A stretch of DNA of 38,596 nt, taken from assembly GCA_043813075.1 (NCBI GenBank), contig JBDRLL010000031.1, forward strand, positions 1-38,596, read 5' to 3'. The notes below the pieces were generated by a model that did not search any database, was not told the DNA's origin, and saw nothing but the letters and a program-made list of their open reading frames with translations. Shown piece after piece: positions 1 through 38,596 of the stretch; position 1 is the stretch's first letter; every line of letters begins with the position of its first letter. The position numbers were made by a program, and so were the translations under genes. This DNA is from Candidatus Altiarchaeota archaeon (lineage in GTDB: Archaea; Altiarchaeota; Altiarchaeia; IMC4; SCGC-AAA252-I15).

Positions 1-80
1 CAGTCGGTAGAGCGCGTGCTTGGTAGGACCAGATAATCCCAAACAGCACGAGGTCCCGGGTTCAATTCCCGGTCGGGGCT
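1..80 (+). tRNA. tRNA-Thr(GGU) with 19-nt intron at 37/38 (intron 26-44); 5' end cut off by the window edge
   Basis: Anticodon stem CGTGC(15-19)/GCACG(46-50), loop TT-GGT-A^A. T arm CCGGG-TTCAATT-CCCGG, acceptor 3' strand TCGGGGC plus discriminator T80. BHB motif: TTGG(20-23)/CCAA(39-42) helix with TAG and ACA bulges. Confidence 0.93.
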
Positions 81-120
81 AGTCAATAGGGGGGATAGCA
101 TTAGGAGCTGGATAAATCCG

Positions 121-1365
121 TTAAAGAATCACCTTCATCCGACAGAATTCTCTTTCCAGATTATCTGTCATGCTGTCGCAGACCTCGGGATTATCAAGCT
201 CCGTGGCCAAGAGCGTGTAGCATCCAGCCCTCCTGAAGTCATTCATTAAACCGCATATCTTGGGGTCATTTGTCTCTAAAGCAATCTTTATCAAGCATGT
301 ATTTCTATTGAATTTATCGGATATCTTCAGGCATTCGACACCGTTTTTTTCCTTTTCCGCGATGCTTGCTGCGATTGCAGCTATGCAGTCTTCCCTCACT
401 TCCTCTAGCTCGTGCACACATAGTGAATAATTGTTAGTGGCTTTGGCTACTAGTGAATAACAGTAATTCTTATTGTAGTACATTCTATCGCAGATGGAAT
501 AGTTTCCTGTTTCTTCGGCAATAGAAATCGGGTTCGATATTCTGGTTTTCTGACCGACACAGAAGGAAGAAGTGAAAAAATCCGTTAAGTTCTCGCAGCC
601 TAACTGTTTCTTGCCAGTATAGTTGAAGTGAAGGGTGAGATCAATAAGGGGGTTTAAACACCTTAACCTCCCTGCCTCGTCATCGATTTCCATGCACTCG
701 GGCTCTTTCTCAATTAGTATCCTGCAAAAACGGGCGAGATTATGGGGTTTTAGACTATTCGTTTTACATGCTTTGGGGAGTAGATCGAGACGTAATATGA
801 ATAGGTGGTAGTGTATTTGTCCAGTGTGGACGTAGTATACCTCATCGTCTATAAAGCATATCCCGTTAATGCATCCATCCTTTGTTGAAATCGACGTGTT
901 ATCTTTCAGCAGGTCATAGATTTTATCATCCAACCATTTAGATGGATCATATTTACACGAAACATTACACGCTCCGCATTCAGTAGAATACACGTTATAA
1001 TTGGTCTCCAGACAGTTACACGTTAGTGAGCCATTTGAGTAGACGTCCTCACGCCAGGCATAAAGGGGGGTAGCGCTACTGGAACTCCAACGGGTACGAA
1101 TATATTCTGGTTTCCCCATTCGAGAGACATATTCACAGCTTTTTGTTGAACCACCACCCGATGATCCACCACTACTCTCTAGACAAAGTGAAATATTTTC
1201 TCCGGAATTATAAAGGGCATAGCCTAATTCCATGAATTCCATATATTTCCCATGATCCATGTGAATAGAATCTGGTCTGACAGGTTTTAATGATTTACTG
1301 GATAAGTAGTAGAATAAGCATACCCAGAGGGCTATTATAAACACTAGTAGAAAAAAACGTTTCAT
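121..1365 (-). CDS. Secreted or membrane-anchored Cys-rich repeat protein
   Basis: 414-aa ORF with an N-terminal hydrophobic segment, a Gly/Ser linker and C-terminal tandem C-x(10-13)-C helical repeats (e.g. CLKISDKFNRNTC, CGLMNDFRRAGC). Visibly more AT-rich than the core genes. Confidence 0.75.
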   Translation of the reverse strand: MKRFFLLVFIIALWVCLFYYLSSKSLKPVRPDSIHMDHGKYMEFMELGYALYNSGENISLCLESSGGSSGGGSTKSCEYVSRMGKPEYIRTRWSSSSATPLYAWREDVYSNGSLTCNCLETNYNVYSTECGACNVSCKYDPSKWLDDKIYDLLKDNTSISTKDGCINGICFIDDEVYYVHTGQIHYHLFILRLDLLPKACKTNSLKPHNLARFCRILIEKEPECMEIDDEAGRLRCLNPLIDLTLHFNYTGKKQLGCENLTDFFTSSFCVGQKTRISNPISIAEETGNYSICDRMYYNKNYCYSLVAKATNNYSLCVHELEEVREDCIAAIAASIAEKEKNGVECLKISDKFNRNTCLIKIALETNDPKICGLMNDFRRAGCYTLLATELDNPEVCDSMTDNLEREFCRMKVIL

Positions 1366-1485
1366 GTATACCTCATTGAAATCTATTGATTATAAACAGA
1401 GTATGCTATAAAAAAATAGATTGGGTAATACTGCTTGATACGCTCAAATTCATGCGTGACATGATACTGTACTTGAGGGGGTATA

Positions 1486-1665
1486 TTAGTATTGTGGTCC
1501 GTCGTCTAGGGGTATTAGTATTATCTCCCCGTTGACTGGCAGGGCGTCAAGCTTTATCTTGATGGTGTCCTTGTTGTTGAATCCGACCCCGATCTCGACC
1601 CAACGCTTCTTGCCGTCGGAAACGTCCACAACCGTCTTAGCCCGGTAGTCAGGCAGATTACCCAT
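1486..1665 (-). CDS. Small hypothetical protein, 59 aa (below the ORF-track cutoff)
   Basis: Translated by hand: MGNLPDYRAKTVVDVSDGKKRWVEIGVGFNNKDTIKIKLDALPVNGEIILIPLDDGPQY. Strong SD GAGGTGAT at 1678-1671 and a TATA element at 1710-1717. Confidence 0.8.
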   Translation of the reverse strand: MGNLPDYRAKTVVDVSDGKKRWVEIGVGFNNKDTIKIKLDALPVNGEIILIPLDDGPQY

Positions 1666-1709
1666 AAAACATCACCTCTTACCATATCGCATTCAACACT
1701 GATAAATGG

Positions 1710-1717
1710 TTTATATA
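1710..1717. promoter_or_regulatory. TATA box TTTATATA, possibly serving both divergent microprotein genes
   Basis: Archaeal TATA consensus, about 23 nt before ATG 1740 (+) and upstream of the SD of 1665 (-). Confidence 0.55.
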
Positions 1718-1739
1718 GGCAGACTACATAATCTATGGT

Positions 1740-1817
1740 ATGCCAGTAAAAGGCCGTAAGACAAGTCACAAGGATGCTATGAGGCAGAAGAGGCACCGCA
1801 GGAAGACGCGGATGTGA
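1740..1817 (+). CDS. Very basic 25-aa microprotein (candidate)
   Basis: MPVKGRKTSHKDAMRQKRHRRKTRM, 11 K/R. ATG at leaderless distance from the TATA box; CCCC...GGGG hairpin follows at about 1847-1864. Confidence 0.5.
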   Translation: MPVKGRKTSHKDAMRQKRHRRKTRM

Positions 1818-1868
1818 CGCCAACCATTCTAACCGTGAAACAGGATCCCCTTTAGTTTATGGGGTTCT

Positions 1869-2072
1869 TCACTCTTCTTCAGGTATCTTGAAGGTCACCA
1901 GCCTGCATTTGCCGCACCTGAATGCCTTGTCCAATGCTGCGGAAACGAACTCCTCCCTTCCCTTACCATCGTCCTTCTCCCAGTAGATGGTGGAGTCCTG
2001 GCCCACAGCATATATCAGACCCTGCTCCATTCCCTTACCGCATCCAGGGCAGCTCATGGAATCAAAAGCCAT
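1869..2072 (-). CDS. Small zinc-ribbon protein (DUF6487/PF20097-like)
   Basis: CPGCGKGMEQG...AFRCGKCRLVTF pattern; TATA-like element at about 2095-2102 upstream. Confidence 0.75.
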   Translation of the reverse strand: MAFDSMSCPGCGKGMEQGLIYAVGQDSTIYWEKDDGKGREEFVSAALDKAFRCGKCRLVTFKIPEEE

Positions 2073-2174
2073 AATACAATAATGGTTGATTTAGTATAAA
2101 AACTATTATGGTTTAAAAAGTAGTTTATAAAAATAATTTAAATGATAAAAGTGGATAATATAAAAAAAAATAGA

Positions 2175-2420
2175 CTATTTGCTTTTGCAGCTGCAGAAGC
2201 CTTCCGGATAGCTGTTGGTAATCCGCTTTTGCCGGGGTATGCTTTGTTCTATCGGCTTCTTACACTCCCGGCATAGGTTGTCGGTCTTCCGCCGTACAGT
2301 AGCCCACATGATATACTCCAATGATTCGGTTAGTATGTCCGTCGGGCTATACCCCCAGTAATCCAGTTCTTTCCTAAGGTCTTCGCTTATCAAAGCCTTA
2401 ACTTCGATCTTATCTGTCAT
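2175..2420 (-). CDS. Hypothetical protein with RHH-like N-terminus and C-terminal Cys cluster
   Basis: 81-aa ORF starting 13 nt after the glnK stop, with SD GAGGTGGTG. Contains CRECK...FCSC. Confidence 0.7.
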   Translation of the reverse strand: MTDKIEVKALISEDLRKELDYWGYSPTDILTESLEYIMWATVRRKTDNLCRECKKPIEQSIPRQKRITNSYPEGFCSCKSK

Positions 2421-2433
2421 ATCACCACCTCAT

Positions 2434-2775
2434 TCATCCTATCGCACGGCCTCCCCGCTCTCCTGTCCGTATCCTGACTGCTTCGGCTAGAGTTAGTACG
2501 AAGATCTTGCCATCACCGACTTCGTCGGTCCTAGCGCCCTTCATTATCGCCTCTATCGTCGGCTCCACGAAATCCTCGTTCACTGCGATTTCTAGCCGTA
2601 TTTTTGGCAGCAGGTTTACTTCCTGGCTCGAACCCCTGAAGACTTCCGTAAACCCCTTCTGACGTCCGCATCCCCGTATCTTCGAAACCGACATCTTGTA
2701 GACTTCAGCCTTGTATAGCTCCTTCTTCACTTCCTTGAACCTTTCAGGTTTTATGTATGCAATAACCAACTTCAT
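2434..2775 (-). CDS. glnK: P-II nitrogen regulator GlnK (copy 2)
   Basis: MKLVIAYIKP...GCGRQKG...FRG...LLPK...GDGKIFV...VRIRTGE. Start moved to the ATG at 2775 behind a purine-rich SD. Confidence 0.96.
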   Translation of the reverse strand: MKLVIAYIKPERFKEVKKELYKAEVYKMSVSKIRGCGRQKGFTEVFRGSSQEVNLLPKIRLEIAVNEDFVEPTIEAIMKGARTDEVGDGKIFVLTLAEAVRIRTGERGGRAIG

Positions 2776-2789
2776 TTTTCCCCTCCCTA

Positions 2790-4112
2790 TCATGCAGGCA
2801 AGTCCATGTCAGGATATGCCTCTTCACCGTGTTGTGTTAAGTCAAGGCCTATTATCTCCTCCTCTCGCCGTACCCTCAAACCCATTATCAAGTCTATCAC
2901 CTTCATTATTACTATAGTGGATGTGAAGGCGTATATCATAGTCACAAGCACGCTGGCAGCCTGAACCAGCAATAGATGGGGGTTGCCGGCCATGAAACCG
3001 TCCGCACCCCCCGGGTTTATCATAGTGGATGCGAAAACCCCTGTTAAAAGCGCCCCTATTATACCGCCCATGCCGTGGCAGGCCATTACGTCCAGTGCGT
3101 CGTCTATCCTTGTCTTGTTTTTTATGAACAGTATCATTATGAAGCATACGGCACCAGCTATGGCCCCGATCACTATTGCAGCCAGGGGGCTTACAAATCC
3201 TGCCGCAGGGGTTATGGCCACTAGACCGCAGACTGCACCAGTCACTATGCCCATACTGCTTGGCTTCTTGTCGCGGGACCAGCTTACGAGCATCCATGAT
3301 ATTGCTGCGGCAGCAGCTGCAGTGTTTGTGACGACGAATGCGTGGGCTGCGAGACCGTTTGCTGCGAGCGCGCTTCCCGCATTGAAGCCGAACCACCCGA
3401 ACCATAGGATAGATGCGCCGAGTATGACCATGGTGATGTCATGCGGTTTTATCTCCCCGCCGTTCGATAGCTCCACCCTCCGGCCTAAGACTAGTGCGGC
3501 TGCGAGGGCTGAGACTCCTGCTGATATGTGGACGACCGTGCCTCCAGCGAAGTCGAGTGCTCCCATAGCCCGTATCCATCCGCCATCACCCCACACCCAG
3601 TGGCATAGTGGATCATAGATGAATGTCGTCCATAGTAGTGTGAATACTAGGAATGACGAGAATTTCATCCTGTCTGCGAAGGAGCCGATTATCAATGCAG
3701 GGGTTATTATCGCGAACATTGCCTGGAATATTAGGAACGCGTACTCGGGTATCGTCTCACTATAGGTTGGGTTCGCCCCCATGCCGATACCGTTTAGCCC
3801 GACATGGTCCAAGCCTCCGATTACACCACCTATGTCTGGCCCGAATGCCAGAGAGTATCCCACAAGAATCCATTGGATGCTCACCAACGCTATGATTATG
3901 AAACTCTGGGTTATGATGGCGAGGACGTTCTTCTTGCGCACCATACCGCCGTAGAAGAATCCAACGCCAGGAGTCATTAGCAGCACCAAGGCTGCGGCCA
4001 CGAGGACCCATGCTGTGTCTCCGGCATTCAGTTTTGACGTGTCTATTGCTGAGGCAGACTGCGTTAAAAGCAGCAGGAGCAGGGTCGTGTAAACGATTAT
4101 TATTTGTTTCAT
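2790..4112 (-). CDS. amtB: Ammonium transporter, AmtB/Mep type (copy 2)
   Basis: DFAGGTVVH, WFGWFGFNAGS, DDALDVMACHG (twin His), GLDLTQHGEEAY; N-terminal signal-like segment. Confidence 0.97.
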   Translation of the reverse strand: MKQIIIVYTTLLLLLLTQSASAIDTSKLNAGDTAWVLVAAALVLLMTPGVGFFYGGMVRKKNVLAIITQSFIIIALVSIQWILVGYSLAFGPDIGGVIGGLDHVGLNGIGMGANPTYSETIPEYAFLIFQAMFAIITPALIIGSFADRMKFSSFLVFTLLWTTFIYDPLCHWVWGDGGWIRAMGALDFAGGTVVHISAGVSALAAALVLGRRVELSNGGEIKPHDITMVILGASILWFGWFGFNAGSALAANGLAAHAFVVTNTAAAAAAISWMLVSWSRDKKPSSMGIVTGAVCGLVAITPAAGFVSPLAAIVIGAIAGAVCFIMILFIKNKTRIDDALDVMACHGMGGIIGALLTGVFASTMINPGGADGFMAGNPHLLLVQAASVLVTMIYAFTSTIVIMKVIDLIMGLRVRREEEIIGLDLTQHGEEAYPDMDLPA

Positions 4113-4178
4113 ATCATCATCCCTCCATCATAGAGTAGCCTAGAACAAACCACCAAAGACAAGATGTCTGTTAATGAT

Positions 4179-4245
4179 TTATTCAATTTGTAATAAGAAT
4201 ATGAATAACTTATATAAATATTTATCGATTATTTGTATTATTTCA
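4179..4245 (-). promoter_or_regulatory. amt copy 2 promoter with inverted-repeat operator candidate
   Basis: TATTTATATAA (4220-4210) immediately followed by TTATTCA-N16-TGAATAA (4179-4208). The same arrangement occurs at 6267-6333. Confidence 0.6.
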
Positions 4246-4420
4246 TAAAAAGATATATAAAATTTGAATGAATACTCAAATAAATGACGATGTTTAACTA
4301 AATAATGAGGATATACATAAAAATTAATTAAAAAAATGGATAAAATAACAATAAAATAGAAAATAAAAATTAAAAAATAAGAAATAAGGCACATATTTAT
4401 AAACCATCTACCAGGGGTTT

Positions 4421-4789
4421 TTATTTTTCATCTGCGAATCTGCTCCGCCCACCAATAGCTGAAGGCCCTTTCTCACTGGTCCTTATGCGGATACACTCCT
4501 CCAATGGCACTATGAAGATCTTACCGTCTCCGACACTACCTGTCTTGGCGCCTTGGATAATGCCTTCAACCGTCGTGTCAACGAAGTCGTCGTTGACCGC
4601 GACCTCCAGCCGTATCTTCTGGAGGAGGCTGATCTCCTTCTTAGCGCCACGGTAGCTTTCAACATAGCCGCGCGTCTGGCCGCAACCCTTAGCCATGCTT
4701 ACGCTCATCCTATGGACTTCACGCTTGTCCAACTCCTTCTTCACCGAATCCAGCATCTCAGACCGTATGTACGCAATTATCAACTTCAT
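4421..4789 (-). CDS. glnK: P-II nitrogen regulator GlnK (copy 1)
   Basis: MKLIIAYIR...YRG...LLQK...GDGKIFI...IRIRT; SD GGAGGTGA. Confidence 0.96.
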   Translation of the reverse strand: MKLIIAYIRSEMLDSVKKELDKREVHRMSVSMAKGCGQTRGYVESYRGAKKEISLLQKIRLEVAVNDDFVDTTVEGIIQGAKTGSVGDGKIFIVPLEECIRIRTSEKGPSAIGGRSRFADEK

Positions 4790-4808
4790 TTCAATTCACC
4801 TCCATTTT

Positions 4809-6140
4809 TTACGCCGGCACCTCAAAATCCGGGTACGCGAACATCCCGTGCTCGCCGATATCCAAGCCAACAATCTCCTCCTGCTCCGAGACCCTCAGTC
4901 CAAGAAAAAGGTCGATGGACTTGAAGAGTGTGAACGACGACGCAAAAACGAATAGGAATGTCGCCACAACCCCCGTGACCTGAATAATCAACTGTGAGAG
5001 CCCGCCGCCAAACAATAGGCCGCTCACCCCCCCAGTGTACGCCTTCTCGGCGAATAATCCCACAGCTATCGTACCCCACGCACCGCATGCGCCATGAACT
5101 GAGATCGCGCCTACAGGATCGTCGACTCGCAATATCCTGTCGAAGAATTCGACTGCGAACACGACTAGGATTCCCGCCACCACACCTATGAGTGCCGAGC
5201 TGACTGGGCTCACTGCCGCAGTGCCTGCTGTTATGGCGACCAAGCCCGCTAGGAAGCCGTTTATTGTCATTGAAACGTCAGGCTTGCCATTCCTAAGCCA
5301 TGTGACCACCATCGTGGTTATTGCCCCCGCCGCAGCCGCAGTGTTTGTCGTCACAGCTATCAAAGCGACTGCGGGCGTCATAGCAAGATTGCTGCCAGGG
5401 TTGAATCCGAACCACCCGAACCATAGTATCAGACCGCCCAAAGCCGCCAGAGGTATGCTGTGACCTGGTATGACGTTGATTCTGCCGTTCGTGAACTTGC
5501 CTATCCTGGGCCCCAACACTATGACTCCCGCCAGCGCGGCCGAACCTCCGACCAGGTGCACTACTGTAGAGCCTGCGAAGTCTATCATGCCCTTTTCAGC
5601 GAGCCACCCCCCACCCCATATCCAGTGACCTACCACAGGGTAGATGAATGCAACTATCACTATTGCAAAGAGTATGTATCCGAGGAATTTTATCCTCTCC
5701 GCCACTGCCCCAGACACTATGGTTGCCGCCGTTCCAGCGAACATCATCTGGAATATGAAGAATGCCAGTGCAGCCACTGTTGTGCCGGGCCAGGGTTTTT
5801 CAAGAGAGACCCCTTTTATCATCAGGTATTCTGTTGGGTTTCCTATGAGTCCGCTGACATCACCACCGAAGGTTATGCTGAATCCGATCACCATGAAGAC
5901 TATCGCCGCCATGGATATAGTCATGATGTTCTTCATGATGATGTTCACGGAGTTCTTGGATCTCGTGAACCCGGTCTCCACCATCGCGAACCCCAAGTGC
6001 ATTAGGAACACCAGGAATGCTGCCATCAGAACCCAGAAAGTGTCCAGGTTGCTTATCTCTACCGCCTCTTCCGCCGACACTAGAGGTAATGCCAATAGTG
6101 CCAGTATCACCATTAGGACTGTTTTTCGTGTTTTCTCCAT
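4809..6140 (-). CDS. amt: Ammonium transporter, Amt1-like (copy 1)
   Basis: GFAMVETG, SGAVAER, DFAGSTVVH, WFGFNPGS, DDPVGAISVHG, GLDIGEHG; SD GAGGTGA. Confidence 0.97.
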   Translation of the reverse strand: MEKTRKTVLMVILALLALPLVSAEEAVEISNLDTFWVLMAAFLVFLMHLGFAMVETGFTRSKNSVNIIMKNIMTISMAAIVFMVIGFSITFGGDVSGLIGNPTEYLMIKGVSLEKPWPGTTVAALAFFIFQMMFAGTAATIVSGAVAERIKFLGYILFAIVIVAFIYPVVGHWIWGGGWLAEKGMIDFAGSTVVHLVGGSAALAGVIVLGPRIGKFTNGRINVIPGHSIPLAALGGLILWFGWFGFNPGSNLAMTPAVALIAVTTNTAAAAGAITTMVVTWLRNGKPDVSMTINGFLAGLVAITAGTAAVSPVSSALIGVVAGILVVFAVEFFDRILRVDDPVGAISVHGACGAWGTIAVGLFAEKAYTGGVSGLLFGGGLSQLIIQVTGVVATFLFVFASSFTLFKSIDLFLGLRVSEQEEIVGLDIGEHGMFAYPDFEVPA

Positions 6141-6266
6141 TATGTTTTCACCTCATTGTTTAGCATGAATTGGCATTCAAATACCGGGAATTGGTTTTCA
6201 TTGCCCCATAGGAGGATTGCCAGCCGTTTGGACACACCCCCAATCACCCGGACATTATTTGAATGT

Positions 6267-6333
6267 TTATTCATTTTTTGTTTATATTTATGAAGAAGTT
6301 ATATAAATACTTGTTGTTTTTTTGATTATTTCA
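6267..6333 (-). promoter_or_regulatory. amt copy 1 promoter with inverted-repeat operator candidate
   Basis: TATTTATATAA (6309-6299) followed by TTATTCA-N17-TGAAGAA (6267-6297), plus a shared TTATTTCA at 6326-6333. Confidence 0.6.
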
Positions 6334-6558
6334 ATATAAAAAATAGCATTTTTTATATATATAATCATTTTATTGTCATATATGTAGGGGATATTGCAAA
6401 ATTTAACAATATTATGCAATAATATTGAACATATAATAAAAATTAGACCATAATTTAGAGTATATTAGTATAATAAAGATTTATTTTTGAGTGATTAATT
6501 TGTGGATTTTGTTGTTTTTAATTTCTTGAAATATAATGGATATGGAGGTGGAACAAAG

Positions 6559-6843
6559 GTGTCGATAAACTGTGGGAGATGCGGGAAACCATTATTCAAG
6601 CCAGGACTGCAAGTCTGCGATAGCTGTAGAGGCGTGATAACGAAGGATAAGGACAGGCACGCGAAGAAGATGGAGAACAGGATGGAGCAGGAGAGGTCAC
6701 TGTACGAGAACATCAGTGCTCCAGGAAAAGACGATGAGCCGGACGACTATGGTAGGGAGCACTACTTGGACACGCATGACGCGTCGTCAGTATGGGTTGA
6801 CAACAATCCCTCGAGGGGTAAGGGCGGCAGGCGGAGGCGCTAG
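6559..6843 (+). CDS. Hypothetical zinc-finger protein
   Basis: CGRC...CDSC motif. The GTG at 6559 follows SD GGAGGTG, so it is preferred over the track start at 6502. Confidence 0.65.
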   Translation: MSINCGRCGKPLFKPGLQVCDSCRGVITKDKDRHAKKMENRMEQERSLYENISAPGKDDEPDDYGREHYLDTHDASSVWVDNNPSRGKGGRRRR

Positions 6844-7904
6844 CCGAGACGATACCTGAGTATCCCCGCAAGACCGCCCAACGACTCCAACTGCCCCCCA
6901 GCATCACCCTCACTATTGACTATGTGGACTACACCACGCTTATTCTGAACTTCCAGCATAAGAGGCTCTATCCTAACCCTATCATCGAAGAAAAGCCGGT
7001 CAGACACTATGAGCGTTTCAACAGCACCCGAATCAACGGCGTCACGCACGTCATCAAACCCGTAAACCGCCAATCCATTTCCAGCGCCAATGTTCTTCAA
7101 TACCTCGTCCACGAGACGGGTGTCGCGCACGGAATTGACCATCTCCAGAGACTTGTTCACAGAGCCCCTCTTCAAGACCTCCTGCACACCGTTCCTGCCT
7201 CCGGAGCCGGTATCCTCCACCACAAACTTTGATGCGAGCCCTGAATCCTTCTGGCGCACAAAATCCATGAACGCGTTCTTACCGAAACCAGGGCCAGCAA
7301 GGATGACGAGAGATACGTTATTGCTCCCCACCAGACCAGCCAGCATCTGGAAGAGTTCACCATGAAAACCCTTCAACCGATCCTCCCTACCCTTCAGGTC
7401 GTATTTGCCGCCTATGTTGCGGGAGAACTCCGTGTAATCCACGCCGGAATCCCTGAGAAACCCGACCGTCGCATCACCATCCTCCACAACAACCACTAGC
7501 ACGCTAGGCCTCAGCGTCGACTCTACTGCAGCGTCTATCCGTGAAAGCTCAGGCTTACCCCATTTTTCCTTTACCACAGTGAGGACTGAGCCTGGGTCTA
7601 TGCTCAGGGTATGGTGGGATCCTAATCCAATAATGTCTTCAGGCCCTGCCTCTATGGTGCCGGATATCCTCAGCGAGTTCGAGTCCCTCTTGAATTCGGT
7701 CTTCCCGACCCGGACGGACAGCGTTATGGTCTTCCTCTCCCCGCCACCGCTCTTAACGTCGTCCCGGTCCTTCACCCTCCGCTGGGTCTTGGACTTTACG
7801 ACATCCCCTTCAAAGACCACCTGGCTCAGGTACCATAGGTCGTCTAGGCTCTCCAGACGAAGCTTGAGAACGCCGTTACGCAGGTCCTTGCCGAGTATCC
7901 TCAA
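6840..7904 (-). CDS. pelA: mRNA surveillance protein pelota (Dom34)
   Basis: ESLDDLWYL, LRISGTI, GSHHTL, LAGPGF, AVETL, GQLESLGGLAGILRY. Confidence 0.95.
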   Translation of the reverse strand: MRILGKDLRNGVLKLRLESLDDLWYLSQVVFEGDVVKSKTQRRVKDRDDVKSGGGERKTITLSVRVGKTEFKRDSNSLRISGTIEAGPEDIIGLGSHHTLSIDPGSVLTVVKEKWGKPELSRIDAAVESTLRPSVLVVVVEDGDATVGFLRDSGVDYTEFSRNIGGKYDLKGREDRLKGFHGELFQMLAGLVGSNNVSLVILAGPGFGKNAFMDFVRQKDSGLASKFVVEDTGSGGRNGVQEVLKRGSVNKSLEMVNSVRDTRLVDEVLKNIGAGNGLAVYGFDDVRDAVDSGAVETLIVSDRLFFDDRVRIEPLMLEVQNKRGVVHIVNSEGDAGGQLESLGGLAGILRYRLG

Positions 7905-7969
7905 TCATACCACCTCAAATCCTTAGGTAATAATAGTATTTATTGGAGTAATACCTGAAAACTAACACA

Positions 7970-8056
7970 ATGGTGATACCGGAATTGCTTGCCACACTGG
8001 TGACGAAGAAGGGGTTGGATGAGGTGGCTAAGGGATTGGATGAGGACGACGAGTAG
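7970..8056 (+). CDS. 28-aa microprotein (candidate)
   Basis: MVIPELLATLVTKKGLDEVAKGLDEDDE. TATTTATT at 7937-7944; the stop abuts the dph6 stop with no gap. Confidence 0.45.
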   Translation: MVIPELLATLVTKKGLDEVAKGLDEDDE

Positions 8057-8737
8057 CTACCTGTCTGCGAGCCCTGCTTTTTTTATCACATAGACTCCAG
8101 AATACCCCTTATGCAATACTTCAGACTCCAGAACCTCAATCCTCTTGCTGAACAACGGCCCGTCTAGGACGGTCGTCTCTATCTCACCACCCTCCCCTGA
8201 AGGGTTGATGGCGTACTTATCCCTTAATTTAACCAGGTCTTTAATCAATCCCTCGTCTATGGGCCTGCCAAGCCACTTCTCGTCAAGCGAGTATGCGGAT
8301 ACGCTGGATATGATGACTTTGAAGCCGTTTTCCAGCACCTCCTCCAGCAGCTTAACCTGGTCCATACCCCACAGGGGGTTGACGCACTCTATGCCTAGCT
8401 CAGAGCATATGTTCTTTATCCGCTTAGACTGGTATACGGACGCTATCGCCCCGGTAACAAGACCCCCTATAGAATACTCGTCCACCGCCCGCTTTATCGC
8501 GCGCTTCAGGTCAGCCAGCTCCTCCTCCTTCACGCCCGCCGTCTCCTCGCAAATCAACGGCAGGCCGACAGCCTCGGCCTGGAGGGATGTTATGCTGATG
8601 TTCGGCGTGTGAAACATGTAGCTCTCCTTGTTCTTAGAGACTATGGTTATCAGGCAGACGACTTCATGCTCCATCATCGCCTTGTGCATCGCGTAAAAAG
8701 AATCCTTACCTCCAGAGAAGAGAACACCAAGCCTCAT
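8057..8737 (-). CDS. dph6: Diphthine--ammonia ligase (Dph6 family, PP-loop ATPase)
   Basis: LFSGGKDS, SYMFH, GAIASVYQ, NPSGEGGEIETTVLDGPLF. Start at MRLGVLF, about 27 nt after TTTTTATT. Confidence 0.92.
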   Translation of the reverse strand: MRLGVLFSGGKDSFYAMHKAMMEHEVVCLITIVSKNKESYMFHTPNISITSLQAEAVGLPLICEETAGVKEEELADLKRAIKRAVDEYSIGGLVTGAIASVYQSKRIKNICSELGIECVNPLWGMDQVKLLEEVLENGFKVIISSVSAYSLDEKWLGRPIDEGLIKDLVKLRDKYAINPSGEGGEIETTVLDGPLFSKRIEVLESEVLHKGYSGVYVIKKAGLADR

Positions 8738-8786
8738 GTACTCGAGACTATAGGGATGCGGTGAATAAAAACCATGAGGACTTAGG

Positions 8787-8861
8787 GGGTGCCGGTGGAA
8801 CGCCATGAAGACGCCTCCCGGCACCCGATAGCACATTCGCAACCACCACAGTCAAATGCGC
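8787..8861 (-). ncRNA. Candidate two-hairpin structured RNA of unknown class
   Basis: TATA TTTTATAT (8892-8885). Hairpin 1 GCGCAUUUG/CGAAUGUGC (8861-8831) has G-U pairs only on this strand. Hairpin 2 GGGUGCCGG/CCGGCACCC (8826-8787). Confidence 0.45.
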
Positions 8862-9006
8862 GATACTACTTAACACACGACAACATATAAAACAGCAGGT
8901 TTCAATCAAGTAACCTTGGTATTTGGAGTATACGTACTGTAATATTTTATAGTGTCAGAAAACCCAGAGAGAAATAAATACACTGTGATATAGAATACGT
9001 TATTTC

Positions 9007-9046
9007 TTTTTGGTACAACTTTTTCTTTTTTGAAAAGAAAAAGGTG
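9007..9046. repeat. Palindromic mini-repeat copy A; may double as the tRNA terminator
   Basis: TTTTTGGT-ACAA-CTTTTTCTTTT-TTG-AAAAGAAAAAG-GTG, an 11-bp perfect stem. Confidence 0.65.
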
Positions 9047-9203
9047 TGCTCCCGTGGGGATTCGGACCCCAGTCGCCGGATATCTCCAACCTTAACGAGG
9101 CTGCGAGCCACTGAGGCCTTTAGGCCGAATGTGGCTCATTTGATCAACCTTTATTAAAGGTTGCGAAAGTCCGGAATGATTGGCCGGGCTACACTACGGG
9201 AGC
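9047..9203 (-). tRNA. tRNA-Glu(UUC) with 82-nt intron at 37/38 (intron 9082-9163)
   Basis: GCTCCCG acceptor/CGGGAGC-A; anticodon stem CCGGA/TCCGG with loop CT-TTC-G^A. BHB: CUUU/GGAG helix, bulges CGC and AUA, closing helix AACCUU/AAGGUU. Mature length 75 nt; CCA not encoded. Confidence 0.94.
9139..9163. repeat. Palindromic mini-repeat copy B, inside the tRNA-Glu intron
   Basis: TTTGAT-CAACCTTT-ATT-AAAGGTTG, an 8-bp perfect stem. Confidence 0.7.
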
Positions 9204-9269
9204 GTATGGAATGTGTTTTTCTTGTTAATCCCCTTCACAGGGAAGGTTCATGGTTGTGATGCGTATTCG

Positions 9270-9300
9270 TTTTTGGTCAACCTTTTTATGAAAAAGGTTG
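9270..9300. repeat. Palindromic mini-repeat copy C
   Basis: TTTTTGGT-CAACCTTTTT-ATG-AAAAAGGTTG, a 10-bp perfect stem. Confidence 0.7.
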
Positions 9301-9376
9301 GGGGTGAGTTTTTATTATTGGGTAGTTGTGTCTTAAAAAAAGGGGTTGGGAGGGGTTTTGGCTGAGTAAACCCCTT

Positions 9377-9685
9377 TTATTTCGTTAGTTCTATCTCTAT
9401 GTGGACTCCGTCCGGAACTTGGATGCGCATTATCTGGCGTAGGCTCCTCTCGTCAGCCTCAACGTCAACGAAGCGTTTGTGTATCCGCATCTCCCATCTC
9501 TCCCAGGTTGCGGTGCCTTCCCCGTCTGGGCTTTTGCGGGTTGTTATCCGCATCTTGCGGGTGGGCATGGGTATGGGTCCGGAGTACTTAACGCCCGTCT
9601 TCTGTGTGACTGTCACTATCTGGTCGCATACGTTCTCCAGCTGCTCTGCGTCTCTCCCAATCAGTATTATACGGGCTTTGTCCAT
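9377..9685 (-). CDS. rps10: 30S ribosomal protein uS10
   Basis: SGPIPMPT...[22 protein letters not shown]. Confidence 0.98.
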
Positions 9686-9734
9686 TCTTTGTTAATATAG
9701 TTTTAAAAAAATAGGTGGGTGAAGGGAAGGGTTT

Positions 9735-11003
9735 TTAAGCCTTCTTCTTCACGTCTATTGCCATTCCCGCCGCCACTGTTGCTCCCATGTCGCGGATAGC
9801 GAATCTACCGAGTTGTGGGAACTCCTTGGCGTTCTCGATGACTAGCGGCCTTGTAGGCTTTATCTTGACTACTGCCACGTCACCGGTCTTCAGGAATTCT
9901 GGCTTCTCCTCTTTTACCGCACCTGTCTTCGGGTCTAGCTTCTTGACCAGTTCGGTGAACTGGCATGCTATCTGCGCGGTGTGTATGTGGAATACTGGAG
10001 TGTATCCTACTGTTATCGCGCTTGGGTGCTGTAGTACGACTATCTGTGCCGTGAACTCCTCAGCTACTGTTGGCGGGCTGTCTACGTGTCCGACTACGTC
10101 CCCACGCTTGACGTCGTTCTTGCCTATGCCGCGGACGTTGAATCCTACGTTGTCTCCAGGCTCTGCCTTAGGCAGCTGCTCATGGTGCATTTCAACGGTC
10201 TTGACTTCCCCGGTCACGTTCGCTGGCATGAAGATGATCTTGTCGCCAGGCTTCATGACGCCGGTCTCGACACGCCCTACAGGCACTGTCCCGACACCAG
10301 TGATGGTGTAGACGTCCTGTACTGGCAGCCTTAACGGCTTGTCCGTGGGCTTGTCAGGTGCCGTAAGCTTGTCCAACTCAGTTATCAGGGGGTCGCCCTT
10401 GTAGTACGGAGTGCTGGTGCTCTTGTTCTTGACGTTGTCTCCGTTGAATGCTGACGTCGGTATGAAAGGTATCTGATCCACCTTGTATCCGATGCTCTTC
10501 AACAGGTTCTCAAGACCTTCCCTCGTCTTCTTGTAGGCGGCCTCGTCGTAGTTGACTGCGTCCATCTTGTTGACGCACACTATCAGCTGCTGGATGCCGA
10601 GCGTCTTCGCGAGGAAGGCGTGCTCCTTTGTCTGCGGCTGTACGCCGTCTTTAACGTCGCATACGAGTATTGCAGCGTCAGCCTGTGACGCACCCGTAAT
10701 CATGTTTTTAACGAAGTCCCTGTGGCCTGGAGCGTCGATTATTGTGAAGTAGTTCTTCTGCGTCTGGAACTTCTTGTGGGCGATGTCTATTGTAACGCCC
10801 CTCTCACGCTCTTCCTTCAGGTTGTCCATAACCCATGCAAACTCGAAACTGCCTTTTCCAGCCTTTTCGGCCGCAGCCTTCAGGTTCTTCATGTCCTGCT
10901 CTGATACTTCTCCGAGATCGTAGAGTAGGCGTCCAACCATTGTTGACTTGCCGTGGTCCACGTGCCCGACGAATACCAGGTTTATGTGTGGTTTATCAGC
11001 CAT
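9735..11003 (-). CDS. tuf: Translation elongation factor aEF-1alpha
   Basis: [47 protein letters not shown]. Start MADKP after SD GGAGG. Confidence 0.99.
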
Positions 11004-11078
11004 CTTTGCTAATCCTCCCATGTTTTTCTTTTGTTTTTATTGTTTTTCAAAAAGTGCTTTATTTATTGTAATATATGC

Positions 11079-11086
11079 TATAAAAA
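11079..11086 (-). promoter_or_regulatory. Internal TATA box for tuf-rps10
   Basis: TTTTTATA in the AT-rich fusA-tuf spacer. Confidence 0.5.
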
Positions 11087-11092
11087 CGGTTT

Positions 11093-13282
11093 TTACTCAA
11101 TGAATTCCTCCGGCTTCGGGAGCTCCTTCTTAAGGCCTTTCCGCTCGCGTATCTGGGATACTACCTTGCCCTGGAGTTCTGAAGGCAGCTTGTCGTAGCC
11201 GGCGTTTTCAGTGCTCCATAACGCGTGACCTTCGCTCGCGCTCCTTATGTCTCCGGCGAATCCGAATGATTCTGCCACAGGCACCGTGGATTCGATGGTC
11301 ATCAGATCATCCTTCTGGTTCATGGAGCCGACTATGCCCCTCCTCCTCTGGAGTTCCCGTGTTACGGAACCCATGAAGTCCTGTGGAACGTCAACCCACA
11401 CGTTCTGTATGGGCTCCATCATCCGCGGATTGGCCTTGAGTATGCAAGCGTACATCGGGTTCTTGACTGCAGGGTATATCTGCGCGGGACCCCTGTGGAT
11501 TGCGTCCTCGTGCAGGCTCGCATCCTCCAGCTTCACCTTAACCTTCATCATGGGCTCTTTGGCTAGTGGGCCTGAGTCCATTACCTGCTCGAAACCGTCG
11601 AGTAGTAGCTCCATTACCTCGTCTAAATGCTGTACGCCACGTGTCATATCAACCAGGATGTTGCCGTGGTAGATGTCTATTATCCTTCTGGCAGGCTCTT
11701 TCTCCATCCCAAGCTCGTTGAGGCGCTGCCATATGTCCTTGCTCCGGTCTTTCCTGCGGCCTTCCTCTATTTCACCTGACCGTATTGCCTGGTATATTGC
11801 GTCCTCCAGGGGTTCGACTGATATCTGGAATTTGTTGTGCTTGTTGGGGGACTTCCCTTCTATAGTGCCGAAGCCTGCTTCAATGGTCTCACGGTACACT
11901 ACTATCGGCTGTGAGACGATGAGTTCTAGGCCGCTCTCCTTAATCCTGTTGGTTATAACCTCTAGATGTAGCTCCCCCATCCCTGAGAGCAGGTGCTCTC
12001 CAGTCTCCTCGTCTATCTTTGCCTGCAGGGTCGGATCCTCCTTGGCAGTCTGCCTTAGGACTTCGATCACGCGTGGCAGGTCTTTCATGTGCTTGGCTTC
12101 TACAGCCACTGTAACGACAGGCTCGCTGTGGTGTTTTATCGCCTCGAACGGCTCCATCATCTCAGCGGATACTGTCTCCCCAGCGTATGCTCCCCTGAGC
12201 CCGGTTATCGAGACTATATTCCCGGCGGGTATGGCCTCCACCTTCTCTCTTGAAGCACCAAGGTATATGCCGAGGTTCTGGACTCTCGCGTTCACCTTAG
12301 AGTTGACTAGGTAAACGTCCTGACCCTCATTTATCGTCCCTGAGAATATCCTCCCTGTCGCGACTTCGCCTTCACGCTTGTCGAAGACTTGGATGTTAGT
12401 GATCATGATGCTCAGCTTCCCGTTTGGGTCGCACTCTATCATCGACTTTCCGACTGAGGATTCCAGGTCGCCCTTCCATATCTGTGGCACCCTTATTCTC
12501 TGCGCAGTCTTAGGGTTGGGGAGGTGTTTCACCGCCATATCCAGGACTATCTGGTGTGCCGGAGCCTTCTGAGCCAGAGCCTTCTGGTCTTCGCCTATGC
12601 AGTGGTCGATTATTTCCTTGAAGTTTATGCCAGTCTCCTTCATGTAGGGCATGTTGATAGCCCACTTGTGGAATCCTGTGCCGAATGCCACTGAACCGGC
12701 GTTAACGTCAACCTTCCAGTCCACACCCTCAGGCTGCTTCATCTGTATTATCTTGTTGACTTCCGCTATGATCTTGAGGAAACGGTTCTGCAGTTCTTCA
12801 GGAGTGAGCTTCAACTCGTTTATCAGCCTGTCGACCTTGTTTATGAAGACTACGGGCCTGACCTTCTCCTTTAGCGCCTGGCTTAATACGGTCTTGGTCT
12901 GGGGCATTACGCCTTCAACAGCGCATACTACGACGACTACACCGTCCACGGCCCTCATAGCCCGGGTCACGTCGCCTCCGAAGTCAACGTGTCCTGGAGT
13001 GTCGATCATGTTTATGAGGTATTCCTTACCCTTGTATTCGTGGGTCATGGAGACGTTGGCTGCGTTGATGGTGATGCCGCGCTGCTGCTCGTCTTCATGG
13101 AAGTCTAGGGCCAGCTGCCTTCCAGCAGTGTCCATAGAGATTAATCCAGCGTTAGCTAGTAGGCTGTCGCTCAGGGTTGTCTTCCCGTGGTCGATGTGCG
13201 CTACTATGCCGATATTCCGTATGTACTCGGGTTTGTTCACGAGTTTCAATACTTTTTCCGCTATTTTTCCTTGACGAGCCAT
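11093..13282 (-). CDS. fusA: Translation elongation factor aEF-2
   Basis: [30 protein letters not shown]; diphthamide loop [11 protein letters not shown] intact. Confidence 0.99.
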
Positions 13283-13290
13283 TATCTACC

Positions 13291-13893
13291 TCACCTAGCT
13301 GCCTTCGCAATCCTCTCGGTCTCCTCCTTCCTCTGGATTGCATATGATTTTGTGTCAGACTCTGAAGCCCATATGATCTCGTCCGCAAGGCATTCCTCTA
13401 TCTTCTTCTTGTTGTTGAACGCTGTTGCGAACGCCCCCAGCGAGACGTATTTCAACGCGAAGTCAACACGCCTCTGCGATGAGACATCCACTGCCTGATG
13501 ATACCTTATACCCCCGTAGATGATGGTCGTCGTCTCCTCCCGTGGACATGACTTCTGGATCGCGTCAACCAGGACCTGTATCGGGTTTTTCTTCGTCCTC
13601 TTCTCTATTATCTCGAACGCCTTTTCGACTATGTTAAGCGCGTTCTGCTTTTTGCCCGTGTTCCCGCCGCCACGAATGTATTTGCCAGCGACCTTCCTTG
13701 TTCCCTGGCCTGAACGCATCATCTTGTTCGCCAGTCGTTCCACTATGTTCATCTTAGACTTGATGAACTGCTTGCCGACCAGCCGTCCTGACGTATGGGG
13801 GACGTATGTTGGCGTTAGCGACATGTACATTGCCAGTCCTGGGTCTTCTATCGTCACGTCGTAGTCCCATCTCCCGAATAGTTTTGGATCCAT
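13291..13893 (-). CDS. rps7: 30S ribosomal protein uS7
   Basis: NIVERL, NPIQVLVDA, PREETT, AVDVSSQRRVD, KEETERIAKAAR. Confidence 0.98.
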   Translation of the reverse strand: MDPKLFGRWDYDVTIEDPGLAMYMSLTPTYVPHTSGRLVGKQFIKSKMNIVERLANKMMRSGQGTRKVAGKYIRGGGNTGKKQNALNIVEKAFEIIEKRTKKNPIQVLVDAIQKSCPREETTTIIYGGIRYHQAVDVSSQRRVDFALKYVSLGAFATAFNNKKKIEECLADEIIWASESDTKSYAIQRKEETERIAKAAR

Positions 13894-13896
13894 TTT

Positions 13897-14064
13897 TCAG
13901 CTGTTTTTCTTGAAGCCGATGCTCTCAGCATCCTCCCTGAAGCATCTCCTGCATATGTGCAGGCCATACTTGTGTATGAGACCCCTGTTTGCACCGCATA
14001 CAGTGCACTTCAGGTTCTTCGCGTTCATTACCTTTTTCTTGCTTGAATCTTTATTTTTCTTCAA
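13897..14064 (-). CDS. rps14: 30S ribosomal protein uS14 (zinc type); missed by the ORF track
   Basis: Hand translation ...[37 protein letters not shown]. Start is either TTG 14064 (overlapping the L5 end) or ATG 14028. Confidence 0.95.
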
Positions 14065-14563
14065 TTTCAACACCAAATTTTTCTTTCATGAACGATAGTG
14101 CCTCCTCCTGTTTGACAAGCCTTTTTGGAGTTATCTTATCCTTAAGCCGCATCCTCCGCTTCAAACGGTATCCCGGACGCTCAAGGGTTATGTTGAAGTT
14201 CATGCCGAAAACCCCGATTTCAGGGTCATACTTCAAACCCTGTATGTCGATGTACTCCCTAACGCCGAATGAGACGTTACCATCATCACCGAAGCACGAT
14301 TCAGGCAGCTTATTGTCGCGGGCGTAGAGGCCCCTCTTTATGAGCTCCACCGCGTCCTCGCCACGTATAGTCACCTTGCATCCTATTGGCTCCCCCTTCC
14401 TCAGACCCCACACCGGAATCTTGTGTTTTGATGTAGTCCTCACGGGCTTGCGTGAACTGAACTTCTCCAGCAGCTTCTCTGCGCGTATCAGACGCTCCCC
14501 AGACTGCCCCACGCCGATGTTCACGACGAGTTTCTCTATTCTTGGAGTATTCATTACGTTCAT
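14051..14563 (-). CDS. rpl5: 50S ribosomal protein uL5
   Basis: [36 protein letters not shown]. Confidence 0.98.
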
Positions 14564-14564
14564 T

Positions 14565-15215
14565 TTATATCGTTATTAAGGGCTCTTTCTTGCCCACAAT
14601 CATCACGTATTCCGTCAGCGTCTGCAGGTCGCCTATCTTAGTCAGAGACTTCCTGGATGCCGTGCCCTCAATGATGCCTTCTATGACGCCCAGCTCCCCC
14701 CCATGCCTGCCCCTGTAGACCATGGCCTTCATGCCTGCCGCATAGCCCAGACTCTCCTTTAGCTTTAGCGAGGGTAATTCGATTAGCACAGAGTCGTTAA
14801 CCTTCACATCCTTGTCTGTGAGTATGTTGCTGCCGTCATGCAGGTTCAATTGCGTCTTTCCTCCAGACACTATACGCTTCCCGTTCACACGGCATAGTTT
14901 TACGTTGGATTCTTTCGCGTCAATCTCCTTCAGGTAGAGTCCCTTAGAGCTCACTAGGACACGGTAGTGCTTTTTTGCCAACGGTATCTCTATCACGTCC
15001 ATCAGGCCGACACCATAGCGAGGGTCGCGGACAACCCTCTTGTTAACCAGGATAAGGCCCCTGTTTAGTATGTTCCTTGCTTCGCGGGAATTGTCCGCGT
15101 AACCAAGCTGACCCCTTAACACGTCAAGAAGGGTTATACTGTCCTTATGGGAACTCTTAGGCCTTGAAGTCCATTTAACCCCCTTGATCCCCGTTACCAT
15201 GCTCTTCAAATGCAT
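14565..15215 (-). CDS. rps4e: 30S ribosomal protein eS4
   Basis: LGYADNSREA, VGLMDVI, KLCRV, QLNLHDG; expected position between L24 and L5. Confidence 0.95.
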   Translation of the reverse strand: MHLKSMVTGIKGVKWTSRPKSSHKDSITLLDVLRGQLGYADNSREARNILNRGLILVNKRVVRDPRYGVGLMDVIEIPLAKKHYRVLVSSKGLYLKEIDAKESNVKLCRVNGKRIVSGGKTQLNLHDGSNILTDKDVKVNDSVLIELPSLKLKESLGYAAGMKAMVYRGRHGGELGVIEGIIEGTASRKSLTKIGDLQTLTEYVMIVGKKEPLITI

Positions 15216-15595
15216 TATGAAGCCTCCTCCTTAGCTGTTCTCCCTAGTATCTCCCTCCTCTTCTTGTCTTCTAGGAACAATTCAGTTATCATGACGTTGG
15301 ACGGGTTTAACGATTTTTCAACGTCAGTGCCGTCCGCCTTCTTCATCGTCACACCCTCAACATATACCTTATACTTCTTCAAGTCAACCCTTGTCACCTG
15401 GCCGTTGACCCCTTTGAACGATCCGCGCATCACTTTGACAGAGTCTCCCTTACGCAGGGGTATTGAATTCCTATTGTACTTCTCCTTCAGCTCCTTGCTC
15501 AATGGGGAGGACATCATCTTCCTCCTCACGTTTAAAGGAGCCTCGTAAAGCCACTTCCTCTGCCGTCTTGGCTTGGATGAACTCGGTTTTTTCAT
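15215..15595 (-). CDS. rpl24: 50S ribosomal protein uL24
   Basis: PRRQRK...LSKELKEKY...[10 protein letters not shown]. Confidence 0.97.
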
Positions 15596-15596
15596 T

Positions 15597-16037
15597 TCAC
15601 ACCACGATGCTTGAAATCGTACCTATCTTAAGCCAGCGATCCGCAGCCTCCTTTGCGACAGGACCCTTTATCTCAGTCCCCTTGGGCATCCCCTCGTCGC
15701 TGACTATTATGGCCGCGTTGTCCGCGAACTTTATTTTTGTGCCGTTAGCACGCCGGTACTCTTTTTTCTGACGTATTATAACTGCCTTGAACAATTGTTT
15801 CCGGACTTCAGGCCTGCCCTTCTTCACGGAAACGATGATCATGTCGCCGACACCCGCCTTAGGTATCCTCCTCCGGGTACCACTGTAGGCCCTCACTTGG
15901 ATGAGCTCCAGTTCCTTAGCGCCGGAATTGTCGGCGCATATGAGCCTGGCTCCTGCAGGTATTGCACGGGTTATATTGGCGTTAACCGCCCTTCCGAGAG
16001 GTGGCCTCTTTGGCACCCCCCCTAGGGGCTTAGCCAT
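15597..16037 (-). CDS. rpl14: 50S ribosomal protein uL14
   Basis: [28 protein letters not shown]. Confidence 0.98.
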
Positions 16038-16425
16038 TCTCAGCTACCTCCTTCTTTTTCCTGACCGTCTTCTTCTTGGCGGCCTTAGGCTTCACCGTCT
16101 TCTCCTTTGGTTCGGCCTCTTTTTTTTCAGTCACCTTCTCTGATGATAGTACTTCGGTGACTACGAAGCTTACGGTCTTGCTGAGCCTCCTGCACTCCAT
16201 TATCCGTACACGGTCTCCTGTCTTTGCCTTAACGCATTCCGGGTTGTGGGCGGGTATTTTGGAGCGTGCCCTCTTGAACCTGTCGTACTTCCTTACCTTG
16301 ACGAAATAACTCCTCTCGACTACGACGGTCTTGTTCATCTTGTCGGAGACCACTATTCCGTCTAACACCATTCCCCTGGTCGCCAGGGTCCCATGTTTTG
16401 GACAGTTCACGTCACTGCACTCCAT
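16030..16425 (-). CDS. rps17: 30S ribosomal protein uS17
   Basis: [30 protein letters not shown]; Lys-rich tail. Confidence 0.97.
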
Positions 16426-16426
16426 G

Positions 16427-16705
16427 TTAAAACCTTTTTTTTATCTTTTTTTTCACGCGGTCTTCCGGTCTTGAGACCAGTAGACTGCCTTCGACTTGGA
16501 CTACCGCCCCTTCTGGGAGCGTGAACTCCAGTGTCACATCTTTTTTCGGGATTTTGTATTCCCGGTCTTCTTTTGTGATCGTTATCGTATTCCGGGTTTC
16601 CCCGGATACTATGCCATCCACCCTGTATCCGTCGTGACTTGCGTCCACGACCCGGACCTTTAAGCCGGTGAGTTCGTGCCGGAGTAGGTTGTATGGCGTT
16701 ATCAT
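16427..16705 (-). CDS. rnp1: RNase P protein component 1 (Rpp29/POP4)
   Basis: MITPYNLLRHELTGL...ETRNT...IPK...RPEDR; conserved operon position. Confidence 0.93.
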   Translation of the reverse strand: MITPYNLLRHELTGLKVRVVDASHDGYRVDGIVSGETRNTITITKEDREYKIPKKDVTLEFTLPEGAVVQVEGSLLVSRPEDRVKKKIKKRF

Positions 16706-16734
16706 CGACTGATGAGAATTTTTTCTCAGCGGTT

Positions 16735-17031
16735 TTATGCCACGTCGATCATTTCTTCGGAGAAACCCATGCCGACTAGAACTTCCTTCACTCTGTTGAC
16801 ATGGTCTCCTTGTAGTTCTATTATGTTGTTTTTGAGTGTTCCCCCGCAAGCCATCTTCCTCTTGAGGTCTTTGGCTATCTGGGTTGTGTCAACGTTATCG
16901 AATCCGCCGATAACTGTGACCATTTTACCGTATCTGCGCTTGTCCGCACGTACTTTTATCTTCTGACCCGAACGGGTCATGTCAGCGCAAACGCATAATT
17001 CCTGAGGAAGTCCGCATTTAGGACAATTCAT
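16735..17031 (-). CDS. Translation initiation factor aIF-1 (SUI1 family)
   Basis: CPKCGLPQELCVC, RRYGKMVTVI, MACGGT, IELQGDH. Confidence 0.96.
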   Translation of the reverse strand: MNCPKCGLPQELCVCADMTRSGQKIKVRADKRRYGKMVTVIGGFDNVDTTQIAKDLKRKMACGGTLKNNIIELQGDHVNRVKEVLVGMGFSEEMIDVA

Positions 17032-17279
17032 TTCTTTGCCGTTACCTCTTTCGATTTGACTTTCTTGCTTGTCTTAACTTCCGCGGACCTTTTTTTCTTC
17101 TCAGTCAGTATGCGCGCTATCGTGCGTTTGATTTCCCTTGTTTTGCCAACTCCCTCGGGTATACCGCCTGAAGCGAGGACGCCCCTCATTTTCATGAGGT
17201 CTTTCCTCAGCTGGGTTATTTGTTCATCCATCTCAGGGACATCCATCTCCCGTATTTCACTTGAACGTATTATCGCCAT
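17028..17279 (-). CDS. rpl29: 50S ribosomal protein uL29
   Basis: MAIIRSSEIREM...REIKRTIARILT. Confidence 0.96.
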   Translation of the reverse strand: MAIIRSSEIREMDVPEMDEQITQLRKDLMKMRGVLASGGIPEGVGKTREIKRTIARILTEKKKRSAEVKTSKKVKSKEVTAKK

Positions 17280-17315
17280 GGTTTAGTAAGACTATATTAT
17301 ATGATATACCATTAT

Positions 17316-18176
17316 TTAAGCTTTCTCCTCTCCTGAAGCCTCTTCCTCAGGCTCTGCGGGCGTTTCGGAGGGTTTTACTACCTCAGCATCAGCCTCTACG
17401 CCGCCCTCAGCGGGCTCTACAGGCTTTTCGCCTGTTTTCACGGTTTTTCCGGCTTCTTTTGGCTTAGGAGTCTTGTCTTCCTTACCAGCCTTCTTCTTCT
17501 TAACCGTCTTCTTGGCAGTCTTCCTCTTTTTCTTGGTCTTCTCATCCTCCACTTCAGGCTCTGCCTCGACCTTTGACATTAGTGGGTTTATACTTATCTG
17601 GTCTGGGAACTTAGTGCCAGGAGGCACTATCTTAACAGTCACCCCGATGACTCCAGCCTTCAGGTAGGCTTGCGTTGACCCTATCTTGACTAGTTTAAGC
17701 GAGTCCCCAGCCTTTTTCATGTATCCTTCCAGGTATTTCTCAGACCGGCTTCTACCGCCTTTTCCAACGAGCTTGCCAGACAACACTATCTCCACCCCCC
17801 TCGCGCCAGACCCAATGACTGCTCGTATAGCCTTGTATGCTATCCTCCTACGGTTCATGCCGCGCTCCAACGCGACCGCTATTCTGCGTGCTATTATGTT
17901 CGGGTCCAGTGTTGGCTTCTCTATCTTTTGCACGTCTATAACCGGATTGTCGACACCATACCTCTCTGTGAGTATCGTGGTTAGCGTGTTGATCCGCCTA
18001 CCCTTCTTACCGATGACTATTGGCGGCTTCTCAACGTACAGTATTATCCTCGTCGCCAGAGGAGTCTTCTGTATGTTTATACTACTGTATCCAGCCCGAT
18101 TCAACTCGTTACGTAGGAAGCTCTCTATCTCCGAACGTATGACCCCCTCCTGTATGAAATGCCTTTCCATCGCCAT
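17316..18176 (-). CDS. rps3: 30S ribosomal protein uS3 with long charged C-terminal tail
   Basis: RAGYS, VIGKKG, GARGVEIVLSGKL, GVIGVTVKI. Confidence 0.97.
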   Translation of the reverse strand: MAMERHFIQEGVIRSEIESFLRNELNRAGYSSINIQKTPLATRIILYVEKPPIVIGKKGRRINTLTTILTERYGVDNPVIDVQKIEKPTLDPNIIARRIAVALERGMNRRRIAYKAIRAVIGSGARGVEIVLSGKLVGKGGRSRSEKYLEGYMKKAGDSLKLVKIGSTQAYLKAGVIGVTVKIVPPGTKFPDQISINPLMSKVEAEPEVEDEKTKKKRKTAKKTVKKKKAGKEDKTPKPKEAGKTVKTGEKPVEPAEGGVEADAEVVKPSETPAEPEEEASGEEKA

Positions 18177-18625
18177 TATGCTTCCCTCCCCACGACCTGT
18201 AGGTGAACGTATTCAGTGTTCCACGTAGCCCACCTGCCTTTAGGCTTCCTCCTCGCACGGCTCACACCATGAAGCGCCTGAACGTGGAACAACTTTACCT
18301 TTGACGCCTCAAGACCCTTGAATTCAGCGTTTGCCTCGAGATTCTTGAGGACTGAGATGGTGTAGGCGGCAGCCTTAACAGGGTATTTCCCAATCTTCAC
18401 CTGACTGCCCTTCCTATGGCCTATACCGGTCTGGAAGCGGGTGTACCTGACTGGCCTGCTTTTGGCTATGACTTCCTCCATGAAGCTTATTGCCTTTGGA
18501 AGGGCCATTCCGCGTATGTTGTCTGCAATCATTACCATGTCTTTGAAGCTGACGTTCATGTCTCTGCCTATTGACTTGACTGTCCGCTCCTTGTCAGCCG
18601 GTTGTATAGAGTAGTTTATCTTCAT
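18176..18625 (-). CDS. rpl22: 50S ribosomal protein uL22
   Basis: VSFK, GHRKG, GKYPVKAA, NAEFKGL. Confidence 0.97.
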   Translation of the reverse strand: MKINYSIQPADKERTVKSIGRDMNVSFKDMVMIADNIRGMALPKAISFMEEVIAKSRPVRYTRFQTGIGHRKGSQVKIGKYPVKAAAYTISVLKNLEANAEFKGLEASKVKLFHVQALHGVSRARRKPKGRWATWNTEYVHLQVVGREA

Positions 18626-18627
18626 TT

Positions 18628-19026
18628 TTACTTGATTGGTACGAATAATGACGATCTCGTGGCGCCCACTCCAGGAGCACTATGCTTAACGACTCTTCGC
18701 GGCATTGCGAACTCTCCGAGGTATTTGCCTATCATCTCTGTCTTTATCTCCACTGTCACGAACTCCTTGCCAGTGTATATGCCAAACAATAGCCCCACCA
18801 TCTCAGGTAGTATCGGCATGTCCCTGCAGTGAGTCTTCAATGGTTTCCCGCTCTTTTCCTTGTCGGCAGCCTTCACGCGCTCCATAAGCTTCTTCTGCTG
18901 CTCCGTTAATCCCCTCTTCAGGCTTCTTCTAGCCCTGGCGGGGAGTATCTCAATCAACTGTTCCCTAGGCATTGCCTTGAGCTCTTCTAGAGTGTGACCA
19001 TGGTACTTGAATTCTTTTTTTGCCAT
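18628..19026 (-). CDS. rps19: 30S ribosomal protein uS19
   Basis: RRSLKRG, KTHCRDM, MIGKYLGEF, GVGATRSS. Confidence 0.98.
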   Translation of the reverse strand: MAKKEFKYHGHTLEELKAMPREQLIEILPARARRSLKRGLTEQQKKLMERVKAADKEKSGKPLKTHCRDMPILPEMVGLLFGIYTGKEFVTVEIKTEMIGKYLGEFAMPRRVVKHSAPGVGATRSSLFVPIK

Positions 19027-19028
19027 CT

Positions 19029-19757
19029 TTAAGCCTTCTTCCTCAATCCTGTTCTTCTAGCAGCTATGTGACCCACCTTACGGCCGGGCGGAGTGTTCCT
19101 AGACACCGTCGTCGCCCGCCCCACATGCGGGTGCCTTCCGCCCCCGTGCGGGTGGTCTACAGCGTTCATCGCCCTTCCACACACTTTCGGCCATAGCTTT
19201 CCTTTTGCCTTGTGCTTGTAGTAGTTCTGGCCTGCGTGTATCATAGGCTTGTCTTTCCTGCCTCCACCAGCGACTTTCCCTATTGTTGCTAGAGACGTGT
19301 TCCTCACGAATATGGTCTTTTTTGAGGGTAGCCTGATCTGGGTCAGCCCTGTCTGCTTGTCGTGGGATACTACAGACGCCTTGCCGCCTGAAGTCCGTAC
19401 TGCCTTCCCACCGTCTCCGGGCCTCAATTCTATGTTGTATATGCCAGTCCCCTCTGGAATGTTTTTTATCGGCATCACGTTACCGTCCTTCAATTCCGCC
19501 TTTGAACCCAACTGTACCCAGTCCCCAACGGCAACTCCTTCAGGGGCTAGCATGAGTATTTCACGGAAGTCTTCGAGCAGTATCTTGGCTACTGGCGCTG
19601 TTCTACCAGCGTCGTGTATGAACTCGACTATCTGCCCGCCCACAACACCTTTCCGGTCTATTATGGGGTAGTTAACCTTTCCCTTGAACCTGTGCGACGG
19701 AGACCTGTATCTTGGAGAGCCTGTCCCCCTCCTCTGTGGTATAATCCGCTTACCCAT
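19029..19757 (-). CDS. rpl2: 50S ribosomal protein uL2
   Basis: MGKRIIPQRRG, MNAVDHPHGGG, PPGRKVGHIAARRTG. Confidence 0.99.
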   Translation of the reverse strand: MGKRIIPQRRGTGSPRYRSPSHRFKGKVNYPIIDRKGVVGGQIVEFIHDAGRTAPVAKILLEDFREILMLAPEGVAVGDWVQLGSKAELKDGNVMPIKNIPEGTGIYNIELRPGDGGKAVRTSGGKASVVSHDKQTGLTQIRLPSKKTIFVRNTSLATIGKVAGGGRKDKPMIHAGQNYYKHKAKGKLWPKVCGRAMNAVDHPHGGGRHPHVGRATTVSRNTPPGRKVGHIAARRTGLRKKA

Positions 19758-20024
19758 CTACAGCACCCCCAATTGCGAAGCGATCTCTTCAGCGCTCTGG
19801 CTGGAGTCTATCTTAACGTGAGCCTTCTTCTTCCCGTCCGTAGTGTGCATGACATTAACTGACACGACCTTTACGTTAAGCATCTCTTCAACGGCATTCT
19901 TCACTTCTTTTTTGCCAGACTTCTTGTTGACTATGAAAGTTAGTGTGTTAGCCTTCTCCCTGAGGGTTGTGGCCTTCTCGCCCATCAGCGGGTATAGTAT
20001 TATTTCATGCGGATTCATTTTCAA
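19758..20024 (-). CDS. rpl23: 50S ribosomal protein uL23
   Basis: YPLMGEKA, NTLTFIV, KKAHV; alternative start ATG 20018. Confidence 0.96.
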   Translation of the reverse strand: MKMNPHEIILYPLMGEKATTLREKANTLTFIVNKKSGKKEVKNAVEEMLNVKVVSVNVMHTTDGKKKAHVKIDSSQSAEEIASQLGVL

Positions 20025-20755
20025 TCAAGTTTTTTTATCGCAGACTCTGTCCATATGGTAAGCCTTCCGGCGTGAGTGCCTGGAGCAAGCGTGTCAACGT
20101 CCAAATCGTTTATGGTGGCCACCTCAAGGCCTTTTATGTTATTTAGGGCGTTCATAACACCCTTGTCTTCGCCGACAACCAGGAGCATGCCGACACCCCT
20201 CTGCCTGCACCTATCCAGTTCTTCAGCGAGCCCTAACTCTTTTAGTATTTTGACTGCCTCAGACGCCTTCTTCACTTCCTGAACGGCATCTTCTATTATT
20301 ATCGGCAGGTCTTTTATTTCACCAAGATTATGGCCTCTTTCCTCAACGAGTTTTTTGTTTGCCGTCGCGGCTATGGCAGAGTCCAGCGCGTTCTTCCACT
20401 CCTTGTTGTTTATCTTCTTGCTGTAGTCCTTGCACTGGGGTGGATGAGCCCTGTGGCCGCCGACAGACTGGGGCACTCGCCTGACCTTGCCCAAACCCCC
20501 CCCACCGCGTTTTTCACGGGGCAGGCGGGCCATGGCCTTGTTTATGGACTGGCGGTAGCTCCTCTTCCTGCTGCCGAAGTATCCGGCGCTAGTCCTGAAT
20601 CCTGCTCCAGGGTCCACTCCCTGGGGCTGTCTCGTGAAGGCTTGTTCTGCGACAACAGACCGCTGTATCAGGTCTGGCCGGTATGGTGAAGTGAATACCT
20701 TGGGGAGTTTGGCTTCCCCCTTCACCTTGCCTTTTATGGAGTAGATGTTTGTCAT
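20021..20755 (-). CDS. rpl4: 50S ribosomal protein uL4
   Basis: RPDLIQR, GGHRAHPP, SAIAAT, LAPGTHAGRLTIWT. Confidence 0.97.
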   Translation of the reverse strand: MTNIYSIKGKVKGEAKLPKVFTSPYRPDLIQRSVVAEQAFTRQPQGVDPGAGFRTSAGYFGSRKRSYRQSINKAMARLPREKRGGGGLGKVRRVPQSVGGHRAHPPQCKDYSKKINNKEWKNALDSAIAATANKKLVEERGHNLGEIKDLPIIIEDAVQEVKKASEAVKILKELGLAEELDRCRQRGVGMLLVVGEDKGVMNALNNIKGLEVATINDLDVDTLAPGTHAGRLTIWTESAIKKLD

Positions 20756-20756
20756 A

Positions 20757-21734
20757 TCACATTCCCTGCTTTGAGCTTAAGTCTATCCTCTTCAGAGTGT
20801 AGTTCACTTCAGAGTGGGGTCTTCTAGGCCTTGTTAAGCGTATTATCCTCTTTACCGGCCCGGGTATGCTGCCGTAGACCATTAGGTAGTCTCCGGAGAC
20901 GGGCCCGTACCGTAGGAATCCGCCGGCTGGCGTGACTTCCTTGCCGTCTTCGCCTATCTTTAGTATTAGCTTGTTGAATTCAGTGCGCTTGTGGTATCCG
21001 ACCTGTCCCGGCTGTGGTTCCATCCAGAGTTTTTTGCTGGGGCTCCATGCTCCGCCAGTACCCATGTGCCGTGTTTTTTTCGTTGCTTTAGCGCGTTGTT
21101 TCTTGATGCCGTATCTTTTTATCACACCCTGGAATCCCTTCCCCTTTGTCACTGATGTGACGTCCACGAAATCGTTTTCATTGAATACGTCAGTAATCTT
21201 GATCTCCTTCCCCAACAGTTCTTTGGCGTACTCGAGTTTGCCAGGCATGTCACCGCCAATCGCAACTTCCATGACATCCTGGCGCTTTTTGGGCATATTA
21301 GTTTTCGAAGGCTGTGTGGATACTATGAGCCGTATGTCTGAGACTTCATCGAGCTTGCCGGAAATTGCCTCTATCTTTTTGGAAGGGTCTTTTTTAGCGG
21401 ATTTCTTATCCTTCCCGCCTTCAGAGTCGAGCCATATGTCCGAGACAGCCTCCATACCCTCATAGCCCTTGCGGTAGACTCTCACGCCTAGGACCTTCAT
21501 TGGGGGTGCCTCGAGTATGGTGACAGGCAAAGCGACTTCGAGTCCGTTGGTTGGGCTGTTCTTTGTCTCGTCCACAGCTATCACGTGCGTCATACCCGCC
21601 TTGTAGACGGTGTATCCGAGAGCCTTAACTTCCTCGGACTGGGGCCAAGACTGTATCCTAGGCCTCTCCATTTTCGATCTCTTCCGTGGAACATACTGGA
21701 GTGAACCAGCACGCGGTTTGTTCACTTTAGCCAT
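20757..21734 (-). CDS. rpl3: 50S ribosomal protein uL3
   Basis: GSLQYVPRKR, YKAGMTH, VTKGKGFQG, GYHKRTEFNK, GSIPGP. Confidence 0.98.
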   Translation of the reverse strand: MAKVNKPRAGSLQYVPRKRSKMERPRIQSWPQSEEVKALGYTVYKAGMTHVIAVDETKNSPTNGLEVALPVTILEAPPMKVLGVRVYRKGYEGMEAVSDIWLDSEGGKDKKSAKKDPSKKIEAISGKLDEVSDIRLIVSTQPSKTNMPKKRQDVMEVAIGGDMPGKLEYAKELLGKEIKITDVFNENDFVDVTSVTKGKGFQGVIKRYGIKKQRAKATKKTRHMGTGGAWSPSKKLWMEPQPGQVGYHKRTEFNKLILKIGEDGKEVTPAGGFLRYGPVSGDYLMVYGSIPGPVKRIIRLTRPRRPHSEVNYTLKRIDLSSKQGM

Positions 21735-21874
21735 ATTTCGCTAAAACAAGTGCTATTGCCTTGAAAAAACGGTCTTAACCATTAGGAATGATGGTTTTAA
21801 AAACCGTTAGAAAGGTATTATTCCTGCAGTTGTAGGGAAACTGCCTTAATTATAGATATATCTAAATATAAAAA
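21735..21874 (-). promoter_or_regulatory. Promoter and structured 5' leader (about 110 nt) of the L3 operon
   Basis: TATA TTTTTATA (21874-21867). Hairpins GCAGUU/AACUGC and AACGGUUUU-AACCAU/AUGGUU-AAGACCGUU, followed by a U-run. Confidence 0.55.
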
Positions 21875-21878
21875 CCAT

Positions 21879-22703
21879 ATGTTTGAGTCTTTCAGTGATT
21901 TTTTATACAGGTATTTCTTCGTTCCAGGCTATGACGTAGTGGATACCACGACGTATGGTGTTGCGTTGGGGTTGATTGTTTTTTACCTCATACCGAGGAT
22001 TAAGAGGTTTGGTGTTGGCATGGACAGGGAGTTCATACTCGCCTTGATGCCGTTCGTCTTTTATGGCGCGACCACTAGGGAGCTGTTGGACCATCGTCTC
22101 GGAGTGTATTATAATTTCGGCGTCTATCCCCAGAATTTTTTCCTGGTGTCCCCGTGGATATACTTCACCATGTTCATACTCACTTCCCTGTTCATCGTGG
22201 CTGGGCTCTTCCTTGAAAGGCGCTTTGGCCTGAAGCACACGAGGTTTGTTTTTTTCGGCGGATGCCTGCTTGCGTTGTACAACATCTACCTTATTGTTCC
22301 TGCTGTGGAGAGCATCAGCCCCTTGTTCTACGTTTCAGGGTTGTTTGTACTATCCTCCGGGCTTTTCTTCATCATCGTGAAGTCATTGAAACTGGAGTAC
22401 ATGATGCGTGAGTTCAATTACATGATAGCGATGGCCCACTTGTTTGACGCGTCAACCACATTCTTTGGGGTTGATTTCCTCGGGAACGTTGAACAGCACG
22501 TGGTGCCGAACTTTTTTATAGGACTCACTGGAACGGCGGGAGTGATGTATCCGCTCAAAATCCTCGTTCTCTTGCCTGCACTGTATATCATAGACAAGGA
22601 CATGAAGGATGACGTGTTCGGGAGGAGGTTTGTGAAGCTCGTCATACTGGTCCTTGGACTGGGTCCGGGCGTAAGGAACACTATTCTGATGCTGTTGGGT
22701 TAG
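21879..22703 (+). CDS. DUF63 family multi-pass membrane protein
   Basis: Y..VDTTTY, AHLFDASTT, EQHVVPN and GLGPGVRN motifs; many hydrophobic segments. Confidence 0.85.
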   Translation: MFESFSDFLYRYFFVPGYDVVDTTTYGVALGLIVFYLIPRIKRFGVGMDREFILALMPFVFYGATTRELLDHRLGVYYNFGVYPQNFFLVSPWIYFTMFILTSLFIVAGLFLERRFGLKHTRFVFFGGCLLALYNIYLIVPAVESISPLFYVSGLFVLSSGLFFIIVKSLKLEYMMREFNYMIAMAHLFDASTTFFGVDFLGNVEQHVVPNFFIGLTGTAGVMYPLKILVLLPALYIIDKDMKDDVFGRRFVKLVILVLGLGPGVRNTILMLLG

Positions 22704-22704
22704 G

Positions 22705-24102
22705 CTATTTGCGCATGCTGTTATAGAGAAATCCGGCGTATTTCCTCAGTTTAGAGGGGTTTAGCATGTTCGGGATTGCTGATGCGATGTATTTGGGGCG
22801 GCAGTAGAACTCTCGGAAAGCTTTTTTCTGTATTTGCGTCAGGTCTTCGGGAGTCCAGTCTTCAGTCCTTAATGCCGGCTTGCATATGCCGAGGGTGGGG
22901 ACGTATTTATCGTATTCCCGGTGTACAAGGTAGTTTTTCTCTAATGCTGTCAGGTATACCTGGGTGCCTGGGTAGGGTGTTATTATCCCGAAGTCGCATC
23001 CGTCTAGTGGAAGGCTTTTAGCGAACCTTATCGTCTCCTCCATGTCGCTGATCGTCTCGCCGGGTGTGCCGAATAGGAATGATGCCGTCAGGTGGAAGCC
23101 CTTCTTTTTGGTCAACAACACTTTCTCCCTGATTTCCCCGGTTTTCTTCCCCTTGCGCATCAAGTCCAACACTTTCTGAGAGCCGGACTCTATTCCGAAG
23201 TCCAGCGCATAGCAGCCGGTCTCCCTCAGCTTATCCAGGAGTTCAGCATCCACTCTGTCCTCCCGCACGCCGTTGGGAAACTTGAACTGCACGCCAATCC
23301 TCCGTGAAAGCATTTCATCGCACACGTCCATCGAGTACTCTTTTATTAGCGTGAAGTTGTCGTCTATGAAGTGGATTTCGTCCAGACGGTATTTTTTTGC
23401 GAGTTCCTCTATCTCGTCGACCACGTTCCCAGGGCTTCTTCTCCTGAACTTGTTTCCAAGAAACCTCTGGCAGAAGGTGCACTGGTTCGGGCAACCCCGC
23501 GTACTCATAACAGGCAGGTTACGGGGGCTTCTAGTGTCCACGCCATACGTCCTGCTCTTACTGAAATACTCCTCGACCTTCAGGAGATGAATGGCGGGGA
23601 ACGGGATATCATCCAGGTCATCGATTACCGGCCGTACTTTGTTCTTCACTATGCCACCATCACTCTCCCTGTAGGCCAGACCCTCCACTTTGTCGAATGT
23701 GCCTGGACTGAGGGTTTCCATCAGATCAACCACAACACCCTCGCCCTCGCCAATGCAGACGGAGTCCACTGACTGTTCTGCAAGAACTTCCTCCGGTATT
23801 GCGGATGGGTGGGGGCCGCCCATGCATACGTGAATCTTCGTGTTTTGTTTTTTGGCTTGTCTTGCGACTTTCAGGGCTTCGTAGATTATGGGTGTGGAGG
23901 AGTATACGCCAATCATCTGGGGGTTTTCTTGCCTTATTCTTTCCCCCAGCTTATCATCATCGATGCGTTCCAGTGTGTTGTCGATTATTGATACCCTGAA
24001 GCCCTCTTCTTCGAGTGTGGCGGCAATGTAGCATAATCCCATGGGTGGGGTTATTGCGATGTCATGTGCGTAGTTAGGCTTGACTAGCAGCACATCTGCC
24101 AT
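22705..24102 (-). CDS. B12-binding domain radical SAM protein
   Basis: PPMGLCYIAA, GGPHPS, GEGE, STRGCPNQCTFC, FGIESGSQ, PYPGT. Start at MADVLL. Confidence 0.93.
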   Translation of the reverse strand: MADVLLVKPNYAHDIAITPPMGLCYIAATLEEEGFRVSIIDNTLERIDDDKLGERIRQENPQMIGVYSSTPIIYEALKVARQAKKQNTKIHVCMGGPHPSAIPEEVLAEQSVDSVCIGEGEGVVVDLMETLSPGTFDKVEGLAYRESDGGIVKNKVRPVIDDLDDIPFPAIHLLKVEEYFSKSRTYGVDTRSPRNLPVMSTRGCPNQCTFCQRFLGNKFRRRSPGNVVDEIEELAKKYRLDEIHFIDDNFTLIKEYSMDVCDEMLSRRIGVQFKFPNGVREDRVDAELLDKLRETGCYALDFGIESGSQKVLDLMRKGKKTGEIREKVLLTKKKGFHLTASFLFGTPGETISDMEETIRFAKSLPLDGCDFGIITPYPGTQVYLTALEKNYLVHREYDKYVPTLGICKPALRTEDWTPEDLTQIQKKAFREFYCRPKYIASAIPNMLNPSKLRKYAGFLYNSMRK

Positions 24103-24208
24103 GTAATGATATTTTGCGATTCGCCCAGAATAATAATGAAGAACACACAATTATTCCATTTATGAAAGATATTTATCATTAGTGAATAATGTTTTCCATT
24201 ATTGGAAA

Positions 24209-24802
24209 CTATAGGTAGAGTATCATCGCGTTGAACGTCATGCTTGAAATCCAGTGCATGAGGAAGCTGGGGAGTATGCTCCTGCACTTCACATCCACTT
24301 CCCCGAAAACATAGCCCGCAGGCAGAGACCACCAGACCTCAAGACCAGGCTTCCCCAGATGCACGTACATGTAGAGCAACGAATGGATTAGGTTAGCATA
24401 CCGTGTCCTGCCTGCAAGAGACTGCAAGAGGAAGCCCCGGAAGAAGAACTCAGTGCAGAACATGAGGACGCCCATCACAAAGAATTCATGGTATACGAAG
24501 GAATACATGCCTTTATCCGCCGAATCCCACAGAGGATAATACTCCCTGAAATCCTGGAGCGTGGAACCGTAATACATGAATGGAAGGGCGAACAACAAGA
24601 GAATTAAACTGTACTTCAGGCCGAGACGCACATCACCGAAAGCGATGTTAAACTCGCTTAACCTCCCGCCAGAAACCCGCACGTAGGCGACCGGAACCAG
24701 CACGTAAAGCACCAGCAGGGAAGCCACATGACTTAATGGCAGGACGGCGAATCTTGAAGCCAACAGCATCAATAACGCTAGTGTTAGACTGGTGTAAGAC
24801 AC
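24209..24802 (-). CDS. CPBP (CAAX/Abi) family intramembrane metalloprotease
   Basis: TEFFFRG, VHLGKP, SILPSFLMH; hydrophobic. Confidence 0.85.
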   Translation of the reverse strand: MSYTSLTLALLMLLASRFAVLPLSHVASLLVLYVLVPVAYVRVSGGRLSEFNIAFGDVRLGLKYSLILLLFALPFMYYGSTLQDFREYYPLWDSADKGMYSFVYHEFFVMGVLMFCTEFFFRGFLLQSLAGRTRYANLIHSLLYMYVHLGKPGLEVWWSLPAGYVFGEVDVKCRSILPSFLMHWISSMTFNAMILYL

Positions 24803-24804
24803 TT

Positions 24805-26430
24805 TCAGGCCAAGTCATCAACTATGAACTCTAGTTGATCGCTGAAGTCGTTGTAGTTAACGTGACCAATCAAGGATATCTTCTTCCCGACTATCTTCTG
24901 CCTGGCAACCTTGACCGGAGCGGACTCGTCCTGCGCCTCGCCGATATGGTTCATAGCCTCCTCCAAGTCCATGCCCAGAATGCCCTCAGCCTTCTCCTTG
25001 AACGCGACTGCGCGTATGTTCGCGGTGGAGTCCTCGAGTATAACGGACGCCAGCATGTTTGGGGTGGAGTCCACCATCCCGCACGAATCGCACAGCCATT
25101 CGCCCCCCAGGTTCTGGACCCTGCCGTCGCATTCACTGCACGTCATGTATAGTATGGGCCGGTCTTCGACGTCGATGATCTTCCCCTTTATCTTCACGAA
25201 ACGGTCGTTGTTCTCCAAGTCAGCTATGCTCTTCTCCTGACTCATCGAACTGCTTATCTGACCTACGGTGGGCACGTTGACTGAAGGGTCTGGGACTACG
25301 TCACCATACCTGCCGACGTGCACTTCCGGCTCATTGTTCAGGTTGGGCTTCGCGTACACGTTGTTCAGCCGTACAGAGTCGCCCTCCTTGAGTTCGCTGG
25401 CTGCTGATGCCTTGTCATCCCACAACACCACGCGTATAGTGCCAGAGTCGTCGCCGACTATGAGTGACGCCATCTGGCCTTTCGAGTATTCCCGCGGCTC
25501 GTACACGCGGAGGACTCTCGCCTCCAGCGTGAAGTTCCGTAGTTCAGGGGATACTTCGGATATTTTTATCTTGCCTGCAGACTTTTTCTCTAGCGGCTTT
25601 AGTTTTATCGATGACTCGGTCTTCATGACCCTACCCCTGTTGCCGACTTGAAGTTCGACTTCGTCGTTTAGTCCTGAGCGCGTGTACGCGTTCTCCAGTT
25701 TTACGAAGTCTCCCTCCGCTATCTCGGCTTCCGCGGCATTGTCCCATAGGACTACGCGCAGGGTGCCGGACTTGTCTTCCCCTATGAATGACGCCCTCTT
25801 GCCGGTCGAACCGTCGCTCCTGCTGAATTCTGTCGGAGGGTAGTAGGAGTTTACGCGGCACACCAGGTTTATGGAAGGCATGCCAGCAGTCAGGGAGCCT
25901 ATCTCATCCACAGTCTCCTCTATTTCAGGCAGGCTTACCTGGAGGTTGGACGGGTTTATGGCGAGGTTAGATAGGTTTCCGGCGTGTATCTCCAGCGCCC
26001 CCTGATTATCCTTAGCGTAACCGTTCCTAACGAGCAATATGTCTCCTATCCGCAGCTTCTTGACTGCTTCAGTGTTCTGATCCCACAATACGATGCGTGA
26101 CTCGCCGGTCTCGTCAACTATTATTACGCTAGCGAACCGTCCTGTAGAACCGTCCTTCCTCTGGAACTCTCTCGCAGAGAATACGGTCTTGACTCGCCCG
26201 GCAACCGTAACCGGAGATGACGGCGTCAGCGAGTCCAGCTTGGTGACCTTGATTTCGGTCTCGCTCAAGTCCAGGCCATACTCTTTAGCGACAGCGTATA
26301 CTGCGCCATAATCGGAGAGTAGGCCGTGGGTCTTCTCTTTTCTCTCAGCCATCTTCTGCCTGATCTCGTCAACCGACTTTCCTGAGTCACTAGAAACCCG
26401 TTCTATCAGAGATTCTACGTCTTCTGCCAT
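24805..26430 (-). CDS. rpa: Replication protein A (multi-OB-fold ssDNA-binding protein with Zn finger)
   Basis: Repeated D.SG.IRVVLWD OB-fold motifs; CSEC...CDSC in the last OB fold. Start at MAEDVES. Confidence 0.92.
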   Translation of the reverse strand: MAEDVESLIERVSSDSGKSVDEIRQKMAERKEKTHGLLSDYGAVYAVAKEYGLDLSETEIKVTKLDSLTPSSPVTVAGRVKTVFSAREFQRKDGSTGRFASVIIVDETGESRIVLWDQNTEAVKKLRIGDILLVRNGYAKDNQGALEIHAGNLSNLAINPSNLQVSLPEIEETVDEIGSLTAGMPSINLVCRVNSYYPPTEFSRSDGSTGKRASFIGEDKSGTLRVVLWDNAAEAEIAEGDFVKLENAYTRSGLNDEVELQVGNRGRVMKTESSIKLKPLEKKSAGKIKISEVSPELRNFTLEARVLRVYEPREYSKGQMASLIVGDDSGTIRVVLWDDKASAASELKEGDSVRLNNVYAKPNLNNEPEVHVGRYGDVVPDPSVNVPTVGQISSSMSQEKSIADLENNDRFVKIKGKIIDVEDRPILYMTCSECDGRVQNLGGEWLCDSCGMVDSTPNMLASVILEDSTANIRAVAFKEKAEGILGMDLEEAMNHIGEAQDESAPVKVARQKIVGKKISLIGHVNYNDFSDQLEFIVDDLA

Positions 26431-26520
26431 TCCCAACCACTCCAACACATACATTAGTTTGCTTTAGTTAAAAAACGAGGTGTGTCCTATAAAAACAGTG
26501 GTGTGAGCATTAGAAAAGTT

Positions 26521-28143
26521 TTAGGTTTTTGCCTTGTGGGTTACCACTCCCCCACGCCATTTCACCACTACTTCAGGCTTCATGGCAATGTGCTTCAGAT
26601 GATACTCCATTATGGACTCGCTGCCAGGCTTCAAATCCCCAAGATCCCAGACGAGATAATCCCTCTTCCTTAGCACGTTCAACGTCTTAACGTCCAGCTC
26701 CGCATTCTCAGGTATCGCGTCCTCCACTATGACGTCCTTCAGCACCTTCCGCATCCTATTTGACACCACCACCCGGACATACTCGCTATCCTGTGTCTTG
26801 GATACCACGACCTCCCCGCGAGACATCTCACGGAACACTAGGAAAGCGAAGAATCCTGCGATAACCAGGACTAGGAACAATATGATGTACGGCACGCATG
26901 ACAGTGATGACTTGACTGGCCCCATAATGTCAATGCCCTTATCAATGCATCCACCAACGTCTACCTTGACCAGTGACTCCCGGGTCTTAGAGTCAACCAT
27001 GCCTTGATCTCCGTAGAGGAATGCCCTGACATCATAGTCCCTGCTTACCTCCTCGTCTACAGGCCATGCGAACATTAGTGAACGGACTTCACCATCAGGG
27101 AAGACTCCTTCAATAGTATTATTATAGTATATGCTGCCTTCCACGTCGGCAATGAGTAGCATGACACTCCCCTTCTCCACAGCCCCGTCACTTAAGACAT
27201 CAACCTTTACCTTAACGTCCTCATGGGGGCAGTATTTCCCGGAGACACGGTCCAAGACGACTTCAGTGATGCCGTAAGACCCTTTCTCGGGGGGCAGAAC
27301 CGGCGCCTCACTCCCAAAACCGGTTAAAGCCACTCCGGATTCCCCAGGATCAACCATGCCAAACGGGTAATATAGTGCGACAGCACTGTCGCCAAGTATG
27401 CTTAAACCATAGGTAGTATCATAATCCCACGCGTGGTTCTTGCTCTGCTTCCACTCAGAGACCAGTATGCGGGAGGGCATGGTCATCCCAGCCTTAGGGT
27501 CCATTAGGCCGGTGGCGACTATGGTGGGCTCTTCAGGACGGTTGTACGCCTTCCAGTACTCGAAGACCACTTCCCCGCCACCGTAGTCGACTTCACTCAC
27601 CTTCAAACCCTCGCCTGGAAGATATATGGGGGCTCCGTCGTTGAAGCCCAGCATCGTGTCCAAGTATATCCTGACCCCAATGTCATGCGATATGTAGTCC
27701 ATGTTGAAGGCCTGCAATTCTATCAGAGTCCGGTTTTCAGCGAGGGTTATGGACTGCACCACCCTTACCTTCCCTGGCAGCATCCATTCAGTGACTGCGG
27801 TAGAATCCTCGACAACAGGGAGTCTGGAGACGTACCGGTCCATCAACACGGAGTCGGAAGGGTTCTCTGACGACGCGTACAGGATGTCGTCGACTTTCAC
27901 TGATATGAACGTGCCCTTCCAAGGCTGAGGGTAATTGTACGTCAGCTTCTCCCATGAGCCGCCGTAGAATCCACCCATACTGAAGGAGCCTATGTTACTG
28001 CAGGAATCCAAGGCAACGTCCATCCCATACTCTTCGCTCCTAAGACGCACCGCACACGAGTCATCTGATGCTGAGGAAGTCAATGAGGCGGAAAGCAAAA
28101 CCAAGACCGTGTAAAGGACGATGGACTTAGACATGCCAACCAT
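26521..28143 (-). CDS. Secreted, membrane-anchored hypothetical protein
   Basis: 540-aa ORF with signal peptide, beta-rich ectodomain (LDTMLGFNDGAP), a TM helix near residues 420-437 and a small C-terminal domain. Confidence 0.8.
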   Translation of the reverse strand: MVGMSKSIVLYTVLVLLSASLTSSASDDSCAVRLRSEEYGMDVALDSCSNIGSFSMGGFYGGSWEKLTYNYPQPWKGTFISVKVDDILYASSENPSDSVLMDRYVSRLPVVEDSTAVTEWMLPGKVRVVQSITLAENRTLIELQAFNMDYISHDIGVRIYLDTMLGFNDGAPIYLPGEGLKVSEVDYGGGEVVFEYWKAYNRPEEPTIVATGLMDPKAGMTMPSRILVSEWKQSKNHAWDYDTTYGLSILGDSAVALYYPFGMVDPGESGVALTGFGSEAPVLPPEKGSYGITEVVLDRVSGKYCPHEDVKVKVDVLSDGAVEKGSVMLLIADVEGSIYYNNTIEGVFPDGEVRSLMFAWPVDEEVSRDYDVRAFLYGDQGMVDSKTRESLVKVDVGGCIDKGIDIMGPVKSSLSCVPYIILFLVLVIAGFFAFLVFREMSRGEVVVSKTQDSEYVRVVVSNRMRKVLKDVIVEDAIPENAELDVKTLNVLRKRDYLVWDLGDLKPGSESIMEYHLKHIAMKPEVVVKWRGGVVTHKAKT

Positions 28144-28184
28144 TAAATATATTCAGCTAGATATAAATGAGTAATTGATGGCCA

Positions 28185-28781
28185 ATGTTCTCTGACGGAT
28201 TCAACGAGCTTATGGCAGGCGTGGAAAACCTCACCTTCGACAACGCCTACAACATGACAGTCAACGACATAATAGTGGTCGCACTCTTCTTCATAGTCTC
28301 CTTCGTGTTTTCAGCACTCCTATGCTCCATATTCAAGATGCTCGGCAGCCGGCGGGAGGAGACCGCAGACTGGGTGGAGGTTAGCCAGGAACCCTTGATG
28401 CAGGAGCCGGAGAGGCCGTACACTCCCCCCGAGCCGGAGTTGACGCCCAAACAGAAGCTGAAAAAGAGGGAGGCCGAACTTCAGAAAAGGGAGGATGCCA
28501 TGAAAGCCGAGCGGATGAGGGAGCTCGCCAGGAGAGAGAAGCACGTTGAAACCAGAGTCACGCCTGACACGGGCGCGGCCACCGCAAACCAGGACCCCTC
28601 AAGCCCAGACTCTTTTGATGAGGAGAGGAGGAGGGTTAAGAGGCTCTTGGATGATGCTGAAAAGCGTTTTGCTTCAGGCGAGATTTCAGAGCGGAATTTC
28701 AGGACCATCACTGGAGACTATCAGAAACAGCTCATAGACTTGGACGTGAAAATCAAGAAGAAGCGTGAGACTGGGATGTAA
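28185..28781 (+). CDS. Single-pass membrane protein with coiled-coil tail
   Basis: 198-aa ORF with one TM segment and a charged helical C-terminus; TATA-like element upstream. Confidence 0.75.
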   Translation: MFSDGFNELMAGVENLTFDNAYNMTVNDIIVVALFFIVSFVFSALLCSIFKMLGSRREETADWVEVSQEPLMQEPERPYTPPEPELTPKQKLKKREAELQKREDAMKAERMRELARREKHVETRVTPDTGAATANQDPSSPDSFDEERRRVKRLLDDAEKRFASGEISERNFRTITGDYQKQLIDLDVKIKKKRETGM

Positions 28782-28830
28782 TGGTGGAAAGCTTTTAAAT
28801 CTAGACTTGCATTAGATAGCAGATAAAATA

Positions 28831-30813
28831 ATGGAGAACGTCTTCTACTTCATCGGCTCAAGCCTCATAGCCCTAGTGTACGCAGGCTACCTGTCCATCA
28901 ACATCAGCAAGATAGAGGTTAAGGATGAGAAGATCAGGGAGATAGCCGAAGCCATACACGAGGGCGCGATGGCCTTCCTGAACAGGGAATACAAGGTGCT
29001 CGTGATATTCGTCATACTAATGTCCGTCATCCTGGGGGCTTTCATCGAACCCAGACCCCTAGTGGGGGTGACATTCATCATAGGGGCTTTCTTCTCCGCG
29101 CTAGCTGGAAACATCGGCATGCGGGTAGCAACGAAAGCCAACGTCAGGACTGCGATAAAGGTAAAGGAAAGCCTAAACGCTGGCCTGAATACGGCATTCT
29201 CTAGCGGACTTGTGATGGGGCTTACCGTGGTCGGCCTCGGAGTCCTCGGCGTGAGCGTATTATACATCATATTCAGGGATCCTAACGTCATCTTCGGATT
29301 CGGATTCGGAGCCAGCAGCATCGCCTTGTTCGCGAGGGTTGGGGGCGGCATCTACACGAAGGGTGCGGACGTCGGCGCAGACCTCGTGGGCAAAGTGGAG
29401 GCTGGCATACCGGAGGACGACCCGCGGAACCCCGCTGTCATCGCAGACAATGTGGGAGACAATGTTGGTGACGTGGCAGGCATGGGAGCGGACTTGTTCG
29501 AGAGCTACGTTGACAGCATCATAGCCGCAATGCTTTTAGGAACCTTGTTCATAACAACATCATCTAGCGCGGTTATACTGCCCATCGCGATAGCCAGCCT
29601 TGGGATACTCGCGGCGATCATAGGAAGCCTGTTCGTGAAAGAATCAGGCGGCAACGTTGAGAAGGCGTTGAACAGGGGCATATTCACGGCCGCGTTCATC
29701 ATCGCGGCAGCATCATACTTCCTGGTGGAGATGATACTTGGTCCTGGATACTTTGGAGTATACCTGAGCATGCTGTCCGGGCTGGTGGCGGGAGTCGTCA
29801 TCGGCTTGGTGACTGAATACTACACTTCATCGAAGTACGAGCCCACCAGAAGCATCGCCAAGTCGGCTGAGACGGGCGCCGGCACAGTTCTTATTTCAGG
29901 GATAAGTGTCGGCATGCTGAGCACCCTCGTGCCAGTGCTCGTCGTCTGCGCTTCAATACTAATCTCCTACAAGCTGGCGGGCATATACGGCATCGCCATA
30001 GCCGCCGTCGGGATGCTGTCCACACTCGGCATAACACTGGCCTCAGACACCTACGGCCCGGTCGCAGACAACGCGCAGGGCATAGCAGAGATGGGCGGCA
30101 TGGGCCATGAAGTCCGCGAGAGGTCTGAGAAACTTGATGCCGTCGGCAACACTACCGCGGCGATAGGGAAGGGTTTCGCAATAGGCTCCGCAGCACTTAC
30201 CGCGCTCGCATTGTTCTCAGCATACGTCACAGCAGCCAAACTGGATGTGATAAACGTCATGGACGCGAAGGTTACCGTCGGACTGTTCATCGGAGGCCTG
30301 CTGCCGTTCCTCTTCTCCTCCTTCACGATGAACGCTGTCGGCAAGGCGGCGGAGATGATGGTGGAGGAAGTCAGGAGACAATTCAGGGAGATCAAGGGCC
30401 TTATGGAGGGGAAGGCTAAGGCAGACTACAGGAAGTGCGTTGACATAAGCACTAAGGCTGCTATACACGCGATGACCCTTCCAAGCATTCTCGCAGTCAT
30501 AACGCCCGTGGGAGTTGGCTTCCTGCTGGGCACAAGCGCGTTAGGCGGCCTGCTCGCAGGAAACGTCGTCACCGGATTCGTGCTTGCGGTTATGATGGCC
30601 AACGCGGGCGGCGCATGGGATAACGCCAAGAAGTATATCGAGGAGGGTAATCTCGGCGGCAAGGGCAGTAACGCCCATAAGGCTGCGGTAGTCGGGGACA
30701 CTGTTGGTGACCCGTTCAAGGACACTAGCGGCCCAAGCCTTAACATACTGATTAAGCTGGTGTCGATTGTCGCGCTTGTATTCGCACCCCTCTTCGGGTC
30801 TGGGTTGATCTAG
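28831..30813 (+). CDS. hppA: Membrane-bound pyrophosphatase, K+-dependent type (probably Na+-pumping)
   Basis: GGIYTKGADVGADLVGKVE, EDDPRNP, DNVGDNVGD, GGAWDNAKK, GDTVGDPFKDTSGP. GNTTAA (Ala) marks the K+-dependent subfamily. Confidence 0.97.
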   Translation: MENVFYFIGSSLIALVYAGYLSINISKIEVKDEKIREIAEAIHEGAMAFLNREYKVLVIFVILMSVILGAFIEPRPLVGVTFIIGAFFSALAGNIGMRVATKANVRTAIKVKESLNAGLNTAFSSGLVMGLTVVGLGVLGVSVLYIIFRDPNVIFGFGFGASSIALFARVGGGIYTKGADVGADLVGKVEAGIPEDDPRNPAVIADNVGDNVGDVAGMGADLFESYVDSIIAAMLLGTLFITTSSSAVILPIAIASLGILAAIIGSLFVKESGGNVEKALNRGIFTAAFIIAAASYFLVEMILGPGYFGVYLSMLSGLVAGVVIGLVTEYYTSSKYEPTRSIAKSAETGAGTVLISGISVGMLSTLVPVLVVCASILISYKLAGIYGIAIAAVGMLSTLGITLASDTYGPVADNAQGIAEMGGMGHEVRERSEKLDAVGNTTAAIGKGFAIGSAALTALALFSAYVTAAKLDVINVMDAKVTVGLFIGGLLPFLFSSFTMNAVGKAAEMMVEEVRRQFREIKGLMEGKAKADYRKCVDISTKAAIHAMTLPSILAVITPVGVGFLLGTSALGGLLAGNVVTGFVLAVMMANAGGAWDNAKKYIEEGNLGGKGSNAHKAAVVGDTVGDPFKDTSGPSLNILIKLVSIVALVFAPLFGSGLI

Positions 30814-31601
30814 TAGGCGCAGCTGTTCAGATAGCATCCGCCCTCACACTCGTAGTCTGTCGTTAACGCGTATCCGTCCACCCCACAGTATACTTCACGC
30901 AGTATCCTGTTGGACGTGCACCCGTCGACGTATGATCTGTTGGCTTTGTCGAAAACCATTCCTGCTATGAAATAGTTCCTACCACCGTCGGTATCACGGC
31001 ACGAGGGCCTCTCGTAGGGGCATTCAGAGTCAAGACTGCACTTGTCGCTGCCGTACCCCAGGACTGTCACGCAGCTCCCTTGACGGCATTCAAGGTGTGT
31101 TGAAGCCCGTGTGGGAGGCATGCTGGCGGTCGTGGTGGGTATGATCTTATTGGTTGTTGACGTCGTGTCTGTGGTGCCTGTGACCGAATCGTTACTGTAT
31201 AGGGTGGTCGACGTAGCAGTATCCTGCTCCCACGTTGAGAGGGTGGTAGAGGGGGCTATTGATAACGTCGTTAGGCCGGGTATCGAATCGTCAGCGGCCT
31301 CGTCAGGAAGTGTGGTTGTCGCGTATAGAGTGGTTGTCGTTGACGTAGTGGTCGTAACGTCCACGTCAGGAGCCAGCAGTTCTTCAATCACCTTCTCCAT
31401 GTCAGGTAGTGTGGGGAGGTTCATCTCTGAGAGATTTAACGGGAGAGTCGGCTCGGGAGACAGCGTGGATTCTGACGGGCATTCGTCGATGTGTGAGACG
31501 CGGGTTCCGTCACTGCACTTAAGCTTCACTTCACCAGGCATTATGCAGCCGGATTGTAAGACAACCAGCACCAGCAACACCAGAAGGAACCTTGAGGGCA
31601 T
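30810..31601 (-). CDS. Thr-rich, Cys-domain surface lipoprotein-like protein
   Basis: Hydrophobic leader ending LQSGC, a long Thr/Ser linker and Cys modules (CRDTDGGRNY). Start uncertain. Confidence 0.75.
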   Translation of the reverse strand: MPSRFLLVLLVLVVLQSGCIMPGEVKLKCSDGTRVSHIDECPSESTLSPEPTLPLNLSEMNLPTLPDMEKVIEELLAPDVDVTTTTSTTTTLYATTTLPDEAADDSIPGLTTLSIAPSTTLSTWEQDTATSTTLYSNDSVTGTTDTTSTTNKIIPTTTASMPPTRASTHLECRQGSCVTVLGYGSDKCSLDSECPYERPSCRDTDGGRNYFIAGMVFDKANRSYVDGCTSNRILREVYCGVDGYALTTDYECEGGCYLNSCAY

Positions 31602-31668
31602 AATATACATTAGTAAGGGATAAAAAAAGAAGGCCATTTATTTCCAATGATTTCCGTGATATTATACG

Positions 31669-32325
31669 ATGCCGCAGGGAAATGTTGAGGATGGTTCTGG
31701 AAGAGTCGAGAACACCAGGATAACCGGCAACCTGCGTTTAGGGGGTGAAGCCCTGGATAACAGGCATTTCGGCCTTGCGAAACAGTATTTCAGCGAAGCC
31801 GTGAGGATAGACCCTAAAAGCGCTGTCGCACGCAACAACCTTGGGGTTGCATGCTTCAGGAACGGTGACGTGCGGGAGGCTAAGGAGGCCCTAATGAAGG
31901 CTGTGGAACTGGACCCCTCATACCCTTCACCGCACAACAACCTGGGGGTAGTCTACGAGTCGACGGGTAAAATCAGGAAGGCGAAGGGGGAGTACGAGAC
32001 TGCCTTAAGACTCTGCCCTGACTACAAGGACGCCCAGCATAACCTGGACAGGATAACAGCCAAAGGCATCCCAGAGCCGCTAGCGTATTCCATGGCAATG
32101 CTGCCGGCACGTGTAGGATTAGGAATCCTAGAGAGGATAGGGAGATACCATGCTGAAGACCCTGGCGGCGCGATAATGACAGACACCATACTAACAGTCG
32201 GCACTGCAACAACACCACTCGCGATGAGATACCCGGACCAACCCCTCATCTACGCTACGGCAGCGACCTTAACGGCCATAGGACTCACGGTAGGTTACGT
32301 CATAAGTCAGAGACAACACGGATAA
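31669..32325 (+). CDS. TPR-repeat protein with hydrophobic C-terminus
   Basis: Repeated A..NNLG...A...DP TPR signatures. Confidence 0.88.
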   Translation: MPQGNVEDGSGRVENTRITGNLRLGGEALDNRHFGLAKQYFSEAVRIDPKSAVARNNLGVACFRNGDVREAKEALMKAVELDPSYPSPHNNLGVVYESTGKIRKAKGEYETALRLCPDYKDAQHNLDRITAKGIPEPLAYSMAMLPARVGLGILERIGRYHAEDPGGAIMTDTILTVGTATTPLAMRYPDQPLIYATAATLTAIGLTVGYVISQRQHG

Positions 32326-32333
32326 CGTGAGGG

Positions 32334-33857
32334 TCACTTCCTCATTATCCGGTTCACGCCGTTGATGAACGCTATCACGCTGGCCATAACCACGTCCTCG
32401 TGGACTCCCCTGGCCATGGTGCTTTCACCGTTCTTGCTGACCCTGATGGAAACGTCCGCGAGAGCGTCACTGCCGCCGGTGATTGCGTCCAGGTGATACT
32501 CTTCCAGCCTTATGTCCGCCCCAATCGCAGATCGGATTGCCTTCAGGGTTGCGTCTACCGGACCCACACCCTCCTCACTCGCAGCCTGCTCCCTCCCCCT
32601 GACTAGCATCTTTACTGATGCTATGGGATTCTTGCCGAGCTCCGCGTGAAGGGTCAAATCCTTCAGCTCCACGGTCCTCTCCTTCTTGGATACTTTACCC
32701 AAAAGGTCTTCCGCTATGGCAGCCAAGTCCTCCTCAGTCACCTTCTTGCCCTTGTCCGCAAGATCCTTCACTTTACGGGTGATGTCTTCAGCCTGCTTTT
32801 CACTAACCCTGATGCCCATGCCATCCAACTTGTCCCTGATCCCGTGCTTGCCTACGTGTTTACCCAACACCAGCCGCCTCTTGGCTCCGACAGTCTCAGG
32901 CTTGATAGCCTCGTATGTGGATGCCTTCGAGAGCACTCCGTGAACGTGGACTCCTGACTCATGGGCGAACGCGTTGCCGCCGACTATCGGGAAGTTAGGC
33001 ATCACTTTCACGCCAGTCAGCCGCTCAACCATCCTGCTGGTCTCCCATATCCTCTTGGACTTCACGTTGGTCTCTATCCCGTGGATCAGCTTGCACGCCA
33101 TCACAACCTGCTCTAGGTCCGCGTTACCCGCGCGCTCGCCCAGACCATTGACTGTGACGTGCGGTATGCTGGCTCCAGCCAGGACTGCGCTGACAGTGTT
33201 GGCGACAGCCATCCCGAAGTCGTTGTGGCAGTGGACTGCCAGCGGAGTCTTCACATCCTCCCGTAGCTCTGAAATCAGCCATCCCATGGCCGCCGGCGTC
33301 ATAACCCCGACCGTATCCGGGATGTTGATGTGCTCGACCTTCATGGCGTCCGCCATGCCGACCACCTGCTTCAGGTAGTCCAGCTCTGTCCTGCACGCGT
33401 CCTCGGGGCTGAAGTGAACCTTGAATCCCCGCTCCTTAACGTACTGTATGCAGTCTTCCGCACGACCCATTATCTCTTTCCTGCTCATCTTGAGCTTGTA
33501 CTTCCTGTGTATGGGTGAGGTTCCGATGAACAGGTGGACCATGTCAACTCCAGCATCCATCGCAGCATCCATGTCCTTCTCAACACACCTGGATAAACCA
33601 ACTATACGACTCTTCAGGCCCATCTCCTTTATCTCCTTGACCGCATGGAACTCGCCTTCACTGGAGACGGGGAAGCCGGCCTCGATGTAGTCGACTCCCA
33701 GCTGGGATAGGGCTGAGGCTATCTCCTTCTTCTCACCCACCGTCAGCGTGATTCCCGGCGTCTGCTCTCCGTCCCGGAGTGTCGTGTCGAATACCCTGAT
33801 TTTTTCCGCCTTCTTTTTAGGCTCAACCTTCTTGTCGTACCAGAATTGGTCCATCAT
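32334..33857 (-). CDS. leuA: 2-isopropylmalate synthase
   Basis: FDTTLRDGEQ, IEAGFP, HCHNDFG, NGLGERAGN, AHESGVH and the C-terminal regulatory domain (GVGPVDA, AITGGSDA). HLFIGTS and INIPDTVG fit LeuA better than CimA. SD GGAGG at 33867-33863. Confidence 0.9.
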   Translation of the reverse strand: MMDQFWYDKKVEPKKKAEKIRVFDTTLRDGEQTPGITLTVGEKKEIASALSQLGVDYIEAGFPVSSEGEFHAVKEIKEMGLKSRIVGLSRCVEKDMDAAMDAGVDMVHLFIGTSPIHRKYKLKMSRKEIMGRAEDCIQYVKERGFKVHFSPEDACRTELDYLKQVVGMADAMKVEHINIPDTVGVMTPAAMGWLISELREDVKTPLAVHCHNDFGMAVANTVSAVLAGASIPHVTVNGLGERAGNADLEQVVMACKLIHGIETNVKSKRIWETSRMVERLTGVKVMPNFPIVGGNAFAHESGVHVHGVLSKASTYEAIKPETVGAKRRLVLGKHVGKHGIRDKLDGMGIRVSEKQAEDITRKVKDLADKGKKVTEEDLAAIAEDLLGKVSKKERTVELKDLTLHAELGKNPIASVKMLVRGREQAASEEGVGPVDATLKAIRSAIGADIRLEEYHLDAITGGSDALADVSIRVSKNGESTMARGVHEDVVMASVIAFINGVNRIMRK

Positions 33858-33934
33858 GCAATCCTCCAATATTTTTTAGAGTTGTAACTAAACATTTTTG
33901 TGTTTCACAGCGGAGCCATAGACTGTATGATAGC

Positions 33935-34036
33935 CTATGCCCGCAGCCGTAGCAATAAAAGCAAGCGCAGTACAGGGTTCCCGCTAAAGTAGTCCTCGTT
34001 GATTACCACCGTAGGGTATATGTAGGAACCATCCAT
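33935..34036 (-). CDS. Leucine-rich leader peptide (leuL-like uORF), 33 aa
   Basis: MDGSYIYPTVVINEDYFSGNPVLRLLLLLRLRA. Codons 23-31 read CTG CGC TTG CTT TTA TTG CTA CGG CTG. ATG is 26 nt after TATA-like TTTTTAAG; the ORF ends 77 nt before leuA. Confidence 0.75.
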   Translation of the reverse strand: MDGSYIYPTVVINEDYFSGNPVLRLLLLLRLRA

Positions 34037-34091
34037 TGTTGATATAAACTAAGGGATACTACTTAAAAAATCAAATTCCGGGGTTTTAAGC

Positions 34092-34823
34092 CTACCAGGG
34101 CAGTAATTTCCGGAGTATCGCCCACCCGGTTATCTTGCTGGGAATCAATGCGGTGACTCCACCGCTAGTATCGCATAATCCGGTCACACCCTGAGTCTGG
34201 CAGAGACAGCATAAGTCATCCACACTGCCGTCATCACAGTTAGCTGGCGTGTCACCGAAGTAGTCACATGAATTAGCATTACAATAACTCTGGCATGCTG
34301 AGGATGAGTCACCGCCATACGTCGAAGCGCTTACGCAAACGGTTAGAGGAGACTTGACTCCGCCAACCTCAACATTAGAGCAGCTGACCCTGTTCCTAGA
34401 CTTGCATGCCTTGTGCTTCACGCAGTCAGGGTCGTCACAGTCTATCTTGCCATCGCAGTCGTCGTCCTTCCTGTTGGTGCAACCCCTCCTGACGTTCTCA
34501 CTCTTGCTGGAGAGCCTCTGGATGCAGTCCGCGTCCCGGCAGTCAGTGTAGCCGTCACAGTCGTTGTCGATGCCGTCCTTACAGCTCCGGCGCTTCCCCA
34601 ATTCGAAACCCTCCATGCGTTTCTTGCACTGGGGGTCGCTGCAGTCGGTGTAGCCGTCGCCGTCATTATCCTTACCGTCCCGGCACATCATTGGAGTGTT
34701 CTCGTTCTTGCATAACGGGTAGCATCCCTTCGGCCTCCTGGCGGCGGCAGAGTCGATTAGGAATACGGTGAGAACTGCGAATACGATTAAGGCCAGTAGT
34801 ATGGTCCTCTTTAGTGAAGCCAT
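34092..34823 (-). CDS. Secreted Cys/Asp-repeat protein
   Basis: Signal peptide and three C.(D/N)G.D(N/D)D.DG..DC.D.DC repeats (putative Ca/metal-binding), then a Cys-rich tail. Confidence 0.85.
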   Translation of the reverse strand: MASLKRTILLALIVFAVLTVFLIDSAAARRPKGCYPLCKNENTPMMCRDGKDNDGDGYTDCSDPQCKKRMEGFELGKRRSCKDGIDNDCDGYTDCRDADCIQRLSSKSENVRRGCTNRKDDDCDGKIDCDDPDCVKHKACKSRNRVSCSNVEVGGVKSPLTVCVSASTYGGDSSSACQSYCNANSCDYFGDTPANCDDGSVDDLCCLCQTQGVTGLCDTSGGVTALIPSKITGWAILRKLLPW

Positions 34824-34859
34824 TAGAGAAATATGGGAGGGGGATATTAAAAAACCCCT

Positions 34860-36746
34860 TTATTCACCGAGCTTTTCGGGCATCACGTACTCGCCGTGTT
34901 TCTCGCCAGACTCCTGAAGCCTCTCCCTCTGCTCGCTGAGGGAAGTGAAGAATGTTTCAGGCATGCCAGGCACCTTACGGTAGACTGCTTCTATACGGTC
35001 TATCTTAGCCAGGTTCTCGCCGACACGTATCTTGAACTGCTGTGAATAATCCTCCTTTGGATAGTCCTTCCCGAGCACCTGCTTGAAGAGCTTCTTCAAG
35101 TCATCGTACTTGGGTATGAATCCTGTCGGCGCCTTCAAAGCGCCCACTTCCCCGTGGACCCGCAACTCCATCCACTTGAGCCACACCCGCTTGTCGTCTA
35201 TGCTGGTGAGGAAGTTCTTGGATGCGTCACCATCCTCCCTGATGAAGTAGTTCACTGAGAATATAAGGGGCTCTTTACTGGCAGACTCGACAATCTTCAA
35301 GTCATCCTTAATGTAGTCCGCGAGCGGTATGGATAGGAAGTCTATGTTGGACATCGGGTTGAAAACCCTCTGACCCGTCTTCCCTATGGTCGCGAACGTC
35401 GTCTCAGACTCCAGTGAAGCAGCGATAGTAGTTATCCCGTGCGTCCAGTCGAAAGCCTGCTGGATTGGGACTGAAGTGTCAGAATCCCTGCCCCCGTATA
35501 TGACACCCCCAAGAGGGACTCCACCAGAGTCGTCAGCCATCGGATCCTTGTTCCTGAGCGTGCTTATCTCGATGGTGTAACGTGCGTTAGGGTGTGATAT
35601 TGGAGCCGGCTTTCCTTCAGCATCCTTCTTGCTGGGACTCCATTCGCCGTCATAATTCAACCCGCCTTCAGGAGCAGGCCTGCCGTCGCCACCCCACCTC
35701 GCGTTCCCACTCGAGTCCATGAGGACGTTGGAGAATATGACTTCCCCGGGGGATGTGAGTGCCTTGAATATCTCCGGGTCGCCCTTGTCGTTGACACCCC
35801 CGATGATGCCGAACATGCCCTTCTCCACGTTAGCAGCCCTGACTTCACCGTCAATAACCCTCAGGTAGGCTATGTCGTCGCCCACAATCGTCTCGCCCTT
35901 TACCATGGCCGTCGACGTCTTACCGCACGCGCTCGGATAGGCTCCCGCAAAGTAGGTGACCCGGCCTTCTGGTCCGTGGACGCCCATTATGAACATGTGC
36001 TCGCAAAGCCAGTTACCGTCACTGTGAGCCCTCGCTATGGCGAGCCGCATGGCATGCTTCTTGAAGCCCAGGCTGTTGCCGCCGTACTGGTTGTTGACGC
36101 TGTATACTGTCTCAACGTTAGGGTCCACGTCCATGTAGATCCTACGCTTGTCCAGGTTCTTGGTGACGCCGTTCTCCAGCTCGCCCTGACTGTGGACGAA
36201 CTTGAAGAACCGGTTCTTGTCCTTAAGCCTCTTGAACTCCCCGTAACCCTGCCTGAAGAGCATTATCTCGTTATGCGCGACGTAAGACGAGTCAGACAAC
36301 TGGACTGCCGGCACCGAAAACACGCTGTTGTTCGGACCCAGACAACCGAATATGACGAACATCTCCCTGCCAGCCATGATGCCCTTCATTATCGCGTGTA
36401 CTTCTTCCGTCGCCTCCTTCTGGCCTAGAGTACGTATGGACTCGCTCAACTCCACACCCTTCGGGACCAGCACGGCAGTATCGCCCTTAGCCCTCGCCTG
36501 GTCTTTCGCACTGTCGAAGTGGAGTGTGTGACCCAGAGTCGATAACTTGCGTTCCTCACCATCCTCAATGGCCTTGTCGCGGACGTACTGTAAGTCCTTT
36601 TTAGAACCATCGCAGACGAAAACCTTGCTTGGAGTGCAGTGCAAGACATACTTCAATATAAAATCGTTTAAAGCAGGATTATCCAACGCACTTATCTTAT
36701 CGTACTGGTCGCCCAGCTTCTCCTTGAGTAATACTGTGTCGGCCAT
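34860..36746 (-). CDS. pckG: Phosphoenolpyruvate carboxykinase (GTP)
   Basis: DQAR, YGGNSLG.KK, WLCEHM, YPSACGKT, VGDDIA, HPNARY, YGGRD, NPMSN. Start MADT after SD GGGGTGA. Confidence 0.95.
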   Translation of the reverse strand: MADTVLLKEKLGDQYDKISALDNPALNDFILKYVLHCTPSKVFVCDGSKKDLQYVRDKAIEDGEERKLSTLGHTLHFDSAKDQARAKGDTAVLVPKGVELSESIRTLGQKEATEEVHAIMKGIMAGREMFVIFGCLGPNNSVFSVPAVQLSDSSYVAHNEIMLFRQGYGEFKRLKDKNRFFKFVHSQGELENGVTKNLDKRRIYMDVDPNVETVYSVNNQYGGNSLGFKKHAMRLAIARAHSDGNWLCEHMFIMGVHGPEGRVTYFAGAYPSACGKTSTAMVKGETIVGDDIAYLRVIDGEVRAANVEKGMFGIIGGVNDKGDPEIFKALTSPGEVIFSNVLMDSSGNARWGGDGRPAPEGGLNYDGEWSPSKKDAEGKPAPISHPNARYTIEISTLRNKDPMADDSGGVPLGGVIYGGRDSDTSVPIQQAFDWTHGITTIAASLESETTFATIGKTGQRVFNPMSNIDFLSIPLADYIKDDLKIVESASKEPLIFSVNYFIREDGDASKNFLTSIDDKRVWLKWMELRVHGEVGALKAPTGFIPKYDDLKKLFKQVLGKDYPKEDYSQQFKIRVGENLAKIDRIEAVYRKVPGMPETFFTSLSEQRERLQESGEKHGEYVMPEKLGE

Positions 36747-36779
36747 AGTGTTTATCACCCCCACTTTTTTGCTGCCGCC

Positions 36780-37136
36780 TTACTTTATCTTTACAGCGTT
36801 CAGGACCCCGTCGCTCCCAGGCTTGGACCTCACCCTTGCTTGAAGAGTCTTCCCGTCAGGCGTCTTAACATCCACCACAGAACCCTTGGTGATGATGTTC
36901 CTCCTTGCAAAGTCCTTACTCGCAGGGTTATCAGAGACGTTGACGACCTCACACTTCACGTTCTTATCGTCTATGAGGACGTTAGCGTGCTTCGCGTTGA
37001 CGAGCTTCGTCTTAACCCCGCCACCCCGCTTATTAACGTTCTTACGCTTCTCCACCCCAAGCTGGGTCTCCACCGCATGACGGCCCTGATGCATCTTACG
37101 CTTCTTATGAGCCCTAGTCTTAACTTCGTGATACAT
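36780..37136 (-). CDS. rps8e: 30S ribosomal protein eS8 (short N-terminus)
   Basis: KKRK..GR, RGGGVK, NPAS..FARRNIITKG, ARVRSKPGSDGVLNAV. Confidence 0.93.
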   Translation of the reverse strand: MYHEVKTRAHKKRKMHQGRHAVETQLGVEKRKNVNKRGGGVKTKLVNAKHANVLIDDKNVKCEVVNVSDNPASKDFARRNIITKGSVVDVKTPDGKTLQARVRSKPGSDGVLNAVKIK

Positions 37137-37193
37137 AGTCCATACTATTAAGAAATTAGAGTATAAAAGGATAACGAACCATGATTAAACAAA

Positions 37194-37757
37194 ATGAGGG
37201 CGGTCCTGTTCATATCAATCCTGGTTCTCGCTTCAGCCTGCATTTCAACAACACCCAATGAGCCAACGCCAACCACAGTGACGACCACACTGCCAGCCTG
37301 CGTGAAACCCTCCGACTGCAGTGGAAGGCATCAATCCTGCTACGGCCACTGGACGTGCGCGGGCGGGAGATGCCGGTGGGAGTGCGCCAGCCGGCTGGAC
37401 GGCTTCACAGAGCAGTCCGGGAGGCTGGAATACACTGTAGGCGGCTGCGACTTCAAGCGGGGCAGCCGCCGGAACAACAAGACAGTCATAAAAGCCGTGG
37501 ACGACAACATCATAGTCAACCAGACGCTAAGCTACTACTGCTGCGCCTCCATAGGCCTGGAGGTCGAGAGGAAGCGTAACACGTACACTATAAGGGAAGT
37601 CAACCACGGTAAGGTATGCCGGTGCATGTGCGACTACACGATAAACGCGGTGCTGAAGATGCCTGGGAAAGGCAGGTACGACGTGGAAGTCAGGGGCGTG
37701 GAATTCCAGAAGGAGAAGGGCGCCATACTAGGGAAGGAAAAAATAACGATAAGCTAA
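37194..37757 (+). CDS. Cys-rich secreted lipoprotein-like protein
   Basis: Leader ending LASAC, Thr/Pro linker, Cys module, YYCC and CRCMC motifs. Confidence 0.78.
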   Translation: MRAVLFISILVLASACISTTPNEPTPTTVTTTLPACVKPSDCSGRHQSCYGHWTCAGGRCRWECASRLDGFTEQSGRLEYTVGGCDFKRGSRRNNKTVIKAVDDNIIVNQTLSYYCCASIGLEVERKRNTYTIREVNHGKVCRCMCDYTINAVLKMPGKGRYDVEVRGVEFQKEKGAILGKEKITIS

Positions 37758-37833
37758 ACCCAACACAATGAACGGGATTTAAATACCGTATACCATAAAT
37801 AACCCGGCCAAACACGCCAGAGAGGAACGTACA

Positions 37834-38583
37834 ATGGACGATAAATGCCCTACGGGGATACCAGGATTCGATGAACTCGTCGGCGGAGGACTGCCCCGCG
37901 GACGAAGCATACTACTATCCGGAAGCTGCGGAACAGGGAAAACAACCTTCGCCATACAATTCCTAGCCAACGGAATCGAAAAATACGATGAACCAGGAAT
38001 CCTCGTGACACTAGAACAACACAGCGACGAACTCCGCAGCGACGCCCTGAAATACGGCATAGACCTCAAGAAATACGAGGAACAGAAAAGACTAATAATA
38101 ATAGACACAAGCCTATCCCGCATAGGCATGCAAGAATTCATAGCCCAAATACCAGAAGTACCAGACAACTCATTCAGCCTACTGCCAGACGAATTCGAAA
38201 TCAACAAGATAATAGACATCACATCACAAGCAGCCCAAAAAATAGGGGCCAAAAGAATAGTCGTAGACAGCCTACCAGCACTAGACTACCTAATCCAAGA
38301 ACAACACGACCTACGCCGAGCCCTAATCAACATGAACTACGAACTCAAAAGCAAAGGCCTAACAGCCCTCATAATCACAGAAGCCCTCGAAGAAGACGGC
38401 ATATCAAAACACGGGGTCGAAGAATACATCAGCGACGGAGTCATCATACTCCGCACCAACGAAGCCCTAGACACCAGAACCCTCAAAATCCGCAAAATGA
38501 GGACCATAAAACACACCCTCAAACCCAACACCTTCGAACTAACCCAAAACGGAATCACCGTAGGAAGCGGAAAAGGCATTTAA
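37834..38583 (+). CDS. Single-domain KaiC-like RecA-superfamily ATPase
   Basis: TGIPGFDELVGGG, Walker A GSCGTGKT, RIVVDS, EEYISDGVI, IRKMR. Confidence 0.92.
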   Translation: MDDKCPTGIPGFDELVGGGLPRGRSILLSGSCGTGKTTFAIQFLANGIEKYDEPGILVTLEQHSDELRSDALKYGIDLKKYEEQKRLIIIDTSLSRIGMQEFIAQIPEVPDNSFSLLPDEFEINKIIDITSQAAQKIGAKRIVVDSLPALDYLIQEQHDLRRALINMNYELKSKGLTALIITEALEEDGISKHGVEEYISDGVIILRTNEALDTRTLKIRKMRTIKHTLKPNTFELTQNGITVGSGKGI

Positions 38584-38596
38584 AATAGCAGAAATA

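What the first reader, a model, noticed from the sequence alone, without database searches (positions are those of the whole stretch)
33858..34070. Leucine leader peptide upstream of leuA: candidate ribosome-mediated attenuator in an archaeon
Seen: the spacer before leuA contains a 33-codon ORF (34036-33935, too short for the track) starting at leaderless distance from a TATA-like box. It has 7 Leu in 9 codons, five of them consecutive (33964-33950), using five different Leu codons (CTG, TTG, CTT, TTA, CTA). A Val-Val-Ile run lies earlier. Known: LeuA is the committed step of leucine synthesis, and enterobacterial leuL senses Leu-tRNA through tandem Leu codons. To my knowledge leader-peptide attenuation is barely characterised in archaea. 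Inference: ribosome stalling on the Leu run under leucine limitation switches leuA on. No hairpin-plus-U-run follows, so the output may be translational, or may involve the aCPSF1/FttA termination factor, rather than a bacterial intrinsic terminator.
Basis: partly seen in the sequence, partly recalled or inferred. Interest (0 to 1): 0.92.

Follow-up and report, generated by a model that had tools for sequence, protein, structure and literature searches.

The report
Leucine leader peptide in Altiarchaeota
A tiny leucine-rich reading frame flanked by two RNA hairpins sits in front of the leucine-synthesis gene leuA and is conserved across a group of uncultured archaea, which makes it the best candidate so far for a ribosome-sensed amino-acid switch in Archaea.

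Summary
The 33-codon ORF (34036-33935, minus strand) ends in LRLLLLLRLRA-stop. It recurs upstream of the leuA orthologue in 18 of 49 genomes of the same order (Altiarchaeota), once per genome. It also precedes the nine best leuA matches among 80 metagenome loci, one of them in a divergent form.

Evidence that the frame is translated:
- The Leu codons vary synonymously: 67 TTR against 1 TTY.
- The frame stays open in 21 of 22 leaders.
- A TATA box lies 30-38 nt before the start codon in 22 of 22, the distance typical of this genome's leaderless genes.

- P1 lies inside the ORF.
- P2 encloses the stop codon. It is 92% paired, and 11 of 13 pairs show compensatory changes.

I read this as a genuine leaderless leucine leader peptide that senses Leu-tRNA through ribosome stalling. 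The output step is unresolved:
- No conserved U-run follows.
- Four tests for masking of the leuA ribosome-binding site were negative.
- No RNA data exist.

Seven literature searches found no archaeal counterpart, and no Rfam family matches. It is a new variant of a known kind. Regulation itself is inferred, not shown.

The parts
34062..34069 (-). TATA box (TTTTTAAG) of the leader promoter, starting 33 nt before the uORF ATG
   Evidence: A TATA-like octamer starts 30-38 nt before the start codon in 22 of 22 leaders. In this genome TATA-like hexamers peak at -36 to -28 before ATG genes that lack an SD (853 genes) and lie further upstream in the 284 SD-bearing genes.
33935..34036 (-). Leaderless leader ORF of 33 codons plus stop, MDGSYIYPTVVINEDYFSGNPVLRLLLLLRLRA*
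   Evidence: Translation. Conserved ORF of 29-40 codons in 22 leaders. Frame 0 is open in 21 of 22, frame 1 carries stops in 20 of 22 and frame 2 in 22 of 22.
33976..34030 (-). Hairpin P1; closing stem GGUUCCU (34030-34024) with GGGAACC (33982-33976), variable interior
   Evidence: Coordinates. The closing helix is found by single-sequence MFE in 17 of 18 leaders. Family f3 keeps an 8-bp helix at the same place with entirely different sequence, and the 5' arm sits at two different registers in f1.
33944..33970 (-). Leucine codon cluster (L-R-L-L-L-L-L-R-L), single-stranded and U-rich, between P1 and P2
   Evidence: 5 to 9 Leu among the last 13 sense codons in 22 of 22 leaders. 158 Leu codons in all; TTR 67 against TTY 1 (binomial 2e-12, kin not independent). 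CTC is 2 of 158 against 21% of Leu codons in this genome. The tract is 50% U.
33910..33944 (-). Hairpin P2; 5' arm 33944-33932 includes the stop codon TAG (33937-33935); 3' arm 33924-33910
   Evidence: RNAalifold gives 13 pairs, 8 with compensatory change. On 23 sequences 92.0% of cells are paired against 80.0% in shuffles (0 of 500 reach it), 11 of 13 pairs change on both sides, and slid controls are 30-50% paired. Stop codons TAG/TAA/TGA pair with CTA/TTA/TCA.
33868..33909 (-). A/U-rich spacer between P2 and the leuA ribosome-binding site, with no conserved structure
   Evidence: The distance from uORF stop to leuA start is 63-117 nt in 20 of 22 leaders and 175 nt in 2. Only P2 comes out as consensus structure. 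There is no conserved T-run.
33863..33867 (-). Shine-Dalgarno GGAGG of leuA, 5 nt before the ATG
   Evidence: An SD match of at least 4 nt lies 5-11 nt before the leuA start in 16 of 18 genomes. Only 284 of 1137 ATG genes in this genome have an SD-like motif, which argues that leuA is read from a leadered transcript.
32334..33857 (-). leuA, 2-isopropylmalate synthase (507 aa)
   Evidence: NF002085 669.4 bits (cut-off 517) and equivalog NF002086 536.1 (cut-off 532). The paralogue on contig C29 falls below the equivalog cut-off (494.5 against 532) and shows no Leu-run ORF in the upstream sequence read.

Best explanation
The element is a leucine leader peptide, a cis-acting sensor of Leu-tRNA charging, in front of leuA in Altiarchaeota.

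Proposed sequence of events:
1. Transcription starts at or within a few bases of the uORF ATG, so the mRNA is leaderless.
2. P1 begins 3-15 nt after that ATG. A ribosome can therefore load only before P1 has folded, that is, while the RNA is still being made.
3. This pioneer ribosome reads into a 22-34 nt single-stranded, U-rich tract holding 5-9 Leu codons of several kinds.
4. When Leu-tRNA is plentiful, the ribosome runs on, melts hairpin P2 and terminates at the stop codon buried in P2's 5' arm.
5. When Leu-tRNA is scarce, the ribosome parks on the Leu tract. It holds P1 open, covers the tract and leaves P2 folded.
6. The two ribosome positions are then converted into low or high leuA expression.

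Shown: the anatomy, its conservation, the coding signature and the covariation.

Inferred: translation, stalling, the sign, and the whole output step.

My preferred output, at about 0.3, is co-transcriptional or decay-level. The exposed U-rich tract, or the unfolded U-rich 3' half of P2, gives the U-specific nuclease and termination factor FttA/aCPSF1, or another RNase, access in the replete state. A parked ribosome denies that access. I prefer this to bacterial-type hairpin-plus-U termination or masking of the leuA ribosome-binding site.
For: Conservation with leuA:
- Model R1 hits 18 of 49 genomes of the order. Each genome has one hit, and each lies beside the leuA orthologue (f1 14/20, f3 2/2, f4 1/1, f5 0/22).
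- No further strong hit appears in the 61 genomes of the class.
- In family f1, 15 of the 16 genomes that have the orthologue and upstream sequence carry the element.
- In an unbiased set of 80 metagenome leuA loci, the nine best matches (L070-L078) all have a Leu-rich uORF. Three of the other 71 have any ORF with 5 Leu in 7 codons, and none of those is leader-like.

Coding signature:
- Leu codons change synonymously among six codons, with 67 TTR against 1 TTY.
- The invariant columns are the second-position T of successive codons.
- The Leu frame is open and the other two frames are closed.
- The start codon is ATG in 21 of 22 leaders and GTG in 1.

Leaderless promoter: TATA at -30 to -38 in 22 of 22 leaders, which is the distance seen for this genome's SD-less genes.

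Structure: P2 covariation. P1 is kept in f3 with unrelated sequence.

Genome-wide, the ORF ranks first of 608 small ORFs.

The contig is archaeal. It carries ribosomal protein S8e, and the relatives' records are titled Candidatus Altiarchaeota.

An FttA/aCPSF1 orthologue is present (906.9 bits, cut-off 580.2). FttA binds and cuts U-rich RNA (PMC11616081, passages read).
Against: - Nothing shows transcription, translation or a leucine response. No RNA run is available.
- No conserved second (off-state) structure was found. Only P2 is conserved after the ORF.
- T4 runs occur in some spacers, at no fixed place.
- The FttA idea has a timing problem. After the ribosome leaves or stalls, RNA polymerase is uncoupled in both states, so a discriminating step such as a pause near P2 has to be assumed.
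- Three relatives have decayed Leu runs: L007 (LRLLRLLRL), L011 (LRLYLFL, P1 lost) and L014 (18 bits only).
- In L078 the stop codon lies four codons before its usual place although P2 is kept. Stop-in-hairpin is therefore not obligatory.
Confidence: 0.72

Rival explanations
1. Translational attenuation of the ermC or mycobacterial poly-Cys type. P2 acts as an anti-sequestor. A ribosome at the stop codon frees P2's 3' arm (CUCGC plus flank), which pairs with the leuA Shine-Dalgarno or start codon. A ribosome stalled on the Leu run leaves P2 folded and the ribosome-binding site free.
For: - The 3' arm and its flank contain CUC or CCUC, complementary to GAGG.
- With the ribosome placed on the stop codon, I read the minimum-energy fold as pairing the 3' arm with the SD or start region in about half of the 22 leaders. 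That count is mine, by eye.
- In L005, L006, L019 and L075 the predicted unpaired fraction of the SD rises from 0.01-0.16 (terminating) to 0.40-0.65 (stalled).
- In the window itself, the P2 loop and 3' arm pair with the SD and start region at -21.7 kcal/mol.
- The closest worked example, the mycobacterial leaderless poly-Cys sORFs, works by RBS sequestration (bioRxiv 10.1101/834739, abstract and section 11 read).
Against: - The mean unpaired probability of the leuA initiation region is the same with no ribosome, a ribosome on the stop codon, or a stalled ribosome: 0.41, 0.41 and 0.39-0.42 over 18 leaders.
- The SD is more open in the stalled state in 7 of 22 leaders and less open in 8 of 22 (Wilcoxon p 0.87).
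- Cognate pairs of 3' arm and initiation region pair no better than non-cognate ones: -10.04 against -9.20, p 0.065; -12.13 against -12.06, p 0.45, over 20 leaders after dropping two near-duplicates.
- Two leaders (L003, L022) carry about 100 nt of inserted palindromic sequence between P2 and leuA.
- These permutation tests have little power if both partners are invariant.
Confidence: 0.15
2. A structured cis-regulatory RNA that is not translated. P1, a U-rich linker and P2 together form the binding site of a protein or ligand (riboswitch-like, or a site for a leucine-responsive RNA-binding protein). The open frame is a by-product.
For: - Two helices with covariation flank a conserved single strand.
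- Much of the apparent peptide conservation (GS, SGNP, RLRE) lies in helix arms.
- For the actinobacterial LEU element, which also has a Leu-codon run, the authors favoured a protein-binding RNA over attenuation (PMC1262725, passages read).
Against: - The linker is constrained as codons, not as bases: position 2 is invariant T, position 1 is Y, position 3 is free but never gives Phe (67 to 1).
- A start codon sits at leaderless distance from the TATA box in 22 of 22 leaders.
- Length differences between leaders keep the frame. The Leu frame is free of stop codons in 21 of 22 leaders, against 2 of 22 and 0 of 22 for the other two frames.
- No Rfam family matches, even at E up to 10.
Confidence: 0.07
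3. An independent small gene for a hydrophobic micro-protein, or a chance ORF, with no bearing on leuA.
For: Small ORFs are common. 608 small intergenic ORFs were counted in this genome.
Against: - The N-terminal two thirds of the peptide are unrelated between families f1/f4 and f3, while the helices and the Leu run are kept.
- A run of 5-8 Leu is too short for a membrane helix.
- The element occurs once per genome, always 63-175 nt before leuA on the same strand.
- No hit of the model was found in the four f1 genomes where only the paralogue was found (G006, G009, G012, G017).
Confidence: 0.02

Closest known systems
Enterobacterial leu operon leader (leuL; Rfam Leu_leader, accession recalled as RF00512) and other classical amino-acid leader-peptide attenuators (trpL, hisL, pheL, thrL)
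   Same: A short ORF directly upstream of, and co-oriented with, the first committed gene of the pathway. It carries a run of cognate codons near its 3' end, and the stop codon lies in or next to a hairpin arm. The presumed logic is ribosome position as a read-out of charged tRNA.
   Different: - It lies in an archaeon.
- It is leaderless, with no SD before the leader.
- It has 5-9 Leu codons of up to five kinds, rather than four mostly rare CUA codons (the E. coli detail is recalled).
- It has no terminator hairpin followed by a U-run and no detectable antiterminator alternative.
- It has no Rfam match at E up to 10.
Mycobacterial leaderless poly-cysteine sORFs (Canestrari et al., bioRxiv 10.1101/834739; abstract and section 11 read)
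   Same: A leaderless short ORF with a tract of cognate codons, placed before a biosynthetic gene that has its own SD. There is no intrinsic terminator.
   Different: There, the stalled ribosome blocks a duplex that sequesters the downstream ribosome-binding site. Here, four tests find no general SD masking. Here also, two covarying hairpins flank the tract and the stop codon is inside one of them.
Actinobacterial LEU element upstream of leuA (Seliverstov et al. 2005, PMC1262725; passages read)
   Same: A candidate Leu-run leader ORF before leuA, without an obvious terminator, embedded in conserved RNA structure.
   Different: The LEU element is a pseudoknot whose base stem pairs the Leu codons with the leuA SD, and its authors doubted that translation matters. 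Here the Leu codons vary synonymously, are unpaired in the per-sequence folds, and blocking them does not change predicted SD accessibility.
FttA/aCPSF1-dependent termination in Archaea (PMC11616081, passages read; PMC8716108 and PMC7515710, search listing and abstract starts only)
   Same: A U-rich single strand in nascent RNA is the known determinant. The factor is encoded in this genome. It has been proposed as the archaeal counterpart of Rho in policing transcription-translation coupling.
   Different: No regulated, leader-peptide-controlled use of FttA has turned up in the searches made here. The link to this element is inference only.

Membership tests
Ribosome-mediated leader-peptide attenuator (classical bacterial type) | Short ORF upstream of, and co-oriented with, the biosynthetic gene it controls | tested here: met
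   The uORF ends 63-175 nt before leuA on the same strand in 22 of 22 leaders. There is one model hit per genome, beside leuA.
Ribosome-mediated leader-peptide attenuator (classical bacterial type) | Run of codons for the pathway's end-product amino acid, kept as codons | tested here: met
   5-9 Leu in the last 13 codons in 22 of 22 leaders. TTR 67 against TTY 1, with six Leu codons in use.
Ribosome-mediated leader-peptide attenuator (classical bacterial type) | Mutually exclusive antiterminator and terminator hairpins, the latter followed by a U-run | tested here: not met
   Only P2 is conserved downstream. No conserved T-run follows.
Ribosome-mediated leader-peptide attenuator (classical bacterial type) | Leader is translated, and expression responds to charged tRNA | not testable with these tools
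   No RNA or ribosome-profiling data are available. The look-up of sequencing runs listed no RNA holder.
Rfam leader families (Leu_leader, Leu/phe leader, T-box and others) | Match to the family covariance model | tested here: not met
   Scanning window 33000-35000 at E up to 10 gave two unrelated chance matches, mir-975 and a flavivirus repeat, at E 2 or more.
Translational attenuator with RBS sequestration (ermC, mycobacterial poly-Cys sORFs) | Leaderless or SD-led sORF whose stalled ribosome changes the pairing of the downstream ribosome-binding site | tested here: inconclusive
   The leaderless sORF part is met. The RBS pairing change is not supported overall but is predicted in a few lineages: L005, L006, L019 and L075.
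Actinobacterial LEU element | Base stem formed by the Leu-codon run and the leuA SD, enclosing a pseudoknot | tested here: not met
   The Leu run is unpaired in the per-sequence folds. Blocking it does not change the accessibility of the initiation region.
FttA/aCPSF1-dependent terminator | Factor encoded in the genome; accessible U-rich RNA upstream of the polymerase | tested here: inconclusive
   The factor is present at 906.9 bits. The Leu tract is 50% U. No 3'-end data exist and no positional test was possible.

The most novel reading that the evidence does not exclude
This would be the first amino-acid-sensing leader peptide in Archaea, and its output would be non-bacterial. A single pioneer ribosome loads on a leaderless 5' end before P1 closes it. 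The place where that ribosome stops then decides whether the nascent leuA transcript is handed to the CPSF73-like factor FttA/aCPSF1, or to another U-specific RNase. That would be a regulated, translation-coupled use of the archaeal termination and decay machinery, analogous to Rho-dependent attenuation at tna but built from eukaryote-like parts.
Probability: 0.3. Interest if true: 0.92.

Novelty: new variant of a known kind. Interest (0 to 1): 0.82.

Why it matters
Leader-peptide attenuation is a textbook bacterial mechanism that depends on coupled transcription and translation. Archaea also couple the two, but they use a eukaryote-like polymerase, ribosome and termination factor.

Seven full-text searches found no described archaeal attenuator. 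A search for six explicit phrases, such as 'attenuation in archaea', returned 0 papers.

This element gives a concrete, well-delimited sequence of about 130 nt with 22 natural variants. Its covariation already marks which bases matter.

It can be moved into a tractable archaeon to ask two questions:
- Do archaeal ribosomes report amino-acid supply to the transcription or decay machinery?
- If so, through which factor?

The element also supports calling the downstream paralogue the true LeuA of these uncultured organisms.

Tried and rejected
1. SD or start-codon masking as the output. I modelled three ribosome states, SD-core accessibility and cognate against non-cognate duplexes. None gave a general effect.

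2. Bacterial-type or oligo-T termination after P2. There is no conserved T-run. The sigma-70 and terminator pattern scan of the window found no more sites than in shuffles (10 found, 10.6 expected).

3. A further conserved helix in the spacer. RNAalifold returns only P2.

4. A second uORF that starts about 7-14 nt after P2 and overlaps the leuA start, with ATF4-like logic. It is present in 6 of 22 leaders (L001, L002, L003, L009, L072, L019) and absent from the rest. I rejected it as the general mechanism. The ATGA overlap follows automatically when leuA begins ATGA.

5. Other cognate-codon leaders in this genome. I made a crude scan of 608 small intergenic ORFs. The only other 6-of-7 case is a hairpin plus T-run before a gene whose N-terminus I took for diphthine synthase by eye, without testing it.

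6. Expression data. No RNA holder is listed, and read laying was not used.

7. tRNA-Leu repertoire. aragorn found 14 tRNAs, or 21 when introns are allowed, with a single tRNA-Leu (UAG). The assembly is too incomplete to use this.

8. Leader peptides as annotated proteins. Three exact look-ups were not in the collection.

9. Pattern scan of genome contigs. It gave 17 hits. Eight are archaeal. Seven of those turned up in the leader scan and proved identical in peptide to leaders already held; L066 did not turn up in that scan. Nine are bacterial. By my own estimate of the pattern's information content, which no call computed, about that many chance matches were to be expected. I did not study the bacterial hits further, beyond seeing short Leu-rich tails in four of them.

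10. Four weak model hits at E 0.005-0.0095 in the class search were not examined.

12. Supplementary files of papers were not consulted.

13. Literature. Searches found no archaeal leader-peptide attenuator. One search was badly posed and uninformative.
Full report
**The observation**

On the minus strand, 34036-33935 reads MDGSYIYPTVVINEDYFSGNPVLRLLLLLRLRA-stop.

The ORF lies in a 234-nt gap. Upstream is a gene for a secreted acidic double-disulfide-repeat protein (34823-34092; NF033662). Downstream is leuA (33857-32334), which passes the NCBIfam 2-isopropylmalate synthase equivalog NF002086 (536.1 bits, cut-off 532) and the subfamily NF002085 (669.4, cut-off 517). leuA has a GGAGG Shine-Dalgarno 5 nt before its ATG. 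It is followed by a convergent TPR gene, so it stands alone.

**The organism**

The contig carries ribosomal protein S8e, a GTP-type PEP carboxykinase, an H+-pyrophosphatase and a KaiC-like ATPase. A pattern scan of species genomes returned records titled Candidatus Altiarchaeota archaeon, uncultured archaeon and Euryarchaeota archaeon SCGC AAA252-I15 for the relatives' leaders. The genome is a 1.8-Mb, 89%-complete assembly in 41 contigs.

**Conservation**

I searched 41 related genomes with LeuA. 39 have a match, and most have two paralogues, at 57-82% and 42-49% identity.

I translated the 450 nt before the closer paralogue. An ORF ending in a Leu run appeared in 16 of the 28 loci that had enough upstream sequence.

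A covariance model of the 3' part of the leader then found the following:
- One hit in each of 18 of the 49 genomes of the order, always beside that leuA.
- By family: f1 14 of 20, f3 2 of 2, f4 1 of 1, f5 0 of 22, and f2, f6 and f7 0 of 1 each.
- No further strong hit among the 61 genomes of the class. Four hits at E 0.005-0.0095 were not examined.

Of the f1 genomes without a hit, four show only the paralogue, one contig ends 11 nt before leuA, and one (G007) has a decayed copy. In f5, leuA follows the S8e gene directly, with no room for a leader.

As an unbiased control I fetched 80 metagenome loci by LeuA similarity. The nine best (L070-L078) all carry a Leu-rich uORF. Eight are of the leader type and one is the divergent f2-like form. 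Of the other 71, three have any ORF with 5 Leu in 7 codons, and none of those resembles a leader.

With four new metagenome variants, the working set is 22 leaders.

**Is it a coding sequence?**

- The ORF is 29-40 codons long, with 5-9 Leu among the last 13 sense codons in all 22.
- The 158 Leu codons are TTG 51, CTG 49, CTT 31, TTA 16, CTA 9 and CTC 2.
- Among TTN codons there are 67 TTR and one TTY. If third positions after TT behaved like those after CT, the chance would be 2e-12, with the caveat that kin are not independent.
- In the alignment, the invariant columns of the run are the second-position T of four successive codons.
- The Leu frame is free of stops from the start codon in 21 of 22 leaders. 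Frame 1 has stops in 20 of 22 and frame 2 in 22 of 22.
- The start is ATG in 21 and GTG in 1.
- CTC is avoided: 2 of 158, against 21% of Leu codons in this genome. CTC and CTT share a tRNA, so this is a constraint on bases. It keeps the tract U-rich, at 50% U, and unpaired.

**The promoter**

A TATA-like octamer starts 30-38 nt before the start codon in 22 of 22 leaders. In the window it is TTTTTAAG at 34069-34062.

In this genome, TATA-like hexamers before ATG genes without an SD (853 genes) peak at -36 to -28. Before the 284 genes with an SD-like motif they lie further upstream (crude gene calls). The uORF therefore has the geometry of this organism's leaderless genes. leuA, with its strong SD, looks like a gene read from a leadered transcript.

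An SD of at least 4 nt lies 5-11 nt before leuA in 16 of 18 genomes.

**RNA structure**

Two hairpins belong to the element.

*P2 (33944-33910)* starts three codons before the stop and contains the stop codon in its 5' arm.
- RNAalifold predicts 13 pairs, 8 with compensatory changes.
- On 23 model-aligned sequences, 92.0% of cells pair, against 80.0% in shuffles. None of 500 shuffles reaches the observed value.
- 11 of 13 pairs change on both sides.
- Sliding the partner by 1-3 columns drops pairing to 30-50%. That alignment is fitted to the model, which favours it.
- The stop codon itself covaries: TAG with CTA, TAA with TTA, TGA with TCA.
- L076 has GGCGGAC paired with GUCCGCC. L078 has GCAAGAG paired with CUCUUGC.

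*P1 (34030-33976)* closes with GGUUCC paired to GGAACC.
- Single-sequence folds find it in 17 of 18 leaders.
- Within f1 and f4 it is mostly conserved in sequence, with few compensations.
- The two f3 leaders have unrelated sequence and peptide, yet keep an 8-bp helix at the same place.
- In f1 the 5' arm sits in two different registers relative to a conserved ACGGTT motif.
- P1 therefore explains much of the apparent peptide conservation (GS, SGNP).
- P1 begins 3-15 nt after the ATG. It has to be open for a ribosome to load on the 5' end.

The single strand between P1 and P2 is 22-34 nt long by my count from the sequences, about one ribosome footprint. It holds the Leu codons.

**How it probably works**

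What is shown is a conserved device with four parts: a leaderless start, a 5'-proximal hairpin, an exposed tract of Leu codons, and a hairpin that a ribosome must melt to reach the stop codon.

What I infer is the following.
1. The ribosome loads while the RNA is being made, before P1 closes.
2. It stalls on the Leu tract when Leu-tRNA is short. In that state P1 is open, the tract is covered and P2 is folded.
3. Otherwise it melts P2 and terminates.

The leader uses codons read by several isoacceptors, so it would sense overall leucine charging.

**The output**

I could not identify the output step.
- No T-run is conserved after P2.
- Only P2 is conserved in the alignment from P2 to leuA.
- The ribosome-binding-site masking model fails as a general mechanism. 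The mean unpaired probability of the initiation region is 0.41 with no ribosome, 0.41 with a terminating ribosome and 0.39-0.42 with a stalled one.
- The SD core is more open when stalled in 7 of 22 leaders and less open in 8 of 22 (p 0.87).
- Cognate pairs of 3' arm and initiation region are no better than non-cognate ones (p 0.065 and 0.45).
- A few lineages (L005, L006, L019, L075) do show a strong predicted effect. The 3' arm's CUC or CCUC is generically complementary to GAGG. I therefore keep this as the main rival, at 0.15.
- A second uORF overlapping the leuA start exists in 6 of 22 leaders only.

By elimination, I favour a co-transcriptional or decay-level output, at about 0.3. One supporting point is that P1 should restrict the leader to a pioneering round of translation.

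FttA/aCPSF1 is encoded in the genome. It binds and cleaves U-rich nascent RNA, and it has been proposed to police transcription-translation coupling (PMC11616081, passages read). The exposed Leu tract, or the unfolded U-rich 3' half of P2, could be its entry site, which a parked ribosome would deny.

The weak point is timing. The polymerase is uncoupled in both states, so a pause near P2 would be needed.

**Comparison with known systems**

The logic is that of bacterial leader peptides, but membership of the classical family fails on the terminator/antiterminator feature. No Rfam model matches at E up to 10.

The nearest worked example is the leaderless poly-Cys sORF class of mycobacteria, which masks the ribosome-binding site (10.1101/834739). 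The actinobacterial LEU element pairs its Leu codons with the SD (PMC1262725), which is not the case here.

Seven literature searches found no archaeal leader-peptide attenuator. These covered open-access PubMed Central papers and bioRxiv only, without supplements. Six explicit phrases returned 0 papers. The three leader peptides I looked up are not in the 15-billion-protein collection.

**Verdict**

This is a real, conserved, lineage-specific leucine leader, found in Altiarchaeota families f1, f3 and f4, and perhaps f2. It is a new variant of a known kind.
- Confidence in the sensor reading: about 0.8.
- Confidence in any particular output: 0.3 or less.
- Interest: 0.82.

Noticed in passing
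window 33895-33854 (minus strand); also L002, L003, L009, L072, L019: A second small ORF starts 7-14 nt after P2 and runs over the leuA SD. In the window it reads MFSYNSKKYWRIA, and its TGA overlaps the leuA ATGATG. In L003 it stays open for 47 codons through an inserted segment. It is present in 6 of 22 leaders, so it may be a lineage-specific layer of control or chance.
   Followed up: partly
L016 (family f2) and L077, about 180-225 nt before leuA: A 44-codon ORF ends in SLLLRLRLKL(R/M)ALLK-stop. Its codons resemble the f1 leader (TTA TTG CTT CGG TTG CGG) but the model does not hit it. It is followed by a very AT-rich 200 nt with T5 to T10 runs and TATA-like boxes. It may be a diverged leader with true oligo-T terminators.
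   Followed up: partly
L003 and L022, between P2 and leuA: About 100 nt of palindromic sequence is inserted after an SD-like GGGAGG that sits where the leuA SD lies in other genomes. The inserts are long inverted repeats and look like small mobile elements.
   Followed up: no
L078 (metagenome): The leader stop codon lies four codons earlier (TGA just before P2). P2 is kept through compensatory changes: GCAAGAG pairs with CUCUUGC.
   Followed up: partly
window 37136-36780, 36764-34860, 34823-34092 (all minus strand): The gene order is S8e, PEP carboxykinase, acidic double-disulfide-repeat secreted protein, then leader and leuA. In family f5, leuA follows the S8e gene directly. The S8e-leuA neighbourhood therefore looks ancestral, and the leader lies in a spacer that f5 lacks.
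   Followed up: partly
G000 contig C33, 47350-47400 (plus strand): An ORF reading MSPFWGTKFFFFFLFP lies before a gene whose N-terminus looked to me like diphthine synthase (by eye, not tested). It is really a CCCCC-TTTT-GGGGG hairpin followed by a T-rich run, that is, a bacterial-looking terminator in this archaeal genome.
   Followed up: partly
whole genome G000: Of 1137 crude ATG-start genes, 853 have no SD-like motif. These show a TATA-like peak about 30 nt before the ATG, so most mRNAs of this organism are probably leaderless. aragorn finds only 21 tRNAs even when introns are allowed.
   Followed up: no
leaders of 13 of 22 genomes, codon before the last sense codon: The second Arg of the RLR tail is CGA in 13 of 22 leaders, by my count. 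CGA is the rarest Arg codon in this genome, at 2.7% of Arg codons. The window's own copy uses CGG. This may only reflect P2 pairing.
   Followed up: no
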